Shown here in pieces: positions 1-64,000 of a stretch of DNA of 64,000 nucleotides. Under the pieces are notes generated by a model that did not search any database, was not told the origin of the DNA, and worked only from the letters and a program-made list of their open reading frames with translations. Position 1 is the first letter of the stretch. Each line of letters opens with the position of its first letter. The position numbers and the translations under genes are program-made. The stretch lies in the IMG/VR virus record IMGVR_UViG_3300012346_000137, positions 48,731-112,730 of that record; one strand, given 5' to 3'. Source of the DNA: a virus. Taxonomy: Duplodnaviria > Heunggongvirae > Uroviricota > Caudoviricetes.

Positions 1-3000
1 TAGAAACTCAATTCATCCTGAATCTTATTCATAGCTTTCATTAGATATTTGTATCTGTTTCTAGTTACATCATCTAATGAATCATCATCGTCTGGTATAG
101 CAGCACCTGCAGCAGCAACCACAGCAACTATTCCAACTAATAATTTCAACTCTTTCACTTGATTCTCAAGTTCTGTACGCATCATGTCGTAGAACTCTTC
201 ATTCGTGATAGTCAATACCTCTCCAGTTTTTCTAAAGTATTCGTCTCTCTTAACTTGTAACATCTCATCTAATATGCGTAACCCTTCTTCTGAACCAGTA
301 ATGATGTCACGCATCTTTGTAATGTTTTTTGCACCAAGATGAAAAATAGCTTTAACAAACACTCTACCTCTACCATATTCCCACTCACCAGTTAAGGCAT
401 TCTTAGAAATATCTTTTGTACGTAATATCACTTGCTTAGGAATCCAAGTCTTAAACATCATGAATGATTTAAATACAGTGTCTCTAGCAAACGCTGCTTT
501 ATTATCTTGGCTCATTTGACCATTCAAGTCTCTGTTATATTCAGTGATGATTGCTCTAAACTTCGCCAGTTCCTCATCAGATACACCTTCTATTGTAATA
601 GTATCGCCTTCTATTTTAACAGCCTTCTCTAAATTACTTTCTTCTTTAGCTTTAGCAACCCTTTCGTCAAATGTTTTCTCAAGAGCTTTTCTTTCAGCAG
701 GGGTCATTTTATATTTAACAGCTCTATCTTCTCTTGCTATCTCTTGTCTAATGTTAACAATCTTACCATCTTTAATCATAGAGTTGTCTATAAAAGATAA
801 AGCATTTGCAAGTTGGAATCTTTTCTCTGGGAAAGCATTCGTAGACATCATTACATCAGAGAATGACCATGTACTTAACCATTTACCTATACCAATCTTC
901 TTAGCTGTCTCTCTCATCTTCTCATTGCTAATATCTTCGTTCAATGGTACTATTAAGTGCATGATAGCCTTCTTCTCTTGACTGATTGCTCCTGTAACAA
1001 CTTTTCCTGTATTGCTAAGAAACTCATTGAATTCGTAATTACCCCCAGCATTAATGTAAGCTTGGAAAGCATTACCAAAACTGTTGGCTGTAGCAATCAA
1101 TGGCTTTAGACCCACAGCTAGGGCTCTAACTAAAACGTCTGCATTCTTAATACCTTTCTTGAAGTTTGTAACTCTTTTTTCTGCAAGCTCTTTATCTTTG
1201 TTAAGTTTAGTTACAAGATTGCCAAGTTGAACGTTACCTAGTGATCCTGTATCTTCAGTTTGTCCATACAAGTAGTCATCTACAATAGCATTCATTAATT
1301 TAGCATTATCGTTCTTGTCACGATTAACTCTTGGAGTGTCACCATCAAATACTACCTTGTCTCCATCTACAATAATACTTCCTTTATTTGCTTCTACAGC
1401 AGCAAGAGTTAACAATGTATTTTCTAAGTTCTGTCTGTTCTCATAGCTATATAAAGCATTAACCCATAATGATGCCACCTTATTTAAATCTTTAGATAAA
1501 GCTTCTACAGGTTTAGATGATCTTGTAAAGTATCTAGGAATTCTTCTTTCTAACTCTCCTGTTTCAGGATCAATTTTAGATAGGCTTGAAGATTCGTCTT
1601 CTGTTGTTGTGTACAAATCTTTAAAGAAGTTACCTAAATCACCAAGTACACCTTGCTTAGATTGTTCTATCTTTTGCAATAATGTAGCTTCAACCAATGG
1701 GAAGAATGACATACCTTGCTCATCTAAGTAACCAGCTTTGTACGCTCTTTCATTTAAGTCCATAAAGAACTTCCATGCTTTAAACGCAGTTTCATTCTTT
1801 ACAAGTTGCTTGTATTCGTTAGACAAATGTTTTTCTTCCAACATTGCCTTCTTAAACAATTGCTTAAATGTAAAGTCAGTAAATCCATTAAATGTACTTC
1901 TAGTAATATCTAAAGAGTTTCTAACGTTCTTAATCTTTTGGTCTCTGATAGCATTGTTATTGTTAATATCACTAATGTCATATTCTGTTCTTTCAATCTC
2001 AGCTATTTGTTTCTCAACAGCTTCTTCAACTAGTTGATTATACTTATCCATGTCTAAGTTCTTGATAAGGAACTCTTTATCTTTAGCTTCTATAGCTTTG
2101 CTGTAATCTTTCCAGAACTGAGGATCTATCTTTTTAATTAAGTTCAATCCTTTGTCTGAAGCTTTACCAATCAAATCAAATGCAGACTTACCCTGAGCAG
2201 CAGCTTCTTTTTCTAATGCCACAAGAATAGGTTGGAACTGATCAAGCTTTCTACCAACATTAATATTCACTAAGTTTCTAGATTCTAAAACTAATCTAGA
2301 TGCTGCCTTGATAATCTTAGCAGGAAGTTGTAAACCTTCATAGAAGGTTTTAACTAATCCTTTAATTTCTCTTTCTGCAGATAATGCTTCTTTCTCTGTG
2401 CTTGCCAAACCTTGTTTTATAACAAGATTAGCAGCATAACTTCCTTGAAGATTATTAATCTTCTTAACCAATCTTTCTGCTAATACAGCATTATGTTCTA
2501 ACTTCTCAAGAATAACCTTAGCTTCTCCTGTCATCTTATCTTTAGGATAGGCAGATAGGAACACCTGGTCAATGTCCAAGAACTTAGTAGCACTGTTCTT
2601 ATATTCAATAAGTTTTCCAAGTTTATCTCTAGTTTCTGCTGGAGATAGTTTCTCATAATCAATACCTTCAATATCTGTAATAGCAGCACCAGCATTCTTA
2701 AAGAATGTCTCAGCCATAGCTGTGATAGGACCAAAGTTTAATCTTACTTGTAAGTTACGTATTGCTGAAGAGATCTCCTCTAATTGTTTTTTCTTTAAGT
2801 GTCTATTTTCAGGACTTACTCTTATACCATTAATCTTTTCCCACTGAGCTCTCAATCCACTGATTAATCTATCAACTTCTTCATTACCAGTCTTTTCTGA
2901 TAACGATGGAACAGGAAGAGTGAATATTGAATTCTTTTCTAAGTTGTTTGGACTTCCCACTTCTAAAGTTACTAATACTAGTGGACTCTTTGGATCTCCA

Positions 3001-4715
3001 GGTATAGCATGTCTATATCCTGTAACAAAAGGAACCATTCTTCTATATCTAAGTTGCTCTTTTGTAACACCATAGTTCTTAAGGATTTGCTCATACTCAT
3101 TCATTTGAGCATTCCATTCTTTAGTTTTGTATCCAGGAACATCATCGTTCATAGACTTATTGATGTTAGAAAACTTCCAATCAAGGATGTCCACCTTTAC
3201 ACTACCATCTTTTTGAGGCTCTATAGCAATAAAGTCCATAGTGGATGCAAGCATACCTGGTACGTTCTTGTTAACAACTTTCTTTTCAATAAGGAATCTA
3301 GTTCCAGATTCATATGAATTAATTAACTCTTTAGCAAAGTTTCGTAACTTTTCTTGAATTATTGGATCAAGATTAGAATCTATTTCAATCTCAGTAGGAT
3401 TAGCCAATCTGTATCCATTCTTATCGATAAGATTTTTTCCAATAAACTGTTCAAGGAATGCGTGACCTTCAGATCCCCAATCCTTCTTCATATCATCTAA
3501 CTTCTTCTGAAGATCTGATCTTCTATCAGGAGTTTTACCTTTAACTTTTTCAGTTACAGACTTTGCAATATCTGTAACTTTATCATACACGTAATGTCTT
3601 TTCTTAACAAGATTACCTGCTGAATCATACACAGCATTATAAGGTCCACCTATCTTGTCATGCTCTGACATAATGGTGTTGAATATTTGATCTACCTTAG
3701 TATTATTCTTTACTTGATAATACACTGCAGTTTCTTTGATGTTGTCTAATGTAAGATCAATGTTATCGCTAACAATAAGATCTGCTGTGCTTTTGAAGAT
3801 GTCTATATTAGTTTTGCTATAAATACCTCTAACAAAATCAAGTATTGTATCCCACCATTGTCTAATCAATGATCTGTCTTTCTCTTCCATTAATTCTGGA
3901 AACTCTGTAGATCCCTCACTCTTATTAACAATCAATTCAGCAATCAACTTATCTACAGCCTCCTTCTTAATCTTACGAATGTCAGGTTTGCCATTAGCTA
4001 GTTGATATGCTTTCTTTTTACCATAGGTATCAAGTACTTGTTTATAAATCTTGAATCTATCTATCTTAGAGATCATTGCAGTGATTGCCTGAGGATTAGT
4101 TTGCTCCACCATAGCAGTTGCAATGTGAACATATTCCTCTGTAAGTGCTTGATCCTCAACACCTTCAGCAAGAGCAATAACAGCTTTCACTGCTTCGCCA
4201 GTCTTCTGAATGTGAGATAAACCCTGTACATCTTCATCAACTGTCAGCCCAGCATCTCTTACATACTGATCTAAGTTTTCAATAGAGATACCCATCTTAG
4301 CTGCAGCAGTCTTGATAATATCCAATGTAGCCTTAGCTGCTTTAGATGCCTTAACTCCTTGCACTTGAAACTTTACATCAGAGTCTCCTTGTTGATTGTA
4401 TTCTCCAAAGCTTAACATAGAGTCATACATTCCTCTATCTTTTCTAACCTGATCTATTGCATCAAAAGCTTCCATGTTAGGAACTGCTTTTATCCACGAA
4501 TCACTAGTGTTAGGATTAACTGTTTCCTCTGTAAACAAAGGACCTTTATCTACACCATAAGCTTCCTTAGCTTGTTGAGTCAAGGTCTTCACCTCATCTC
4601 TAAAAGAAACAAGCTTAGTAATCCTGTTATTACTCTTTATAATTTCTTTATCAAGTAGAACTTCTCTACTATTAAGATTTGATTCTTTGTGCTTTAAGTT
4701 ACATCCTATTGCCAT
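1..4715 (-). CDS. giant virion (cargo/ejection-like) protein, 3'-truncated by window edge (>=1571 aa)
   Basis: ATG at 4715 on the minus strand (MAIGCNLKHKES...). The frame stays open to position 1: I hand-translated ~300 codons at the N-terminus and ~25 codons near 1030-1100, all protein-like with no stops. Only short ORFs (<145 aa) lie on the opposite strand. It overlaps the stop of the upstream 4176-aa gene by 11 nt, which is typical operon packing. Confidence 0.6.
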   Translation of the reverse strand, partial: MAIGCNLKHKESNLNSREVLLDKEIIKSNNRITKLVSFRDEVKTLTQQAKEAYGVDKGPLFTEETVNPNTSDSWIKAVPNMEAFDAIDQVRKDRGMYDSMLSFGEYNQQGDSDVKFQVQGVKASKAAKATLDIIKTAAAKMGISIENLDQYVRDAGLTVDEDVQGLSHIQKTGEAVKAVIALAEGVEDQALTEEYVHIATAMVEQTNPQAITAMISKIDRFKIYKQVLDTYGKKKAYQLANGKPDIRKIKKEAVDKLIAELIVNKSEGSTEFPELMEEKDRSLIRQWWDTILDFVRGIYSKTNIDIFKSTADLIVSDNIDLTLDNIKETAVYYQVKNNTKVDQIFNTIMSEHDKIGGPYNAVYDSAGNLVKKRHYVYDKVTDIAKSVTEKVKGKTPDRRSDLQKKLDDMKKDWGSEGHAFLEQFIGKNLIDKNGYRLANPTEIEIDSNLDPIIQEKLRNFAKELINSYESGTRFLIEKKVVNKNVPGMLASTMDFIAIEPQKDGSVKVDILDWKFSNINKSMNDDVPGYKTKEWNAQMNEYEQILKNYGVTKEQLRYRRMVPFVTGYRHAIPGDPKSPLVLVTLEVGSPNNLEKNSIFTLPVPSLSEKTGNEEVDRLISGLRAQWEKINGIRVSPENRHLKKKQLEEISSAIRNLQVRLNFGPITAMAETFFKNAGAAITDIEGIDYEKLSPAETRDKLGKLIEYKNSATKFLDIDQVFLSAYPKDKMTGEAKVILEKLEHNAVLAERLVKKINNLQGSYAANLVIKQGLASTEKEALSAEREIKGLVKTFYEGLQLPAKIIKAASRLVLESRNLVNINVGRKLDQFQPILVALEKEAAAQGKSAFDLIGKASDKGLNLIKKIDPQFWKDYSKAIEAKDKEFLIKNLDMDKYNQLVEEAVEKQIAEIERTEYDISDINNNNAIRDQKIKNVRNSLDITRSTFNGFTDFTFKQLFKKAMLEEKHLSNEYKQLVKNETAFKAWKFFMDLNERAYKAGYLDEQGMSFFPLVEATLLQKIEQSKQGVLGDLGNFFKDLYTTTEDESSSLSKIDPETGELERRIPRYFTRSSKPVEALSKDLNKVASLWVNALYSYENRQNLENTLLTLAAVEANKGSIIVDGDKVVFDGDTPRVNRDKNDNAKLMNAIVDDYLYGQTEDTGSLGNVQLGNLVTKLNKDKELAEKRVTNFKKGIKNADVLVRALAVGLKPLIATANSFGNAFQAYINAGGNYEFNEFLSNTGKVVTGAISQEKKAIMHLIVPLNEDISNEKMRETAKKIGIGKWLSTWSFSDVMMSTNAFPEKRFQLANALSFIDNSMIKDGKIVNIRQEIAREDRAVKYKMTPAERKALEKTFDERVAKAKEESNLEKAVKIEGDTITIEGVSDEELAKFRAIITEYNRDLNGQMSQDNKAAFARDTVFKSFMMFKTWIPKQVILRTKDISKNALTGEWEYGRGRVFVKAIFHLGAKNITKMRDIITGSEEGLRILDEMLQVKRDEYFRKTGEVLTITNEEFYDMMRTELENQVKELKLLVGIVAVVAAAGAAIPDDDDSLDDVTRNRYKYLMKAMNKIQDELSF

Positions 4716-4724
4716 AGTATTATT

Positions 4725-7700
4725 TTAAAAAGATACACCTCCTTGACAAGGTAATTTTTCGTTTATATTTTCTGGTTCTGATTCTATTTTAGTTTGCATA
4801 GACACAGCCTCATCTCCCATCACATCTTCAATCACACTGTCTTCTACCTCATCCACTTTAATATATCCATTATCGAATATACCCTTTTGAGCTAATGTAG
4901 AATCTGCATCTCCAGGAACCAACTTACCATAGAACTCGTTAGCTCTAAAGCTATCTCCCCAAGTGTTGATTGCTTTGTATACAAATGATTCATACACTCT
5001 ACCATCTTTTGCTGTAGATAGATAAACAATTGGATTGCCAGCACTGTTGTACACCTTCTTGAATAATCCTTTATTGATGTAAGAGTAATCACCCTTCTTT
5101 CTCATTTCAGCCTTTTGAGCCTTAGTGTATTTCATGTCTTCCCAAACATAAGTGATTATATCAGAAGCTCCTTCTCTAGACAATGTAGAAATGTTAACCA
5201 TCTGAGGTATTTTCTTATTACCCATTGCTTTTGACAATCTCTTGCTTAAGAATTTCATTTCTAAGTTATACATCCAGTTACCTGCTTTAGTCTTTATCCA
5301 TCTAGCTTTCTTAGAAGGAACAACTTCAGAATTAGTGTAAAGTGTTCTTTCCATTACATTCAAATCGATAAAGTCTGCTAAGTTAGGCATTTCTTCTAAC
5401 TTTGCCAAAGTATCGTTATATATTTCTTTGAAATCTGTATATGGCAATAACGAACTAAATGATATTTTAGAGTTGGTCAAACCAGATTGTAACACAGCAA
5501 CTCTTACCAACTTACCATATAATTCCTTAGGAACTCTATCTTTAAGTTCTCTGAATCCAAATATGATTTGGTTCTGGTTATAAATCTTGCTATCCTTAGC
5601 TGTCAAGTATAAGTTATCAGGTTGACCATCTTTACCACCCTTGTTCATTTGAAGAGCATTGATAATGATGTTGTCTTTTAATGGATGATTAGGATCATTC
5701 ATTACAGCAGACTTAAAGTTCATTATCTCTTGAGCAGCACTTACAGCTGTATCACTTCCTAACAATGTGGCAGCCAATCTGTTAGTTAATTTTCTATCAA
5801 TTTGTGTAGCCCAGTCAAACAAGTTGTTGATTGTGTTTCTAGCAAACTTCACAAACTCTCTATCGTTAAGCTGAATATGTTTAGACAATACAGCTTCTAC
5901 AGTAGCTCTAACACGTGGTTTCTCAGAAACTAATATGTCAGAATAAGCTTCTCTTACATCATTTAACACCTCACGTAAATGACCTACAAATGAGTTTTCT
6001 AATATATCGTTTACAGAAGAAATGATTGTTTTCTCAGCAGCTTTGATTTGTTCGTTCTTCTTGAACAATAACATTGGGTCATTGAAAGATGCTGTGTCAA
6101 AACTTGTAGCTTGTTGCACCTTAAATAAGTGCTCAGCCATCTTAGCGTATTTCACAAACTCCTTCAATATCAATTGCTGTTGAGCCTTCTGAAGTGGGGA
6201 CATATCTTCTGACTTCATACCAACCATCTCACCTAACTTTTTTTCATTAGGCATTTCACTAGTAGTTACATCAGCACTATCAAATGATTCAATTGCATCT
6301 TGTGCAAATTGATCAATAAATAACCAGCTATATCCTTGATTCTCAATTGTTTGTAAGTATTGCTTAACAATTGGTTGGTTCATGAAGTAAGCTGTAGTCT
6401 TAATAGGCACACCAATCTTAGTTAAGAATAACCAAGTAGATGCTGTATTAGGTCTAGCACCAAGATCCATGATCCAAGCACCCTTAGAGATATCCACATA
6501 TCCATCGATAAACATACCAATAACATCAGAGATAGCTCTTCCAGCAGTGTCTGTAATCTTTGATAACGTAGCTCTCTTCTGTCCATTAACAGTGATTTGG
6601 TTATGAGGAAGTGCAATACTTCCATCTCCAATATAATGTCTATCCTCAGCACTAATGTTTCTAGTTGGATCTAAGTAAATTAAAGAACGTTGGTTCTGAG
6701 CGTTGTTTGTTTGAGCTACAGCAGCAATACCAATTGCATACTTACCAGTTACAAAGTCTTGTCTCAAACCAGTCATCTTTTCTCTACTTAACATATTTGC
6801 TGTAGAAGAGTAATCTGGTTGCTCGATGCCTAACTTTTCATTAATCTCGTAAGCTAAGTCTTTTAATAACTGAGCATCATTAGGTTGAGTTAACTGATCA
6901 AAGTTTGCAGGATTAGTAATAAGTCCTTCTAAAGAAGTTATATAAGCATTCTCTAAAGACTTACCATAATACTTCTCAACAAACTCTGCTCTTGCTGCTG
7001 CTAATAAGTCAGCATTAGTTAACTTGTCAATATCCTTACCAGCTTTCTCAAGCTTTCTTTGTAATGCCTGTGCTATCTCAATACCTGTTAACTCCTCACC
7101 ATACATGCTTTTGAAAATAGGAATCCACTTATCTACTTGTTTATCTGAAGCATTTCCTGATAAGATGTTACTCCATAATTCTTGCATTCCACTAAGCTTT
7201 GTAATCTTAGCTTCTGTAAGGTCTGTTTTATCCTTAGTGATGCTATCAAACAACTCACCAAACTTAGCTTTAGCTTCTTCACCAAATCCATGGAAAGGAA
7301 CTAATCTAATTTTACCAGCTGCATCCTTATAGATGTTCTTCAAGTAGATTGATAACTTATCTATATCAAAGTCAGATCCCACCTTCTTAACCAATGCTGA
7401 AGGTATGATTACTGAGTCACCATATCCTTTAGGTAAGAACTTAGCAATCTTGAATACATCAATTGAATTCTGGCTTTGTGTAGGAATACGATATGCAACA
7501 CCTCTTAACACCTCTTGTCCTTCAGGGCTTTTGAAGAATTCCATTGCTTCTTCCTCTGTCATCATGCTATCATCAAACCATTTAGCTACCATGATTTCAC
7601 ATACACGCTCACCATCCTTCTCATAGAACTTCAATTCATTTGATACATAAGCACCAGTCTCAGGATCTACTTCAGCACGTACAGACTCTAATAATGTAAC

Positions 7701-10700
7701 AGGAACCTGTACCTTCAATCCACCATTAATCTTCTGAGAAGAAATATTTCTGTCAGCAATTGAATATAAAATATTTCTAATTTGTTGGTAAGCTGGAGTA
7801 GCTTCTAATATAACTTCATCATTTTCAAAACTGTCAAAAGCTTCAATGATATTATCATTTACTTCTCTCTTGTACATTTCATCTTTCAAGGTGTCAATTA
7901 ACTTTTTCTTGTTATTTAACTTAATACCCTTGTCTGTTCTAACAATACCCAACTGATCAATCAATGTATCAAAACCATAGTTGATTTTTTCCTCTAATAT
8001 ACGTTGGTTAGTTAATATTTCATTATATAAATTCTTACCATCGTTGTAAGAAAACTTATCTTCTAATGCTGTCCAAGCAGCAAATCTCTCATCAATGTCA
8101 GTAATCTCTGGAGCAAAGTCAACAGGGACACCTGCTTGCATTAAATCCATAGTTACCAACTTAGTAATCTGGCTACCTTGAGTGGTATCGTTTGTATCTT
8201 TAGAAGGCACCTCAGCTTGAATACCAATGATGTCAAATGGTATATTGCTTACATTCTCATCTTCGTTAACTTCAGCATTATTAAACTTACCATTCTCATT
8301 GTACAATTTCACAGGAGTTTTAGCACCAACCTTTCTACCTGTACCATATACAGCATAGTCAATGTCATTCTTTTGCATCTTGTTGTATAACTTGATAGCA
8401 TTTGAATCAGGGTTTAACTCATGTAATAATCTGAATGATAATGGGAATAAGGCAAACTTATCTAATACAACATCGTTCCAGTTGTTACCATCTAACTTAT
8501 TACCAGCAACAATAGGTTTAATTGGAGTGTATGCACTCTTGATGTTTGGATTATCCTTCATCAATTCATTAAGTTCCAACTTAGTAGCACCACCTTTTAC
8601 TGCTTTCTCATAAGCAATGTCAAATCTATATTGTCTTTCCTCAAGGCTGTTCCATTGTCCAGCTCTGATTCTAAGGTTACGATTAGCTCTCATGCTGATA
8701 TATCCACCACCATCAGTCTCTTCAAATACACCATAGTCTTTAAGATCACTCTTAGAAATAACATCAGCTAATGTGATAGACTTAAAGTAGTCTCTAATGA
8801 AGTCAGTGTATCCAATGTCAGTTGGTTCAAAGCCTTTGTTGTAAGCTTTGTCTAACATAGTATTGATTCCTTGACTGTTTGCTAATAGGGGCTGACGAGG
8901 AGAATTGAAGTTTTTGATACGCTTTAATTCGTCCTTGTATTGATAAGGATCTGAGTATACCAACTTATGAAGTTCAATATTAGCAATCATATAGTTAGCT
9001 GCTAATAATGATAGTTGACTCATTAAATCTGCTTCAGTCATACCATCATAGTTCTCAAGTGCTACACCTTCTGTAACAATCTCACCTGCTTCATTAAGAC
9101 TTGCAATACCATACTTACCAAATGTCATTCTACTAACCATTGCCTCTTCTCTAATCTTATCTTCAACAGCAGCTTCAATCTTAGCCTTAAAGTCATTGTA
9201 GATCTTTTCAGCAGAGTCTTTAGAAGACAACCTTTTAACTATATCTTTATGATCTTCCTTACTTAAGATTGCCTTGAAGAAACGCAAGTCTGTAGATTCT
9301 CTTTGTTCCTTACCAGCTTTAATCTCTTTAGGTGTAAGTTTAAGTTTAACAATAGGTCTATCTTCTCTAGCTACATTCACCTCAGAGATAAAGTATTCTC
9401 TAAAGATTTTATGAATAGCATCGTATCCAGTGTTATCAAATTGGTTCTTAGTTACAAACTGACCCATGTTAACCATCCACTCAATAGACGCATCTCCAGG
9501 AACTAAGTTCATGTAGAAGCCATTTAAGTTCAAGTTAATCTCTTGGATAAGTCTTTCTTTGAAGTTTAACTTAGAAGATTCTTTCTTCTTGTTAGTTTGC
9601 TCGTTAACATAACCATCAACGTATGCTGGTTTCAATAAATCAGTTGTATTAGAAATACGTCTACCATCAGCAGCATCTCCAGTGATGTTAAACATTTTGT
9701 TTAATGTTGCACTTCCTTTAGAGAAAGCATCATTAACCAAACGTGCATATTTAGTGCTACCTAACTCATTGTAATTTTTAACATTAGAGATAACGTCATG
9801 CATGTCACTAACTAAGTTAGTACCAAGGTATGTTTGTACACGATCACCATTCAAGTTGAAATATGTACTTTCAAACTCTGGATTCTTTAAGATTGCACTA
9901 ATTGTACCTAACTGTAATAAACGACCATCTATTCCTAATGTCTTGGTATTCAATGTTTTAACACCAGACAATTTACTTAAACTATTCTGTAATCCTTCAA
10001 CAGCATCTTTGAATGCAGTTAATTGGTTACCCTTAATCTTAGCTCTAATTTGTTTAGGGTCAAGCTTGATACCAAACTTACTTAAGAATTCTGTATATGT
10101 ATCAATATCATCTGATACTAATTTATAATTACTTACTGGTGCTTGAGAGGTATACTCTTTCTTAGCTGCATCATATTTAACATATGGGTTAGTTGATCTA
10201 ATAGAAGCAATCAATGCAGATGCCATGTTAGATCTTTCTTGTGTAGCAGCTGTAGATAAAGCTGAGTTAGAAACAATCACCTCACCAGAAGGTAATGTAA
10301 ATACTACCTGTACGTCAGCGTTCAACTTCTTAAATGCTCTCCAGAATCCAGCAATCAATTGAACATGATGTTCATCTGTTAACTTAGAATAGTCAATAGG
10401 TCCTTCAGTAACCTTACTTCTTGTTAAACGAAAATACAAAGAAGCATATGTAGGATTCTCGTTACCCAATGCTCTTAACTTAGACATCATATCGTCAAAG
10501 TTAGTAGCTGAGTGTAACTTGTTCATTAATGTAATGTAAGACTTATCAAGAGGAGTTAGCTTCATACCATATATAGAAGAACGCACTGGCTTCATTGAAC
10601 CATCTGCTTTCATTTCCATAGTAGGCAACGTACCAATTAACAATCTAATTGTAGCATTGATCTTCTTGAAATTATCCATCTTTCTAGCATCTTGCCAGTC

Positions 10701-13700
10701 AGACTTACCACTAGCATCCTCGTCTCTAACAATAGCCTCATCATTCTCATCAAACTCTACGTTGTAGGTTTTAAGATATTCAATGTGCTTCTTTTTAAGA
10801 CTATCCCACTCTAACATTACATTGTAGTGTAACATCTCATAGTTAGCCTTAGCTACTGGATCTGTAATAATTTGTTTCTTATGACGAATTAAATTTGAAA
10901 TCTCATCCTTTAATTCATTGTATTTATCAGTCTTATTTAATACAACACTTGCAGTGAATAAACTTTCATTATTTTTAGCTAATTCAGAAAGTACACTATA
11001 CGTCATGTGTTCCATGATCTCATGTACTTGAGTCTGAGGAACTCTAGCAATACTAAACATACTATCTTTAGTAGCTCTAGCATCCTCTATATCAATTACA
11101 TTGTTCTCTGCAAGACTTAAGTTGTACTCATAAGGAATAGCTGTCTTATAGTAACCTTCACCAATGTTCTTAAATAATGTCTCTGTATTAGAAGCAGCGT
11201 TAGAACCTACAAAGAACTCTTTAATTGTATTAAACAATTCAGTGAAGAATCTAACAATAGCATTCTTACTTGGTTCTGCTTTGTAAATCTTACGTGAAAG
11301 AGTGTAATCTTTAAACTCTTCTGCTAATTGTTCTTCTATTTGTTTATCTGATGCTTCAGAGTAGCTGATAGTTATATCCTCTAGGTTATCATTTAGAGCA
11401 GTAAATGTACCTTTTCTGTTTCTGAATTCATCAAATATAACCTTACGCTCTGTAGCATCAGTGAACATATTGAATATAGCATGGAACACTTCGTGGTAAG
11501 CTGTACCTACTTGTGCATTCTCATACACATAGATAGCACCTTTTCTAAACATACCCCAAGCTTGTCTACCATTGGTAGCCTTAATAATATTCTTAACTCT
11601 GTACACAGGAACACCTGGTACATTTTCTTTTAACCATTTTTCTACAGCTGTCCAATCTTCATTCTCAAAGCTACCCACTTCATTCTCTTCTTGTAAGCTA
11701 TACACTTCATCACTAGGAACAATAATAGGCTCTTCATCAAATGCCACCTGATCTTGTTCAGGCACATCTGTCGTTGGAACCTCTACAGGAACCAACGCTT
11801 CGTCTAAGATTGGCTTTAACTTTGTATATACAGATTGTATAATTAACTCATTAGCAGAACGCTCATCAATATTTCTAGCAGCCATCAATGTAGATGTTGT
11901 CTCAGGCATTGCCTTTACACTAAATCCTGCTGCTAAAAGATCTCCTTTTGAGCTAATGAACTTTTGTAAATCTAATACAAATGTAACAAGTCCACTATTC
12001 AACTGCATGTTGTTTACAGTTTGTCCATCTAACTTAAATCCTTGAACAGGTGCAGGTTGTTGTGCTTGTTGAGGAGTAGTTGCTTTAGGAGCTGGTTGTG
12101 TTACAGGAACTTGTTTTACAACTGCTGCTGGTTGAGGGAATGTATATACATCTCTTGTATCAGTTAATGTGAAATAGATACCTGTTCTATTAGAATCATT
12201 CTCGCCTACAAGAGGTTTAAATGCAGTGGTAAATGGAACCTCACCTTTATTTCTACCTTTAGAAGATAATAAGAACGTTTGGTAGTTTTTCCATTCTTTA
12301 ACAATAGGAGTGCCATCAGCATTTAATCCTACAATCTCAGAATAAGGATCGTTAAATGCCTTCTGCCTAAGCATGGTAGCATTAGCGTTATTATACATTG
12401 CTGTAAATGCTGTAACTAACATGTCTCTATTTGTCTCTATAGATGTTTCAGTGAAAGGAATACTTGCTCCTTTACCAGAAATAAACAATTGAGTAGATGG
12501 CTCACCAGCAGCATCCACTACATCTTCAAACCAGATGTTATTATATCCAGCTTGTTTTCTTTCTTTTGTTTGTGTGTTCTTAGCAATACCCCAATATGCA
12601 ACTGACTTTAACCAGTTGATTAACACTTGGTTTCTCTTGCTCTTAACTGTACGATCATCAAATGTATTCTTAGCAATTTGCTTTAATACATCAACCATTA
12701 AGGTAGCTTCGTTAACATTGAACTTTCTGTTTAATAATTTAACTAAACCACCTTTAGCCTTTAAGAACACTCTACCTAATGGAGTGTTAAATGTAACACT
12801 ACCTTCAGTGACACTATCATTATTTGTAGCAACACTCACTAATGGATCTACAGCCAAATCAGCATCTGTTACCAATCCAGCTTCTGTAACACCAGTTTGA
12901 GCATCGTAGTCTATAACTTCTACACCTTTATCATTCTTTGTCTTTACATATTCACCAATACCAAAAGATGCTGAGATCTCTCTAGGAGCACTTATTGTTT
13001 CTTTAGATAATTGTTCGTTTCTCCAAGTGTCATATTGTTTCTCTAACTCTTGTCTTAATGTTTTGTTGTTAGCAACATCATCTCTGAACATGCTTTGTCT
13101 CACCCAATTACCACTAGCATCTTTGTAAGATTGCATTAATTCCTTTGCAGGAAACACTTGGTAAATAGCAGTGTCAATTAAGTTAGCTCCTTGAGGAATA
13201 GGATTACCAAACTCATCCACTGGAGTGAATGTACCATCATCATTAGACTGAACCATTACCATAGCAATAGTCTGATTAGGATCTATTTCCTTCTTTTCTC
13301 CAGCCAAATGTTGCATCAATCCTACCTTTTTAGTTTCAGGATTGTTTTCAAAACCAGCAATCAAATGTTGGTTCTTAGCTGTAACAATAATACCCTTAAT
13401 AGACTTATCCTTAGTAATCTCAGAGAATCTATTACCAAATCTATCAGCTCTTAACTGATGTTCTCTACCTTCAAATAATGTAGCAATTGTACTACCCAAC
13501 ACTTCCCACCAATCTTTTTTAGCTTCTGGTTGGTAAGTCTTAGCGTTACTTGGTTCGTTTTGTGTATCTGTGCTGTTGATGCCTATTAACTCTTGTCTTA
13601 GTTTGGCATCTTTTGCAAGTTTCTTTTCTTGTTCTTTTTGTAACTTGTACGCAGTAGCAATTGCCTGGAACTTATTGACAATCAATTCTTTAGCTCCTAA

Positions 13701-16700
13701 CTCTTGCTCAAGCTGTCTAAGCTGAGATTGTAATCCAGTTAATTCTTCTCTTAACTCACCTAAGCTACGTTCATTAGGAATTACATCCACCTCATCAATG
13801 TTTGCAAGGTCTCTCTCAAATTCAAGGAAGTCACTCATTAAATTTGGATTAGCCATTCTAACCTCAGGATTAGCAAGTAAGTATTCTTGTAATGCTAATG
13901 GAGTGTATGGTAAGTTTGGATATTTAGTATCAAACTTTTTTATTAAATCTAAAGCTAAATCAACAGCTTGATCTAATGCACCTTGTACACCATCTATAAG
14001 TTTAGCAATTGTATTGATGTTATTACCTGTCTCAATAATTAAATCTTCTATGTTAGTCTTTTGTTCCTTCAAATCTTCAAGGAACTCTGAACCAGACACA
14101 TTCATCAAATCAATACTATCAAACACATCATTAAGATATGCTTGGTTAAACTCTAGATTTTCTTTCTCAGCTTCTAGTTCTTGAATCTCATTAACTAACT
14201 GATCTTTTAATTTAGATAATTTAGATGCAGTTTTAATAGCATTTGCAGTAGTTCTTTTAAATGCATTTGTTTTGGTCATCTCACCACCTTTGAGTTTATT
14301 CTCAATTGTAGTAATGTCCTTAACTATAGTTTCAAGTTCTGAGTACTTTCTATCAAGTAGTTGTTTTGTTTTAGATAACTTCTCACTCACCTCATCGTGT
14401 AACTCTGCAATTACCTTTAATCTAGCTTCTTGCTTAGCTTCAAACTTAGCATCCTTCTCTTCAGAGAATTCTTGTTCTGCTTGCTTTTGAGCAGCAGTTA
14501 ATTCTCCAACTGCAGTGATGATAGCTTTATTATATCCTTTTTGAGGAACAAATTGTTTACCTGATACCTCAATAGATTTAATCTTCCCTTTCTTATCTCT
14601 ATACACAAATTCCAACACTCCATCTTTTGAAGAGTATTGTAATCTACCTTTAACCTTGTTACCTTTACCAAAGTTGAATTCAAATGCAGTGTTAGCATGC
14701 TCTAAGAAATACTTAGCCTTCTTGTTATTTAAAGTGTCAGACACCTTACCTAACTTATAGTCAGCTAAAACTTCTTTAGATACATCTCTTATTGTACCAT
14801 TAGCTTCTTTAATCTTAATTGTACCATCTCCATTATCACCTAATATAGTAAGTCTAGGGAAACGATATACTTCCTTACCATCTTTACTATATTCAACCAC
14901 CTTACCTAAGAAGTATTCTTCTCCAACTTCTACATTCTCCTCACCATCTTTAGTTTTAATACTAACAGTTTCTTTAATAGCACCAGGTTCTTTAACAGCA
15001 CCAGGTTCAGTTGTTGTTTCTTTATCCTCCTCCTTAGTTTCTACAGCTGTATACTTAGCTGGGTTCTTTTTAATATCATCATATTCTTTAATGAAACTAT
15101 TTCTACGAAGAGCTATTTCAGAAAGGTCTACTAAGTTTTGAGCAATGTCAGCCTTTTGGTCATCATTGATATCTTTTCTGTTCTCAATACCTTCAAGTGC
15201 TTTGTTGTATGCTTCTGAGTCACCTGCAATGATAGAGCTAGTAATCTCACTTGTATTAGTAATACCTTGAGATATTAAATCAGATACAAGACTTATAGAT
15301 CTATTATCATAATCAGAGATCTTAGTGGCAGCATATACCATCTTGTCCATAACTTCATCGTTATAAACTTTCTTCTTATCAGCATCAATTAATCCACCAT
15401 AACGTAAGTTTAAAGACTGATATAAAGAATGGATGTTTTCTGCTGTGTTCTCTAAGTTAGAAAGTCTCTGTAAGTATTGTGGTCTAGTATCCCCAGACAA
15501 TGCCTTACCCTCAGCCTGCAATTGAGCAAATCCTTCTTCTGTAGAAGCTAATTGTCTATAAGTATTAATGTCATCTTTAACTAAATCAAATCTACCATAC
15601 TTAATACGTGGAGTTAAGTAGTTGATAACATAGTCTGCTTCTTTATCTTTACTCTCAAGAATATCTCCTTGTCTAAGAAGTTTTTCTCTTTCTTCTTGTA
15701 ATACAGTACCTCTGTTAACAGAATCAATTGTATCTTTAGTAAAACTAGATAATTGATAGTTTGAGAACTGCTGAATAGCCTTTGCAGTGTTGTCAGCTAT
15801 TTCTTTATTCTCTGAGTATCTAGATCTTGCAGTCATCAATGCACCTGATAAACCTCCAATAAGAACGTTCTCCATACCCTCATTTGTTGTAAGAGTTTGG
15901 GTGATACCTTCTGATAAAGAGCTTAACCAGCTTGTTGCTTGATTATTATATTTCTTATTGTAGTAGTCTTGTGTACTAGCTTGAACAGCATATTGTGCAC
16001 CTTCTTCAAATCCTTCTGCTATAGAGAAAGTGTAAGGTCTAATTTTATCTACAGTATTAATAAGTTTACCAAATCTTGGAGCCTTTGCTATATACTTGCC
16101 TGCAGCACTATCAAATACCACATCGTCAATCTCTTTTGCTAAACTATTAACAATGCCCTTCTCAGCCTTATATGAAGATCCTAATATCTTAGGGAATTGA
16201 ATATAGTTAGTTGCTGATAACAATCCTATGTTAGCCCAAAGACTTGAGTTACCTACACCTTCTGCTTCTTTATTAATTCTTTCTAAAGCTGCACCTGTAG
16301 GCTCAACACCATTTATACTTTTATATTCTTCTATTCTTTTATTTCTGAACTCGTTCATATTATTATATGCTTCGAATCCAGCTTCACCTGTAGTAGCTAA
16401 TCCTGCTACAATAGCACGTTGACCTTTGCTTAATACATTGTATTGTCCTAAAAATCTATTAGATAAAGAAGATAATTTACCATATGCTTCTGCACCTTTA
16501 TTTGCTGCTAGTAACCCTTCTTCAGTTGCAGCTAATGCTTCTGCAGCTCTACCAACAGATATAAGTCTAGCAGCACCAGGTATAACCTTTAATGCATTTG
16601 CCACCCCAGATATAGCACCTGCGTACACGTTACCTGCTAATGCAGCACCTGCAGCAAATCCCATATTCTTAATAATACCATCCCAGAAGAAGTTAGCACT

Positions 16701-17255
16701 AAACAACTTACTTGGAGAATACCAGTTAGCAGCTTTCTCTGCATCTGTATAATAGTTAGGAAGAGCATCTTCCAATTTTTTATTTAATTCATCTAATTGT
16801 CTGTTGAACTCATTGTCATAAAATGACGCAAGTCTACCATCCATCTTTGCTCTAGCCAAACCATTAACTAAACCTACAGTAGATTGTAAGAATGTTGTTC
16901 CTGTAATAGCCAATCCTTTACCAACAGCGTTAGCCATTTTATCTGTCCAACCTTGCCCAAGAGCATATGCATCTTCATTATTATAATCTCCAGGAACAAA
17001 ATTATCGTATCTATTAGACATAGATTCGCCTAAGCTTCTTAGTTTAGAACCTCCTGTCATAAGATCACTTGGACCCTTAATAGAATTTTGTAATGCTGTA
17101 AGAGCAGATGGAGCTGGTCCATCACCTGGAAGACTTAGACCACTAGTATCAAGTCCTGTGTATGCTATATTAGGACTAGCTGATCTTTCTTCAAAATTCC
17201 TTGGTTGGTTAGACTCTCTTAAAAGGGATAAATCTGTTAATGGAGTATCTGGCAT
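4725..17255 (-). CDS. giant virion protein (4176 aa); candidate virion-packaged RNA polymerase / multi-domain cargo protein
   Basis: Single uninterrupted 12.5-kb ORF. It contains GSDFDIDK (aa 3295-3299, nt 7359-7373), which resembles the DxDGD/NADFDGD metal-binding loop of double-psi beta-barrel (DPBB) RNA polymerases. It also contains AYHEVFHAIF (aa 1921-1925, nt 11481-11495), a zincin HExxH motif. The N-terminus has Gly/Ala-rich hydrophobic stretches. Crassvirales phages are known to package giant RNAP-containing proteins encoded downstream of the tail module. Confidence 0.5.
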   Translation of the reverse strand: MPDTPLTDLSLLRESNQPRNFEERSASPNIAYTGLDTSGLSLPGDGPAPSALTALQNSIKGPSDLMTGGSKLRSLGESMSNRYDNFVPGDYNNEDAYALGQGWTDKMANAVGKGLAITGTTFLQSTVGLVNGLARAKMDGRLASFYDNEFNRQLDELNKKLEDALPNYYTDAEKAANWYSPSKLFSANFFWDGIIKNMGFAAGAALAGNVYAGAISGVANALKVIPGAARLISVGRAAEALAATEEGLLAANKGAEAYGKLSSLSNRFLGQYNVLSKGQRAIVAGLATTGEAGFEAYNNMNEFRNKRIEEYKSINGVEPTGAALERINKEAEGVGNSSLWANIGLLSATNYIQFPKILGSSYKAEKGIVNSLAKEIDDVVFDSAAGKYIAKAPRFGKLINTVDKIRPYTFSIAEGFEEGAQYAVQASTQDYYNKKYNNQATSWLSSLSEGITQTLTTNEGMENVLIGGLSGALMTARSRYSENKEIADNTAKAIQQFSNYQLSSFTKDTIDSVNRGTVLQEEREKLLRQGDILESKDKEADYVINYLTPRIKYGRFDLVKDDINTYRQLASTEEGFAQLQAEGKALSGDTRPQYLQRLSNLENTAENIHSLYQSLNLRYGGLIDADKKKVYNDEVMDKMVYAATKISDYDNRSISLVSDLISQGITNTSEITSSIIAGDSEAYNKALEGIENRKDINDDQKADIAQNLVDLSEIALRRNSFIKEYDDIKKNPAKYTAVETKEEDKETTTEPGAVKEPGAIKETVSIKTKDGEENVEVGEEYFLGKVVEYSKDGKEVYRFPRLTILGDNGDGTIKIKEANGTIRDVSKEVLADYKLGKVSDTLNNKKAKYFLEHANTAFEFNFGKGNKVKGRLQYSSKDGVLEFVYRDKKGKIKSIEVSGKQFVPQKGYNKAIITAVGELTAAQKQAEQEFSEEKDAKFEAKQEARLKVIAELHDEVSEKLSKTKQLLDRKYSELETIVKDITTIENKLKGGEMTKTNAFKRTTANAIKTASKLSKLKDQLVNEIQELEAEKENLEFNQAYLNDVFDSIDLMNVSGSEFLEDLKEQKTNIEDLIIETGNNINTIAKLIDGVQGALDQAVDLALDLIKKFDTKYPNLPYTPLALQEYLLANPEVRMANPNLMSDFLEFERDLANIDEVDVIPNERSLGELREELTGLQSQLRQLEQELGAKELIVNKFQAIATAYKLQKEQEKKLAKDAKLRQELIGINSTDTQNEPSNAKTYQPEAKKDWWEVLGSTIATLFEGREHQLRADRFGNRFSEITKDKSIKGIIVTAKNQHLIAGFENNPETKKVGLMQHLAGEKKEIDPNQTIAMVMVQSNDDGTFTPVDEFGNPIPQGANLIDTAIYQVFPAKELMQSYKDASGNWVRQSMFRDDVANNKTLRQELEKQYDTWRNEQLSKETISAPREISASFGIGEYVKTKNDKGVEVIDYDAQTGVTEAGLVTDADLAVDPLVSVATNNDSVTEGSVTFNTPLGRVFLKAKGGLVKLLNRKFNVNEATLMVDVLKQIAKNTFDDRTVKSKRNQVLINWLKSVAYWGIAKNTQTKERKQAGYNNIWFEDVVDAAGEPSTQLFISGKGASIPFTETSIETNRDMLVTAFTAMYNNANATMLRQKAFNDPYSEIVGLNADGTPIVKEWKNYQTFLLSSKGRNKGEVPFTTAFKPLVGENDSNRTGIYFTLTDTRDVYTFPQPAAVVKQVPVTQPAPKATTPQQAQQPAPVQGFKLDGQTVNNMQLNSGLVTFVLDLQKFISSKGDLLAAGFSVKAMPETTSTLMAARNIDERSANELIIQSVYTKLKPILDEALVPVEVPTTDVPEQDQVAFDEEPIIVPSDEVYSLQEENEVGSFENEDWTAVEKWLKENVPGVPVYRVKNIIKATNGRQAWGMFRKGAIYVYENAQVGTAYHEVFHAIFNMFTDATERKVIFDEFRNRKGTFTALNDNLEDITISYSEASDKQIEEQLAEEFKDYTLSRKIYKAEPSKNAIVRFFTELFNTIKEFFVGSNAASNTETLFKNIGEGYYKTAIPYEYNLSLAENNVIDIEDARATKDSMFSIARVPQTQVHEIMEHMTYSVLSELAKNNESLFTASVVLNKTDKYNELKDEISNLIRHKKQIITDPVAKANYEMLHYNVMLEWDSLKKKHIEYLKTYNVEFDENDEAIVRDEDASGKSDWQDARKMDNFKKINATIRLLIGTLPTMEMKADGSMKPVRSSIYGMKLTPLDKSYITLMNKLHSATNFDDMMSKLRALGNENPTYASLYFRLTRSKVTEGPIDYSKLTDEHHVQLIAGFWRAFKKLNADVQVVFTLPSGEVIVSNSALSTAATQERSNMASALIASIRSTNPYVKYDAAKKEYTSQAPVSNYKLVSDDIDTYTEFLSKFGIKLDPKQIRAKIKGNQLTAFKDAVEGLQNSLSKLSGVKTLNTKTLGIDGRLLQLGTISAILKNPEFESTYFNLNGDRVQTYLGTNLVSDMHDVISNVKNYNELGSTKYARLVNDAFSKGSATLNKMFNITGDAADGRRISNTTDLLKPAYVDGYVNEQTNKKKESSKLNFKERLIQEINLNLNGFYMNLVPGDASIEWMVNMGQFVTKNQFDNTGYDAIHKIFREYFISEVNVAREDRPIVKLKLTPKEIKAGKEQRESTDLRFFKAILSKEDHKDIVKRLSSKDSAEKIYNDFKAKIEAAVEDKIREEAMVSRMTFGKYGIASLNEAGEIVTEGVALENYDGMTEADLMSQLSLLAANYMIANIELHKLVYSDPYQYKDELKRIKNFNSPRQPLLANSQGINTMLDKAYNKGFEPTDIGYTDFIRDYFKSITLADVISKSDLKDYGVFEETDGGGYISMRANRNLRIRAGQWNSLEERQYRFDIAYEKAVKGGATKLELNELMKDNPNIKSAYTPIKPIVAGNKLDGNNWNDVVLDKFALFPLSFRLLHELNPDSNAIKLYNKMQKNDIDYAVYGTGRKVGAKTPVKLYNENGKFNNAEVNEDENVSNIPFDIIGIQAEVPSKDTNDTTQGSQITKLVTMDLMQAGVPVDFAPEITDIDERFAAWTALEDKFSYNDGKNLYNEILTNQRILEEKINYGFDTLIDQLGIVRTDKGIKLNNKKKLIDTLKDEMYKREVNDNIIEAFDSFENDEVILEATPAYQQIRNILYSIADRNISSQKINGGLKVQVPVTLLESVRAEVDPETGAYVSNELKFYEKDGERVCEIMVAKWFDDSMMTEEEAMEFFKSPEGQEVLRGVAYRIPTQSQNSIDVFKIAKFLPKGYGDSVIIPSALVKKVGSDFDIDKLSIYLKNIYKDAAGKIRLVPFHGFGEEAKAKFGELFDSITKDKTDLTEAKITKLSGMQELWSNILSGNASDKQVDKWIPIFKSMYGEELTGIEIAQALQRKLEKAGKDIDKLTNADLLAAARAEFVEKYYGKSLENAYITSLEGLITNPANFDQLTQPNDAQLLKDLAYEINEKLGIEQPDYSSTANMLSREKMTGLRQDFVTGKYAIGIAAVAQTNNAQNQRSLIYLDPTRNISAEDRHYIGDGSIALPHNQITVNGQKRATLSKITDTAGRAISDVIGMFIDGYVDISKGAWIMDLGARPNTASTWLFLTKIGVPIKTTAYFMNQPIVKQYLQTIENQGYSWLFIDQFAQDAIESFDSADVTTSEMPNEKKLGEMVGMKSEDMSPLQKAQQQLILKEFVKYAKMAEHLFKVQQATSFDTASFNDPMLLFKKNEQIKAAEKTIISSVNDILENSFVGHLREVLNDVREAYSDILVSEKPRVRATVEAVLSKHIQLNDREFVKFARNTINNLFDWATQIDRKLTNRLAATLLGSDTAVSAAQEIMNFKSAVMNDPNHPLKDNIIINALQMNKGGKDGQPDNLYLTAKDSKIYNQNQIIFGFRELKDRVPKELYGKLVRVAVLQSGLTNSKISFSSLLPYTDFKEIYNDTLAKLEEMPNLADFIDLNVMERTLYTNSEVVPSKKARWIKTKAGNWMYNLEMKFLSKRLSKAMGNKKIPQMVNISTLSREGASDIITYVWEDMKYTKAQKAEMRKKGDYSYINKGLFKKVYNSAGNPIVYLSTAKDGRVYESFVYKAINTWGDSFRANEFYGKLVPGDADSTLAQKGIFDNGYIKVDEVEDSVIEDVMGDEAVSMQTKIESEPENINEKLPCQGGVSF

Positions 17256-19864
17256 TAGAATGGATTTTTAGAAGCGTTTTTGATAATTTGTAAGTCTCTT
17301 GCTGTAGCTGGTCTATTGTTAGTCATTTCATATAAAGCAGCATCAGTGAAACCTAATCGTTGGTTTGTAATGTCTTCAGCACTCATAGCTGGAGCACCAT
17401 TTGCTGGATAAGGAATATCTCTCATCCATTTTTTACTAATAGGATTGAATATAGATAATCTAAATCCATATCCATCACCTCTTGGTACTAAATTAGCTTT
17501 AATACCATATGTTTTTACATTAGGGAAGTCAATATTACTCATGTAAGAATTGTACTCATTACTTGAAGATGAACCATCAGTAGCAGTAGTGTTTCCACCA
17601 AGTGCTCTTAATGTTTCAATATAAGGCATTGCAGCTTGAGCTGCAGGAGGTGTATCAAATAAATTTCCCATAGATGCACGTTTTTGTTCAGGAGACAATG
17701 TAAAACTTACTGTTTGTCCCTTTTTACCTAAAGCTGTAACTCTATAAGAAGTAGGTTGATACTCTGTACCACCAGCCACCTTAACTGTTATATTCTCAAG
17801 ATCAGATGCAACAAGCTTAAGGTCTTCAGCTGTACCTGTAGATCCAGGAAGTCTTCCTGATTGAGCATCTGCTAACTTTGCTGCAGATAACAAGAATCCA
17901 CTAGCTTGACCTTTTTGAGCAGGATTAAATGTAGGAACAGTGTATTCAACACCTTGTCCTACTGAAATACGTTTATATACCTCGTTTGCAATCTCTTCAT
18001 TCTTTTTAGAAAGAGTACTACCATAAGGATAATAAACATTTTTATTATACCAAGAAGCAACTTCTTTTAATTTTTTATCTGCAGCACTTTTATCTAAACC
18101 ATGATATGCTCTCCATAACTTATATTCTTTTGGAGACATACTTTCTCGTGCACCTTTCTCATTGTAATTAACAGTTACAGCACCACCTGGACCACTTGGA
18201 GAAGTGCTACTTACAAACTTATTAGACGATGCTGAAAATTGTGCAAGTTCTTGTGGTGTATATTTGAAATCAAGATTAGGAGATTTATAACTTACAACTG
18301 GTGCTCTTTCTGGAATAAACTTGTTTATTGTACCATACTTAGCATCTGCTGCTTTAGTAATGTCAGCAATCATTCTACCCTTTGTTTCTACATTTCTTCT
18401 CAATCCTTCTGTCTGATTAAAATAAGCAGCAACATCAGCATCTACACCATTAGGTCTAGCTTCCCACGCTGCTCTTTGAGCACTTAACCACGCTGCATCT
18501 TTTCCACCATGAGACTTTAAAAACTGAGCATCACTTAAATTTAATTGTTGACTATCTCTAGTAACATCTGCAATTATTTTACCTGTAGTAACTTTAGGTA
18601 ATTCTTCTTGAGGAATATCAGAAAGAAGACCACCAAACAATCCTTGATTTAATTTATCTTGAGAAGCAATTTTTCTTTCTTCTTGGTCATATTCTTTAGT
18701 TTTCCAATAACTATCAAAAGCAAGTTTTTGTAAAAACTCTTGATGTTCTTGATTAGCCCTATCTCTTTTAAATTGCATTTCAGCAAGAGGGTTATTCTCC
18801 CAACCTTGCTCAATTTCTTTATAAGAAAAAGCATTACTGAAGTCTGCTAAAGCATCTATTGAAAACAAGTTTGCTTTTGCAGAATCAAGTTTGTTTTCAT
18901 CTGCAAGTTTTATCAACTTAGATTGTTGACTATCATAACTTGTTATATATTTATTTACGTTTTCTATCTTTGTTCTAATGTCTTCTTTTATTGTAGCATC
19001 ACTTGTTTGCCCTAAAAGTTCTTCTAATTTATTTTTCTTTTCTACAAATAATTTTCTTTTAAAGTCAAAATTACTTTGGATCAATCCTTTAACTTCATCT
19101 TGAGTTTTGTATCCATTATAAGTATACATTCCATCAAGTTCCATTTGTTTTAATGCTGCTGGAGATAATCCAACTTGTAATGCTTGTTGAATCTTTTCAG
19201 GAGAAAGCCCTTTGTATTTGTCTACCTTAATAGCATCTGCCAATACCATTACAGGTTTACCTGTTGCATCAAGTATAGGTCTTCCTGTTTTAGGATCTAA
19301 TTTAGGAGTAAAAGCATCTTCTGTAATTGTGCTATCTCCTGTAAGAGATTTAAGGATTTCTAATCCTTCTTTCTTCCAGTTAGTATATGGATCATATCCT
19401 CCAGAGAAAGCTGCATCAGCTCCACCATTTACCCAAGCATCATGTCTTTTTTGTAAATCAAGATCATTAGATGGAGAAGTCTTACCTTCTTTTTGATAGG
19501 CTTTTCTTTCCTCTAATGCTTTTTTATAAGTAGCAGTTGATGCAACAGCATTCTGAACAAAAGGATCTTTAACAATGTTTGTAGCCATACCACCAACAGA
19601 GTTAACTAATTGCTGATTAGAGAAGTCTCCAGCAGCAACAGTCTTTAACTTAGAATTTAATTCGTTAAGTTTAGACTGCAACATCTCTTTGTCCTGAGGT
19701 CTATACACATCCATTCCAGCTATATTATCTATATAACCTTGAATCTTTTGTACTCCCTGGTCATATTGAGCTTGCTTTTGCATGCCAACTTGAACCATTG
19801 CTTCTACTGGAAGCTGGGATACGTAAGGGTTAAATGTTTGTACTTGATCTGTAAACGATGCCAT
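17255..19864 (-). CDS. virion structural protein, unknown function (869 aa)
   Basis: Long ORF in the structural operon with a clean ATG at 19864. No recognisable motifs. Confidence 0.5.
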   Translation of the reverse strand: MASFTDQVQTFNPYVSQLPVEAMVQVGMQKQAQYDQGVQKIQGYIDNIAGMDVYRPQDKEMLQSKLNELNSKLKTVAAGDFSNQQLVNSVGGMATNIVKDPFVQNAVASTATYKKALEERKAYQKEGKTSPSNDLDLQKRHDAWVNGGADAAFSGGYDPYTNWKKEGLEILKSLTGDSTITEDAFTPKLDPKTGRPILDATGKPVMVLADAIKVDKYKGLSPEKIQQALQVGLSPAALKQMELDGMYTYNGYKTQDEVKGLIQSNFDFKRKLFVEKKNKLEELLGQTSDATIKEDIRTKIENVNKYITSYDSQQSKLIKLADENKLDSAKANLFSIDALADFSNAFSYKEIEQGWENNPLAEMQFKRDRANQEHQEFLQKLAFDSYWKTKEYDQEERKIASQDKLNQGLFGGLLSDIPQEELPKVTTGKIIADVTRDSQQLNLSDAQFLKSHGGKDAAWLSAQRAAWEARPNGVDADVAAYFNQTEGLRRNVETKGRMIADITKAADAKYGTINKFIPERAPVVSYKSPNLDFKYTPQELAQFSASSNKFVSSTSPSGPGGAVTVNYNEKGARESMSPKEYKLWRAYHGLDKSAADKKLKEVASWYNKNVYYPYGSTLSKKNEEIANEVYKRISVGQGVEYTVPTFNPAQKGQASGFLLSAAKLADAQSGRLPGSTGTAEDLKLVASDLENITVKVAGGTEYQPTSYRVTALGKKGQTVSFTLSPEQKRASMGNLFDTPPAAQAAMPYIETLRALGGNTTATDGSSSSNEYNSYMSNIDFPNVKTYGIKANLVPRGDGYGFRLSIFNPISKKWMRDIPYPANGAPAMSAEDITNQRLGFTDAALYEMTNNRPATARDLQIIKNASKNPF

Positions 19865-19950
19865 ATTATATGAATTAGCAAATGTAATTTAAAAAATTAG
19901 AATTACCAAGAGTTATAACAACTTTTGGTAATTTACTATAATTGAATTGG

Positions 19951-22900
19951 TTATAAATTTTTGATAGCTTTAACAATTGAACCATTCTTACTTTTTGGAG
20001 CCTTTGTATCATTTTTAATCTTAGCCTCATACGCATTAGTTAATGCCTTAGCTCTCTCGTATTCACTTAAACTAGACAGGTTTCCACTTGGTGTAGTACT
20101 TCCTACAGTAGGATTATTAAATTGATAAGGATCATTAAAGTTGATAGCTCTACCTTGGTTATCAAATCTGTATTTATACAAGTTTTCCATAACACCTAAC
20201 TGTCTGTTCTCAAGCTTGTTCTTAGCTGTTTTATCAGCAATAGACTTCATTGCTTCTAATGCTTGAGCTTTAGTGTTAGACTTAGCTTGCTGTTGTCTAA
20301 CATATTGTTGATCAAGGAGTTGCAAGTTTTGCATCTGTGCTTGGTCAAGTCTTTGTCTATTCTGAGCATACACTTCTTCTTTTCTAAGTTGGTTAGCTCT
20401 GAATTGTTCAGCCAATACTTTATTCTTTGCTTGAGAGACATTAGCAAAGATTGCTGCTGCAGCTTCAGGATTGTATTGAGACATTCTCTCAGCAGCTCTA
20501 GATTGAGCTGTGATTTCGTTCAATTGATCTTGGTAAGAGATATCAGAAGGAGCACCTTGTAATAATGGTTGGAACTTCTGAGCTTGTACAGGATCTACCT
20601 GGTTTGTAGCTAAAGCTAACATCTCAGGATATAATTGAGCAGGATCTAAAGGTTCTTGGTCTGTAGGTCTTAATAATGGTGCAAGATTGGATAATGCAGC
20701 TTGACCTATTTCTGCCCAATTTGTTTTCTCTGGTTTCTTTGGTTGTACCATAGATTTTCCAATAGCTTCTACTTTACTAAGATCGCTTGGAGATATCTTC
20801 TTATTCAATATTCTATCGTTTAAATCTTTCTCAATACTAGGATAGCCCATGTCTGTTACATACTCATGTGTAATAGGATCATAGAATCCCTCAGATGATT
20901 GATCAACATATGTTAATATTGGATCAGTGCTTAAATTATATGTATTTTTAGAAGTAGGTTGTTCTGTACTCTTAGAAGACTTAGCTTTAGATTTAGCACT
21001 TCCACCTTTTGAACCACTAGTCTTAGCTGTAGTTACACTAACAGGTCCTGTTGCATTATCAGTTGTTGCTGCTTGAGGATTCTTAGCATTTACTACAGCA
21101 ACTGTAGCAGAAGGTGCTGCTGACTGTGGTTGAATATATGGACTACCATACATTAATGAATTCGTAAGGTCTGGGTTATAATTTGTGAAATTTCTAGTAC
21201 CATACATTAACTGACTTGATAACTCTGGATTAATTGGTCTATCTACTGAGTAAGAACGATCATCAGCATTCATTAATGTATTTGTAAGTTCTGGGTTGAA
21301 GTAATGAGGTTTAGGTTTTGCTCCTAACATTCTTGCAAATAAAGGAAGTTGACCACGTTCAGTTACATAATGTTTAGCCCCTTCATACAATGTACCACCT
21401 GGTCCTTGAGCTTTTGCTATTTGTTCAGCAGTAAGAGGACCACCTGCAAACTTACCATTCTGTGCTTTTTTTACATTTGTACCAAACTTAGCTTGTTTAA
21501 TCTTTCCTTGAGACAATGCATCAGACTCTAATCCACGTTCTTCAGCAGTCTCTAAGATAGCATTCTGTACTGCTGCTGCATCTAATTTCTTTTTAGCAAT
21601 ATTCTTTAAGTTCATAGTTGCACCAATATAATCAGCATTAATAGAATTCATTTCTAATATATCATTATTATTAGCAGTTGCTGCACGTTTGCTTGCTTTA
21701 TCTAAAATCTTGTTTTGTTTAGCTTCAGTTTTACTAAGATCAGCTACATAGTTTTTATATTTCTTTCCTTTAGCTTTAGGATCATTTATTTGGTCAGCAG
21801 CAAATTGGTCAATTTTCATATTACCAAATACTACACCACCATCGTTCATCTCAGTCATTGGTTCACCTCTTTCCACTTCTACAGGACTATCTCCATAAGT
21901 GATACCAATACCAGATTGTCCTTTACCATTTGTTTCATCATGAGACTGACCTCTGAACATAACAGTTTCACCACCACCTGGGATGTATGGATTGTAAGAC
22001 ATTAATTCAGGACGTCCACCCCAATGAGTTTGTAAGTTACCACCCATTGCCATGTATCCACCATCTTCCATATTTGGCAAACCACCTGGTATAGCTTTAC
22101 TCATTTCTTGTAAATATCCTTGAGCTTTAGTCTCATCTAACTTATCATATCTATCCATGATTTGTTTTTTACCAATCAAGTTTAAGAATGGTCTACGCTC
22201 TTCTGTTCTTTTAAGTGTGTTAATAGCTTCTCCTCCTTCTGGAGCAATTCTACTAAATTCAGAATACTTATTACCATCTCCTTTACCATACATATATGTT
22301 TCATCTGCAGGTTGTCCAGCAGTCATATTCTTACTATAGATAGATCTTATTAAATCTTGTTTATAATCTTGTTTATTATTATTGGTAGTAGTACGATCAT
22401 TAAGTTCTGAATATGACTTAATATAAGTATCCTGAGGAGTACGATCTATAGGACCAGTAGGTACTTCTACACCTGGTTCATTGCTTCTCTTCATCCACTT
22501 ACCATACTGAGCCTTACCTGTAAACATTGCTTCAGCACTTGGTGCTGTATAGCCAACTTGTGCTAGGTGTCCTCCTGATCTCAATGTGTTCATTGTAGCG
22601 TCAGCTTTTAACAAATCTTTAACGCTATAATCACCAAATTTAGTAATTACTTGTGGTTGCCAGTTGTGACTTACGTAACCACCATCTTCCATAAAGCTAC
22701 CAAAGTTACCACGAATACCACTAAGCATTTGAGCACCAGCAGTTTCCATTGTGTTTTTTTGAGTTTGTGCTTGTAGACCTGCTAATTTATCTGCATCTTT
22801 CTTACCACCAAAAACATTATGACCTACAAAACCACCAATAGCTCCACCAATAGCCCCACCTAATGGACCACCAAACACGTTACCAATAGCAGAACCTACA

Positions 22901-24036
22901 CCCTTACCAATAGATGCTTGACCTGAGCTTTGGAAATAATCTCCAAATGCAGCTTCTGGTATGTCTCCACCTTGTCTGTATTGCTCCAAAGGTTCATATC
23001 CAAGATCATCATATAAATAACCAGGAGCATATGTGTTTTGTATTTCACCACCAGCTCTCATTTGTAAGAAGTTTGTACCTGTACCTTTAGGAGCACCCAA
23101 TTCACCAGGTTGTACCAAGTCATCTTCTATTCTTCTAATGTTTTGTTTTTGTATTTCTACAGGATTATTTGTGTTAGCTTGCTTAACTAATCCACTAACT
23201 TGTGCTGATTGATCAGCCTTAGCAATCTGGTTCTTTTGCTCTTTCATTTGACCAATACCATTCAAGATGTCTGGAGCAGCATTTAATACACCAAGACCTG
23301 CAGCTTTACCTGCAGCACCTAATCCTGATTTAGTACCTAAAGATTTTAATCCTGGACCACCTTTTCCTAATAATCCATTAGGACCTACAGCATTCATGAT
23401 ACCTTTAGCTCCACCACCTTTCTTATTAAGAACGTTACCAAGCATATTTCCTATACCACCACTTTGTTCACCTAATCCTTTTAACGCACCAGCAATAGCA
23501 CCAAAGTCAGCTTTAGGAATTGTTACATATCCTCCATTTTTAAATCCTATTAAACTGCCAAATCTTGTGTCTACACCAGTTCCATATTCTCCAGCAGCAT
23601 TTGTTACTTCAGATGGAGCTTTTAAACCATCTCCATCATCACCTTCACCACCACCCATAGCTGCCCCTGCAATATCTCCAGCCATAGATATAAAGTTAGA
23701 TAAACCATCTGATTGCTTAGGAGCAGCCATTGGATCTGCAATTTTTCCTGACTTTCTACCTTCTAAGTAGTCTGCTTTACTCATGCCAAGATTTGTTGCT
23801 TGAGCACCAGATAACATATCATTAAAATTCAATGGTTTAAATGCTCCATTTTGTGCAACAGGAGGATTGCCAAAGTCAGTTAACTGCTCTAATTGTCTTT
23901 TAACCATAGCAGTTCCCATAGCAGCTTTTTTAAGCTTATTACCATGAGCTTTCATGAATGCTTCTTCTGTAGGATACTTCTTGTAGAATTCCTTCTCAGA
24001 CTTTACTTTAGCAATCTTTAGGATTTGATCTTTCAT
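19951..24036 (-). CDS. large virion protein (1361 aa) with glycine-zipper-like hydrophobic segments; tail/ejection-associated
   Basis: Long ORF. It has Gly-rich repeats (GGPLGGAIGGAIGGFVGHNVFGG; GAAMGGGEGDDGDG) and a Ser/Thr/Lys-rich segment. Its position between the tail genes and the giant cargo genes is consistent with a tail/ejection protein. Confidence 0.45.
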   Translation of the reverse strand: MKDQILKIAKVKSEKEFYKKYPTEEAFMKAHGNKLKKAAMGTAMVKRQLEQLTDFGNPPVAQNGAFKPLNFNDMLSGAQATNLGMSKADYLEGRKSGKIADPMAAPKQSDGLSNFISMAGDIAGAAMGGGEGDDGDGLKAPSEVTNAAGEYGTGVDTRFGSLIGFKNGGYVTIPKADFGAIAGALKGLGEQSGGIGNMLGNVLNKKGGGAKGIMNAVGPNGLLGKGGPGLKSLGTKSGLGAAGKAAGLGVLNAAPDILNGIGQMKEQKNQIAKADQSAQVSGLVKQANTNNPVEIQKQNIRRIEDDLVQPGELGAPKGTGTNFLQMRAGGEIQNTYAPGYLYDDLGYEPLEQYRQGGDIPEAAFGDYFQSSGQASIGKGVGSAIGNVFGGPLGGAIGGAIGGFVGHNVFGGKKDADKLAGLQAQTQKNTMETAGAQMLSGIRGNFGSFMEDGGYVSHNWQPQVITKFGDYSVKDLLKADATMNTLRSGGHLAQVGYTAPSAEAMFTGKAQYGKWMKRSNEPGVEVPTGPIDRTPQDTYIKSYSELNDRTTTNNNKQDYKQDLIRSIYSKNMTAGQPADETYMYGKGDGNKYSEFSRIAPEGGEAINTLKRTEERRPFLNLIGKKQIMDRYDKLDETKAQGYLQEMSKAIPGGLPNMEDGGYMAMGGNLQTHWGGRPELMSYNPYIPGGGETVMFRGQSHDETNGKGQSGIGITYGDSPVEVERGEPMTEMNDGGVVFGNMKIDQFAADQINDPKAKGKKYKNYVADLSKTEAKQNKILDKASKRAATANNNDILEMNSINADYIGATMNLKNIAKKKLDAAAVQNAILETAEERGLESDALSQGKIKQAKFGTNVKKAQNGKFAGGPLTAEQIAKAQGPGGTLYEGAKHYVTERGQLPLFARMLGAKPKPHYFNPELTNTLMNADDRSYSVDRPINPELSSQLMYGTRNFTNYNPDLTNSLMYGSPYIQPQSAAPSATVAVVNAKNPQAATTDNATGPVSVTTAKTSGSKGGSAKSKAKSSKSTEQPTSKNTYNLSTDPILTYVDQSSEGFYDPITHEYVTDMGYPSIEKDLNDRILNKKISPSDLSKVEAIGKSMVQPKKPEKTNWAEIGQAALSNLAPLLRPTDQEPLDPAQLYPEMLALATNQVDPVQAQKFQPLLQGAPSDISYQDQLNEITAQSRAAERMSQYNPEAAAAIFANVSQAKNKVLAEQFRANQLRKEEVYAQNRQRLDQAQMQNLQLLDQQYVRQQQAKSNTKAQALEAMKSIADKTAKNKLENRQLGVMENLYKYRFDNQGRAINFNDPYQFNNPTVGSTTPSGNLSSLSEYERAKALTNAYEAKIKNDTKAPKSKNGSIVKAIKNL

Positions 24037-24056
24037 ATTATACTCTATTGTATGAT

Positions 24057-25181
24057 TTATTTATATTTATTTAACCATCCACCTTTTTTCATCATTGGAT
24101 ATTCTGTAACCTTCTTACCTTTGAATTTATAGTCTTTACCAGGCTCCATCATTTTTGTATCACCTGTATCAGAAATGCCTAAGACAGGATAGTCTACTCC
24201 CTGCATTGTTATTTCATTAGAACCTATCTCTGTCACCTCACCTGGATGAGCCCATTGTCCTCTGTCATCTTTTATTGGCTCGCTGTAGTTATCTAACCAC
24301 TTACCATTCTTAGAAATATTCTTAGGTTTCCAGTCTAATCCTTCTTGGTAGAATTTTATCTCTTGACCATTCTGTGCACTAGCTAATGTCTTCTTAGCAT
24401 ACTTGCCATTGCTAGGAGCAGGACTATTTGTACGTGCGTACGTGAATCCTACAGATCCTGGAATAGAACCACCCATAGCCATATTACTACGATCTTGAAA
24501 TAATTGATCAGCAGTGTCATCTAACTCCTTCTTTAACTTAGGTTGAATCACTTTATGTGCTTCATACTCTGTTGTACCAGGAGTTACATAGTTCTTATCA
24601 TATCCCTTCTTGAAGTTAAGTCCTTTGGTATTCTTTATCATTTCACTAAAGTCCTTAACCATATGACCTAAGAATCTACCTGTCTTCTTCAGCTTTGATT
24701 CTTCTGGGTTTTGATTATATTGTTGGTAGTGACTATATTCTTCTAAGTACTGATCCATTAGCCTATCAGGAGTAGACTTGATTTGTCCAACTTCAGGATT
24801 AGCTTCTGCAACTAAATTAAGTCTCCCACTAAATGGATTTATCATTGAGCGTTTACCCATGATTGTATGTTCCTTTACACCAACTGGAGCATATCCATAT
24901 TTTTCATTAAGTTTATTGAAAGCAGCATACTTTGCTTTTTCTTCCATACTTCTCTCAGGAGCAGAATAGTAGTCCTTCATCATACCATAGAACTTCTGAC
25001 TCTTCTTATCATTAGGAATATTTCCACCTTCTTGAAACTGTCCTCCCCATGCTGGAGAGTAGTTTCTACCTTTGGTGTTATATCCAAGACCTACAAAATC
25101 AGGACCCATTGATGCAGAAGCATCATTGTAGTTCTCCTGAATAGGACCACCATCATTATATTTATCTAACCACTTTGCCAT
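24057..25181 (-). CDS. structural protein, unknown function (374 aa)
   Basis: ORF in the structural operon, tightly packed (stop/start overlap with the 289-aa gene). Confidence 0.45.
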   Translation of the reverse strand: MAKWLDKYNDGGPIQENYNDASASMGPDFVGLGYNTKGRNYSPAWGGQFQEGGNIPNDKKSQKFYGMMKDYYSAPERSMEEKAKYAAFNKLNEKYGYAPVGVKEHTIMGKRSMINPFSGRLNLVAEANPEVGQIKSTPDRLMDQYLEEYSHYQQYNQNPEESKLKKTGRFLGHMVKDFSEMIKNTKGLNFKKGYDKNYVTPGTTEYEAHKVIQPKLKKELDDTADQLFQDRSNMAMGGSIPGSVGFTYARTNSPAPSNGKYAKKTLASAQNGQEIKFYQEGLDWKPKNISKNGKWLDNYSEPIKDDRGQWAHPGEVTEIGSNEITMQGVDYPVLGISDTGDTKMMEPGKDYKFKGKKVTEYPMMKKGGWLNKYK

Positions 25182-26050
25182 TATTTGTAAGAGATTTGAT
25201 TAGGTGCAATAATAAATTGACTAACTAAATGGAAATCTGATGCATTATCAAGGATGTGTCTAACCCTTAAGTCCTTAGCTCTTAGTGGTTCTTTCTTAAA
25301 TGAACGTTTGCCATAATCCATATTGTCTTGATTTACAACCTTATCTATCGATAATGACTCACAGGTTGTACTAAACAAAGGTACGTATTTATTCTTTACC
25401 AAACTCCAAAATGTATTATATTGGTAAAAATTATCTGACTTAGTATAAGTGATAGTTTTACTTGTTAGGTTATATATTGGGTAGGTCATATATTGACTTA
25501 GGTTGTTCTTAGGCTTAGGAACAAGCTCAAGGATACCTGTGCTCTGTTGACCATTATATAATACAGCTTTATTGAAATAATCATTATCTGTTTCAACTCT
25601 AGCGTTGTCATTAAACACACCATCTGGAATAGGTAAATATCTATATGCCTTAGTGTAATCCTTTACATTCTGAAGAATCTCATCATATGATTGGAAAGAG
25701 AATGGGTATTCAATGATGTAAGGAGCAGTGTATCCATAGAACTTATTATATTCTACCACATTAACTAAGTGTTTCCAGACAGAACCTGTATTGTAAACCT
25801 TAGCAATTATAGTCTCAATCTTATCTATATATTCTTCTGTAATAGGAACAACATCATTTATAACACATGTCCCTTGAGATATAATTAAAATAGACGTAAC
25901 AGTATCACCAACAACATACTCCTTACCATCAATAAGGGTTTGTTTAGATACAGATGCATCTAACACATTGCCAAGGTTGTCCTTCACTTCGAAAGGACCT
26001 GTAACCTTGTTTCCAATTTTTGTTAATTTTACTATTATTGTTTTAGACAT
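25181..26050 (-). CDS. structural protein, unknown function (289 aa)
   Basis: ORF packed between the fibre gene and the 374-aa gene. Confidence 0.45.
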   Translation of the reverse strand: MSKTIIVKLTKIGNKVTGPFEVKDNLGNVLDASVSKQTLIDGKEYVVGDTVTSILIISQGTCVINDVVPITEEYIDKIETIIAKVYNTGSVWKHLVNVVEYNKFYGYTAPYIIEYPFSFQSYDEILQNVKDYTKAYRYLPIPDGVFNDNARVETDNDYFNKAVLYNGQQSTGILELVPKPKNNLSQYMTYPIYNLTSKTITYTKSDNFYQYNTFWSLVKNKYVPLFSTTCESLSIDKVVNQDNMDYGKRSFKKEPLRAKDLRVRHILDNASDFHLVSQFIIAPNQISYK

Positions 26051-26063
26051 TTTCTATTTTATT

Positions 26064-29000
26064 TTAACACAAAGGTAAACCTATGTTCCACCAACTTTGA
26101 TGAGATATAGAATTAGAAGAACTTGTAGCAATTATAGTACCACCACTATCTCTTAATTCTAATGTAAACCAAACTGCAGATCCTGTACCACTTGGTTCAA
26201 AATATCTTAACACTCCTGAAGCAGGATTGCTATCAGTAATTGATACGCTTGCAGGAGAAGATGGTGGATCAGTTGTAACAGTTATGTAAGATCCTACTGG
26301 AGCATTTAATGTATCAATGTGAAATTTAACTGCACAAGCTGCATTGTCGTTACAATTATTTTCTCTACAGAATGGAATTCCTAATTGTATTTGAGGAGGA
26401 GGTACTGTAGTTGTACTAGTTGTTGTAGAAGTCGTACTTGTAGAAGTTGTACTTGTACTAGTGGATGTACTAGTAGTAGATGTTGTAGATGTAGTTGTAG
26501 CAAGTGGTATCATAGCACGAGCTTCAAGATCACAACTCTCGTTCAATCCACTATAGAAGAAGTTATTCTCACCTATGTAGAAGTTAGGAATATAAGTATG
26601 GAAACTAGTCCAGGTCTTTGTGTTGAAGTTGAACGATATAGTCCATGACTTATTACAGAAATAGTTAGTATCTGATAAAGGAATATACTGCTTGTATGTA
26701 TTTGAACCAACTACATAATCTATATAGAATCTGTCTGTTGCATCTTCGTAAAACACATTGTCTACTCCTGGCTGTAGAATATAGTCACGTTTTGTGATGA
26801 TCACTCTATCAAACTTGCTGTCATATACACCATGTAAACCAATGCTATTAAAGTGATTGTCCACCTTCACTCTAGGGAAATAACGTAATATTTCAAATGC
26901 TAAGTGGTCTGTAAAGAATCTATTCATACCAGAACCAAATGCAGAAAGATCTGTAGCCTGCGTACCATTAATCAAGAACACCTGACCTCTCTTAGCATCC
27001 ACTGTTATTTGTCCTTGAGGGATCTTAAGCAACATCTTGTTCTGAGAACCTACATAACCTAAATCTGTTTCAGCAAAATCAATTGGAGGTGCACTAAACA
27101 TATTAGGGTTACCAACATAAGCAGCCTGAGGGTTACTTGTATTGATAGTTAATAAGTTGTTGTACATCAATGTTTTATTCTCAAATCTAGCTAGAATAGC
27201 TCTGTTTTGAATACCATCTAATGATATCAAATCCCCATAGTTCTGAGGGAAATCAAATTTAGATAGAGGTCTGTATATCAACCAGTTATTTACGTTAGCA
27301 TTAGGATCTGAATTCTGTGTATCAGAATAGATTGTTCTGAATGGAAAGTTTGTAGCACATTCATCATTGGTCCAATCTATAGGCAAATGAGCAAAGTAGT
27401 TTTCTTTGTTTTGCTTAGAATAAGTTACATTATAATAGTAAGTGTTATCCTGTGCTATAGGCACAACAGACTCTTGTAGCCATGTATCAGGAATACCTGA
27501 GCTCACGTGTGGGTAGAAATCACCCTCTTGATTATTAAACGCTTGACGTAAGTCTACGTTAATAGAACTCTCTACATAGAAGAAAGGAATACCATATGCA
27601 AACAAGTACATCTTACCTTGATATGTAGCAGAATTATTCACTGCACCAACAGTGCTAGTTACTCCTGCTGGTGTAACTGTAGTTGTGGTAGTTGTTGTAA
27701 TAATTGGTTTATCTACAGTACAATCAAAAGAATGTGCTTTGTAAGAAATAGCATTTGTTAAAGTTGTTCCTGCAAAGTTATAGTTATTCAATATAGATCT
27801 AGCTGAATACCAGTATTTTGGGTAAGCCACATTACCTAATTCATCATAGAATATATCACTATCATCTTGAGCATTCACTCTATTATCAATAAAGAATGGA
27901 AGTTTAGTCTTATAAGCAAACTTACCAATGAATGTATCTCCACCAAACACAGTTCCTGTCAATGCAGAACTAGTATCAAATATAACTTGGAATCCTGTAT
28001 CTATTGTGTCATAAGAATACATCTGACCCCATTGACTAACAAATATATTTTTCAAAGATGCATAGTAAGAAACAACTGTAGAGTCATGTTGTTGTTCTGG
28101 GCTACCACACGTACCAATCTCACCAATTGTAAACCTAGATCTGTCTTCAATAGCCAAACCAATATTTGGAGTGTATGGAGCAAGAGGTAATGGAACATCT
28201 CCTGCAGTTTTTACATATACAGAAGATTCTCTATTCCAGTTGTTTACATTATTATCATCTCCTACAGATTGTACACCTGGGATTAGATACTGGTATACAT
28301 CAAGCTCTCTTTGCTTAATACCTAGTCTACCAAATGGATCAGCAGTATCATTAGGAACAGCTACACTATAATCATAACTACCTATGGAGTTGAATGAATA
28401 TGCATAGTTTTGTCTAGTGATACCAGCGATGTAGATTTGTAAATATGCTTGATATGCTGTAAACATAGCAGTCATATCTATTGGACTAGTAAGTTTAGCA
28501 ATATTATAACTTGAGTCTAAGGCTTGCTGTTGAGCCTCTAACGTAAGGAGTTTGTATTTAGCATGTTTCTCCACTTCTACAAAGTGCCCTTTACTTCTAC
28601 CAAACATAGCACTCTCCATCTTCAATATGTTACCTAAATAAGGTTGTCCAAAAGAAGTTTCTGGTGAGTTAAACACCATTCTATATTTAGAAGCATCTGT
28701 ACTAAACGCATCAAGTTTTTCAGGGTATGCTTCTTCATTTTCAAAAGTTGCACTTGCTGTAACTGTATACAATCTAGATTCACTTAAAAACTTAGGAACA
28801 GTACTAGAGTTCACCTTATATGGTGATTGATAATAGTATACAGATATTTCAAATGTTGCACCATTAGAATCTGTACATTCGAACCTAGAATAGTTTCTTG
28901 CTGGGAAAAGTCCTGTTTGTCTTCTTACATTGATTGTATATGATGTAAGAGTGACATTAGTGATTACAACACCAGGAGATGTTGCTGATGTAGGGAAAGT

Positions 29001-31013
29001 TAATGAGTATAATCTATCGTTTGGTGCCACAGGAGGAACTGCAAAATACTTAGATGTATATTGTCCTGTATAAACATCTGTGTATTGTATAGTTACATCT
29101 GGTACAGTTATTGTAAGTTTATACGTAAGTGCTTGAGAGTTATACGCATTGTTTTGTTGTAATAAGAATGGATCTTGACGTAGATCGTTAAATGGATAGT
29201 TAGGAAAATAATAGTTAGTAGGATTTGCATTATTTTCTCTAGAATAAAGTCCTACGTTTCTAATCATACCTTTAGCAACAATAGATTTATTATTAGATCT
29301 ATCTCCTCTTACAATCTTGAATCCTACAATATCAGCTTTTTGATCATTTGTAAGATAACCAGAGTTAGCAATTAAATATTCAATTTGTTGAATATTAACT
29401 TTTACACCAATTGGGTATATTGCTCTGTTTTGAATTTGAGGATTAGCAAAGTCTAATGAAGGAGTTTCAAATATAGGACTTATAGCTACATCAGGAAACT
29501 TATGATGTCTGATAGGTAATCCAGCTAATCCCCAAGGAGTGGTTGGATCGTTAGGATCTCCCCATACATTTATGTTACAAGGATATGTTTCTTCAGATTC
29601 CCAAAATGAAAATGTACCAAATTCATATGGTCCTTCATAATCTGCAGCTGTAGAATAACCTGGAGAGTTTCCTAATACAGTCGCTGTATTGTATATTTTC
29701 CAATATTCAGCAGATGTACCAGATCCAATATAATCATTGTTATCATCCTTATTAACCATAACTAAATCACTAAGAACTGCTGCTCTACCAGGGATATGGA
29801 ACCCATCTGTTTGTTTACCATTCTTAAGCAAGAATACTATCTCAAAAGCATAAACCTCATCTCTTAAATACCCTCTGTATTTAGTAGCTAAGATTTCATC
29901 TGAGTAGTTTTTGGTTGGGGGAATTCTATAAGTTTCCCATTGAAGAGTAATTTGATTAGCTATATTTTGATAACTCATCTTATCGTATGTAGTTAATCCT
30001 GTCCACACAAGAACATCTTGTACAGCAGCTACATCTTGAGCAACATCATAGTAAGGGAACTTCTCAAATATATCACTCATTGACAATCTAATGTCTGTAC
30101 TACTTTGACCTGTATAAGATATTGTATTTTTAACATCATCAATAAAATATGTACCAACAAGCTCTACAGAAGTAATAGCGTTGATGGTTTTAATTACAGC
30201 AACGTTATAATACTTAAAATAACCAGTTACATCTAAGTTAGTTATCTTTAAACTAATAGATCTACCTACAACATAATCAAAACTTAACGTTGTAATATCA
30301 GGATTAGCAATAGGAAGAGGGTTTGTAACAGAGTAGTATGATGTATAACCAATACCACTAGCATTACAATACTGAATAGCAAATTGATAAGTACCAGCTT
30401 TTAATTCACCACCAGTCAATACTTCTGTAACATCTAATTCAGGGATTTCAAAGTTAGGTTGTATCTTAAGTTTGTTACAATCTAATACACCTATTTCTGG
30501 AACAATCTCACAGATATTTCCTTCAATTGTTGTAACCCAAGGGATGTTATCTATGTTTAAATATCTTCTATCATTAAAACCATCAGTCCAATAGATCTCA
30601 GTCTCAGTTGAACAATCTGTAATTTTATGTACCACCTTATGAATAGGATGGTCAATTCTAAAGTTAAGACAATCTGCGTTAACTAAAGTTTGATAGAAAC
30701 ATTCGTTAATGTTTAAGAAACCTATTTCAGATTTACCATCTGCTTCATTAGCTAAGAAGAATATATGTTTATTTCTTTCAGGAATGAAGTATTTACCAAT
30801 CAATACATAACCTTCAGGAAAGTTTAGACAAAACTCATTTGCTGGCTCATTCTGATATGATACAGAGTTTGAGTCAAAGTTCTCTACAGTTGCGTTTAGA
30901 GCATAACTAAGTTGACCCTTCTCAATCTGATTGATAGATGAGTCCATGTTCATTCCAGTTCTACCTAGATTAAACTCTTGCCTAATGTTACCTTGTTCTT
31001 GTGGTTCTGCCAT
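26064..31013 (-). CDS. tail fibre / receptor-binding protein (1649 aa) with Ser/Thr-rich linkers
   Basis: Long ORF. It contains poly-Thr and a TTTSTTSTTSTSTSTSTTSTSTTSTTTSTTT linker (nt ~26405-26515) before a Cys-containing C-terminal ~110-aa domain. Size and composition are typical of phage fibres. Confidence 0.45.
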   Translation of the reverse strand: MAEPQEQGNIRQEFNLGRTGMNMDSSINQIEKGQLSYALNATVENFDSNSVSYQNEPANEFCLNFPEGYVLIGKYFIPERNKHIFFLANEADGKSEIGFLNINECFYQTLVNADCLNFRIDHPIHKVVHKITDCSTETEIYWTDGFNDRRYLNIDNIPWVTTIEGNICEIVPEIGVLDCNKLKIQPNFEIPELDVTEVLTGGELKAGTYQFAIQYCNASGIGYTSYYSVTNPLPIANPDITTLSFDYVVGRSISLKITNLDVTGYFKYYNVAVIKTINAITSVELVGTYFIDDVKNTISYTGQSSTDIRLSMSDIFEKFPYYDVAQDVAAVQDVLVWTGLTTYDKMSYQNIANQITLQWETYRIPPTKNYSDEILATKYRGYLRDEVYAFEIVFLLKNGKQTDGFHIPGRAAVLSDLVMVNKDDNNDYIGSGTSAEYWKIYNTATVLGNSPGYSTAADYEGPYEFGTFSFWESEETYPCNINVWGDPNDPTTPWGLAGLPIRHHKFPDVAISPIFETPSLDFANPQIQNRAIYPIGVKVNIQQIEYLIANSGYLTNDQKADIVGFKIVRGDRSNNKSIVAKGMIRNVGLYSRENNANPTNYYFPNYPFNDLRQDPFLLQQNNAYNSQALTYKLTITVPDVTIQYTDVYTGQYTSKYFAVPPVAPNDRLYSLTFPTSATSPGVVITNVTLTSYTINVRRQTGLFPARNYSRFECTDSNGATFEISVYYYQSPYKVNSSTVPKFLSESRLYTVTASATFENEEAYPEKLDAFSTDASKYRMVFNSPETSFGQPYLGNILKMESAMFGRSKGHFVEVEKHAKYKLLTLEAQQQALDSSYNIAKLTSPIDMTAMFTAYQAYLQIYIAGITRQNYAYSFNSIGSYDYSVAVPNDTADPFGRLGIKQRELDVYQYLIPGVQSVGDDNNVNNWNRESSVYVKTAGDVPLPLAPYTPNIGLAIEDRSRFTIGEIGTCGSPEQQHDSTVVSYYASLKNIFVSQWGQMYSYDTIDTGFQVIFDTSSALTGTVFGGDTFIGKFAYKTKLPFFIDNRVNAQDDSDIFYDELGNVAYPKYWYSARSILNNYNFAGTTLTNAISYKAHSFDCTVDKPIITTTTTTTVTPAGVTSTVGAVNNSATYQGKMYLFAYGIPFFYVESSINVDLRQAFNNQEGDFYPHVSSGIPDTWLQESVVPIAQDNTYYYNVTYSKQNKENYFAHLPIDWTNDECATNFPFRTIYSDTQNSDPNANVNNWLIYRPLSKFDFPQNYGDLISLDGIQNRAILARFENKTLMYNNLLTINTSNPQAAYVGNPNMFSAPPIDFAETDLGYVGSQNKMLLKIPQGQITVDAKRGQVFLINGTQATDLSAFGSGMNRFFTDHLAFEILRYFPRVKVDNHFNSIGLHGVYDSKFDRVIITKRDYILQPGVDNVFYEDATDRFYIDYVVGSNTYKQYIPLSDTNYFCNKSWTISFNFNTKTWTSFHTYIPNFYIGENNFFYSGLNESCDLEARAMIPLATTTSTTSTTSTSTSTSTTSTSTTSTTTSTTTVPPPQIQLGIPFCRENNCNDNAACAVKFHIDTLNAPVGSYITVTTDPPSSPASVSITDSNPASGVLRYFEPSGTGSAVWFTLELRDSGGTIIATSSSNSISHQSWWNIGLPLC

Positions 31014-31018
31014 AGTTA

Positions 31019-31945
31019 TTAGTTATTACGTCTCCAGCCATATCTGTTTCCCCTGTTAGGTAATTCATACATGTTGAATCTGTTCAAGTCGTTTTTTATT
31101 CTACGTTGTTTTTCCCAAGCTGTTTGTTTCTTAATCTCAATGTCAGCCATGATAAATGCCTCATCTGCTAACTGTTTGTAATATACAAGCTTTTGTTGTA
31201 TTTGATTAAATGTTTCATCAGTTAACTGATTAGACAACATTTCAAACACTTTATACTTAATGAATGCTTCTACATATTCTCTAATACGATAGTTATCAGG
31301 AATCATTTGATTACCTACGTTATCGTATTCTGTAGCATAGAATATTAAGTGTACTGTACCATGTCTAAAGTTTGTAACAAACTTGTTATCTCTAATGTCA
31401 AAACTATCTGCTGATGAAGCACCAAAGTTTGCACATTGTAAATCACAATGAGCTTTAACTGAAATGTTTCCTGGCTTCAATAAGTATTCTCTTTTAAACT
31501 CCTGTACCACAGAATTGTTTGTTTTGTATACAGCTTGAATATATGTAGGCATACATTCACCACCACAGTTATCTGTAGTACAAGTTGGATTAGTACAAGT
31601 TTGGTTAGTCACTACAGGAGTGATCTGAATAGTTGCTGTAGAAGCAGCTTGTGCATAGAATGAATTTGCTGATTGATAAGGAAATCCATTTACACTTGTA
31701 CATAACCATGCCTCTCTTACAGCAAAGAAGTTATCTGGAAGTCTAGCTTCAAAGTCTTCTATGTATAAGATAGTTTCTGTAATAGCATAAGTAGTTCTAC
31801 CTAACTTATTCAAACACTTGTTTAAATAGGTAGGGAACAACATATCATCTACAGCACCTGTATCAAAGTAGCTTTTAAGCTCCTCTTTTACAGTAGAGTA
31901 GACAGGCTCAGGAGAGACAAAGTTGTATTTGTAATAGTATGACAT
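31019..31945 (-). CDS. structural protein, Cys-rich (308 aa)
   Basis: ORF containing CTNPTCTTDNCGGECMP. Sits in the tail module. Confidence 0.4.
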   Translation of the reverse strand: MSYYYKYNFVSPEPVYSTVKEELKSYFDTGAVDDMLFPTYLNKCLNKLGRTTYAITETILYIEDFEARLPDNFFAVREAWLCTSVNGFPYQSANSFYAQAASTATIQITPVVTNQTCTNPTCTTDNCGGECMPTYIQAVYKTNNSVVQEFKREYLLKPGNISVKAHCDLQCANFGASSADSFDIRDNKFVTNFRHGTVHLIFYATEYDNVGNQMIPDNYRIREYVEAFIKYKVFEMLSNQLTDETFNQIQQKLVYYKQLADEAFIMADIEIKKQTAWEKQRRIKNDLNRFNMYELPNRGNRYGWRRNN

Positions 31946-31950
31946 CTAGT

Positions 31951-32427
31951 TTATTTTTTCCATTCACGATAAATATGTTGATATTTGTCGTTGGTTTTAA
32001 TGTAGTGTGACAACAACCTTGAGGTTGTACGAGTGGGTTTGAAATACCAAAGATCTGCATTCTTAAATCTAGCAGTATCTTTAAACCACATCCAGCCAAA
32101 GAAATAGCCTTCTGTGTGATAATTAAAGTTGTATATAATTTTACCCTTTTCTTTTGTTCTTTGCCAGTCAATTGGTAAGTTAACATATTCCTTACCATCT
32201 ACCCCTTTCATCTTCCTTCTCTTCTTTTTGTTGATAGAGAATTCTCCAAACCCAAAAGGTAGTTTAGCTTTTTCTCCACTCTCTAATATATAATCTTTAA
32301 AAGCTTCATTATAAGAGTAGACGATGTTTCTCCACTGATCAAACGTTAGTTTTAATGTGGGATGTTTCTTGCAAAAATTATTGTAGTTTTCTCTGCTGGA
32401 ACTTCTCCAGTCTACTTTTGTACGCAT
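31951..32427 (-). CDS. hypothetical protein (158 aa), basic/aromatic-rich
   Basis: ORF in the operon. The overlapping 31908..32198 ORF was rejected. Confidence 0.4.
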   Translation of the reverse strand: MRTKVDWRSSSRENYNNFCKKHPTLKLTFDQWRNIVYSYNEAFKDYILESGEKAKLPFGFGEFSINKKKRRKMKGVDGKEYVNLPIDWQRTKEKGKIIYNFNYHTEGYFFGWMWFKDTARFKNADLWYFKPTRTTSRLLSHYIKTNDKYQHIYREWKK

Positions 32428-33149
32428 TAACTATTGTTTGAGGTGTTAGGAGCTTGTCCATCAACACCATTATCTGTAATGTCTGTTTTTATGTTAAAGT
32501 AGGTTTGTAATAGCTTTTTAGAAACAAGTTCTAACACTTGCTTCTCTAGGTAACCAGGTAATCCATATTCTTTGTCTAATGGGTTCTTGCAATAGTCTTC
32601 ATTAGAAGGAGGTGTAGCAACACATCCATACATAATGTTATTAGGAACATCTTCTTCAAAGAAAGCAGATATTCTAACATTCTTTAGCATAGGATCGCTG
32701 ATATATAAATATCCACCATTAGCTATCCAATAGTAAGATTCGTTTTTGATAATAGGAAGTTTCAATAAGTTTACATATCTATTGATGGTAATCTCTTTAA
32801 ACTTCTTACCAATACCACTCATAGCATTTATAGAATAAACACCTTGGATAAGGTATTGATAGTTTCCCTCAGATATACGAGGAAGTTTGTACTTACTTCT
32901 AGCTACAGTACAAGGGTCAACAAAATCACAACACTCAGAAATAGGAACTTCCTGCATTTCTAAACATGGGATTGTTGTAAACAAAGTATCAGTAGCCCAA
33001 AGCTTTCTGAGATTTGTCTCACGTTTAACTAATAAAATTGTGTTGTTTTTAATTTCAGATGCAATAGCTCTATCTGTTATCAAACTATCTGTTGATAACA
33101 ACTTGTGCATAGAACGTACATCTGAAACTAACTTACGTAATGTTGACAT
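32427..33149 (-). CDS. hypothetical structural-module protein (240 aa)
   Basis: ORF with overlapping start/stop (ATGA) junctions to its neighbours. Confidence 0.4.
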   Translation of the reverse strand: MSTLRKLVSDVRSMHKLLSTDSLITDRAIASEIKNNTILLVKRETNLRKLWATDTLFTTIPCLEMQEVPISECCDFVDPCTVARSKYKLPRISEGNYQYLIQGVYSINAMSGIGKKFKEITINRYVNLLKLPIIKNESYYWIANGGYLYISDPMLKNVRISAFFEEDVPNNIMYGCVATPPSNEDYCKNPLDKEYGLPGYLEKQVLELVSKKLLQTYFNIKTDITDNGVDGQAPNTSNNS

Positions 33150-34399
33150 TATAAATACTGTTTGAATATATTTGTCATTCCTGAACCTTGTTCTATTAAG
33201 AATCCAGTCACTTCTGCTTTAGACATCACATGACCCATCTTATCGTCCCATAGACTCTTTGCCTTAGAAAAGGCAGGAATTTGATAAAACTTAATACCAT
33301 TGAAGTCATGACTCACCTCATGGTGTTTATCCCCTGTAAAGATGTAGAAGTTCTCATGGAATGACCATCCTTCTCTAAACTCTATTGGGAATAGTGCTGC
33401 TAATTTAGCAGGCTTAATTGCGTCACCATGGTTAAACATCATAGATGATGTACCATAGCTCACATACTTTCTATACTTAGGGCAATCGTCAATTGTCACT
33501 CTTGGTTCATTTCTGAAGAACATCTTCAACCAATTTACCATGTGCCAACCCACAAACTCGTCATGATTACCAGCTACATAAACTACCTCTACAGCCTCAG
33601 CGTGAGATAGTAACATAGAGATCATAAGGATCTCATGGTCACATATGTAAGTGAATGACTTATGATAACTGTGTGTATTTTGCTGAGGAGTTCCTTTTGT
33701 AGTGGCATTTGTATACTCACTATTAAACTCATCAGATCCTATAATATATGTAATTTTTTCTAAGTTGTTAGACAGTCTTGCTTGAGAAGCAATAACATCT
33801 ACCTTGTACATGATTTCTCCTAGTCTTGTAGCTACATCGTTATTACCATCGATGTCATATTTGTTTATATGAGAATCTTGTTTATTGATAATTAACATAG
33901 CTTGAGGCTTCTGTAAATCTATATGTGGAGTTGCAATTGCTTGACATACAGGCTCATATGTATTTAAAAAATCTACAAACGAGTCTTGGAACACCTGCTC
34001 GTTAGACTTCTTACCTAACCAAGCCTTAACTTGCCAGTGTGGATTTTCACCATTACCCCAGAAGTTTTGTACGTATTTAGTTATCTCCCACTTCTCTGTA
34101 TCTATCTTACACTTCTCAATTAATTCTTCTAAACTTTTAACCTCTTCACTAAGATTAGCTGTAACTTGTCCAGTTCCTTTAGATATATCTTCTACGAACG
34201 AAATGATTACATCTTCTAATTCTGATATGTAATTCCCAACCTCTGCGTCCTCTTCAGCTCTCTCTCTACTTTTTAATTCTTTCAATAACTCCTCAATCTC
34301 GTTTTCTGTAATTCCTAGCTTTTCAGCATAAAATTTTTTTGACTTTTTCCAGCTAAGTAGTGTCTGTAGCTGATCTAGTAACGATTGGTTGTTTGACAT
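33149..34399 (-). CDS. calcineurin-like metallophosphoesterase (416 aa) with N-terminal coiled-coil region
   Basis: Ordered phosphoesterase motifs: QDSH (motif I, DxH), GSDEF (motif II, GD), VAGNHDE (motif III, GNHD/E), then NHGD and GHV further downstream. The N-terminal ~140 aa are charged and helical. Confidence 0.5.
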   Translation of the reverse strand: MSNNQSLLDQLQTLLSWKKSKKFYAEKLGITENEIEELLKELKSRERAEEDAEVGNYISELEDVIISFVEDISKGTGQVTANLSEEVKSLEELIEKCKIDTEKWEITKYVQNFWGNGENPHWQVKAWLGKKSNEQVFQDSFVDFLNTYEPVCQAIATPHIDLQKPQAMLIINKQDSHINKYDIDGNNDVATRLGEIMYKVDVIASQARLSNNLEKITYIIGSDEFNSEYTNATTKGTPQQNTHSYHKSFTYICDHEILMISMLLSHAEAVEVVYVAGNHDEFVGWHMVNWLKMFFRNEPRVTIDDCPKYRKYVSYGTSSMMFNHGDAIKPAKLAALFPIEFREGWSFHENFYIFTGDKHHEVSHDFNGIKFYQIPAFSKAKSLWDDKMGHVMSKAEVTGFLIEQGSGMTNIFKQYL

Positions 34400-34510
34400 G
34401 TATGTCTAGATTTAGTTAAAATTACTGTAAAGATAGGGGTTTATTTGATATTAACAAAATTTTTGTTAACTAATTTGATTATTGATGATAACTAACTTAG
34501 TTAGATTTTT

Positions 34511-34544
34511 AAACAAAAAACCCCCAGAGTAGAAACTCTAGGGG
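34511..34544 (-). terminator. rho-independent terminator (minus strand) downstream of the DUF285 fibre gene
   Basis: On the minus strand: CCCCUAGAGU-uucu-ACUCUGGGGG hairpin followed by UUUUUUGUUU (plus coordinates 34521-34544 for the stem, 34511-34520 for the A-run). Confidence 0.55.
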
Positions 34545-34581
34545 AACAGACTTGGAAACCAACAACCAAGTGTATTGAATA

Positions 34582-36141
34582 TTAAGGTGGGCAAGTGCCC
34601 CATATAGGTTTTGGTAAAGTCCAAGCAGGAGTGTTTTCTGAAAAATAAAGAGGTTCAGTAGGAAAAGCTGTAACACACCAACCACTTAAATTTTGATTAA
34701 ACGTTGTGGCATTTTCAAACATAGCGTACATTCCAGAAACATCTGTAACAGAACTCACATCCCAATTATTAATGTCTTGATTAAATGACGTAGCACCATA
34801 AAACATAGTGCCCATTGTAGTAACATTTCCTACATTCCAACTTCCTATATTCTGATTAAATGAAACAGCAGAAAAGAACATGCCCCACATACTAGTAACG
34901 TTAGAAACATTCCAAGTTCCTATATTTTGGTTAAATGCAAAAGCAGCACGAAACATATGATACATATTAGTAACGTTTCCTACATTCCAACTGCTTATGT
35001 TAGCATTGAAGTTTATTGCTCCAATGAACATCTGATCCATATCAATAACGTTTGAAACATCCCAATTAGACATGTTGGTTGTAGTTGTACCTAAAAGAGT
35101 ACACCCACTGAACATTGATGCAGCAGAGGTGCTTGGAAGAAATATAGGAAAATCAGTAGCACTAATCCCTGTTAAATTAATACAATCTTTAAACATACTA
35201 CTAAAACTACTTGTTGATAAACCTACATTTCCCCACTGTTTAATATCTATAATTCTATCTTTACTTGTATTGTTTAAACTAAAGTTAAATACACTTGATG
35301 TACCTATAATACTTACAGTATAATTACTAGCAAACGAATAAACGTGAGTTCTATTTGCGTAAGAGTTGACACTAGTAGTTCCATCACCCCAACTAATTAT
35401 GCCAGAGTATGTACCACTTGGATCATAAGGAAGTGTTATGCTATCAAAATTATTAGCAACATTAAATGTTACCATCATTGGTAATGAACAAGAAATGGAA
35501 TTTGTCAATGTACCATTGTTTCCAACAACCTCAAATCCTATATATGAACCTGCTACATTTGCAACATGGAATCCATTTGGCAATAATGTAGTTAAAGAAG
35601 GTTCTGTATAAACTACTGTACCATTAGCAATAGGATCTCCAGAATGTACATAGTACGCACCTGAAATCCAAATTGAACCAGTAGGACATTGACCACCTAA
35701 GTATACAATATCACTTGGAGGCAATGTAGTAGTTGATGTAGTTGTAGGAGAGAATATTGTAGTTGTTGTAGAAGTGCTACTACTAGTAGTGGTAGACGTA
35801 GATGTTGATGTGGAAGTACTTGAAGATGTAGTGGTAGTTGTAGGAGGTGCAAAACAAGAGTTTACAACATCACATATCTGAGCATTGTATGCAGGGTTGT
35901 TCTGCATTTGATTTAGTATCTTCTCTGCTATAGAGATAGGGTTTAGCTGTGGATCTATCTTTTGTAGAGCTACAGTTAAGAAATCGTTAGTCACTATACC
36001 TGAATTAGGTAAGTTCTGACCAGAATAGTAAATAAAATTTGATATGATAGGATATCCTATAAACTCAGAAGAAACCATTCCTTCTTGCAAAGCAGGAGGA
36101 AGATTCTCTTCATAACAACGCATCCCAGGTACACAACTCAT
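34582..36141 (-). CDS. tail fibre / receptor-binding protein with DUF285 (BspA-like, 26-residue) repeats (519 aa)
   Basis: The C-terminus carries 4-5 tandem ~25-aa repeats of the form FNQNIGxWNVxNVTxMxxMF. This is characteristic of PF03382 / TIGR02167 surface-protein repeats. A Ser/Thr linker (PPTTTTTSSSTSTSTSTSTTTSSSTSTTTT, nt ~35715-35850) follows an N-terminal ~100-aa domain. Confidence 0.6.
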   Translation of the reverse strand: MSCVPGMRCYEENLPPALQEGMVSSEFIGYPIISNFIYYSGQNLPNSGIVTNDFLTVALQKIDPQLNPISIAEKILNQMQNNPAYNAQICDVVNSCFAPPTTTTTSSSTSTSTSTSTTTSSSTSTTTTIFSPTTTSTTTLPPSDIVYLGGQCPTGSIWISGAYYVHSGDPIANGTVVYTEPSLTTLLPNGFHVANVAGSYIGFEVVGNNGTLTNSISCSLPMMVTFNVANNFDSITLPYDPSGTYSGIISWGDGTTSVNSYANRTHVYSFASNYTVSIIGTSSVFNFSLNNTSKDRIIDIKQWGNVGLSTSSFSSMFKDCINLTGISATDFPIFLPSTSAASMFSGCTLLGTTTTNMSNWDVSNVIDMDQMFIGAINFNANISSWNVGNVTNMYHMFRAAFAFNQNIGTWNVSNVTSMWGMFFSAVSFNQNIGSWNVGNVTTMGTMFYGATSFNQDINNWDVSSVTDVSGMYAMFENATTFNQNLSGWCVTAFPTEPLYFSENTPAWTLPKPIWGTCPP

Positions 36142-36153
36142 CTGTTAATTAAT

Positions 36154-36447
36154 TTAAATTATACATTGATTAACTACATTACAAAAGATAGTCTTTAAGG
36201 AAGGATTGTTCATAATTGCTGCATAGAATGCATTTGCAATAGCTTCCTCGCTTAATTGAGCGTCTATGTTCTGTAAAGCTAGGGTTAGTGGGTCTTCATT
36301 ATTAATGCCTGTATTGGGCAAATTAGGACCATAATAACACACTAAATCAGAATTAATAGGATATCCTAAGAATGCACTTGGAATGCAACTAGCTGGATAC
36401 ACTGTATATATTGTACCCTCACATGGGGTTCCTGGTAAACAAGACAT
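36154..36447 (-). CDS. stand-alone paralogue of the fibre N-terminal (anchor) domain (97 aa)
   Basis: Shares a conserved motif series with residues 1-100 of the 519-aa protein (MSC[VL]PG...C...[FL]GYPI[IN]S...CYYG[QP]NLPN[ST]GI...PLT[VL]ALQ[KN]ID[PA]QL...C[DN]VVN[SQ]C). Confidence 0.5.
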   Translation of the reverse strand: MSCLPGTPCEGTIYTVYPASCIPSAFLGYPINSDLVCYYGPNLPNTGINNEDPLTLALQNIDAQLSEEAIANAFYAAIMNNPSLKTIFCNVVNQCII

Positions 36448-36455
36448 TTCTTAAT

Positions 36456-36722
36456 TTATTTATGAATTAACACTTTAACTCTACTAGCAATCATCTTTAC
36501 AGTGAAGGGTAGAGCATATTCTAAATTACAAGCCTTGTATTCTAAGATTCTCTTGTAGTTTAGTAAATCACCAATAGCCCACGCTGGGATGGGATAGTTG
36601 GTAGAGTAGACAATATTGTTGTATTCAACCTGTGCTAATTCTGCAAGCTTAGTATCTATGTCACTAAGTAATACAGAAATAGTAGCACAGTCAATACAGT
36701 TATTTAATCTTGGAGATAACAT
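36456..36722 (-). CDS. hypothetical protein (88 aa)
   Basis: ORF in the operon. Confidence 0.4.
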   Translation of the reverse strand: MLSPRLNNCIDCATISVLLSDIDTKLAELAQVEYNNIVYSTNYPIPAWAIGDLLNYKRILEYKACNLEYALPFTVKMIASRVKVLIHK

Positions 36723-36834
36723 TTTTTATTCTTTGAGATGTTTGTTTAACAAGTGCATTACAATGAGCACATAATCCATTGATTAAGTTGCAACCACAAC
36801 CTACGTTAGCGTTGCATTTTTTACAGTTTGCCAT
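36700..36834 (-). CDS. possible small Cys-rich peptide (44 aa, not in ORF track)
   Basis: Minus-strand ATG at 36834 gives MANCKKCNANVGCGCNLINGLCAHCNALVKQTSQRIKNVISKIK*, with 8 Cys in 44 aa. It fills the otherwise empty 113-nt gap and overlaps the next gene start by ~23 nt in another frame. Confidence 0.3.
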   Translation of the reverse strand: MANCKKCNANVGCGCNLINGLCAHCNALVKQTSQRIKNVISKIK

Positions 36835-36835
36835 A

Positions 36836-37390
36836 TTAGTAGAAATTTGTTACATAGTTGTTACCTGAACAACCACAGTTGGTTTTAATAAAATTGTCTA
36901 ACATTCTATCTGCTTGATCGTATAGTTTATTTGAGGTGTCTATAGCACTGTTATTAGCTGCTGCTATAGAGCCTTGTATAAGATAGTATATTGTGTTTAA
37001 CGTTACTTTTGACTGAGTCTTTATAGCAAGGTCACATTCCATCATATCAAGTTTCATAAACGCAGAGTCAAACTTTTCCTGAATCTTAGCAGTACGCATG
37101 ATACTCTTCTCTACAAAATATGTAGCAGAAGGAGCAATTGTATACTTAAGAAAATAAACACCATCAGGAAGTGGTGTCAAAGGTTGTCCTACACTAGATA
37201 AACCTAGAGTTGTAGAATTAAATATGTTGAAGTCATTGGGTGTGAAAGGAAGACTTATCACAGGATTCCCAGGAACAGTAATATCAATAGTTGGAGCTGT
37301 TATAGCTATGTCATACACAGAGTTATCAGCAATACCCAAAGTTTGGACATTGTAAGTATTGATAACTAATATATCTAAAGTTGTTGCCAT
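36836..37390 (-). CDS. structural protein (184 aa)
   Basis: ORF in the head-tail module. Confidence 0.4.
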   Translation of the reverse strand: MATTLDILVINTYNVQTLGIADNSVYDIAITAPTIDITVPGNPVISLPFTPNDFNIFNSTTLGLSSVGQPLTPLPDGVYFLKYTIAPSATYFVEKSIMRTAKIQEKFDSAFMKLDMMECDLAIKTQSKVTLNTIYYLIQGSIAAANNSAIDTSNKLYDQADRMLDNFIKTNCGCSGNNYVTNFY

Positions 37391-37465
37391 GTTGTTTAAA
37401 ATAAAAATGCCAGAGGATTTGAGTTATCCTCTATCCCCTGGCATAGGTTATATGATTTCTATCAA

Positions 37466-38575
37466 TTAAGGAATCAATGGATCTGGAGTTGGAGTACCAG
37501 CTGTAGCATTTACAGGAGCACCTAAAGCAGCAGTTAATACTGTTTCAATAGCACCACCAATACTACCCACACCTTGAGGAGCAGCAATGATTACCATTGA
37601 ATCTTCAACGATATAGTCACCCCACTTGTAAGCAGACTTGTCTACTTCGTTAAACTTGATGTAGTATGTATCGTAAGTAGCACCTGCAGATACATAAGTT
37701 TCAAAGTTCTCGTTGTAGCCATTCATTCTGTACAAATGCTTTAAGTAACCAGCTTGGTAGCTATAGAAATTCTTCTCTAATTGAGCAATCTCTGCAGAAC
37801 CACCACTTGGGTAACTAGCATGTTGAGTAATCAACGCTTCAGCAACTACGTTACAAGCATCAGCAACGATGAAGTCAGCTGTTGTAGCTGGACCACTGTA
37901 AACGAAAGTTCTGAAATACATTCTGTCATACTCGTAAGGGAACGCTGCAATATCACAAGGCTGTCCATAAACAGTCAATGGTTTTGCAGAAATAACTAAC
38001 ACAGCATTCTGATCATTTCCTACTCTTTCAAAAGTGTAGAAAGTGTTGAAGCTAATGTTATCTGGGTTAGTACCAGGAGCTGATTGCTCAAACTTAACGA
38101 TGAAAGCATCGATTAAAGCTGGAACATCAACATCAGCACAAGGGTCACCACCACACTCTAAACATGGAGCTTGAACAGTTACACTACGAGTGAAACCATT
38201 GAAGTACAATGTGTCGATGTAGCTAGAGTGAGCACGTAAAGTGATAGTTACAACATCACCAGCCTTAACTGTGAAGTTACCAACTTCTGTGATTTGAGTT
38301 GTAGCTGTAGAGTTACCAGTCACTTTATACCACTCACTAACTTGGCTAGCAGCGATCTTATCAGAACGCTTAGAACCTTGTAAATAAGTGTTTTGTCTAC
38401 CTTGAGCAACGTAGAAATAAGGAACAGATGCAATGTTACCTGCATTTGCTACAGCGTAAGTGTTGGTAAATAAACCAACTTGACCAGCTGTAAGGTCTTG
38501 TGTAGATCCAGAGCTAGGCAACGTAGTTTGTCCTACTGGTACTACAAACAGGGTGGTTAATGAAAAATCAGCCAT
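37466..38575 (-). CDS. structural protein (369 aa), possibly head/neck
   Basis: ORF downstream of the major capsid protein (MCP) block. Confidence 0.4.
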   Translation of the reverse strand: MADFSLTTLFVVPVGQTTLPSSGSTQDLTAGQVGLFTNTYAVANAGNIASVPYFYVAQGRQNTYLQGSKRSDKIAASQVSEWYKVTGNSTATTQITEVGNFTVKAGDVVTITLRAHSSYIDTLYFNGFTRSVTVQAPCLECGGDPCADVDVPALIDAFIVKFEQSAPGTNPDNISFNTFYTFERVGNDQNAVLVISAKPLTVYGQPCDIAAFPYEYDRMYFRTFVYSGPATTADFIVADACNVVAEALITQHASYPSGGSAEIAQLEKNFYSYQAGYLKHLYRMNGYNENFETYVSAGATYDTYYIKFNEVDKSAYKWGDYIVEDSMVIIAAPQGVGSIGGAIETVLTAALGAPVNATAGTPTPDPLIP

Positions 38576-38603
38576 GTTGTTTTGTATTTAAATTATGAAA
38601 AAA

Positions 38604-39335
38604 TTACTCGTTTGTTTGAATCCTCATCTGAGCTGATTGAACAGCAGATTGATTCTCTGTATACATTGCTAGAGACTGAACAGTTAGGTCTACTAACTCA
38701 TCTTCTAGATATAGTTCAAGCTCGCAGTTTACATTTGCTGATGGATTACCATCAAAGTTTATGTATCCCACTTTATCAATATACACTGGATATCTCATGT
38801 ATGATACATAAATCTTACTAGGTGTAAATGTACCATCTGTAAATATAGAAATCTCGTCTGAAGATAAAGAGTTAAAAGTCTCTTGGTATTCGAAAGAAGG
38901 TTTGTAATGATCGTTGTTCAACAGCAATGATAAATCACCATGTTTAGACAAATCCTTATTAATCCAAATCTTTCTATCAGTACATTGTCCTTTGCTTGCT
39001 AATATATATGAATCTATATAAAACATATACTTAGGATTCAAGCTATTTAAGTTACCAGCCCATTGGTTAATTTGTGCATTCTTTAAAGTTAATGTTAACT
39101 CTCCACTGTTATATGGGATTATTAGATTTTGTAAATCTTCATAACGTTTCTTAAAAGAATCTAAACCCTGACCACTTGCTGTACTAAACCCATCAACCTT
39201 TTGTTTTATTAGCTTTATCTGAGCTTCATTTAAGGCTAATATCTTATCTTCTAAAGCTATCTGCTGATGCTCATTTGTTGATAGTTTATTTAGTTTCTGA
39301 TCAATCTTATATAATAAACTATCTACTGGGATCAT
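38604..39335 (-). CDS. structural protein (243 aa)
   Basis: ORF with a coiled-coil N-terminus. The overlapping 38582..38821 plus-strand ORF was rejected. Confidence 0.4.
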   Translation of the reverse strand: MIPVDSLLYKIDQKLNKLSTNEHQQIALEDKILALNEAQIKLIKQKVDGFSTASGQGLDSFKKRYEDLQNLIIPYNSGELTLTLKNAQINQWAGNLNSLNPKYMFYIDSYILASKGQCTDRKIWINKDLSKHGDLSLLLNNDHYKPSFEYQETFNSLSSDEISIFTDGTFTPSKIYVSYMRYPVYIDKVGYINFDGNPSANVNCELELYLEDELVDLTVQSLAMYTENQSAVQSAQMRIQTNE

Positions 39336-40300
39336 ATTGCAGCTAATTTTTTGTTTTTCAATTTACCTTCTAATGTTAATAACTCATCTTGGTTATCTTC
39401 ATCAGCAAGGAATTTAACTAAATCTTCTTCATCTTTAGCTACTTCTAATTCACCTTCAGTGATTTTACCATTAGGTTTAACTCTATAAACTGAATGAGCA
39501 ATAGCTTGTTTTACTAAGTCTTTAATATGAAGCAAGTTTTCCTTCATGTCTGCATATCTACCAAATACTTCTACTGGAGAAAGTCCTTGGTATTTACCAG
39601 CCTTGAATTCTGTTTGTTTAAGAAGGTTATCTACCTGATTGTATACCACTTCTTCTTTGGTATCTTCTGTAACAGGTAAACCTAATAATCTTGCCACTTT
39701 ACGTTTCTTCTCAGGAGTCATTGCATCAAACTTGATAATAGCCTTGTTGATCAATTGTTTCTTCTTGAATACCACTGCATTTTCAATCTCATCATCTACT
39801 ACGTAGAACTGAGTGTCTGCAGGGAATTCTCCTCTCTCCCATGCTTGATAGCTAGAAGCAACTGTAGGGTGAACTCGTAACCATGCGAATGCTAATTCCT
39901 GTAATGGTTGACTTAAATCAAAATAATTGTCACCATCCAATAGTTTCACTGGTTGTACGTGTAGAGTGTCATTTGAAGATGTTGATAATCCATAGTTCCA
40001 AAAAGCAGAACGAGGACCTAAATCAATACCTCCCAACGCTAACTCTAATTTAGCACGTAATTCTGTTACTCTTTCAATTTCCAACTCTCTTTCTGTTGGA
40101 TCTTGAATACGTCTGATGTATGCAGCGTTAGCATCTAAGCCTGTTCTGTACTGACCATCTAACTCTTTGTAAGGATACTTAAATACACCTGTACCAGGGA
40201 TTCTCGTCATACCTTTTGCTGCAAGTCCTCCTTGCATAGTTTGTAACTGTGAGTTGTTGTACTCCTTTTTTAAGGTGGAGATTTTTCCTATCTTGCCCAT
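39332..40300 (-). CDS. structural protein (322 aa) immediately downstream of MCP
   Basis: ORF in the operon. Confidence 0.4.
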   Translation of the reverse strand: MGKIGKISTLKKEYNNSQLQTMQGGLAAKGMTRIPGTGVFKYPYKELDGQYRTGLDANAAYIRRIQDPTERELEIERVTELRAKLELALGGIDLGPRSAFWNYGLSTSSNDTLHVQPVKLLDGDNYFDLSQPLQELAFAWLRVHPTVASSYQAWERGEFPADTQFYVVDDEIENAVVFKKKQLINKAIIKFDAMTPEKKRKVARLLGLPVTEDTKEEVVYNQVDNLLKQTEFKAGKYQGLSPVEVFGRYADMKENLLHIKDLVKQAIAHSVYRVKPNGKITEGELEVAKDEEDLVKFLADEDNQDELLTLEGKLKNKKLAAI

Positions 40301-40488
40301 ATGTAGTTGTTTTTGTTTGGTTTATTTGCAGATGGGTCCCATCGAAGGGAATGCGTTCAACACTTAGTTAAACCATCCATCTGTAGAGTGAGAAGACTCC
40401 CCCACTTGGATGTGGGGGGGAATTCTTCTCTGTATTTTATGCGAAACACCAAGGGTGTCAATCTCAGGATACTCTCCTGAGAGGGGCA

Positions 40489-42042
40489 TTAGAATTGTGG
40501 AATCTCTTCGATCAACACAGTTCTAGATAAGTCTTCGATGAATACATCACAACGATCTTTCATCCAGATTTCATATCCAGGGAATTTGTTCGCAGAACTC
40601 ATACCTTGAGACTTAGCAAAACCTAAGTGGTGACGAGTACCATCGATATAACCCCAAGTCATAGAAGGAGCACCCTTCATACGTACTTCACGAATGTTGT
40701 TTACCATAGAACCATCAGACATTGGAGACACGTCAAATACCATAAATACTGGAGTTGACTTCTTGTTTTGTCCAAATTCTAAGTTTGTTTGAGGTAAGTC
40801 TAACTCTTTCAAGTGAATTAACTCAACACGACCAGTCTCACGAGTTACCATTGCATCGAAAGCAAAGTTGTAAGTGATGTGCTGACCTTCACCTTGCATA
40901 TATCTGTTACCAGAATCAGCCATGAAAGTTAAACCAGAGTTTAAAGCGTCAGTCTTCAAAGCTTGTTGGAATACATCGAAACCAGCTTCGTTAGTGTACA
41001 TTTTAACTCTTCTATCCTTAACGTCCACACGTCTGTAGAATAAATCACCAAATACTGAACGAATCAAGTTTGCAGTGAATTCTCCACGATTGTATTGAAC
41101 TAAGTTACCATTGTTACGCATTCTGTGGTAGATACCTGCAGATACACGCTTTAATTCTTGCTTAGAACCATTAGTCTTCACAGTACCTGGCTTAGACCAG
41201 ATCATACGCTTAACTTTTAATTCTAACATAGACTTACGCATCCAGAACTCAATAAATGGTTCCCACTTAACATCGTTACGAGTTAAAGGTAATTGGTTAC
41301 GTCTTTGAGGAGCATATACTAAGATATCTAAAGGTTTGCCTGCAGCATCTCTTAACATCTTGTCATCAGCCCATTCTGTGATCTTGTGCTCAAAACCATA
41401 TGCAGAACCTAAAGATTCGAACATAGTGATTTTCTCACCTAAACGAGGAAGACCTAATAAGTCTTGATCGAATTCACCAACTACACCATCAATTAATTCT
41501 AACTCAATACCAATCTGTAAGAAAGTATTGCTTACGAAGTCAACTGTTGGGTTATCAGTTACTAAAGTGAATGTGTACAAGTAACCAGCGTTGTAAGGAA
41601 CAGGATCCTTAATAACGTAGAAACGAGGACCATACTGACGAGTACCTACAGAAACGATAGCGTTCTTAGAGAACTCATTTGTGTCCAAAATTAATTGGAA
41701 CTCTTGACCATCGATACCTGGCTTTAACAACTCTAAAGTTGTAGCAGGGATGTCAATGATTTTTGGAAACTTGTAAGGAACTTGTACATCCCACTTCCAA
41801 GCATCACTGTTGTTATCGATATAGTAAGGAGTGCTCTTGTTAATCATATCCAAGAAGTCATTACTATACAAAGAGCTTTGAGTATACAAGCTGATAATCT
41901 TCTTGTCATAATCTGCTGGCTCTGTAGAGTGGAAGCTTTCCAAGTGGTTTGCATCTGTTAATTTACCTACAGCACGCTTGTCCATAGACGCAACACGAGC
42001 ATAAGTAAACCCAGTTAAACCAGGAATTGTTTGAATTGCCAT
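40489..42042 (-). CDS. major capsid protein (517 aa), putative
   Basis: Size (~57 kDa) and position are typical of Crassvirales MCPs: downstream of the portal and the scaffold-like acidic protein. The gene is followed by two stable GC hairpins. Confidence 0.55.
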   Translation of the reverse strand: MAIQTIPGLTGFTYARVASMDKRAVGKLTDANHLESFHSTEPADYDKKIISLYTQSSLYSNDFLDMINKSTPYYIDNNSDAWKWDVQVPYKFPKIIDIPATTLELLKPGIDGQEFQLILDTNEFSKNAIVSVGTRQYGPRFYVIKDPVPYNAGYLYTFTLVTDNPTVDFVSNTFLQIGIELELIDGVVGEFDQDLLGLPRLGEKITMFESLGSAYGFEHKITEWADDKMLRDAAGKPLDILVYAPQRRNQLPLTRNDVKWEPFIEFWMRKSMLELKVKRMIWSKPGTVKTNGSKQELKRVSAGIYHRMRNNGNLVQYNRGEFTANLIRSVFGDLFYRRVDVKDRRVKMYTNEAGFDVFQQALKTDALNSGLTFMADSGNRYMQGEGQHITYNFAFDAMVTRETGRVELIHLKELDLPQTNLEFGQNKKSTPVFMVFDVSPMSDGSMVNNIREVRMKGAPSMTWGYIDGTRHHLGFAKSQGMSSANKFPGYEIWMKDRCDVFIEDLSRTVLIEEIPQF

Positions 42043-42079
42043 TTTGTTATTGTTTTAAATTTAAGTTTATAAAAATTGT

Positions 42080-43363
42080 TTACTGAAACCAAGATGTAGG
42101 CTTGCTAGTGGATTTAGATTTCACTGAACTTTTTTGTGCCTGTCTGGCTACTTCACCAAACAATTCATTTGACTTTTTGGTGATACCAGTCTTTTGAATC
42201 GTTGATAATGTAGGATCTTTCTCCATTATCTTCATAAGCAACGCAAGCTTTACTTTTGTTGCATGATTCTCAGGACGCTTAAGTTCTAGAATAGTACGAT
42301 CAAACTCTGTTAATGTTTCACCAGAATTTGTTTTATACTTATCTGTTACTAAGAAATCTTGTAGTTCACCAGCCAATTTAGGGTTTAAAGGAATGCCATC
42401 AAATTCTTTAGCTTTTAACTTATCCTGTAAAACTTGGTTTACATTCTGAGCATATTGCTGTTTGATAGCTTGTTGTTGTTGCAATTGAGCAGTTTTCTCT
42501 TGCTCTAATTGTTGAAGCTTTACTGCTTCTTTTTTAACTAACACTTTGTGGTGCTTTGTAGCCACAGTTTCAAGGTCTCCATAGTTTTTCAACCTTTCTA
42601 CTTCTGTATCAATGTCTTCTGGCTCAAAACCCTGATCAGCCAAAGCTTGTTTGATAACAGCCACTTGATTGCTTTCTTGACCTAAGTCCATATCAGAAAA
42701 GTTCTGAATATTGTTAAAAGCAGTGAAGTATTCTTTTGGATTAACTCCTTTTACAAAGATGGAGTCAAATGCTTGTTGGTATTCTTCACCAAACTGACCA
42801 ATAAAGTTTTGAACAATATCAATTGCCCCTTTCTTCTTTTCAGCATTAAACTTCTCTAAGAATTGTTCTGGAGTTGAAATAGGTTCTTCATCTTCATCGT
42901 CTTCAGTGAATACACCTAATTTATATAAGTCTTTAGATAATGAAGCAAATGTAGATTCAGTAGAATCTTCTTCACCATCTTCATCTTCTGAATCTTCGTT
43001 AGCTTCTTCAGCAGTCTTAGCCTTAGGCTTAGCAGCTGGTGCATCTTCTTCTTCCTCATCATCTTCATCACCTCCTAAAAGGAAATCTTGAATAGATTTA
43101 GTAGAATCTTCTTTAGGTGCTTCTTCACCATCTTCGTTATTACTAGTAGTTGCAGCAGGTTTTGCTGTCTTTTTAGCTGGTGCAGGGGCAGGTGTGCCAC
43201 TATTCTCGTCACCACTATTGATATCTTTGATATCATCAGGACTACCTGTAGCTGTGTCTGGTGCAAACAAATCGCTCAAAAGCTCTTGGTTACCCATTCC
43301 CATCTCCATAGTATCCTGAATACTAAAGTTCCCCAATTGAGGACTATCTAGATTATTCTCCAT
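42080..43363 (-). CDS. acidic coiled-coil protein (427 aa), putative scaffolding protein
   Basis: The N-terminal half is extremely D/E-rich (DEDDEEEEDAP..., EDSEDEDGEEDS). The C-terminus has a Q-rich coiled coil. It sits between the portal and the MCP. Confidence 0.4.
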   Translation of the reverse strand: MENNLDSPQLGNFSIQDTMEMGMGNQELLSDLFAPDTATGSPDDIKDINSGDENSGTPAPAPAKKTAKPAATTSNNEDGEEAPKEDSTKSIQDFLLGGDEDDEEEEDAPAAKPKAKTAEEANEDSEDEDGEEDSTESTFASLSKDLYKLGVFTEDDEDEEPISTPEQFLEKFNAEKKKGAIDIVQNFIGQFGEEYQQAFDSIFVKGVNPKEYFTAFNNIQNFSDMDLGQESNQVAVIKQALADQGFEPEDIDTEVERLKNYGDLETVATKHHKVLVKKEAVKLQQLEQEKTAQLQQQQAIKQQYAQNVNQVLQDKLKAKEFDGIPLNPKLAGELQDFLVTDKYKTNSGETLTEFDRTILELKRPENHATKVKLALLMKIMEKDPTLSTIQKTGITKKSNELFGEVARQAQKSSVKSKSTSKPTSWFQ

Positions 43364-43481
43364 ATGTAGTTGTATTTATTTGGTTTTCAATGTAAAAGTA
43401 TATAATGTAAAGTTAATAGCAAATAGATGAGCCTCTATATGCCTTGATATTCAGCATAATATAGCATTAATATTTTTTACT

Positions 43482-44012
43482 CTAATCTAATTTGTTAAGA
43501 AAATTGTCATTTATAAGTCTATAGCTTCTCATTGGAGCTATGTCTGTAAGTGTAACTTGTTGAACATCAACTCCCCACTTACGTGCTTCCACCCTAACTT
43601 TTTTAGTCAATGTGTTATCTACCTCAGGATCTATACACTCTTCTAACGTCATTGACATAATAACGTTCTTTATTATACTCTGAGACATATCTGATAGAGC
43701 ATCCTGTGCGTCATACACCTCTAATAAGAATATCTTAACATCTGCTATCTTGTATTTGACAATACCTTTCACCACAATGTTTTGTCTATCTTGTGTATAT
43801 AAAGACTGAGCATCTAAACTAAGGGTAGTCACCACAACATGGTGATCTATCACTTCATCAAACAATGGAATCTTGAAGTGTAAGCCAGGCTCAAGAACGC
43901 TGTAGAATTTTCCACATCTCAGCAACACTGCTCCTTCGTAGTCTCTAACAATAATAACTGGGGTTAGTTGCAACCACCAATTAGTTACTATTTCAATTAG
44001 TTTATCAAACAT
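43482..44012 (-). CDS. hypothetical head-module protein (176 aa)
   Basis: ORF. Confidence 0.4.
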   Translation of the reverse strand: MFDKLIEIVTNWWLQLTPVIIVRDYEGAVLLRCGKFYSVLEPGLHFKIPLFDEVIDHHVVVTTLSLDAQSLYTQDRQNIVVKGIVKYKIADVKIFLLEVYDAQDALSDMSQSIIKNVIMSMTLEECIDPEVDNTLTKKVRVEARKWGVDVQQVTLTDIAPMRSYRLINDNFLNKLD

Positions 44013-44211
44013 TATTTAATTTTTTAATATCAAGTGTAGCGTTTGCATGTATTTTTATTTGATTTGAGAGATAATGTCTCACCTCTCCTCCATCACATAA
44101 TACTACACACCATATATCGTTTTCAAAACTTCCTCCATTAGTTACATAAATCGCATACCCATCCTTGTTATTTTCTACGACAACAGGGATGGGGTTACGA
44201 AATTCTAACAT
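44005..44211 (-). CDS. hypothetical protein (68 aa)
   Basis: ORF overlapping its neighbours by a few nt. Confidence 0.35.
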   Translation of the reverse strand: MLEFRNPIPVVVENNKDGYAIYVTNGGSFENDIWCVVLCDGGEVRHYLSNQIKIHANATLDIKKLNNV

Positions 44212-46799
44212 TATTTCTTAGTTTTATTAGCTCTACCTTTAGCATTCTCTTTAGCAATAGCTAAATCATTTGCTTGGTTCTCTCTAGCCACTTGTAATTT
44301 TTCTCTTTCTACTTGAAGTTTTTGAGAAGCTAGTGTGCTTTTAGCTTGTATATCTGCCATTTTAGTTTGGTACTCTTTATTAGCTCTTGCTTCTTCTGTG
44401 TTTAATTTACTGATTTCCAATACATCAGGAGCACCAGATCTATCTACATCGCTCAATGGTCCCATATTCTTAGCTTCAGCTGCAATAAGAGCAATTTCCT
44501 TTTTATTAATTCTATCAAGTTCAGCTTGGTAGTTATCATTGGCAAGCTTCTCTTGAGCCTGTTGTTGAGCAAATTGTAATTGAGCTTCAGCTTGTTGTTG
44601 CTGCTGATCCAACTGTTGTTGCTGTTGTTGTAATTTAGTAACTTCCAATTCTTCTTGTCTACTCTTAAGTTTCTTAAACACGTTCTTCATTTGTCTGATA
44701 GAGTTAGTTCCATAAAGCTCAATGATATCATGTAAACTACCACCATTTTGAATAACTGCTTGAGACAACTGTCTGATTTCGTTAAACATTTGTTTGTCTT
44801 CAGGTCTGTTAGTTAAGAACACTTTCAAGTCTCTAAACTTCAAGTCTGTACCATTCACTTGTACAAATGCAGATTCTCCTTCAGATGTAATATAAGAAAC
44901 AGTAGATTGTGGTTTCGCACTTTCTACATATAAAGATGCATCAATAATTGCTTGATATAATTGTCCTAATACATACTCATGAGCTACAAATATAGGCTCA
45001 GTTTGTGAGTAAGACTGGGTGATTGCTGCATTAGTTCCTGTAGCTGATTCACTAGCTGATACAGATCCCATACGTTGCTTAGACATACCAATTAATTCCC
45101 AACATTCATTCTTTAACTGCATTGCTAGGTTATATCTAGATTGAATCTCCTGCGTACGTGTAAGATCAATATCTCTAAACTGATTAAAGCTAGACTGTCC
45201 TTTTAAGTTTTCAGGACTGTCATCAATAAATACTACACCTCTATTACGAGCTTCCATTTCCCATACGTCTAATGCATCTTGTGCATCACCATCTTTAGGA
45301 ATAGGTACGTGTCTAATAGAAGTTAAATAAACCTTACCAACTTCCTTCTCAAGCAACTTATACAATTGGTTCATACAAACATTATACAATACTTGGAATG
45401 GTTTCATCATATCCACTAAGCTCTTAGCTTCTGTATTCTTCACCTCAAAAACTTGTCCAATGATAGGACAGTAAGGCAATAATTTATATGGTTTAATGTG
45501 GTAGATATCTGGACCAATCTTGATTCCTTGGTACCATTGGTTAATCCATCCCCACTCTAATGACTGTTGTGTAGGAATAGTTCCAGATTTGTAATTTTCA
45601 TCAACAAGCATAGATTGCTCGTTACCCATTTCATCTGTATAGATTAACTTACCAATCTTCTTTTTAGAGATCCAATAAGCTCTTACCACTACATATTTGT
45701 AACCAAATGAACTTACGTTGTTTGTAAGTCCTAAGAAGTCTTTAAGACCATCACTGTTCTCTTTCATCTCAGACTCAATCATCATTCTTGTCTGAAGCAC
45801 TAATGGGTCAAATGTATCATATTGTACAGAGTCATTACCTGGTGTAATTTCTGGATTACCTAAGTTAGATTCTCTAACGTTGATAAGACCATAGTCTTGT
45901 AAAGAACTACGTAAGTGATCAATCTCATCTTTAGTTAAATCTGGAATAGCTTCAATAATCTCAGATAGTTCCATAACCTGTACAGTACCAGCAGCATATG
46001 CTCCTTGTGCTCTACCTGTAGGATCTGAAATATACTTTCTATCTGGTGTAGTTAAGAACCAAGTGTTCTTAGGGTTAGCCACCTCAATGTTAAATCCAAG
46101 TTTAGAATTATCTTCATATATGTGAAAGAACTCTCTAGATGAAATCAAAAGATCTCTAAAAGAATCTTCGCTCTTTTCTTTCATATTAAACTCTGCTTTC
46201 TGAGCAGTTAATATGTGATTAGCCCACTTCTCTGCTACAGATGTGTAAGTCTCAAGTTCGTCTTTCACTTGCTCCATTGTCATCTCTTGTAACTGCTCAT
46301 CTTCAATTTCCTCACCATTCATTGCAGCTGTCTCTAAAATTTTTTGTTTAGCTTGTGCAATTACATACTTTTGAAGTATTTCAGTTTTAAACTGAAGCTC
46401 TTCAGATTGACTGTCTTCATCAAATGCCTTAACACGAAACGCGTCTGGTCTCTTTGTTAATTCACCTACCAACTCATTAATTGGTGTAGTGATAATAGAA
46501 TAATGTTTTACATAAGCAGGAAGTTCAAGGTCTGCTGTTAATGTATCTGTAAAACTTCTAACTTCTGGTTCTTGATAGAAATCTTCTCTTCTTAAAATAC
46601 CTTTAATTAAATCATAGTTCTTAACAAATGTATCCCTATTCTTTATATACTCAGCGTAAGCTTTGTTAGAGAAATAGTCCATTGTGTTCTTTATCCAACT
46701 CTCATCCTGCTTCTCCTTTTCAGTTTTAAACTGGTCAGGGAAGATGTTCAGATATGCATATCTGATCGTTGCGTCTTTTGTATACCTTATAATTGCCAT
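44211..46799 (-). CDS. portal protein (862 aa), putative
   Basis: Large protein directly downstream of the terminase. It has a C-terminal Q-rich coiled coil (QQQQQLDQQQQQAEAQLQFAQQQ), as seen in large crAss-like portals. Confidence 0.55.
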   Translation of the reverse strand: MAIIRYTKDATIRYAYLNIFPDQFKTEKEKQDESWIKNTMDYFSNKAYAEYIKNRDTFVKNYDLIKGILRREDFYQEPEVRSFTDTLTADLELPAYVKHYSIITTPINELVGELTKRPDAFRVKAFDEDSQSEELQFKTEILQKYVIAQAKQKILETAAMNGEEIEDEQLQEMTMEQVKDELETYTSVAEKWANHILTAQKAEFNMKEKSEDSFRDLLISSREFFHIYEDNSKLGFNIEVANPKNTWFLTTPDRKYISDPTGRAQGAYAAGTVQVMELSEIIEAIPDLTKDEIDHLRSSLQDYGLINVRESNLGNPEITPGNDSVQYDTFDPLVLQTRMMIESEMKENSDGLKDFLGLTNNVSSFGYKYVVVRAYWISKKKIGKLIYTDEMGNEQSMLVDENYKSGTIPTQQSLEWGWINQWYQGIKIGPDIYHIKPYKLLPYCPIIGQVFEVKNTEAKSLVDMMKPFQVLYNVCMNQLYKLLEKEVGKVYLTSIRHVPIPKDGDAQDALDVWEMEARNRGVVFIDDSPENLKGQSSFNQFRDIDLTRTQEIQSRYNLAMQLKNECWELIGMSKQRMGSVSASESATGTNAAITQSYSQTEPIFVAHEYVLGQLYQAIIDASLYVESAKPQSTVSYITSEGESAFVQVNGTDLKFRDLKVFLTNRPEDKQMFNEIRQLSQAVIQNGGSLHDIIELYGTNSIRQMKNVFKKLKSRQEELEVTKLQQQQQQLDQQQQQAEAQLQFAQQQAQEKLANDNYQAELDRINKKEIALIAAEAKNMGPLSDVDRSGAPDVLEISKLNTEEARANKEYQTKMADIQAKSTLASQKLQVEREKLQVARENQANDLAIAKENAKGRANKTKK

Positions 46800-48841
46800 T
46801 ACGTAAACAATTTATTTCGTTTATATTTATTATTTGATTCTCCAAACATTCCACCTCTGCTGTCAGAAAACAACTTGTTAGTTTTATTTTTACTGAACAT
46901 TGATTTCACTCTATCATCACTTGTCCCACCTATCTTACCCATGATTGGGTCCATCTTCATAGCTAACGCAACTGCAAGCTCTGCAGCAATGATTCTATCG
47001 AAGTTACCCTGATCGTTGTATTGTATAATCTCTTCTAGCAATACAGGATCAAATATCTTTGTTACACCCAACACTTCCTTAATCACACTACCATTCTCAT
47101 CCTTCTCTACAAAGATAGGACTTTCCATGTATTGTTTAAGACATACGTGAAGATAGTCAATTATTTTTTGACTTGAACGATGTATTCCATAATCTCTTTT
47201 TACAGTGGTATTTGGAACAATCTCTTTAAGCCATTCTGGTTGTTTCTCTAGATAATGAGCATCACCCACAGACTTCATATATTCAATAAATGATATATCA
47301 TCATTCTCACAAAGTGTCCTTGCATTATAATACTTAATAAGCATACGAGCCTGTTCATTCCAGGTTTCTTTCTTATCAGGTCTTGCTACATAGGAAGCAA
47401 CAAACATATCTTGGTATTTCTCACCATTGATTTCGTTCATTCTTTTATATATGTAGACAGCCCCTAATGAGGAGCTATATGCAGACTTACCTTGTCTATA
47501 GGGATCGACTCCTGCTACATACAATCCATAAGGAGGATTATCTATAGGGAATTCATATATAACTACAGGAGCATCTTTTAAATCTGAAGGCTTAAGAGGG
47601 AAATTGGAGATGGGTTGTTTATCTGTAAACTCGTGGGTTATTCTTTCTCCATCGTTGAAAAGAATAACAGGTGTGCCTGTACGTTCTTGTTGTTGTAATC
47701 TATTCTTCTGCCTCTTAGCGTTTTCAATGTCGAAGATGTTTGTATCCTCATTCAAGAATATGTCATCCACCTCAAGTGGGTAGTACATCTTTTCCTTAAG
47801 ATACATACTTCTATCCCCAGCTTTTCTAAGTCTCTCTAAGTTAGCTTCTGTGATCTCTCTAGCCTTTTCCTCATTACTCACTAGCATTTCAATCTGATGT
47901 AAATCAGAACTAAGAGGTTCACTTAAGAAAGCACCAAGGGAACTTTTTTCTTTAGCTTCCATTCTGTATTTAGCAGGAATGAATAAGCCATGTATACGTC
48001 TAGTATCTTTTTCGTTATTATAATCTAAGAAGTTATAGTTGGCTACATCGAACATTAAGCTCTTTGCATCCATAAATTTCTTCATATCACCACCTGTGCC
48101 AGTAAGAATAGGAGAACATCCCCAGCCATAGGGTGTTGTAAAACCTGGTACAGCTGCCTGAAAGCCCCTGAGAAAATTACCTTTTCCAATCTCATCTATA
48201 ATTAATTTACGTGGTTTAGTACCTGCAATTGCCTCTTCATTATTACCTTCATCAAGGTTACGAATAAGAATCTGAGAGAAGGGTATTCTCTCTCCTGACT
48301 TTGTCTTAATACCTAATGTCACCTGGTTCTTCCAGTTGTCCTCAATCCTCTGCCATCTCCAATACTCAGGAACAAAGTTTAATCCTTTGTCAATCTTGTC
48401 TGTAATAAGTTTAATATCTGCTGCGTTCAAGCCAGCAATAATGTTCTGGGAGTTCTCATCAAATGTAGCTCCCCATGCTGTATAGCTAGCCTCAAGAACA
48501 GACTTGGCAAAACGTCTAATACCTAGAATGACTAAGCCCTTTTTCTCTCTTTGAGCTCTGTCAATTTCGTTTGTTACAAGCCATTCATTATCTCTCAATA
48601 AAGGATTTGCATATTTCTGTGATATTCTTCCATTGGCTTCCATTACGTCCACCTCTGTATGCCAGATGTTTAGGTGCCAATACAAAAAGGGGTTGATATA
48701 CACACCCCCCATCATAGCTCCATTCAAGCAAAGATCCTTATGAAAATCAAAGAAATCATGATACTCTTCTGACTCTCTATCTGGAAGTCTTTTCTGGTTG
48801 ATGAACCAGTCTTTATAGTCTATAGTTTGTATGTCACTCAT
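46799..48841 (-). CDS. terL: terminase large subunit (680 aa), putative
   Basis: Walker-A-like LGIRRFAKS and Walker-B-like LIIDEIG motifs in the N-terminal half. ATGA overlap with the portal gene, and the canonical terminase-then-portal gene order. Confidence 0.55.
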   Translation of the reverse strand: MSDIQTIDYKDWFINQKRLPDRESEEYHDFFDFHKDLCLNGAMMGGVYINPFLYWHLNIWHTEVDVMEANGRISQKYANPLLRDNEWLVTNEIDRAQREKKGLVILGIRRFAKSVLEASYTAWGATFDENSQNIIAGLNAADIKLITDKIDKGLNFVPEYWRWQRIEDNWKNQVTLGIKTKSGERIPFSQILIRNLDEGNNEEAIAGTKPRKLIIDEIGKGNFLRGFQAAVPGFTTPYGWGCSPILTGTGGDMKKFMDAKSLMFDVANYNFLDYNNEKDTRRIHGLFIPAKYRMEAKEKSSLGAFLSEPLSSDLHQIEMLVSNEEKAREITEANLERLRKAGDRSMYLKEKMYYPLEVDDIFLNEDTNIFDIENAKRQKNRLQQQERTGTPVILFNDGERITHEFTDKQPISNFPLKPSDLKDAPVVIYEFPIDNPPYGLYVAGVDPYRQGKSAYSSSLGAVYIYKRMNEINGEKYQDMFVASYVARPDKKETWNEQARMLIKYYNARTLCENDDISFIEYMKSVGDAHYLEKQPEWLKEIVPNTTVKRDYGIHRSSQKIIDYLHVCLKQYMESPIFVEKDENGSVIKEVLGVTKIFDPVLLEEIIQYNDQGNFDRIIAAELAVALAMKMDPIMGKIGGTSDDRVKSMFSKNKTNKLFSDSRGGMFGESNNKYKRNKLFT

Positions 48842-49173
48842 TACTTTCTATTCTTTAAGAAGCGTTCAGCTGCACCAGATAACTCACCTTTCCCTCTCAC
48901 CTCAACCTTTGCTTCTTCTACACTACGTAGTTTATCTACCACCTCAATAAGAGCTAAGTAGTTTTTCATTGTCTCTTGTACAAATTTACCCTGAGCTTCA
49001 ATTGAGGCTATCACCATAGGTAACATGCCACCTTTAGCTGTAGGTTTCCACTCAATCCTATCTTTCAATTCATGTAGTGGGTTTGCATCTACGTAAGCTT
49101 TCCAGGACGTAAGCTGTGCTTCAGCCCATTCAAGCTCTGTATTTATAAATGTAGTTTTTTTAATAGTTGCCAT
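48841..49173 (-). CDS. hypothetical protein (110 aa); small-terminase candidate by position only
   Basis: ORF immediately upstream of terL. Confidence 0.3.
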   Translation of the reverse strand: MATIKKTTFINTELEWAEAQLTSWKAYVDANPLHELKDRIEWKPTAKGGMLPMVIASIEAQGKFVQETMKNYLALIEVVDKLRSVEEAKVEVRGKGELSGAAERFLKNRK

Positions 49174-49450
49174 AATCTTCTTCCTCGTCTTCTTTTAGAA
49201 TGTTATCGAGGTCCATTCCTTCTTTTATTATCTTATCAAGCTCTTTCTCATCTGTATGTGGAACATCCATTTCAAGTTCTGTCTTATACTTATCTAAAGC
49301 AAAAGCTAGTTCTTTATCTGTCATTCCCCAGATGTCTCCATAGTCACTCAGTGCTGTAGATAAATGTCTACCTAAGTTATATGTTGGGAAACTCTTATTT
49401 AGTTCTTGGAGAGTTTGTAGAGCTTTTTGATAGTGGGTTTTCTTGCTCAT
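49160..49450 (-). CDS. hypothetical protein (96 aa)
   Basis: ORF. Confidence 0.35.
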   Translation of the reverse strand: MSKKTHYQKALQTLQELNKSFPTYNLGRHLSTALSDYGDIWGMTDKELAFALDKYKTELEMDVPHTDEKELDKIIKEGMDLDNILKEDEEEDYGNY

Positions 49451-49710
49451 TATATTAAATCATTTAAGTCATCGTCTGTGAGTTTATCATCAAAGAACTC
49501 ATCAGTTAGGTCTATTGGAGAATCTTCAAAGTTCTTTCTACCTTCTTCTGTCATATAGTCTTTAGAGAAACTAATTGCCACTCTATCCTGTTCCTCATCT
49601 GGAACACCTGTGATGTCAATATAATCAACACCTTTATTATATAGCTCCACTAATACATCTATTAACTTGTCTAATGGAAGCTTCTTTAGCATTACTGTTT
49701 CTCTACCCAT
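49450..49710 (-). CDS. hypothetical acidic protein (86 aa)
   Basis: ORF. Confidence 0.35.
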   Translation of the reverse strand: MGRETVMLKKLPLDKLIDVLVELYNKGVDYIDITGVPDEEQDRVAISFSKDYMTEEGRKNFEDSPIDLTDEFFDDKLTDDDLNDLI

Positions 49711-50002
49711 GGTCTGCAGCTTGTTTTAATTGTTCCTCAATTTCTTGGTTTTCTAAAACAGCCACCCATTTGTCAATAGGGCAGCTACAAGATAGGCACT
49801 TGGTCTTTGCAGACAGGGTGCATCCACAATTAGTACAATGATCGTCTGGACGATTTGTCTTGTGGTACATAGAATGGTGTTCACATTCTAAGCAGATCTT
49901 TGTTCTTTCCTTCCCAACCTCAATGATCTGAGCTTTTAACTCTGCTGGAGGCACAAGGTTGTTTCTCCAACCCTCATATATTTGGGCGAAATTAATCTTC
50001 AT
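49703..50002 (-). CDS. Cys-rich zinc-finger protein (99 aa)
   Basis: CLECEHH...HCTNCGC...CLSCSC, giving at least 8 Cys/His ligands. Confidence 0.4.
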   Translation of the reverse strand: MKINFAQIYEGWRNNLVPPAELKAQIIEVGKERTKICLECEHHSMYHKTNRPDDHCTNCGCTLSAKTKCLSCSCPIDKWVAVLENQEIEEQLKQAADHG

Positions 50003-50345
50003 ATGTAATTCTTGGTTTTAATACCTCAATGTCTTTTAGCGTTGTGTCCAGAATTGCCTTAGCGTATGCCTTCTTCTGGTCTGTGGCGACAGGGTTGGAA
50101 ATGACCCCTTCACATGTCCCCACCCTATGCTTTAATTTCTCTAGCTTTTTGACAGCCTTCTTATCGTTAAACAGAAACTTCCCAAACCCAGAGATTTCTA
50201 CACTCTTATTTGTAGACATAGCTTCGTTGGCAGATTGAAACTGGTGGTTGACAACAGCCTCTAATGTCTTCTCAGAGGTTAGCATCTTAACAGCAAGGGT
50301 CCTAATTAGGTAGTCCTTGACAGACATACTCATTGGCTTATCCAT
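49992..50345 (-). CDS. HU/IHF-like DNA-binding protein (117 aa)
   Basis: N-terminal helices plus ...KSVEISGFGKF..., which matches the HU/IHF signature (xxLxGFGxF). An IHF-like protein is a conserved crAss-like gene. Confidence 0.45.
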   Translation of the reverse strand: MDKPMSMSVKDYLIRTLAVKMLTSEKTLEAVVNHQFQSANEAMSTNKSVEISGFGKFLFNDKKAVKKLEKLKHRVGTCEGVISNPVATDQKKAYAKAILDTTLKDIEVLKPRITYED

Positions 50346-50688
50346 GCTTCAATGTAATTTGTAAAACAATATCATTCTCGAAGTTGAGGGTGATCTGTGG
50401 GTTCACCTTCACCTTTGTCCCATCCTTTACAAACACCCCTAGTTTCTTTAGCCTACTAATAATGTTATTTATAGAAGCACTGGAACTGGAATAGAGCTCA
50501 CAGAATTCCTTACGAATGTTAGCATATGAAATATTCCCCCTAACAGCAGCAAATGCCACAAGCTGTATCTCCCTGTGTGTAAGCCCTAAGTTGTTCAGAG
50601 CAGACAATACATTATAATACGTCTCTGCCACCTGAATATCAGCAGGTAACACCTTGTTTAGCTTCTGTACTGTTATCTTCTTTTCCAT
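50338..50688 (-). CDS. LuxR/GerE-type (sigma-70 region-4-like) HTH protein (116 aa)
   Basis: LTHREIQLVAFAAVRGNIS...ASINNIISRLKKLGV resembles the LuxR/GerE pattern (LTxRExEVL...S..TV..H...I..KLgV). Confidence 0.4.
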   Translation of the reverse strand: MEKKITVQKLNKVLPADIQVAETYYNVLSALNNLGLTHREIQLVAFAAVRGNISYANIRKEFCELYSSSSASINNIISRLKKLGVFVKDGTKVKVNPQITLNFENDIVLQITLKHG

Positions 50689-50766
50689 ATTTAATTAATA
50701 CAAAGGTATGTATATTCTATTGATCTACAAATAACTATATTAGTTATCTACAAAGTTAATGCTATA

Positions 50767-51009
50767 TTATGCATCATTTCTGAAAAACACTATAAAAAAT
50801 ATAATGAAGAACAACCCAATCCTAATCTCCTGTTCTACATCACCATTCTCTGTAGCATAGTGTCTGTTAGTGATTCCTAGTTCAAATGTTGTTGATCCTG
50901 GTATTACAAAGTCTATACCCATCTCGTAACTGTCATAACCTCTAAGTCCTGTAAACAAAGCAATCAATGTAAGAACCAATGTACCAATACCAATAATAAT
51001 GAACGTCAT
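50767..51009 (-). CDS. small two-TM membrane protein (80 aa)
   Basis: Hydrophobic N- and C-terminal helices. It is the first gene after the divergent control region. Confidence 0.35.
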   Translation of the reverse strand: MTFIIIGIGTLVLTLIALFTGLRGYDSYEMGIDFVIPGSTTFELGITNRHYATENGDVEQEIRIGLFFIIFFIVFFRNDA

Positions 51010-51376
51010 ATCTAAAGCATTTAATAGTTATAGAGAAGAATATCTTCCCCACCCAACCAGCCCCAAAGTTACAGGTAAATATTAATACCAACCAAATTTA
51101 TTTTTAATAAAGGATTATAATGTCCCTTATAAGAAACAAACTCACACCTAAAAGGGTGCTATAAGACACATTATAATGTATGACATATCCTACACTATAC
51201 ATGAAAACATGGGCTAACGTATGATAAGTCAAGCAATACCTTTACCATAGGGGGTATATAGTAAAGCTGTAGCTTGACATATATTAACATCAAACTAGTT
51301 TGTTTATCAAAATGTCCAGTTTATTATATACAAAACTGGACAGCACTGCTGTAGACCCCATTGACAAATGGCTATA

Positions 51377-51392
51377 TGTTCCATGTGGAACA
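51377..51392. promoter_or_regulatory. palindromic operator-like site TGTTCCATGTGGAACA
   Basis: Perfect 16-bp palindrome ~135 nt upstream of the first plus-strand gene. A near-identical copy lies at 52021-52034. Confidence 0.5.
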
Positions 51393-51410
51393 ATTCCAAA
51401 ATTTTTTTCT

Positions 51411-51503
51411 AAACCCCCCACCCCTCGTGTAGATGGGGGAAGTGACCACTCCCAATTGCTACCCCACCTACAGTTGGGGAAGTTAGCCATACTCCCCCAC
51501 ATT
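51411..51503. other. GC-rich multi-hairpin element with imperfect direct repeat
   Basis: Alternating C- and G-runs form 3-4 hairpins with G4/C4 stems. There is a direct repeat: GGGGGAAGTGACCACTCCCAATT (51435-51457) and GGGGAAGTTAGCCATACTCCCCCACATT (51476-51503). Confidence 0.45.
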
Positions 51504-51527
51504 AATTAACAATAAAAAACTTTTAAC

Positions 51528-51923
51528 ATGGCAACAATGACAACAACACAATTCTTGAGCAATTTAGTGTACAGAGACGCAGAATCTCAAGAGAACGCTT
51601 CAGTGGGAATCTTCAAAGATTTGTTCGCAAAAGACTTCAATGCACTATTAGTACGCAACAGCAAGACAGGTGCAAGAAGAGCTACCATCATGCTTCAGAG
51701 AAAAGATGACGCTACTAAAGTGACTAACATCGTTTGTTCAGTAGCGTTAACTGATTTAGTTCGTGCTGGTAAATTGGGCATCGAAGAGATTATGTTATTC
51801 CCTTGCTTTGGTGGCGAGAAGGGTAATTTTGTGGGCTTGCCTTCTCAAGGTTGGTCTGAACTATCTGCAATCACTCCAAGAGAGTACAAGATTGCTGTCT
51901 TAAGCCCAGAAGAATTGGCTTAA
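51528..51923 (+). CDS. early protein, unknown function (131 aa); monocistronic unit
   Basis: ORF followed directly by a strong terminator. Confidence 0.5.
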   Translation: MATMTTTQFLSNLVYRDAESQENASVGIFKDLFAKDFNALLVRNSKTGARRATIMLQRKDDATKVTNIVCSVALTDLVRAGKLGIEEIMLFPCFGGEKGNFVGLPSQGWSELSAITPREYKIAVLSPEELA

Positions 51924-51931
51924 TTCTAAAA

Positions 51932-51958
51932 GGGGGGAGCTCACGCTCCTCCTTTTTT
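51932..51958 (+). terminator. rho-independent terminator
   Basis: GGGGGGAGC-tcac-GCTCCTCC stem (8 bp, one G:U pair) followed by TTTTTT. An A-run upstream could make it bidirectional. Confidence 0.7.
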
Positions 51959-52020
51959 CATATCAGGGTGGGTGTAATGTACACATCTGGGTGGGACTAA
52001 TACACAGAAACACAAAAAAC

Positions 52021-52034
52021 GTTCCACGTGGAAC
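52021..52034. promoter_or_regulatory. second copy of palindromic operator-like site GTTCCACGTGGAAC
   Basis: 14-bp perfect palindrome ~115 nt upstream of the 52151 gene. It differs from the 51378 copy only at the central pair. Confidence 0.5.
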
Positions 52035-52150
52035 ATATTTATATAGATGTGAATAGTGATGTATAACCATTCTTCCCTTATTGTGTACAATTAACCAAAT
52101 CAAATAATCAGCTATATACAACAATATATATAGCAATAAATAACAATTAT

Positions 52151-52414
52151 ATGTATATAATCATTAACAGAACAAAAAATGAGAGATACACTCATGAAGG
52201 TTTCTTTCCTAATCTAGATGATATGCTTAATCAGGGAGATGACCTTATAGTTATTAGTCTATATAGTAACACTATTAAGATTCCTCAATTAGAGGTTATT
52301 AATGGTCTTAATGAGTGGAGCTTTAAAGACTATTCTCTTGCTTTAGATATCATTGTTCCTAATATGCTGACAAAAGCAGACTATTGGGATGGTGATAATT
52401 CTTTAAGTGAATAA
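52151..52414 (+). CDS. early hypothetical protein (87 aa)
   Basis: ORF with a CAATTATATG start context, which is shared with the 52754 gene. Confidence 0.45.
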   Translation: MYIIINRTKNERYTHEGFFPNLDDMLNQGDDLIVISLYSNTIKIPQLEVINGLNEWSFKDYSLALDIIVPNMLTKADYWDGDNSLSE

Positions 52415-52457
52415 TATACATCTCCTGGGACATAATAATCGTCAACTGTAGTAAACA

Positions 52458-52649
52458 ATGCACGTTTGGGTTATTATTGTCTACGAGATGTATATTTTTA
52501 TTAATGTATTAAATAGTAATTATATGTATTGGAACACACAACACAATATATTCTGTGACATTATATCTATTGGTGATACATTCATCACTATTGGTGCTAA
52601 TGGACATGAATATGTTTCTTCTATGCATTTTATGATATTGATAGGTTAG
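52458..52649 (+). CDS. hypothetical protein (63 aa)
   Basis: ORF. Low-complexity composition, weak call. Confidence 0.25.
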   Translation: MHVWVIIVYEMYIFINVLNSNYMYWNTQHNIFCDIISIGDTFITIGANGHEYVSSMHFMILIG

Positions 52650-52753
52650 TATATGACAATTAATATACTATTTATAGATTGTGGATAGAATATGGTTGAT
52701 CACCTAACGCAATCTAACTATCATATTTTATTAATATACCAAAAAACAATTAT

Positions 52754-52957
52754 ATGACAATATACATCAGAACACAACTAGAAGATGAATATGTAGTATC
52801 TATTACATCAGATATTGTTCCTAGAGTAGGAGAAAGAGTAACTGTTATAGATGAACATACTAATGATGTTAAAGATTATATAGTTAAGTCTGTTGATTAC
52901 ACTTATAACATTAGTAGGTTTAGTGAGTATCTACAGAGAATAACAATTTATGTATAA
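52754..52957 (+). CDS. early hypothetical protein (67 aa)
   Basis: ORF with an AACAATTATATG start context. Confidence 0.4.
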   Translation: MTIYIRTQLEDEYVVSITSDIVPRVGERVTVIDEHTNDVKDYIVKSVDYTYNISRFSEYLQRITIYV

Positions 52958-52981
52958 TGTACCATTTCTATTTCCCAATAT

Positions 52982-53097
52982 AGTGAGGTGGTGGAATTGG
53001 GAGACACTGTGGTAAACCTTTCGAGTATGTGTACAATACGACTTAAAAGAGAGAAAGTTAGACCACATTACTACAGGTTCGAATCCTGTCCTCACTA
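52982..53097 (+). tRNA. tRNA-like element, non-canonical length (116 nt) with ~50-nt insertion in anticodon region
   Basis: Perfect 7-bp acceptor stem (AGTGAGG 52982-52988 with CCTCACT 53090-53096) and discriminator A. T-arm ACAGG-TTCGAAT-CCTGT (53073-53089). U8; D-loop with A14, A15, G18, G19. 5-bp anticodon-stem-like helix (53008-53012 with 53063-53067). The helix is separated by ~50 nt that fold into a further helix and a distal 7-nt loop, GUGUACA. CCA is not encoded. Confidence 0.45.
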
Positions 53098-53263
53098 CAT
53101 GTCTTATTATATACAATATTACACCTTATATTCTTAGGAATATAGAAACGAGCTCCAATATGATGGAGTGTGTATAATACACACATTATATAATAAGACT
53201 TTTTAAATTTATTGTTTTTCCTCGTTTAGATAAACAAAGACAGGAAGAGTGCCCTCAATCCTG

Positions 53264-53292
53264 GGAGAGAGCCACGTATAAGAGCTCTCTCC
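53264..53292 (+). other. stable 9-bp hairpin (GGAGAGAGC...GCTCTCTCC)
   Basis: Perfect 9-bp inverted repeat with an 11-nt loop. No U-tract follows, so it may be a processing or stability element downstream of the tRNA-like RNA. Confidence 0.35.
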
Positions 53293-53388
53293 AAACAAAA
53301 GGGGATTTAACATGTTGCATTATGAGACACAACAGAATATACCAGCCTAGGCAACATATGGCTGTATATTCGCTTTTAAACACACATT

Positions 53389-53607
53389 ATGAAACCAATT
53401 AAACACCTTATCAACATTATGTTCCTATGGAGCATACCATTCATTCTATTAGGATTCTTCCTATTAGTTACAGGATTCTCTTTCAGCTATAGAGCAGCAG
53501 TATGTTCTGATCTATGGATTAGCGTTAATTTCTTCTATTGTCTGGGTTCAGTTATACTTTACACGTTCAGTGTAGGAGAAACTGATGAGATGTCAATATT
53601 AAAATAA
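53389..53607 (+). CDS. small membrane protein (72 aa, two TM helices)
   Basis: Hydrophobic profile. Confidence 0.4.
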   Translation: MKPIKHLINIMFLWSIPFILLGFFLLVTGFSFSYRAAVCSDLWISVNFFYCLGSVILYTFSVGETDEMSILK

Positions 53608-53749
53608 TTAATATGAATGAATTACCAAGTTGGATAACAACACAATATTAGAGCAACCAAGAGATCGTTAAACCAGGTCTCTAATTTGCATTTCATCGCC
53701 CTGCATGTCTATGTGGGGCTCTTTTTATTAACGCAATATATATAGCATT

Positions 53750-53953
53750 ATGTCAGAATCCTACATATCTATGGATATTGTCATAGATAGAATCAACAAC
53801 CATCCTGATGTCAAAAGCACAGCTAAAGCACATGCTATGCTAATAGCATTAGGTAATAAACAAGACCTTGTACGTAAACCAAGAACACATATTATTAAAT
53901 CTAAAAAAAGAAATTATGGACTTAAAAACAACATTATTGTTAAAAACAGCTGA
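53750..53953 (+). CDS. hypothetical protein (67 aa)
   Basis: ORF. Its 3' end overlaps the next ORF. Confidence 0.3.
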   Translation: MSESYISMDIVIDRINNHPDVKSTAKAHAMLIALGNKQDLVRKPRTHIIKSKKRNYGLKNNIIVKNS

Positions 53954-54173
53954 GCTCACTCCAATTGAAGCACTTATTAACTCATTAGGTAGAGCTTGTG
54001 CTGATTACGATGAAGAACCAAATGAAGAGAATCAAGAGTATGTTATGTTTGTTTCTCAGATATTAATGGTTAAACGAGTTATGGACAAGAAAGGCTTCGA
54101 TTCCACAGATCTTGCAAAAGATCTTGAGAAGCATGAAAATATTATGAATTTGTTTAATACAACAAATAATTAA
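53916..54173 (+). CDS. hypothetical protein (86 aa from ATG 53916; track ORF starts 53868)
   Basis: The in-frame ATG at 53916 (MDLKTT...) minimises the overlap. A terminator follows at 54208. Confidence 0.4.
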   Translation: MDLKTTLLLKTAELTPIEALINSLGRACADYDEEPNEENQEYVMFVSQILMVKRVMDKKGFDSTDLAKDLEKHENIMNLFNTTNN

Positions 54174-54207
54174 AAACATTTATTGGTGGTTTAATAGATG
54201 TGTGTTA

Positions 54208-54239
54208 GGAGAGCCCTTAAGCAAGGCTCTCCATTTTTT
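54208..54239 (+). terminator. rho-independent terminator
   Basis: GGAGAGCC-(9 nt loop)-GGCTCTCC followed by ATTTTTTAAT. Confidence 0.6.
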
Positions 54240-54261
54240 AATCATTATAAATAACATTAAT

Positions 54262-54882
54262 ATGTTTATAGCAGCAAAACTAGTATTTGAGTCATACATA
54301 CCTGAAACATTAGAGAAAGGTATGTGGTTCAAACAACACGTAATGGACATTATATTTGGTAATGTCTACAAGTATGAGAAGATATTTGTGATACAAAAGG
54401 ACATTACACCAGACGAAACACCAGAGTTCTTACAACAGAATGGTTATCCTGTTAAACCTAGGATTGTATCAATCACAGCCAATCCTGATGATAAAGCAGA
54501 TGTATTGGCTACAGAGCATCAGATAGGTTGGTGGGATGATGGTCCACAGTCTGATGACCTTAGAGATATAGAACTCAAAGATATTAATCTAGTGCTATCA
54601 GAATACGATGGTGAATTAGATATTGAAGTGAGTCTATCCACTATCGATGGTGAAGAACACCTTACACCAGTATTATTCATGGACAAAGTTACATTATGTG
54701 AATTAGATGCATATGCTGACCAAGAAGAAGATGAAGAAGACTTGGATCATATGGATGATTTAACTGATGATGACGATGATTATGATGATGAGGATGAACC
54801 TTCTGATGATGACACAATGAATGGTTATAATCGTGAAGGTGGTATTTCATTTGGTAACGATTCTACTTGGCAAGGTAGATAA
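54262..54882 (+). CDS. highly acidic early protein (206 aa from ATG 54262); DNA-mimic / anti-restriction candidate
   Basis: The track ORF starts at a GTG (54202) that lies inside the terminator hairpin, so ATG 54262 (MFIAAKL...) is the more likely start. The C-terminal 60 aa are almost entirely D/E (DQEEDEEDLDHMDDLTDDDDDYDDEDEPSDDD). Confidence 0.5.
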   Translation: MFIAAKLVFESYIPETLEKGMWFKQHVMDIIFGNVYKYEKIFVIQKDITPDETPEFLQQNGYPVKPRIVSITANPDDKADVLATEHQIGWWDDGPQSDDLRDIELKDINLVLSEYDGELDIEVSLSTIDGEEHLTPVLFMDKVTLCELDAYADQEEDEEDLDHMDDLTDDDDDYDDEDEPSDDDTMNGYNREGGISFGNDSTWQGR

Positions 54883-54895
54883 TAAAACAATCAAT

Positions 54896-55042
54896 ATGGC
54901 TTACTCAACATGCTGTGGAGCACACACCAACTTTACTGAATTAGGTATATGTCCTGATTGCTTAGAACATTGCGATTGGGAAGATGATATGGATGAACAT
55001 TCACATGAAGTTATAGTGGATGCAGACCATAACACAGAATAA
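54896..55042 (+). CDS. small Cys-rich protein (48 aa; within track ORF 54821..55042)
   Basis: MAYSTCCGAHTNFTELGICPDCLEHCDWEDD... starts 11 nt after the stop of the previous gene. Confidence 0.35.
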   Translation: MAYSTCCGAHTNFTELGICPDCLEHCDWEDDMDEHSHEVIVDADHNTE

Positions 55043-55076
55043 CTAATTTAATTATTAATCTCTAACCAATTTAATT

Positions 55077-55394
55077 ATGATATTAAATAAACAACAACGT
55101 AAACAGTTCTATGAAGAGCTATTAGATGTAGTGTGTAAAGATGACTCTGTAAGTGCAGGGTTTTGTTATTACATAAAATGGGAAGTGCTTGAAGAGAGAC
55201 CTAAATATAAAAAGCTATTAAACCTATACAATCTACGTTATAATAGCCTAGAAGACTTTTTACGTGATGAGCTACCTGAATTATATGACATTAAACCAAA
55301 CAGATCATATGATAGGTTTTATTGGTATGCAACCAGTAGAAAAGGATGGGCAACACGTATTAACAAATTGTATAACATTATTCAATCAATGTAA
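55077..55394 (+). CDS. hypothetical protein (105 aa)
   Basis: ORF. Confidence 0.45.
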   Translation: MILNKQQRKQFYEELLDVVCKDDSVSAGFCYYIKWEVLEERPKYKKLLNLYNLRYNSLEDFLRDELPELYDIKPNRSYDRFYWYATSRKGWATRINKLYNIIQSM

Positions 55395-55395
55395 C

Positions 55396-55581
55396 ATGGA
55401 GAACATTTCACACACAGTGTATCCAGATCAACAATTATCATTTGACGAATGGGCTAAAGAAACTAAAGCCTCTTCAGCATATGTAGACAGAACACCTGTA
55501 CACAATGCTAACAAGATGAATAAAGAATATGATGAGGATAGATTAAACAAATATTTTAAGCAACTAATGCTAACAGTTTAA
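55396..55581 (+). CDS. hypothetical protein (61 aa from ATG 55396; track ORF 55264..55581)
   Basis: The internal ATG sits right after the upstream stop codon. The extended form would overlap by 130 nt. Confidence 0.35.
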   Translation: MENISHTVYPDQQLSFDEWAKETKASSAYVDRTPVHNANKMNKEYDEDRLNKYFKQLMLTV

Positions 55582-55594
55582 AAATCAATCAATT

Positions 55595-55804
55595 ATGTCA
55601 CACACATTAATTTACAGTGCAAAACCAAGCACAGGTGTTCTAGTTTATGAACACACACCAGTAGTCGATTTAGCAGTTAATAAGTTTATTAACGCTATAT
55701 TCAGACAGAAAAAAGCTCAAGCTCGTTTACAGTTCAAAGATGGTAAGTATTTCTATTCACCATCAAGTGAATACATTTTAAGAGTTAAATCTATTGTAAA
55801 ATGA
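55595..55804 (+). CDS. hypothetical protein (69 aa)
   Basis: ORF. Confidence 0.4.
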   Translation: MSHTLIYSAKPSTGVLVYEHTPVVDLAVNKFINAIFRQKKAQARLQFKDGKYFYSPSSEYILRVKSIVK

Positions 55805-56214
55805 GTGTAATACTATTACGCACGCTGACTAAGAAATCCCTTATTGCTGATGGAAAGAATAAGGGATTATTAGTTGGTGATGTATTAATGAGATGTAAAA
55901 CAGATCTTCTTTACGCTTATTTTAACTATGCTAACTTATCATTCACAGAGGATATACTAGATGAACTACGTATCTCTGCTGAAGATAGAATAGCTAAACC
56001 AGGCAAAGATCCTGATAAGTTTATTCATTATAGAAATAGAAATCTATACACAGCAGCTAAAATAGTAGGTAAAACCAAAGATCATGTTGCTACATTAAGT
56101 GTAATGACCAAAAGAAGAAAAGCTAAAGCTAAGGCTAATTTGGTAGCTTACACTAAAAGAAGTAGTTTAGCGTTCAGTAAGAGTGCTATGCAAAGATTTA
56201 ATCATGGACACTAA
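55801..56214 (+). CDS. hypothetical protein with basic C-terminus (137 aa)
   Basis: ORF with ATGA overlap to the upstream gene. Ends with a KRRKAKAKANL tail. Confidence 0.45.
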   Translation: MSVILLRTLTKKSLIADGKNKGLLVGDVLMRCKTDLLYAYFNYANLSFTEDILDELRISAEDRIAKPGKDPDKFIHYRNRNLYTAAKIVGKTKDHVATLSVMTKRRKAKAKANLVAYTKRSSLAFSKSAMQRFNHGH

Positions 56215-56223
56215 ATACTATTT

Positions 56224-56427
56224 ATGAGCAAGTATGAACTTAAACAAGTGACTCTTCTAGAAATAGAAGTGGAAACACAAAGAGAAATCATTAAACAGCT
56301 TAGAGAAACAATAAAATACCAAGAGAACGTAATTAAATTGCAAGAAGAAGCTGCAGAACGACACAGCAAACTTGTAAGTGGTTTATTAGTTGATCTCTCA
56401 AGCTTATTAGGTGATGTATCAAAATAA
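56224..56427 (+). CDS. small coiled-coil protein (67 aa)
   Basis: ORF. Confidence 0.4.
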   Translation: MSKYELKQVTLLEIEVETQREIIKQLRETIKYQENVIKLQEEAAERHSKLVSGLLVDLSSLLGDVSK

Positions 56428-56540
56428 ATTAATCAAAATATGCAATATATTTCCAATTGTTTAATGTTTGGTGCCCCCAATTCACTAAATGTTAAACAAA
56501 AGGAAATATATTTATAAAAACATGCATTAAATTACACATT

Positions 56541-56765
56541 ATGAGATGGGAAATAAAAAACAATTCACCTAAAATAGGTGATGTTAGATTTAAAACTAAA
56601 TTTGCTTGGTTACCAACACAAGTTCTTAGCAAACTAACTATGACTGATCATATGATATGGTTAGAACTATATATTGAAGAACAAGAATATCAAAGACGTC
56701 AAACTTACGAGGGTTATGACTGGATTGAAGATTGGTACACTGTAGCTAAAACAATACACATATGA
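56541..56765 (+). CDS. hypothetical protein (74 aa)
   Basis: ORF with an ACACATTATG start context. Confidence 0.4.
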   Translation: MRWEIKNNSPKIGDVRFKTKFAWLPTQVLSKLTMTDHMIWLELYIEEQEYQRRQTYEGYDWIEDWYTVAKTIHI

Positions 56766-57853
56766 GTAACAAATTTAACGTAGGTGATATGGTTATAATG
56801 ACCAGAAAACCAACAAATGATGATTGGGCAGGTATTGGTGAGGTGGATATACCACCTGAATATTATACAATACCACAAAGAATAGTTGAAATAACTCAAT
56901 CTAGATCTATAGTACTAGCAAGTAATATATATAGTTATCCAGCATGTTGTTTTGAATTAGCTTCTACAGCAACTAATAGAACTAAAGCTAAGGCATGCGA
57001 TTACATAGTAATATTAAAAGGACATGGAAACTCTGACCTAGAATACAAAACATTTTATGTAGTGAGTGTAACAGATGGAGGACACTTTGAATTAGCTGAA
57101 CCAGGTAAGGGTCCAGACCCAACTATACGTTGGGCATGTTCAGATCCTAGCTGTTATAAAATAAAACATCCATCAGAAGTTGTTGTAGAACATAAAGAAA
57201 AAGAGTATTCAGACATAGGCATGAGTAATTACGAACCAACACCTAGAGAGTTTAGAGTGGGTGATAGAGTAAGAGTAATTGAAGATGATCACTTCTTTCA
57301 TGTAGGACATGTAGCTGTAGTACAAGAAAAAACTAGTGAAGGTGTACGATTAGGTAAAACCAATGGTGAAACATGGTGGATTGCTAATCATAAAATACAG
57401 CACGCTGATGAATATCCTAGAGTAGAACAATCTATTGTATATAATGTAGGAGATACAGTGATAGGACTTCCATCAGCTGATAGACATTATGCTATGACTG
57501 GACAAGGATGGGAAGGAGTTATCAAAAGAATTTACCAAGATGGTAAGCATTTTGATGCAGTTAGTGTAGCAACTGGTGATATATATCATACTCTTGAACT
57601 TCAACACTTTACATTAAAAGCTTCAAAATCAGAAGGTCTTAGATATAAGATAGATTTACCAGCATTTGACAGAACAAAATTAGAAGAACAATATTTTAAA
57701 ACCAAAAACCAACAAAATGGCACAGAAAACCAACAAAGCGTTAAGCTACAAGGAGTTAATCTCAAAATCAGAGAAGGAAATCCTATTAGAGGAATTAGAC
57801 TTAAAAGTTCAGGAAGCAAAATCAAGCTTGGAAGTAACTATCGCTACTACTAA
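56762..57853 (+). CDS. protein with three tandem ~100-aa repeats each beginning xVGDxV (363 aa)
   Basis: Repeats begin FNVGDMVIM..., FRVGDRVRVIEDDHFFHVGHVAVV... and YNVGDTVIGLPSADRHY... They may be KOW/SH3-like small beta-barrel units. The C-terminal ~45 aa are low-complexity and overlap the next ORF. Confidence 0.45.
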   Translation: MSNKFNVGDMVIMTRKPTNDDWAGIGEVDIPPEYYTIPQRIVEITQSRSIVLASNIYSYPACCFELASTATNRTKAKACDYIVILKGHGNSDLEYKTFYVVSVTDGGHFELAEPGKGPDPTIRWACSDPSCYKIKHPSEVVVEHKEKEYSDIGMSNYEPTPREFRVGDRVRVIEDDHFFHVGHVAVVQEKTSEGVRLGKTNGETWWIANHKIQHADEYPRVEQSIVYNVGDTVIGLPSADRHYAMTGQGWEGVIKRIYQDGKHFDAVSVATGDIYHTLELQHFTLKASKSEGLRYKIDLPAFDRTKLEEQYFKTKNQQNGTENQQSVKLQGVNLKIREGNPIRGIRLKSSGSKIKLGSNYRYY

Positions 57854-58004
57854 GCGTGACTTAGCTCAAGCTAAACAAACTTTATCTCGCTACCAAGCAG
57901 CTATTCCATACAATGTGAAAGCTGAGATGGAAGCTCATGAAGAAGTGTTAGCATTAGAAGCTGGCTTAGCATTTGCTGAGAAAGTTTTGGCTGAAAGATT
58001 CTAA
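57717..58004 (+). CDS. coiled-coil protein (95 aa)
   Basis: Helical heptad-like sequence. Overlaps the previous ORF by 137 nt in another frame. Confidence 0.4.
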   Translation: MAQKTNKALSYKELISKSEKEILLEELDLKVQEAKSSLEVTIATTKRDLAQAKQTLSRYQAAIPYNVKAEMEAHEEVLALEAGLAFAEKVLAERF

Positions 58005-58063
58005 TTATTTATCTTTGTATAGCTAGATGTAACAGTCTAGCTATACATTTTAAAACAAACAAC

Positions 58064-58399
58064 ATGTCACTTAAAGAAAAACCAAAAGACTTCAAGTTTG
58101 AAGAAAACAGATTTTTATTAAACGTTGAAGCAAAAGGTAAAGAAGATGGTCAAACCATCAGTTCAACATTATCTACAGATATTCATTGTGAAGGTGACTT
58201 CGCAAAATCTGTAATACATAATCTCTTTGATAAAGACCCTGTTATGGAAGAATTATTCAAAGATGTAATTATGGAACGTAGTTTAGTTAATTTATTTAGT
58301 GGCAATGATGAAGATGACACCAGTGAAAAAGGTCTTGCTTCTTTAGTTAGAAAATTAAAGAGGACTGTAGTATCAGCAGATGGTGATTCAGAAAATTAA
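58064..58399 (+). CDS. hypothetical protein (111 aa)
   Basis: ORF. Confidence 0.45.
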   Translation: MSLKEKPKDFKFEENRFLLNVEAKGKEDGQTISSTLSTDIHCEGDFAKSVIHNLFDKDPVMEELFKDVIMERSLVNLFSGNDEDDTSEKGLASLVRKLKRTVVSADGDSEN

Positions 58400-58429
58400 T
58401 ATACAAGCTAGGAGAAATCCTAGCTATAT

Positions 58430-58812
58430 GGGGGTGCTTTGGATTTGATCCATATGAGATGGATAGTATCACATGCAGGGCTGGTAGAGCCTAAACATTC
58501 TATCGAACAATAACTGTAGAATTATCTACAATGGACTTCGAAGGTCTTATGGCTTTCGTTGGTGGTGAGTTAGAGATAGCTGCATAATCTGTGGGTGGCA
58601 ACAACCCACATCCTTTAAAGAAAGTTGCACGAGTTTTCTCTGTTATGTCAAAACAGAGTGGTGGTAGATAGTAGAGACCCTACGATCCCAATCTACTGAT
58701 CAGATTTTAGATGAGCTTTGTAACTGGCTTATCATCTAAAGACAGATCTAAGCATGTAAGAATGGTATTATTTATACTTATGGAGACGAGGGTTCGACTC
58801 CCTCCACCTCCA
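58430..58812 (+). ncRNA. ssrA: transfer-messenger RNA (tmRNA, ssrA), phage-encoded
   Basis: The 5' end (GGGGGUGCUUUGGAUUUGAUCC) parallels E. coli GGGGCUGAUUCUGGAUUCGAC. The 3' end (GGAGACGAGGGUUCGACUCCCUCCACCUCCA) parallels GGACGCGGGUUCAACUCCCGCCAGCUCCA. The 7-bp acceptor stem has G32:U at position 3:70, the AlaRS identity element. T-arm GAGGG-TTCGACT-CCCTC. Helix 2a pairs TCCATA (58447-58452) with TATGGA (58779-58784). An internal tag ORF reads ...GLMAFVGGELEIAA-TAA (stop at 58585-58587), followed by a GTGGGT...ACCCAC helix. CCA is not encoded. Confidence 0.8.
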
Positions 58813-58874
58813 CGTCCACAAATAAATTTGGTCATCTCCACAAAATACCATATATTTGTATAAAATATAAACAT

Positions 58875-59375
58875 ATGAGAAAAAGGAAGATGACCAATGT
58901 TATTTGTTATAACTGTGGTATAGAGTTTGATAAACCAGACTCTGAAGCAAAAAGAAACATAGAATTAGGTAGAAGAAACTTCTGTTCTAGATCTTGTGTT
59001 GGTAAAACAATGATAGGTAATGTATCAGGAGATAAAAGATATACAATTCCTCCTATTAGAACTAAAGACCAATACTCTGCATTTAGAGAGTTTATTAGAA
59101 GAGTTAAGAACAGACACCATGATTATAATATAGATATTGAGTATCTATATGAGTTATGGAATGCTCAAGAAGGCAAATGTGTATATACAGGCATACCTAT
59201 GGTTCTTCCAAATGGAAAACCAGGTAATATGTTAACTGCATCTCTTGATAGAATTGATTCATCATTAGGTTATGTAAAAGGAAATGTACAGTTTATTCTT
59301 ACACCTATTAACTATATGAAGAATACTATGACTCATGAACAAACAATTGAACTTATTAATTTAATTAAAACTTAG
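58875..59375 (+). CDS. HNH-family endonuclease with N-terminal CxxC zinc ribbon (166 aa)
   Basis: CYNCG...CSRSC zinc ribbon. The C-terminus (GKCVYTGIPMV...ASLDRIDSSLGYVKGNVQFI) matches the phage HNH (HNH_3-like) motif. Confidence 0.5.
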   Translation: MRKRKMTNVICYNCGIEFDKPDSEAKRNIELGRRNFCSRSCVGKTMIGNVSGDKRYTIPPIRTKDQYSAFREFIRRVKNRHHDYNIDIEYLYELWNAQEGKCVYTGIPMVLPNGKPGNMLTASLDRIDSSLGYVKGNVQFILTPINYMKNTMTHEQTIELINLIKT

Positions 59376-59377
59376 TT

Positions 59378-59560
59378 ATGAAATTAACAACAAAACAGAA
59401 AACATTTCTATCTGCTCTATCTATAGCAATAGGAGCAGCATTAGTATTTATTGCATTTGAATATGTCCCAAAAACAATGGGAAAGGTATTCTTAATCGTA
59501 TGGGCTTTTATTATAGTTAAATGGGTTAATGATTTAATCAAACATAATCAAAACAATTAG
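59378..59560 (+). CDS. small membrane protein (60 aa)
   Basis: One or two TM helices. Confidence 0.35.
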   Translation: MKLTTKQKTFLSALSIAIGAALVFIAFEYVPKTMGKVFLIVWAFIIVKWVNDLIKHNQNN

Positions 59561-59562
59561 TC

Positions 59563-59772
59563 ATGACACTAACATATGAATGGCAGAAATATGATGGTGA
59601 TTACCAAAAGAAAATACAAGACATTAAGTTAAAGAATGGAGATATAGTTCCATTCTGTTACCCTAATGCAGGCAAATGGAATTGCATGGATGAAAAGAGT
59701 TCATATTATGGTAAAGATATACATCACTTATCAGCAGAATTAGTTAGACTAAATAAAGATTGGGATAAATAA
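59563..59772 (+). CDS. hypothetical protein (69 aa)
   Basis: ORF. Confidence 0.4.
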   Translation: MTLTYEWQKYDGDYQKKIQDIKLKNGDIVPFCYPNAGKWNCMDEKSSYYGKDIHHLSAELVRLNKDWDK

Positions 59773-59788
59773 CCAAAACAAATAACCA

Positions 59789-60028
59789 ATGAAAACAGCA
59801 TTAGAGTTCTATGTTTCTTCTATTGAAGAATGTGAACAAAAATTTGAATTAGGGTTAATATCTTTTGAAGTTTTAAAAACAACAAAAAAATATTGGCTTG
59901 AGAAAGCTAAGGAAAAAGAAAAAGAGCAGATGTGTCAATTTGTATGGGATTATCATAATGAATTTTTAAATAATGGGGGAGTTATGTCAATAGAAGAATA
60001 CTACCACCAAACCTATAACCAACCATAG
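59789..60028 (+). CDS. hypothetical protein (79 aa)
   Basis: ORF. Confidence 0.4.
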   Translation: MKTALEFYVSSIEECEQKFELGLISFEVLKTTKKYWLEKAKEKEKEQMCQFVWDYHNEFLNNGGVMSIEEYYHQTYNQP

Positions 60029-60059
60029 ACATTTTGTCTACAATTAAAACAAATAACCT

Positions 60060-62012
60060 ATGGATGTACTCATCTATGACATAGAGACTATGCAAGAACT
60101 ATTTCTTGTAGGACTATATATACCAGACCAAGATAAGTATTTTGAATTCGAGGTGAGTAAGAACAAGAATCAATTAGATACATTCTTCTCATTTGCTGAA
60201 GAGCACAAAGACTATTACTGGGTGGGATATAACAACTTACGCTTTGACTCTCAGGTTGTTGAGTGGGTCATGCGTAACTATGAACAGTGGCACGAGCTCA
60301 CTGCTTTAGATATAACAGCTAAGATTGCTCAGAAAGCTGCAGATGTTATTGATGATGCTAACTATGATGTCTTTCCTGAATACAGAGAAGAGAATCTATC
60401 TCTCAAGCAAATAGATTTGTTCAAGGTGAATCACTATGATAATAAGAATCGTAGAGTGAGCTTGAAGAGACTAGAGTTTGAGATGGATCTTGAGAACATT
60501 GAAGAGATGCCTATTCATCACACCAAAACATTTATGACTGATGAAGAAATTCAGCTTACTAAAGATTATTGTCGTAATGATGTTATGGCTACTTTCAATT
60601 TCTATAACATTACTACTGGAAATACTGATCATCCTTTATATAAAGGAAATAATCAGTTAGAACTAAGACAGGATATATACGATGAGTTTGGTATTCCTTG
60701 TCTAAACTATTCTGATAGTAAGATTGGTGATGAGATGATCAAGAAGTATTACTGTGAAGAGAAGAAGATTGATTACAAAGAGCTACCAAGAAAAGGATTC
60801 TTTAGAAAGGTGGTGCATGTAAAAGATTGTATTGCTCCTTACATAGACTTCAGAACATTCAAGCTAAAAGAGTTCTTCATAAAGGTGAGAAGAGAGACAT
60901 TAACACAAAAGGACGATTTCAAAGAATCAATTGAATTTTATGGCAACATCTACACATTTGCAAAAGGTGGGCTTCATACAGAAAATAAACCAAAGATATT
61001 TGAAGCTGATGATGATAATATTATTGTTGATTGGGACGTATCTAGCTACTATCCTGCTATTATTATTAATAATGGTAGATATCCTAAGCACTTGGGTCCT
61101 GAGTTTCTGCGTGGCTATAAAACTATGTTCGACAAGAGATTGGAACTCAAGCCCTTGGCTAAGAAAGATAGAAAGATTAAAGGAATTGTTGGGGCACTCA
61201 AGCTCGCAGTTAACTCTGTATATGGTAAATCTAGTGACATGCAGTCTTGGATCTATGACAGACAGCTCACAATGTTCACAACCCTCACAGGAGAATTAAG
61301 CTTACTTATGCTCATTGAAGCATATGAATTGGAAGGTATACGAGTAATATCAGCTAATACAGATGGTGTTACAATCATGCTAGATAAGTCACTAGTTGAC
61401 AAAATGCATGAGATTAACAAATGGTGGATGGAATTAACCAGCTATGAGTTAGAACGTACTGACTATTCTAAGATTATATTCTCTACAGTAAATGACTATT
61501 TAGCAATTAAAACAGATGGTGAAATTAAAAAGAAAGGTGACTTCCTTACTGATTTCGAGCTTCATAAGAATAAGTCAGCTCGTATTGTCCCTATTGCTCT
61601 CGAGCATTACTTTGTTAACAATACTCCTGTGCATACCACTATTACCAATCATACGAATCTATACGATTTTTGTCTCAGACAAAAAGCAAGCAAAGACTTC
61701 CACTATGAAGGAATAGCTGATGGTAAGACCACAGTGTATAACAAACTTATTAGGTATTATGTAAGCAACACAGGTGAAAAACTATTAAAGGTCAAGAATC
61801 CTGATTGCGACACCAATGCTGCAGATGTATCACAAGTTGAAGCAGGTGAATGGGTAATGACAGTTTGTAACTATCTACCCAAAGACTCTTCTACAGCTAA
61901 TGTAAACCACGCTTACTATATAGAGAAAGCAGAGAACATTATACACAAGATACAACTAGAAGGCAAGAAAAGAAAGATAGTAGTTAACCCTAATCAAACA
62001 AGTTTATTCTAA
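60060..62012 (+). CDS. polB: family B DNA polymerase, compact phi29-like type (650 aa)
   Basis: Exo I motif YDIET, and Exo III-like YCRNDVMA. Pol motif A DVSSYYPAII, motif B KLAVNSVYGK (Kx3NSxYG) and motif C SANTDGV, all in canonical order. Confidence 0.75.
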   Translation: MDVLIYDIETMQELFLVGLYIPDQDKYFEFEVSKNKNQLDTFFSFAEEHKDYYWVGYNNLRFDSQVVEWVMRNYEQWHELTALDITAKIAQKAADVIDDANYDVFPEYREENLSLKQIDLFKVNHYDNKNRRVSLKRLEFEMDLENIEEMPIHHTKTFMTDEEIQLTKDYCRNDVMATFNFYNITTGNTDHPLYKGNNQLELRQDIYDEFGIPCLNYSDSKIGDEMIKKYYCEEKKIDYKELPRKGFFRKVVHVKDCIAPYIDFRTFKLKEFFIKVRRETLTQKDDFKESIEFYGNIYTFAKGGLHTENKPKIFEADDDNIIVDWDVSSYYPAIIINNGRYPKHLGPEFLRGYKTMFDKRLELKPLAKKDRKIKGIVGALKLAVNSVYGKSSDMQSWIYDRQLTMFTTLTGELSLLMLIEAYELEGIRVISANTDGVTIMLDKSLVDKMHEINKWWMELTSYELERTDYSKIIFSTVNDYLAIKTDGEIKKKGDFLTDFELHKNKSARIVPIALEHYFVNNTPVHTTITNHTNLYDFCLRQKASKDFHYEGIADGKTTVYNKLIRYYVSNTGEKLLKVKNPDCDTNAADVSQVEAGEWVMTVCNYLPKDSSTANVNHAYYIEKAENIIHKIQLEGKKRKIVVNPNQTSLF

Positions 62013-62189
62013 TGGGAAAGTCACAATTTAAAATAGCTGCAGATCTTGTAGTAGAAGACTGCCAAGCTAATGGACATGTTTATCCAACTGCATCAGATTA
62101 CTATTGGGCTTACAAGAAGTTCTTTGAAGCTTGTAGTGCTACATTTGATATAAACAAATTCAATGACTATATAATTAAAAGAATCTAAC

Positions 62190-62408
62190 ATGGCAAATGT
62201 AAGAAAAGCTCCTAAGGTAGCAAAAGATGATAAAAAATATATAGTGTTATGTAAAAATGAAACATGGGTTGTAGGTACAAAGCAGGATATTATTAATGAC
62301 TTTAATGAAGATCCTGAATTGTACATAGATAACTATGATGACATTAATGTATATGAATTAAGTAAACCTATTCCATTTAGTGTTACAACACCTAAAATAG
62401 TATTATAA
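62190..62408 (+). CDS. hypothetical protein (72 aa)
   Basis: ORF. Confidence 0.4.
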   Translation: MANVRKAPKVAKDDKKYIVLCKNETWVVGTKQDIINDFNEDPELYIDNYDDINVYELSKPIPFSVTTPKIVL

Positions 62409-62719
62409 TGGAAAAAGTAACAAGAGAAAACTTAGCAGAACATTTATTAAAATACCAACTAGAGATGGTTGGTAAGAACTTCGATGATGCTATGAGCACA
62501 GAGAACTGGTATACGTTATGGACCATGACAACAGAAGAACATGAAGCATTCAAACGTTATGCTATTCCATTGATTAAAAAGACATTGAAATGTAACAAAG
62601 GTAAAGCAGAGAGCACATTTGCATTCTTTGACTTACAGTTTGGCTTAAGAGTATCAGACAAGAAGTTTGGTAAGCTTACATTATGGCAAAAATTTATTAA
62701 CCTATTTAAATTTAAATAA
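62408..62719 (+). CDS. hypothetical protein (103 aa)
   Basis: ORF with ATGG overlap to the upstream gene. Confidence 0.45.
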   Translation: MEKVTRENLAEHLLKYQLEMVGKNFDDAMSTENWYTLWTMTTEEHEAFKRYAIPLIKKTLKCNKGKAESTFAFFDLQFGLRVSDKKFGKLTLWQKFINLFKFK

Positions 62720-62720
62720 C

Positions 62721-63278
62721 ATGGGAGCGTGTCAATTTAAAACAAGAAGTTATGGTAAAACAGCAGATGAAGCATATAGAAACGCTTGTAATGATGCAGA
62801 AGAAGAATATGGTCATCAAGATGGCTACAATGGTACAATTAGTACTACACATGGATTTAGAGATGAAACAGAAGCATATAAGAAAAGTAAGTTCACTGAT
62901 GTATCTGCTTACATATATAATAGATTTGAAAGTATGGGCAAACGTGATTGTTCAGCTATATGCGTTGTACAACCTGTTGCTAATAAGAACAAGACTAAGT
63001 CTCAAGTGGAGCACATCGTAACACCTGGTACAAAGAAGTGGGTACTTACTTATGAAGTTGAGACATATTTTGATGGTAAAGTTATAGCAGCAGCAGGAAC
63101 TAAAACTGAAGCTGTTAACAAAGCCAGAGCTTATACAGAGAAACATCAAGTACAAACTAGAATAGTAATGAGAAAACTATTACTTGGTTGTAGTTCAACT
63201 GTAGCTAAAATAACATACAAGAAAGCTCCTAATGAAAGAGATGGTGAGTGGATATTCTTTGGTTATGCAGCAGAATAG
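62721..63278 (+). CDS. hypothetical protein (185 aa from ATG 62721; track ORF 62667..63278)
   Basis: The ATG two nt after the upstream stop (MGACQF...) avoids a 53-nt overlap. Confidence 0.45.
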   Translation: MGACQFKTRSYGKTADEAYRNACNDAEEEYGHQDGYNGTISTTHGFRDETEAYKKSKFTDVSAYIYNRFESMGKRDCSAICVVQPVANKNKTKSQVEHIVTPGTKKWVLTYEVETYFDGKVIAAAGTKTEAVNKARAYTEKHQVQTRIVMRKLLLGCSSTVAKITYKKAPNERDGEWIFFGYAAE

Positions 63279-63453
63279 ATACGTAAATATACGTAAATAT
63301 ACGATAAAATATCTGAATATGATTAGTCTATTAGAATGGATAACAGAAAATGGTTATGTACAATATAAAGATGAAAAGTGGTACAAACCTTCAGAACATC
63401 CTAGAGTGTTCTTAAAACATGAAGAATTAATAGCATTATATGAAACTAGGTAA
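63232..63453 (+). CDS. hypothetical protein (73 aa as in track; 44 aa if started at ATG 63319)
   Basis: The extended N-terminus would translate across the tandem repeat and overlap the upstream gene, so the short form is favoured. Confidence 0.3.
   Translation: MKEMVSGYSLVMQQNRYVNIRKYTIKYLNMISLLEWITENGYVQYKDEKWYKPSEHPRVFLKHEELIALYETR
63279..63310. repeat. tandem 10-bp repeat (ATACGTAAAT)x2 + ATACGATAAAAT
   Basis: Direct tandem repeat in the intergenic stretch, immediately 5' of the ATG at 63319. Confidence 0.6.
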
Positions 63454-63661
63454 ACGTTGCACACAGTGTGGACGTTGGTATCCACTATTTATGTTTAAGA
63501 AAGACATTAGAAAGTTTCAGCTCAAGATAGCTCTAGGCAGGGTGAGAAGATGTAGAATATGCATCTTCAAAGAACCTGAGCCTGTAGTTAGGTGGGTTGA
63601 TAACGATTTCAAAATGGTCCATAGAACATTGAAAGACAAAATTAAAGAACTATTTAAATAA
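63440..63661 (+). CDS. zinc-ribbon protein (73 aa)
   Basis: CTQCG...CRIC pairs of CxxC. Confidence 0.4.
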   Translation: MKLGKRCTQCGRWYPLFMFKKDIRKFQLKIALGRVRRCRICIFKEPEPVVRWVDNDFKMVHRTLKDKIKELFK

Positions 63662-63667
63662 CAATTT

Positions 63668-64000
63668 ATGCAAAAAGAGTTCATCCCTTATGAATTACAA
63701 AAAGAATTATACGAATTAGGATATAATGACAAAACAATTGGAGTAATTGTATATAAAAAGACAGGAGTAAATGAGTTTTCATTTGTATCAAAAGACCACC
63801 CTACAGAATGGATGTCAGGGATACTCTACCAACAAGCATTTAGATGGTTTAGAGAGAAGTATAAATTCTTTATTTCAATACATCCTATTGTAGTATCAAC
63901 AGGAGGTAAAGATAGTTTTAGGTGGAGATGGGCTGCTATGACAATTACAACAGTTTTAGATGAAATTGTAGATATTGAAGATGAAAGTGATTTAGGCTTT
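63668..64000 (+). CDS. hypothetical protein, 3'-truncated at window edge (>=111 aa)
   Basis: ATG at 63668 (MQKEFIPYELQKELYELGYND...). The frame is open to the end of the window. Confidence 0.45.
   Translation, partial: MQKEFIPYELQKELYELGYNDKTIGVIVYKKTGVNEFSFVSKDHPTEWMSGILYQQAFRWFREKYKFFISIHPIVVSTGGKDSFRWRWAAMTITTVLDEIVDIEDESDLGF

What the first reader, a model, noticed from the sequence alone, without database searches (positions are those of the whole stretch)
52982..53097. tRNA-like RNA with canonical acceptor/T/D arms but a ~50-nt insertion replacing the anticodon loop
A perfect 7-bp acceptor stem, a GGTTCGAATCC T-loop and D-loop G18/G19 at the right spacing argue strongly for tRNA ancestry. 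At 116 nt it is far too long even for a class II tRNA. The extra sequence sits between a well-formed 5-bp anticodon-type stem and folds into additional helices. This could be an intron-containing tRNA, which would be unusual in a phage of bacteria and too small for a group I intron. It could also be a tRNA-derived regulatory or structural RNA, or a decoy for tRNA-targeting defences such as PrrC or VapC-like anticodon nucleases.
Basis: seen in the sequence. Interest (0 to 1): 0.6.

Follow-up and report, generated by a model that had tools for sequence, protein, structure and literature searches.

The report
Phage tRNA-like RNA without an anticodon
This is a real 116-nt tRNA-shaped RNA gene that cannot decode, and it belongs to a large, apparently undescribed family found almost only in phages, in which a constant tRNA-Leu-type body carries hundreds of different conserved inserts where the anticodon arm should be.

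Summary
Window 52982-53097 (+) scores 37.7 bits on the Rfam tRNA model (threshold 29), with perfect acceptor, D and T arms and 48 nt in place of the 7-nt anticodon loop.

It is not an intron-containing tRNA. Only 18 hits occur in 185,579 species genomes, all on MAG contigs. The shared chassis (consensus AGUCAGG-UG-GCGGAAU(U)GGUAGACGC ... U-ACAGGUUCGAAUCCUGU-CCUGACU-A) keeps every known bacterial leucine identity element. The centre ranges from about 20 to about 140 nt and falls into at least 184 unrelated types.

None of the 184 types has a canonical anticodon stem-loop, against 81% of genuine tRNAs in the same loci. Each centre type is nonetheless conserved (π 0.10, flanks about 0.65) and shows compensatory changes. 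Copies sit in phage tRNA arrays, up to 13 in 5 kb. Orthologous loci can carry unrelated centres.

Best reading: a tRNA-processed, possibly leucylated chassis that displays exchangeable RNA modules. The modules' targets are unknown. No Rfam family or paper describing the family was found.

The parts
52930..52958 (+). Sigma-70-like promoter candidate, TCTACA-17 nt-TATAAT. It would give a leader of roughly 15-17 nt ahead of the RNA.
   Evidence: 10 of 12 consensus positions. The number of promoter-like sites in the region is no higher than in shuffles, so only its position supports it. The TATAATGTACCATTTCTATTTCCCAA leader is 98.7% identical in relative L272 up to 4 nt before the element.
52979..52981 (+). 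Leader 'TAT', ending in U at position -1.
   Evidence: T at -1 is the best-conserved flank base upstream of family members (1.12 bits). A preference of RNase P for U(-1) is from my own knowledge, so RNase P cleavage here is inferred.
52982..52988 (+). Acceptor stem, 5' strand (AGUGAGG).
   Evidence: It pairs perfectly with 53090-53096. Across the family, acceptor pairs 1-4 covary, e.g. AGUCAGG/CCUGACU, GUCAAGG/CCUUGAC, GGACAGG/CCUGUCC.
52989..53007 (+). U8, G9 and the class II (tRNA-Leu-type) D arm: GUG-GAAUUGGGAGA-CAC. It has a 3-bp stem and carries A14, A15, G18, G19 and A20a.
   Evidence: The family consensus D arm, GCGGAAUUGGUAGACGC, is the tRNA-Leu type; its exact identity to the E. coli tRNA-Leu D arm is from my own knowledge. 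The window's U11-A24 pair is a compensated variant of C11-G24, seen as UA in 4 of 44 sequences.
53008..53013 (+). 5' strand of the 6-bp stem (UGUGGU) that occupies the anticodon-stem position and closes the insert.
   Evidence: It pairs with 53062-53067 (ACCACA).
53014..53061 (+). The 48-nt module that replaces the 7-nt anticodon loop. With the closing stem it forms one long irregular hairpin (helices AAC/GUU, CUUUC/GAGAG, GAGU/ACUU, UGUGU/ACAAU... with an ACA tip).
   Evidence: cloverleaf-constrained fold; z = -2.67 for module plus stem. No Rfam family matches it. No relative with this centre type was found, so there is no covariation test for this particular module.
53062..53072 (+). 3' strand of the closing stem (ACCACA) followed by the 5-nt variable loop (UUACU). 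The U just before the T stem is at the position of U48.
   Evidence: T at this position occurs in 93% of family members, and A15 is part of the search pattern, so the A15-U48 Levitt pair is available.
53073..53089 (+). T arm: ACAGG-UUCGAAU-CCUGU.
   Evidence: T-stem pairs covary in the family, e.g. GCAGG/CCUGC, GUAGG/CCUAC, GAUGG/CCAUC.
53090..53098 (+). Acceptor stem 3' strand (CCUCACU), discriminator A73 (53097), then C at +1 (53098). CCA is not encoded.
   Evidence: In the family, A73 occurs in 84% of members and C at +1 carries 1.58 bits. The next bases are mostly AA or TA rather than CA.

Best explanation
The element is a gene for a non-decoding tRNA-like small RNA. It is one member of a large family found almost only in phages.

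The family has two parts. The first is a nearly constant chassis: acceptor stem, class II tRNA-Leu-type D arm, T arm, A73, U8:A14, A15-U48 and G18G19. The second is an exchangeable centre that replaces the anticodon arm. Centres fall into many unrelated types, and each type is conserved.

Proposed mechanism (inferred):
1. The RNA is transcribed from its own promoter in this phage, and inside tRNA arrays in others.
2. It is cut out like a tRNA, by RNase P at the 5' end after U(-1) and by 3' trimming, and receives CCA.
3. It folds into an L-shape, which makes it stable.
4. It carries the full bacterial leucine identity set, and LeuRS needs neither the anticodon arm nor the variable arm, so it is probably leucylated and may bind EF-Tu.
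5. The centre is the specificity or effector part. In the window it is a long hairpin of about 60 nt sitting where the anticodon arm would be. It is proposed to bind a host or phage RNA or protein.

In effect the chassis would be a natural counterpart of the laboratory 'tRNA scaffold'.

Shown: membership of the family, the lack of any anticodon stem-loop, conservation and covariation of both chassis and centres, restriction to viral sequence, array organisation, and swapping of modules between orthologous loci.

Inferred: processing, charging, and above all what the modules bind.
For: - Identity. Rfam tRNA scores 37.7 bits with a 48-nt loop insert.
- Family. The covariance model finds members up to 191 nt.
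- Chassis structure. The chassis helices are 99.2% paired, and 8 pairs show changes on both sides. 0 of 500 shuffles reach this, and slid controls pair at 29-39%.
- Non-decoding. 0 of 184 centre types has a canonical anticodon stem-loop, against 387 of 480 genuine tRNAs from the same loci. Some centres are a 5-bp stem capped by a GNRA tetraloop, and one type is an H-type pseudoknot with covariation.
- Centres are selected. Within centre types π is 0.10, compared with 0.05-0.07 for the chassis and 0.64-0.68 for the 60-nt flanks. In some types the centre is invariant while the D loop and T stem vary. There are compensatory changes in a closing stem and an invariant single-stranded GUGGUAUAAAU. 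Centres are more stable than shuffles, mean z = -0.89.
- tRNA-like biogenesis. Copies lie on the same strand inside phage tRNA arrays. T at -1 and C at +1 are conserved, and CCA is not encoded.
- Leucine identity. A73, A15-U48, G18G19, A20a and U8:A14 are present. E. coli tRNA-Leu variants lacking the anticodon arm and the variable arm are still charged (PMC9976931). In 56 of 150 types the last helix ends exactly 2 nt before the T stem, as a class II variable arm does.
- Modularity. L054 and L121 share both flanks at 92% identity or more but carry unrelated centres. The same centre type occurs on chassis with different acceptor and T stems, L063 versus L442.
- Not a host gene. Only 18 hits in 185,579 species genomes, all on MAG contigs. 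Genuine tRNA-Leu genes in the same phages have other acceptor stems.
Against: - There is no expression, processing or charging data. Every step after 'it is a conserved structured RNA gene' is inference.
- No target was found. Complementarity of centres to their own window or locus is no better than chance.
- No neighbouring protein gene is conserved.
- Centres share no common motif and match no known aptamer or ribozyme family.
- The window's own centre type is a singleton. Its structure rests on energy alone (z = -2.67).
- The near-invariance of the acceptor sequence itself (AGUCAGG in about 75% of hits where it was not imposed) is not explained by a pure 'stability scaffold'. It hints at a sequence-specific partner for the chassis.
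- The element is sporadic among close relatives of this phage, 4 of 80 loci, so it is dispensable.
- Leucine identity rules come from E. coli and Aquifex. The hosts here, possibly Bacteroidota, are untested.
Confidence: 0.55

Rival explanations
1. Chassis-as-effector, that is a decoy or sponge. In this model the active part is the tRNA body. The RNA titrates or misleads a factor that reads the acceptor/T/D body, such as LeuRS, EF-Tu, RNase P, the CCA-adding enzyme, or defence toxins that modify or cut tRNA 3' ends or bodies. The centre serves only to prevent decoding, or to escape recognition, and diversifies in an arms race.
For: The acceptor and T minihelix is the most invariant part, even in copies that have lost the D arm (L091 10140). 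AGUCAGG dominates where it was not imposed by the search. The elements sit with tRNA arrays, which phages are thought to carry against tRNA depletion (my own knowledge). Variation is concentrated exactly where tRNA-targeting nucleases act.
Against: A mere spacer should be short and free to drift. Instead the centres are long (up to about 140 nt), fall into discrete types, and within a type are as conserved as the chassis, including single-stranded stretches. One genome keeps up to 13 different centres on the same chassis, which is redundant for a sponge. Decoys for anticodon nucleases would need an anticodon loop, and none has one. Stoichiometric titration of abundant factors by one gene, as in this window, is implausible.
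Confidence: 0.2
2. A processing and recombination element. The tRNA-like fold serves as an RNase P / RNase Z 'punctuation' site that cuts polycistronic transcripts between small accessory genes or protects mRNA ends. At the DNA level the conserved halves act as homology arms that shuffle neighbouring gene cassettes between phages.
For: Elements alternate with small same-strand ORFs in arrays. Pairs of loci share only one flank, with the junction at the element. Conserved -1 and +1 bases fit processing. The conserved part ends sharply at the tRNA ends.
Against: Punctuation needs only a generic tRNA shape. It explains neither the invariant acceptor sequence nor the conservation of the centres. 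In the window the element stands alone behind its own promoter-like site, about 290 nt from the next ORF. Flanking direct repeats are not a general feature.
Confidence: 0.12
3. A Leu-charged ribosome-directed RNA, tmRNA-like. In this model the charged chassis enters ribosomes with EF-Tu, and the centre plays a role analogous to the body of tmRNA.
For: The leucine identity set is intact. Class II geometry, with a helix in the variable-arm position, is common, and tmRNA helix 2 mimics a long variable arm (my own knowledge). The window also encodes a tmRNA.
Against: There is no G3:U70. Centres share no ORF or resume codon and no conserved pseudoknot set. No Rfam tmRNA hit falls here. A full D arm is present, unlike the tRNA-like domain of tmRNA. 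No SmpB-like partner was seen.
Confidence: 0.05
4. An intron-containing tRNA. For example an ochre-suppressor tRNA(UUA) after removal of 43 nt, as ARAGORN -i draws it.
For: ARAGORN -i returns tRNA-Stop(tta) i(34,43). The motif GACUUAAAA, which resembles a tRNA-Leu(UAA) loop, occurs inside the insert.
Against: The resulting loop, UAUUAGA, has A33. No known bacterial machinery splices a 43-nt intron at position 33/34. No group I core is present. The in-silico introns of family members vary in site (31-41) and in anticodon. 0 of 184 types has an anticodon stem-loop. Some members leave no room for one. There is no stop-codon recoding in the window's ORFs.
Confidence: 0.04
5. A decaying tRNA-Leu pseudogene with no function.
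For: Default ARAGORN rejects it. It is sporadic among relatives.
Against: A decaying gene should lose the chassis too. Here the chassis is nearly invariant with compensatory changes across hundreds of unrelated contigs, and centres are conserved within types.
Confidence: 0.02

Closest known systems
Bacterial class II tRNA-Leu
   Same: 7-bp acceptor stem, U8, and a 3-bp D stem. The family consensus D arm, GCGGAAUUGGUAGACGC, is the tRNA-Leu type. A14, the A15-U48 Levitt pair, G18G19, A20a, the GGUUCGAAUCC T loop and A73 are all present. Often a helix ends 2 nt before the T stem, as a long variable arm does.
   Different: There is no anticodon stem-loop in any of the 184 centre types. Length runs from 70 to 191 nt. 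The acceptor sequence differs from the genuine tRNA-Leu genes of the same phages. The family is absent from cellular genomes apart from MAG contigs.
Phage T4 species 1 and species 2 RNAs (rnaC, rnaD)
   Same: Small stable RNAs of unknown function encoded at the end of a phage tRNA cluster. rnaC ends in a T arm (CCGGGUUCGAAUCCCGG) plus an acceptor-like stem.
   Different: There is no sequence relationship. rnaC scores only 17.5 bits on a tRNA-clan model, and its tRNA-like part is internal to the RNA. T4 has single copies, not a multi-type family on a constant chassis.
P1/P7 C4 and P4 CI antisense immunity RNAs (from my own knowledge; no paper was read here)
   Same: Phage small RNAs with a tRNA-like acceptor structure that are matured by RNase P. 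Their variable loops set target specificity. This is the closest functional precedent for the 'tRNA-processed chassis plus specificity module' idea.
   Different: They are much smaller, lack a full D/T/acceptor cloverleaf and a leucine identity set, and have known cis-encoded targets. No such complementarity was found here.
Engineered tRNA scaffold for recombinant RNA (Ponchon and Dardel; PMC3753655 was listed, and the details are from my own knowledge)
   Same: The anticodon arm of a tRNA is replaced by an arbitrary structured RNA, so that the chimera is processed and stabilised like a tRNA. That is exactly the architecture seen here.
   Different: It is a laboratory construct built on tRNA-Lys or tRNA-Met. 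Here the architecture is natural, phage-encoded and built on a tRNA-Leu-type body.
tmRNA
   Same: A tRNA-like acceptor and T domain joined to a large non-tRNA body. It is processed by RNase P and is aminoacylated without an anticodon.
   Different: tmRNA has alanine identity (G3:U70), a degenerate D arm, an ORF and pseudoknots, and a partner protein, SmpB. None of these is seen here. The window's real tmRNA is elsewhere, at 58430-58815.
MHV68 TMER viral tRNA-like RNAs and bacterial YrlA (PMC4337559 and PMC4201824 were listed; the details are from my own knowledge)
   Same: Both are non-decoding tRNA mimics encoded by viruses or mobile elements, used to express or position other RNA modules.
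   Different: In TMERs a tRNA-like unit is followed by pre-miRNA hairpins in a eukaryotic Pol III unit. YrlA is permuted, with its ends in the Ro-binding stem. The only YrlA signal in the sampled family loci was a sub-threshold 26.8 bits (gathering score 69), lying over genuine tRNAs in L155.

Membership tests
Canonical decoding tRNA (Rfam RF00005) | Acceptor stem, D arm and T arm with a GTΨC-type loop; covariance-model score above the gathering threshold. | tested here: met
   37.7 bits against a gathering score of 29, covering model positions 1-71. All three arms are visible in the sequence.
Canonical decoding tRNA (Rfam RF00005) | A 5-bp anticodon stem closing a 7-nt loop with U33 and a purine at position 37; total length about 73-93 nt. 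| tested here: not met
   The loop is 48 nt and the total length is 116 nt. 0 of 184 family centre types pass a strict anticodon stem-loop test, against 387 of 480 control tRNAs. Default ARAGORN makes no call.
Bacterial intron-containing tRNA (group I intron in the anticodon loop) | An intron of about 200 nt or more with a group I core (P1-P9); exons that re-form a canonical anticodon loop. | tested here: not met
   The insert is 41-48 nt. There is no Intron_gpI hit at E <= 10. Every possible 7-nt loop on the closing stem has A33.
Archaeal/eukaryal tRNA with a protein-spliced intron | A bulge-helix-bulge motif at the exon-intron junctions, usually at position 37/38; a host with a splicing endonuclease. 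| tested here: not met
   The constrained fold shows no 3-nt/4-bp/3-nt bulge-helix-bulge at the base of the insert. The genome is a tailed-phage type with a bacterial tmRNA. ARAGORN -i places the 'intron' at 33/34.
Leucine-accepting tRNA body (bacterial LeuRS identity set) | A73, U8:A14, A15-U48, G18G19, A20a and an intact D-loop/T-loop interaction; the anticodon is not required. | tested here: met
   All of these positions are present in the window copy and in the family consensus. The rule set is taken from PMC9976931.
Leucine-accepting tRNA body (bacterial LeuRS identity set) | Actual aminoacylation with leucine by the host LeuRS. | not testable with these tools
   This needs acid-gel northern blots or in-vitro charging. 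The host is unknown.
tmRNA (RF00023) | G3:U70 alanine identity, a tag-peptide ORF, pseudoknots, and a covariance-model hit. | tested here: not met
   Pair 3-70 is U-A. No tmRNA hit falls on this region, while the true tmRNA at 58430-58815 scores 85.6 bits.
YrlA / Y RNA-like (RF02553) | A permuted tRNA-like domain with the RNA ends in a Ro-binding stem; a covariance-model hit. | tested here: not met
   There is no YrlA hit in the window region. Here the RNA ends form the acceptor stem.
Proposed new family: phage tRNA-Leu-chassis RNAs with an exchangeable centre | The constant chassis (NGUNAGG-UG-GYGGAAU...GAC[GA]C ... U-NCAGG-UUCRAAU-CCUGN-CCUNACN-A, with C at +1), no anticodon stem-loop, and viral context. 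| tested here: met
   The window copy scores 73.7 bits on family model R1 (it was in the training set). It shares the AGUGAGG acceptor variant with L002-L004, L289, L442 and L449. The window is a crAss-like-type phage genome.

The most novel reading that the evidence does not exclude
Phages maintain a natural 'tRNA-scaffold display' system. It consists of an almost invariant chassis that is probably leucylatable and matured by RNase P and the CCA-adding enzyme, onto which a very large pool of distinct structured RNA modules is grafted. At least 184 module types appear in a capped sample. Modules are kept in arrays of up to a dozen or more per genome and are swapped between genomes by recombination within the chassis arms. 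The modules would act as a repertoire of aptamers, antisense RNAs or inhibitors for host takeover or counter-defence. That would make this a new class of modular phage effector RNAs.
Probability: 0.35. Interest if true: 0.9.

Novelty: new variant of a known kind. Interest (0 to 1): 0.78.

Why it matters
If this reading is right, several things follow.

- A whole layer of phage biology has been hidden. Gene finders either miss these RNAs or mislabel them: ARAGORN skips most of them or gives them spurious anticodons, and its intron mode invents suppressor tRNAs.
- Phage tRNA counts, and claims about 'suppressor' or 'intron-containing' tRNAs in metagenomic viruses, would need re-examination.
- The family offers hundreds of small RNA folds selected by nature on a ready-made expression chassis. 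It is a natural precedent for the tRNA-scaffold trick used in RNA biotechnology.
- It is a tractable system for asking what a charged but anticodon-less tRNA does in an infected cell.
- The module-swap pattern between orthologous loci is an unusual mode of evolution for an RNA gene.

Tried and rejected
1. Close relatives in GenBank phages. There was no match to the region or to 19 kb around it. A family-member query found only tRNA-Leu 5' halves or unrelated T arms, and no record carried both halves.
2. Known RNA families for the centre. Rfam E-value scans of the window region and of 20 family loci gave only RF00005. A resemblance between the L126/L188 pseudoknot and preQ1-I could not be confirmed.
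3. A shared motif in the centres. K-mer enrichment found only weak signals (GTAAGT in 13 of 171 centres, 2.6 expected).
4. Antisense targets. Complementarity to the window (maximum 11 nt, within the shuffle range) and to members' own loci (mean 9.7 nt against 9.6 in controls) is at chance level.
5. A conserved partner gene nearby. The best protein cluster occurs in only 9 loci.
6. Target-site duplications, as a test for a transposon-like element. They are not general. The 15-nt repeat around the L289 copy is a one-off.
7. Intron-aware tRNA search. ARAGORN -i is too permissive to be informative here.
8. Metagenome scan with the 16-mer AGTGAGGTGGYGGAAT. It was too unspecific: 118 of 120 hits were random, so no relative with the window's centre type was obtained.
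9. Literature. Nine searches, including the chassis sequence itself, found no description of the family. The library lacks most subscription journals, so a prior description cannot be excluded.
10. T4 rnaC and rnaD as homologues. They are analogous at best.
Full report
**1. The observation**

Window 52982-53097 (+) reads:

AGUGAGG-UG-GUG-GAAUUGGGAGA-CAC-U-GUGGU-[48 nt]-ACCAC-AUUACU-ACAGG-UUCGAAU-CCUGU-CCUCACU-A.

- A local Rfam scan aligns RF00005 (tRNA) end to end on exactly these coordinates at 37.7 bits (gathering score 29, E = 1.2e-6), with 48 nt in place of the 7-nt anticodon loop.
- The routine whole-window scan at gathering thresholds missed the element.
- ARAGORN in default mode reports only the tmRNA at 58430-58815.
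- With the cloverleaf enforced the energy is -30.9 kcal/mol, essentially equal to the unconstrained MFE of -31.7.
- The insert plus its 6-bp closing stem forms one long irregular hairpin, z = -2.67 against dinucleotide shuffles.

**2. Genomic setting**

- The window has 34.8% G+C.
- One strand carries a long block of large ORFs, including one of 4176 aa.
- PHROG matches identify terminase, portal, major head protein and DNA polymerase. I read this as a tailed phage of crAss-like type. That classification rests on gene content and is my inference.
- The element lies in a 430-nt intergenic slot on the + strand. It is 24 nt downstream of a TCTACA-17-TATAAT site and about 290 nt upstream of the next ORF.
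- It is the only tRNA-like gene in the 64 kb.
- There is no match to any GenBank phage.

**3. It is one member of a large family**

- An exact search for the T arm plus acceptor 3' strand found three viral contigs carrying the same chassis with different centres.
So did a second pattern for shorter spacings.
- Together the fetched loci hold 303 elements, 248 of them distinct. Lengths run continuously from 70 to 128 nt. The covariance model later found members up to 191 nt.
- Positions that the search patterns did not impose are nearly invariant: A1 93%, G2 97%, U3 94%, C4 91%, the T stem ACAGG/CCUGU, the acceptor 3' strand CCUGACU, A73 84%, and U at position 48 93%.
- Conservation stops at the RNA ends. 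The only conserved flank bases are T at -1 (1.12 bits) and C at +1 (1.58 bits), and CCA is not encoded.
- On an alignment of 44 diverse members the three chassis helices are 99.2% paired. Eight pairs change on both sides. 0 of 500 shuffles reach this, and slid controls pair at 29-39%. One caveat: the 44 sequences were pre-selected for a perfectly paired acceptor stem, so helix 1 is biased. The D and T stems were not filtered.
- The window's AGUGAGG/CCUCACU acceptor and its U11-A24 D-stem pair are compensated variants of the consensus.

**4. The family is viral, not cellular, and is distinct from the phages' real tRNA-Leu**

- The exact 23-mer CAGGTTCGAATCCTGTCCTGACT occurs in only 18 contigs among one genome from each of 185,579 species. 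All 18 are MAG contigs. Many are short, and many come from freshwater Bacteroidota bins. No isolate genome has it.
- A BLAST search of 50,697 GenBank phage records with one 94-nt family member found no record matching both halves of the query.
- Genuine tRNA-Leu genes in the same loci have unrelated acceptor stems, such as GCCAGAG and GCCCUGG.

**5. The centre is not an anticodon arm and not an intron**

- A strict test asked for a 5-bp stem with at least 3 Watson-Crick pairs, a 7-nt loop, U33 and R37, at the expected place. 0 of 184 centre types pass. 387 of 480 genuine tRNAs called in the same loci pass.
- The shortest members have only about 20 nt between the D and T arms. Some carry a 5-bp stem capped by GUAA, GUGA or AUAA.
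- In the window copy every 7-nt loop that could be closed by the GUGGU/ACCAC stem has A at position 33.
- ARAGORN in intron mode draws 'tRNA-Stop(tta)' with a 43-nt intron at position 33/34, but the loop it draws is UAUUAGA.
- The same mode 'splices' 144 of 184 types, with anticodons spread over 20 amino acids and intron sites from 31 to 41. I treat that as an artefact of a permissive search on a good chassis.
- No group I intron or any other Rfam family matches the insert or the centres in 20 other loci.

**6. The centres are many, discrete and conserved**

- At 65% identity the 303 centres fall into 184 types.
- They share no motif. The best k-mer, GTAAGT, occurs in 13 of 171 centres (2.6 expected).
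- Within a type the centre is as conserved as the chassis while the flanks are unalignable. Mean pairwise difference is 0.102 for the centre, 0.074 and 0.051 for the two chassis halves, and 0.64 and 0.68 for the 60-nt flanks.
- In the L133 type the 35-nt centre has a single variable site, while the D loop and T stem vary with compensation. The L081 and L132 types behave alike.
- The L013 type has an 8-bp closing stem with compensatory CG-to-UA changes at two pairs, followed by an invariant single-stranded GUGGUAUAAAU.
- The L126/L188 type is an H-type pseudoknot in which both stems covary (read from the sequences).
- The same centre type occurs on chassis that differ in acceptor and T stem, L063 versus L442.
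- Centres fold better than mononucleotide shuffles: mean z = -0.89, 43% below -1, 12% below -2.
- In 56 of 150 types the last helix ends exactly 2 nt before the T stem, the geometry of a class II variable arm.

**7. Organisation and evolution**

- Members lie on the same strand as, and interleaved with, genuine tRNAs and small ORFs in phage tRNA arrays.
- Locus L091 has 13 members in 5 kb. They have essentially the same acceptor stem and 12 different centres.
- In a few copies the D arm is also replaced, or carries an insertion of its own. The acceptor and T minihelix is therefore the most constant part.
- L054 and L121 share both flanks at 92% identity or more, yet have unrelated centres of 42 and 48 nt on the same chassis. 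Other pairs share only one flank, with the junction at the element. Modules are evidently exchanged, and the chassis marks recombination junctions.
- Among 80 loci from phages whose DNA polymerase is 73-81% identical to the window's (1.05 Mb), only four have a member. These are L337 (91 nt), L289 (158 nt, the same AGUGAGG acceptor), L304 (73 nt) and L330 (141 nt).
- L289 and L304 carry the element in the same intergenic slot as the window, but with other centres.
- In most relatives the same promoter and leader drive a different structured RNA, called 'motif A' in the notes. L289 has both, with a 15-nt direct repeat around the tRNA-like element.
- Flanking repeats are not a general feature.

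**8. What the chassis implies**

- The consensus D arm, GCGGAAUUGGUAGACGC, is the tRNA-Leu type. Its exact identity to E. coli tRNA-Leu is from my own knowledge.
- According to the review PMC9976931, E. coli leucine identity rests on A73, the A15-U48 pair, G18G19, A20a, U8:A14 and the D-loop/T-loop contacts. It does not rest on the anticodon or the variable arm. Variants lacking both arms are still charged.
- All of these elements are present in the window copy and in the consensus.
- T at -1 fits RNase P (my own knowledge). The C at +1 without an encoded CCA is shared with the genuine tRNAs of these phages.
- I therefore infer tRNA-type maturation, CCA addition and probable leucylation. None of this is shown.

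**9. Best explanation and rivals**

- The data fit a constant, tRNA-processed and possibly charged chassis that carries an exchangeable, selected RNA module. This is a natural analogue of the engineered tRNA scaffold. Functionally it is closest to the RNase P-matured P1/P7 C4 and P4 CI antisense RNAs (my own knowledge).
- What the modules bind is unknown. I found no excess complementarity to the window or to members' own loci and no conserved neighbouring gene.
- The main rival is that the chassis itself is the effector, a decoy for a factor that reads the tRNA body. That would explain the striking invariance of the acceptor sequence. It would not explain long, discrete, conserved centres, nor a dozen different centres in one genome.
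- A role in processing punctuation and as a recombination linker probably exists as a side effect, but does not explain conservation of the centres.
- The intron, pseudogene and tmRNA-like readings are each contradicted by specific tests.

**10. Novelty**

- Rfam 15 has no family for these RNAs beyond the generic tRNA model.
- Nine full-text searches, including one for the chassis sequence, found no description.
- The nearest cultured-phage analogue, T4 rnaC/rnaD, is a pair of functionless-to-date RNAs in a tRNA cluster. It has only a weak tRNA-like 3' domain.
- tRNA mimicry as such is well known, so I file this as a new variant of a known kind. The scale and modularity could justify a new class if function is demonstrated.

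**11. Limits**

- All the collection scans were capped, so counts are lower bounds.
- The search patterns bias the sample towards the consensus chassis.
- The window's own centre type has no known relative, so its structure is supported by energy alone.
- Hosts are unknown.
- There are no expression data.

Noticed in passing
window 58430-58815 (+): The phage encodes a full-length tmRNA (Rfam 85.6 bits). ARAGORN predicts the tag peptide VELSTMDFEGLMAFVGGELEIAA. The centre of the alignment has low posterior probability, so the tag is uncertain. No canonical tRNA gene is present anywhere in the 64 kb.
   Followed up: no
L272 5190-5280; L268 4650-4760; L260 6215-6320; L289 1270-1445 (the slot equivalent to window 52979-53100): 'Motif A' is an unannotated structured RNA driven by the same TATAATGTACCATTTC leader. 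It has three parts: a hairpin with the conserved loop UUCCCAAGG, whose stem covaries (UCUAU/AUAGA versus CAGC/GCUG); a long hypervariable hairpin (CAGAUGUA...UACAUCUG); and a conserved tail AGUACAGAGGGAUUU, which may form a CCC/GGG pseudoknot with the loop. In the window the tRNA-like element occupies its place. L289 has both, with the 15-nt repeat ATTTCTATTTCCCAA on either side of the tRNA-like gene. There is no Rfam match.
   Followed up: partly
window ~53240-53310 (+); L304 5825-5895: 'Motif B' has conserved flanks, GAAGAGUGCCCUCAAUCCUGGG ... CCAAACAAAAGGGG, around a hairpin whose sequence differs but stays paired (AGAGAGC/GCUCUCU versus UCAGGC/GUCUGA). It is probably another small structured RNA. 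There is no Rfam match.
   Followed up: partly
window 53309-53387 (+): An 80-nt non-coding block, TGTTGCATTATGAGACACAACAGAATATACCAGCCTAGGCAACATATGGCTGTATATTCGCTTTT, lies just upstream of ORF 53389-53607. It is 75-92% identical in about 14 related phage contigs whose surrounding DNA is otherwise diverged. It is a candidate regulatory region or RNA.
   Followed up: no
L240 ~1455-1550 (Vibrio phage 1.012.O, MG592397.1 around 16771-16805): In a group of cultured Vibrio phages, an unannotated element has a perfect tRNA T arm (ACAGGTTCGAATCCTGT) embedded in a 14-bp stem (GTCAGTTAAGAGTA/TACTCTTAACTGAC), next to a tRNA-Tyr gene. This is a different kind of tRNA-like structure.
   Followed up: no
family loci, e.g. 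L084 4949-5050, L091 11140-11229, L077 917-1034: Some centres contain a second T-arm-like hairpin (GGGTTCAAGTCCC, GTTGGTTCGACTCCAAG), or even a nested acceptor-plus-T mini-tRNA. One copy, in L077, carries its insertion in the D loop instead of the anticodon arm. Motifs such as AGGTGGA are enriched in centres, which suggests nested or recombined chassis fragments.
   Followed up: partly
L185, L009 5430-5515, L179: Three members with different variable-arm hairpins share the segment UGUUUCUAGACGA. It could be read as a weak stem with a CUA-containing loop that resembles an amber-suppressor anticodon. The stem has three G-U pairs and position 33 is C, so I did not count it as an anticodon stem-loop.
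   Followed up: partly
window 4725-17255 (-): A single ORF of 4176 aa, followed by ORFs of 869, 1361 and 1649 aa on the same strand. This is typical of the giant virion proteins of crAss-like phages. They were not annotated further.
   Followed up: no

What the first reader, a model, noticed from the sequence alone, without database searches (positions are those of the whole stretch)
58430..58812. Phage-encoded tmRNA (ssrA) with a non-canonical tag ending ...ELEIAA
A complete tmRNA sits among the early/replication genes. It has a tRNA-like domain, the G3:U70 alanine identity pair, helix 2a, a tag reading frame with stop codon, and a post-stop helix. Canonical bacterial tags end in ...YALAA, whereas this one ends GGELEIAA. 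A phage tmRNA could rescue ribosomes stalled on cleaved mRNAs during host shutoff or after attack by defence RNases or toxins. Its altered tag might still mark products for ClpXP (AA-COOH is retained) or might deliberately avoid SspB-assisted degradation.
Basis: partly seen in the sequence, partly recalled or inferred. Interest (0 to 1): 0.75.

Follow-up and report, generated by a model that had tools for sequence, protein, structure and literature searches.

The report
Phage tmRNA with a virus-only tag
A crAss-like phage carries a complete ribosome-rescue RNA (tmRNA) whose long peptide tag belongs to a family seen in hundreds of viral and metagenomic contigs, absent from 185,579 bacterial and archaeal species genomes, and apparently swapped as a module between unrelated phages.

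Summary
Window 58430-58812 (+) is a complete one-piece tmRNA (ARAGORN; Rfam RF00023, 85.6 bits, E 9e-32). The acceptor stem with G3:U70, T-arm, helix 2, PK1, frame-setting UA, 23-codon tag, UAA stop and helix 5 are all present, and most are supported by covariation. Pseudoknots 2-4 could not be shown.

Phage tmRNAs are already known, so the gene itself is ordinary. The tag is what is new.
- VELSTMDFEGLMAFVGGELEIAA belongs to a family found in 57 viral and at least 120 metagenome contigs.
- A tag pattern and a tag-independent backbone pattern both gave zero hits in 185,579 bacterial/archaeal species genomes.
- The tag is under purifying selection as a peptide (unbiased pN/pS 0.31-0.35, against 1.2-2.1 in shifted frames).
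- It is mosaic. Close relatives carry the same RNA backbone with a different N-terminal tag half (VKSQSERV...), while unrelated myophage-like contigs carry the same tag on a different backbone.

The gene is accessory in its lineage, and an HNH endonuclease gene is inserted just after it. No phage SmpB was found. The most likely function is ribosome rescue using host factors, with the tag giving a phage-specific fate to rescued proteins. The Bacteroides host assumption is unsupported.

The parts
58430..58812 (+). Complete one-piece tmRNA (ssrA) gene, from G1 to the discriminator A. CCA is not encoded.
   Evidence: ARAGORN; Rfam RF00023 85.6 bits, E 9e-32, full length; MFE z = -3.67. Homology with relative L115 starts about 5 nt before the 5' end and stops about 12 nt after the 3' end.
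58430..58436 (+). Acceptor stem 5' strand GGGGGUG. It pairs with 58805-58811 (CACCUCC), including G3:U70.
   Evidence: Across 93 family sequences pair 5 covaries (G:C 56, A:U 25, C:G about 10), while G3:U70 and discriminator A are unchanged in every sequence that could be scored.
58449..58454 (+). Helix 2a 5' strand UCCAUA. It pairs with 58779-58784 (UAUGGA).
   Evidence: 93.6% of cells paired, and 4 of 6 pairs change on both sides across 50 sequences. 3 covarying pairs and 0 broken within the subfamily.
58478..58505 (+). Pseudoknot 1. Stem 1 is GGGC (58478-58481) with GCCU (58489-58492). Stem 2 is UGGUAGA (58482-58488) with UCUAUCG (58499-58505).
   Evidence: An H-type pseudoknot at the same position in 29 of 32 distinct family segments, with stem-2 sequences entirely different between subgroups.
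58511..58512 (+). Frame-setting U(-5) A(-4), equivalent to E. coli U85/A86, four nucleotides before the resume codon.
   Evidence: UA at -5/-4 in 88 of 93 family members. The rule comes from PMC2481249.
58516..58587 (+). Tag reading frame: GUA resume codon, 23 codons VELSTMDFEGLMAFVGGELEIAA, UAA stop at 58585-58587.
   Evidence: Peptide-level purifying selection: pN/pS 0.35 (tag-independent sample) and 0.31 (codons 17-23), against 1.2-2.1 in shifted frames.
58590..58610 (+). Helix 5 just after the stop codon: UGUGGGU, loop GGCAACA, ACCCACA.
   Evidence: 2 compensatory pairs and 0 broken against L115/L197. Covarying versions across the family.
58611..58750 (+). Variable post-tag region where PK2-4 would lie. 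Hairpins at 58638-58643/58653-58658, 58663-58669/58691-58697 and 58706-58714/58732-58740. The last is absent in L197/L204 and replaced in L115.
   Evidence: The first hairpin changes on both sides in 5 of 6 pairs across the family, with 72.8% of cells paired. Pseudoknot tests are inconclusive.
58788..58804 (+). T-arm: GAGGG, loop UUCGACU, CCCUC.
   Evidence: 99.6% of cells paired and 4 of 5 pairs change on both sides. 13 different complementary versions in the family.
58406..58425 (+). 8-bp hairpin (AGCUAGGA-GAAA-UCCUAGCU) ending 4 nt before the tmRNA 5' end. Possibly a processing or transcript-end element.
   Evidence: L115 has a hairpin of different sequence at the same place. The role is inferred, not tested.
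58827..59374 (+). Insertion of about 550 bp carrying a free-standing HNH/endonuclease VII-like homing endonuclease gene (ORF 58875-59375), immediately after the tmRNA 3' end.
   Evidence: PHROG 3322 endonuclease at 2.3e-23, plus HNH and Endo VII families. Absent in relatives L115 and L200, where the tmRNA abuts the homolog of ORF 59378-59560.

Best explanation
This is a working, phage-encoded one-piece tmRNA carried as an accessory early gene by an uncultivated crAss-like phage.

Inferred mechanism:
1. It is transcribed with the early/replication genes and cut out by host tRNA-processing enzymes.
2. Host enzymes add CCA, and host alanyl-tRNA synthetase charges it with alanine through G3:U70.
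3. Host SmpB delivers it to ribosomes stalled on broken or stop-less mRNAs. No phage SmpB was found in the window.
4. Translation resumes at GUA, four nucleotides after the conserved A, and appends Ala + VELSTMDFEGLMAFVGGELEIAA before terminating at UAA. This frees the ribosome.

The tag has two modules. The C-terminal half (MAF...[DE]..[ILVM]AA) is shared by all these phage tmRNAs and looks like an ordinary protease degron. The N-terminal half (VELSTMxF[ED]..) is conserved as a peptide, found only in viral or metagenomic DNA, and exchanged between tmRNA backbones and between unrelated phage groups. The phage therefore probably does more than add rescue capacity during infection: it also sets the fate of rescued proteins through a phage-specific tag.

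Shown here: gene identity, structural integrity, selection on the peptide, absence from cellular genomes, and mosaicism. Inferred: charging, SmpB dependence, tagging, proteolysis, and the benefit to the phage.
For: Identity and integrity:
- ARAGORN and Rfam full-length hits and MFE z = -3.67.
- Covariation in the acceptor stem, T-arm, helix 2a, H5 and PK1.
- Formal count on 50 sequences: 79.7% of cells paired against 64.5% in shuffles, covariation score 0.386 against 0.150 (0 of 500 shuffles reach either value), and 35-50% paired in slid controls.
- G3:U70 and discriminator A unchanged in every sequence scored; UA at -5/-4 in 88 of 93 (rule from PMC2481249).
- Homology with relative L115 is confined to the RNA gene itself.

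Translated tag:
- pN/pS 0.35 in a tag-independent sample and 0.31 in pattern-unconstrained codons, against 1.2-2.1 in shifted frames.
- Synonymous codon variety at conserved residues.

Virus-only:
- Tag pattern: 57 viral contigs, at least 120 metagenome contigs, 0 in 185,579 species genomes.
- Tag-independent backbone pattern: 22 viral contigs, 0 genomes.
- 67 of 72 metagenome loci share neighbour genes with viral contigs.

Mosaic:
- Tag ORF identity: window-L036 0.82, window-L265 0.58. Post-tag region: window-L265 0.74, window-L036 0.56.
- Tag 5' half against VKSQ tags is at shuffle level (0.50-0.52), while the 3' half is 0.74-0.77.
- L314 has the window-type PK1 with the other tag.

Unrelated carriers: the window is crAss-like. 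The main group's neighbour genes resemble Melnitz/HTVC008M myophages, and its flanks share no proteins with the window beyond one small (99-aa) lineage core protein.
Against: - There is no expression, charging or tagging data.
- No SmpB is encoded in the window, so function depends on compatibility with an unknown host's SmpB.
- Pseudoknots 2-4 could not be shown.
- The gene is dispensable for the lineage: only 6 of 57 close relatives with enough flank carry a tmRNA.
- Codons 1-5 are nearly invariant even at synonymous sites, so part of the conservation may act on the RNA and not the peptide.
- The 'virus-only' result rests on exact-pattern scans of one genome per species. A divergent bacterial relative would be missed.
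- No partner protein for the N-terminal tag module was found. Only a few kb either side of each relative's tmRNA (at most 6 kb was compared) and 64 kb of the window were examined.
Confidence: 0.72

Rival explanations
1. Rescue only. The phage tmRNA simply adds ribosome-rescue capacity, and the tag is a generic degron. The strong conservation of the tag region reflects RNA-level constraints around the resume codon (structure or SmpB/ribosome contacts), not a peptide function.
For: Codons 1-5 (GUA GAA UUA UCU ACA) are almost invariant even at third positions. They can form a small hairpin, GUAGA-AUUA-UCUAC, that contains the resume codon. In E. coli the tag sequence is not needed for tmRNA-dependent phage growth (PMC2481249).
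Against: pN/pS stays well below 1 in tag-independent and unconstrained samples, while shifted frames give 1.2-2.1. Replacements are conservative (E/D, V/I, A/S). L343/L344 change the nucleotides of codons 1, 5 and 6 yet keep a similar peptide. The putative hairpin is not kept in register in L069.
Confidence: 0.13
2. Antagonist or decoy. The phage tmRNA competes with the host tmRNA for SmpB and stalled ribosomes, so that rescued products get a phage tag instead of the host tag. This would blunt a host response that depends on host trans-translation, or compensate when a defence nuclease damages host tmRNA, tRNA or mRNA.
For: The tag is absent from cellular genomes. The gene is accessory and patchy in the lineage, as counter-defence genes often are. 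In the myophage-like group the commonest upstream neighbours resemble the two halves of polynucleotide kinase/phosphatase RNA-repair enzymes.
Against: All of this is circumstantial. No defence or anti-defence gene was identified next to the window's tmRNA. The polynucleotide-kinase-like neighbours are absent from the window and rest on weak PHROG matches.
Confidence: 0.1
3. Passenger or remnant. The gene is a recently captured host ssrA, or the phage half of an integration site in ssrA, with no function for the phage.
For: ssrA is a common prophage integration site, and fragments occur in phage genomes (PMC9004378). A mobile HNH gene sits next to it.
Against: The gene is complete, not a 3' fragment. 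No integrase was found among the window ORFs scanned. Helices covary and the tag is under purifying selection. No cellular genome carries the tag or the backbone. The gene is kept at the same site in diverged relatives.
Confidence: 0.03

Closest known systems
Bacterial one-piece tmRNA (SsrA, Rfam RF00023; E. coli is the model)
   Same: Full-length match to the model. It has the acceptor stem with G3:U70, discriminator A, T-arm, long helix 2, PK1, U-A frame-setting dinucleotide four nucleotides before the resume codon, tag ORF ending hydrophobic-Ala-Ala, stop codon and helix 5.
   Different: It is encoded by a lytic-looking phage. The tag is 23 aa instead of about 10 and starts with Val instead of Ala or Gly. 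The N-terminal half is conserved and was not found in any cellular genome scanned. PK2-4 are not demonstrable. No cognate smpB lies nearby.
Two-piece tmRNAs of aquatic myophages (Methylophilales phage Melnitz, Pelagibacter phage Mosig; PMC9004378)
   Same: A complete tmRNA in a lytic phage with no integrase, placed among early genes. The published hypotheses are similar: maintain the hijacked translation machinery, or tag host proteins for recycling. The non-crAss carriers of the VELSTM tag have neighbour genes closest to Melnitz/HTVC008M.
   Different: Those RNAs are circularly permuted, have short alphaproteobacterial-type tags (ANDNVAFALAA in related contigs), and group with host-lineage tmRNAs. 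The window's is one-piece with a tag that has no cellular counterpart.
tmRNAs annotated in human-gut crAss-like phages (Suoliviridae: cr50_1, cr114_1, cr10_1) and Chryseobacterium phage MA9V-3
   Same: A tmRNA gene in a crAss-like or Bacteroidota phage, among small early genes on the same strand.
   Different: Those match the permuted model RF04321 and have unrelated 13-17 aa tags (GNNFVTDYTAIGA, GNFYVTDYTRIAA, GNNFVTDYTQLAVA, GNVIDINKYVAKLEVAA). There is no sequence similarity beyond the T-arm and acceptor end.
tmRNAs of huge phages (Al-Shayeb et al. 2020, PMC7162821)
   Same: Phage-borne tmRNA, interpreted as rescue of stalled ribosomes.
   Different: There tmRNA is reported together with SmpB and many other translation genes in genomes above 200 kb. 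Here it is a solitary translation-related gene, with no tRNA or SmpB in 64 kb, in a lineage whose longest contigs are about 105-118 kb.

Membership tests
tmRNA, one-piece (Rfam RF00023) | Covariance-model score above the curated gathering threshold over the full model | tested here: met
   85.6 bits against 47, E 9e-32, model positions 1-374 of 374. ARAGORN agrees.
tmRNA, one-piece (Rfam RF00023) | tRNA-like domain: 7-bp acceptor stem and T-arm with a GGUUCGA-type T-loop | tested here: met
   Coordinates. T-arm 99.6% paired with 4 of 5 pairs changing on both sides. Acceptor pair 5 covaries G:C / A:U / C:G.
tmRNA, one-piece (Rfam RF00023) | Alanine identity: G3:U70 wobble pair and discriminator A | tested here: met
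   Present in the window and in every family sequence that could be scored. Actual charging was not tested.
tmRNA, one-piece (Rfam RF00023) | Long helix 2 joining the tRNA-like domain to the body | tested here: met
   The MFE fold pairs about 24-47 with 323-355. Helix 2a is 93.6% paired with 4 of 6 pairs changing on both sides.
tmRNA, one-piece (Rfam RF00023) | Pseudoknot 1 upstream of the resume codon | tested here: met
   Window stems at 58478-58505. 29 of 32 distinct family segments form a PK at the same place with different stem-2 sequences.
tmRNA, one-piece (Rfam RF00023) | Frame-setting upstream sequence: conserved A four nucleotides before the resume codon, preceded by U | tested here: met
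   ...AAUAACU|GUA in the window. UA at -5/-4 in 88 of 93. Rule from PMC2481249.
tmRNA, one-piece (Rfam RF00023) | Short tag ORF without a start codon, ending in hydrophobic-Ala-Ala, with an in-frame stop followed by helix 5 | tested here: met
   23 codons ending I-A-A, UAA stop, H5 3 nt later. H5 covaries. The tag is longer than usual.
tmRNA, one-piece (Rfam RF00023) | Pseudoknots 2-4 between helix 5 and the 3' strand of helix 2 | tested here: inconclusive
   The region folds into three or four hairpins. H-type pseudoknot candidates were not clearly better than shuffles (fraction of shuffles at least as good: 0.04-0.95). Column covariation is unusable because the alignment there is poor. These pseudoknots are reported as replaceable in E. 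coli (PMC2481249).
tmRNA, one-piece (Rfam RF00023) | Works with SmpB; is aminoacylated; tags nascent chains | not testable with these tools
   No SmpB domain in any complete window ORF scanned, so a host SmpB would be needed. Activity needs experiments.
Permuted two-piece tmRNA (Rfam RF04321), as in gut Suoliviridae crAss-like phages | Gene order permuted (acceptor 3' piece first) and a match to the permuted model | tested here: not met
   The window and its relatives match RF00023, not RF04321. The gut crAss and Chryseobacterium phage genes match RF04321.
ssrA-derived attP / integration-site fragment | Only the 3' part of ssrA is present, next to an integrase | tested here: not met
   The gene is full length. 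No integrase was found among the ORFs scanned. The neighbour is an HNH homing endonuclease that is absent in relatives.

The most novel reading that the evidence does not exclude
Phages maintain a private lineage of tmRNAs whose tags are built from exchangeable modules. A common C-terminal degron (..MAF..[DE]..[ILV]AA) is joined to one of at least two unrelated N-terminal peptides (VELSTMxF[ED].. or VKSQSERV..). The N-terminal module would be a binding motif for a specific host or phage factor. These phages would then reprogram what trans-translation does to rescued proteins, not merely supplement it, and the module would spread by recombination between unrelated phages (crAss-like and T4-like) that meet in the same communities.
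Probability: 0.35. Interest if true: 0.8.

Novelty: new variant of a known kind. Interest (0 to 1): 0.6.

Why it matters
Why lytic phages carry tmRNAs is an open question. Published discussion goes no further than proposing that they maintain translation or recycle amino acids (PMC9004378, PMC7162821). If only ribosome release mattered, the tag could drift. Here the tag is conserved as a peptide, has no counterpart in the 185,579 cellular species genomes scanned, and appears to be moved as a module between RNA backbones and between unrelated phages. That points to the tag as the selected part and gives a concrete, short peptide to test by pull-downs, degradation assays and mass spectrometry. 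It also flags two practical issues. ARAGORN missed two of these genes (L200, L314). And tmRNA-based host assignment would be misleading for this family, because the RNA appears to move between phages and was not found in the cellular genomes scanned.

Tried and rejected
1. The first collection scan used the generic T-arm/acceptor 28-mer. It was unspecific, returning 85 loci that were mostly unrelated two-piece tmRNAs, but it revealed the tag family by accident.
2. blastn of the locus against 50,697 deposited phages gave no match. tblastn with both tag peptides also gave no match.
3. The first pN/pS estimate (0.24) was partly circular, because the retrieval pattern fixed the amino acids of codons 1-16. 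I redid it on tag-independent samples and on unconstrained codons. The claim that Val1 and Met6 are invariant was withdrawn after L343/L344 (AEELSSF...).
4. Single-sequence pseudoknot-versus-shuffle tests for PK1-4 failed for PK1 because of over-strict loop limits, and were uninformative for PK2-4. PK1 was settled comparatively.
5. Column covariation in the post-tag region of the 61-sequence cluster recovered only one helix, because the alignment is poor.
6. MAFFT staggered the 5' G-run in the 50-sequence alignment. The acceptor stem was therefore left out of the formal pair count and assessed per sequence instead.
7. I first thought the window's PK1 had been imported with the tag. I rejected this after L314 showed the same PK1 with the lineage's other tag.
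8. I suspected the small Cys-rich protein at 49703-50002 was linked to the tmRNA. I rejected this for this lineage, because tmRNA-less relatives also have it.
9. The attP/remnant and captured-host-gene readings were rejected (see rival explanations).
10. Literature searches for the tag strings, 'phage-encoded tmRNA', and tmRNA with crAss-like or Crassvirales found no description of this family. The library covers open-access papers only.
Full report
**1. Is it there?**
Yes. ARAGORN finds one RNA gene in the 64-kb window, a tmRNA at 58430-58813 (+) with tag VELSTMDFEGLMAFVGGELEIAA*. Rfam's tmRNA model RF00023 matches 58430-58815 over its full length at 85.6 bits (gathering score 47, E 9e-32), and nothing else in the window reaches any family's threshold.

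**2. What genome is it in?**
A crAss-like phage.
- The minus strand up to about 50 kb holds a 4176-aa ORF, a terminase, a portal and other large genes.
- Two ORFs match the Pfam crAss tail-ring families.
- Small plus-strand genes and a family-B DNA polymerase (60060-62012) follow.
- The terminase is only 39.8% identical to Leptolyngbya phage Lbo-JY46 and about 34% to Cellulophaga phages phi17:2/phi4:1. No deposited phage matches the tmRNA locus.
- The lineage is abundant in IMG/VR: 447 contigs encode a PolB relative, the best 80 at 73-81% identity, on contigs up to about 118 kb.

**3. Anatomy**

| Element | Window coordinates |
|---|---|
| Acceptor stem GGGGGUG / CACCUCC, with G3:U70 | 58430-58436 / 58805-58811 |
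| Discriminator A (CGU follows, so CCA must be added) | 58812 |
| Helix 2a | 58449-58454 / 58779-58784 |
| PK1 stem 1, GGGC / GCCU | 58478-58481 / 58489-58492 |
| PK1 stem 2, UGGUAGA / UCUAUCG | 58482-58488 / 58499-58505 |
| U(-5) A(-4) | 58511-58512 |
| GUA resume codon | 58516 |
| 23-codon tag | 58516-58584 |
| UAA stop | 58585-58587 |
| Helix 5 | 58590-58610 |
| T-arm | 58788-58804 |

The U-A position fits the E. coli rule that the frame is set four nucleotides after A86 (PMC2481249).

**4. A family, not a one-off.**
A generic T-arm scan happened to bring in viral contigs whose tmRNAs have homologous long tags, such as DVELSTMTFEDAMAFVGADYAVAA. A degenerate DNA pattern for the motif V-E-L-S-x-M-x-F-[ED]-x-x-M-[AS]-F-[VI]-G then found:
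- 57 viral contigs, many of them 70-270 kb
- none in one genome for each of 185,579 bacterial and archaeal species

A second pattern that ignores the tag (5' tRNA-like end plus the pre-resume box ATCGAACAATAA) found 22 viral contigs and again no cellular genome. In all there are 93 distinct tmRNA sequences with 34 tag variants, all one-piece. Of the 72 metagenome loci, 67 share neighbour gene clusters with the IMG/VR viral contigs. No deposited phage carries the tag, and no searchable paper contains it.

**5. Is the RNA under selection as a tmRNA?**
Yes.
- Acceptor pair 5 switches G:C (56), A:U (25) and C:G (about 10), while G3:U70 and the discriminator A are the same in every sequence scored.
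- The T-arm exists in 13 complementary versions.
- UA sits at -5/-4 in 88 of 93 sequences.
- PK1 forms at the same place in 29 of 32 distinct segments, with entirely different stem-2 sequences: UGGUAGA/UCUAUCG, UGAAAC/GUUUCG, AAGCAU/AUGCUU, GAUGG/CCUAUC, GUAAU/AUUAC.
- In the formal count on 50 diverse sequences, 79.7% of cells are paired against 64.5% in shuffles, and the covariation score is 0.386 against 0.150. No shuffle out of 500 reaches either value, and slid controls give 35-50% and 0.05-0.11.
- Within the window's own subfamily, helix 2a, H5 and the T-arm change on both sides with no broken pairs.

Between H5 and helix 2 the window has hairpins. I could neither show nor exclude pseudoknots 2-4. 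That region varies from 133 to 195 nt in the family, and such pseudoknots are reported as replaceable in E. coli.

**6. Is the tag translated?**
The tag-coding stretch is as conserved as the tRNA-like domain and much more so than the post-tag region. My first pN/pS (0.24) was biased, because the retrieval pattern fixes amino acids but allows synonymous change. After correction:
- The tag-independent sample gives pN/pS 0.35, against 1.16 and 2.08 in the shifted frames.
- Codons 17-23 of the full set, never constrained by the pattern, give 0.31 against 1.4-2.0.
- Conserved residues use several codons (Gly16 GGT/GGC/GGA; Ala22 and Ala23 three codons each), and replacements are conservative.
- Two tag-independent members (L343, L344) read AEELSSFTFEDAMAFVGADYAVAA, so Val1 and Met6 are not strictly invariant.

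The ending [ILVM]-A-A is constant.

**7. Mosaic structure.** This is the main new point.
- Among 57 close PolB relatives with enough upstream sequence, six have a tmRNA. Five were called by ARAGORN, and L314 was found by BLAST and Rfam. In the five ARAGORN-called loci it lies about 1.2 kb upstream of PolB, as in the window.
- These six share the window's backbone but carry a different 27-aa tag, VKSQSERV[AE]EG..I[IL]A.[AI]FA..[VLY]A[VL]AA, or AKSKSERV... in L314.
- That tag occurs in only 12 viral contigs, nearly all from this same lineage (terminase about 85% identical).
- The VELSTM tag, in contrast, occurs on a different backbone in contigs that share no flanking proteins with the window beyond one small (99-aa) lineage core protein. 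Their commonest neighbour gene is closest to myophages Melnitz (41.5%) and HTVC008M (37.8%).

Segment identities, where values around 0.55 are what unrelated sequences give:

| Segment | Window vs L036 (myophage-type) | Window vs L265 (crAss-lineage) |
|---|---|---|
| Tag ORF | 0.82 | 0.58 |
| Post-tag region | 0.56 | 0.74 |

Splitting the tag at the shared ATGGCnTTC (M-A-F) core gives, against the VKSQ type:

| Tag half | Identity | Shuffle level |
|---|---|---|
| 5' half | 0.50-0.52 | 0.47-0.48 |
| 3' half | 0.74-0.77 | 0.55 |

All these phage tags therefore share a C-terminal module, and the N-terminal half comes in two unrelated forms. One of those forms is shared across backbones and across phage groups. 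L314 has the window-type PK1 with the other tag, so the foreign piece in the window is essentially the N-terminal tag half. The closest relative found, L200 (PolB region 90% identical in DNA), has a tmRNA at the same site that is only 76% identical and carries a third variant, VELSTMTFDDMMSFIGAEEAIAA. Recombination at this locus is the simplest explanation. The direction, import of VELSTM into the crAss-lineage backbone, is inferred from how common each tag is.

**8. Surroundings.**
- Homology between the window and L115 begins about 5 nt before G1 and ends about 12 nt after the 3' end. The upstream flanks are unrelated.
- Both have a hairpin of different sequence just upstream (58406-58425 in the window).
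- Downstream, the window has an insertion of about 550 bp (about 58827-59374) carrying an HNH/Endo VII-like gene. L115 and L200 lack it.
- No SmpB, tRNA, integrase or other translation gene was found in the window.

**9. What is already known.**
- Phage tmRNAs are documented in 402 of 18,146 phage genomes (PMC9004378) and in huge phages together with SmpB (PMC7162821).
- GenBank annotates tmRNAs in gut crAss-like Suoliviridae and in a Chryseobacterium phage. Those are permuted (RF04321) with unrelated short tags.

A tmRNA in a phage is therefore not new. New, as far as I could search, are the virus-restricted long tag family, the evidence that the peptide is under selection, and the modular exchange of the tag.

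**10. Verdict.**
This is a new variant of a known kind, of moderate to high interest. Function (Ala charging, host SmpB dependence, tagging, proteolysis, benefit to the phage) is inferred from the conserved anatomy and was not tested.

Noticed in passing
window 58827-59374 (ORF 58875-59375, +): A free-standing HNH/endonuclease VII-like homing endonuclease gene is inserted exactly between the tmRNA 3' end and the next gene. It is absent at this site in relatives L115 and L200. Homologs (40-50% identity) sit about 1-1.6 kb upstream of PolB in five other lineage members.
   Followed up: partly
window 58406-58425; L115 about 3645-3665 (minus strand): An 8-bp hairpin ends 4 nt before the tmRNA 5' end, and the relative L115 has a hairpin of different sequence at the same place. 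It may be a processing signal or an upstream-transcript end signal. The scan also flags it as terminator-like on the opposite strand.
   Followed up: partly
window 58516-58529: The first five tag codons (GUA GAA UUA UCU ACA) are almost invariant even at synonymous sites across the family. They can form a hairpin, GUAGA-AUUA-UCUAC, that contains the resume codon. This is unexplained, since structure around the resume codon is reported to be harmful in E. coli A86C mutants (PMC2481249).
   Followed up: partly
L108, L206 and about 25 other family loci, 0-2 kb upstream of the tmRNA: In the myophage-like carriers the commonest upstream neighbours are a 126-aa HAD-like protein and a 247-aa P-loop protein. 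They match PHROGs annotated as polynucleotide kinase (phosphatase and kinase halves), which may be an RNA-repair pair next to the tmRNA.
   Followed up: partly
L265, L268-L271, L314, L331-L342: A second long phage tag family, VKSQSERV[AE]EG..IIAMAFASE[VLY]A[VL]AA (26-27 aa), is restricted to the window's phage lineage.
   Followed up: partly
L200:4132-4535 (-); L314:821-1287 (+): ARAGORN failed to call two clear tmRNAs that BLAST, synteny and (for L314) Rfam at 83.3 bits identify. Surveys of phage tmRNAs based on ARAGORN alone will undercount them.
   Followed up: yes
window 49703-50002 (-); L009, L019, L029, L033, L057, L058, L067, L073, L077, L085: A 99-aa Cys-rich (zinc-ribbon-like) protein is a core gene of the window's lineage. 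A distant homolog lies 37-38 nt upstream of, and on the same strand as, the two-piece ANDNVAFALAA tmRNAs in 10 pelagimyophage-type contigs.
   Followed up: partly
L086 (375-502, 2372-2538), L087 (1176-1304, 2534-2701), L088 (655-781, 1634-1812): Gut Suoliviridae crAss-like phages carry Hatchet ribozymes and RAGATH-9/-22 RNAs within 0.3-2.6 kb upstream of their permuted tmRNA genes. The window has none of these.
   Followed up: no
L087 3058-3130; L086 3391-3462; L088 3274-3339: tRNA genes (tRNA-His GUG in L087) lie inside or overlap the span annotated as the permuted tmRNA in gut crAss-like phages. They seem to sit in or next to the segment between the two tmRNA pieces.
   Followed up: no
window 43482-44012 (-): An SPFH/Band 7 domain protein (Pfam PF01145, 1.7e-26) is encoded within the structural gene block between the portal gene and the capsid-region genes.
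   Followed up: no
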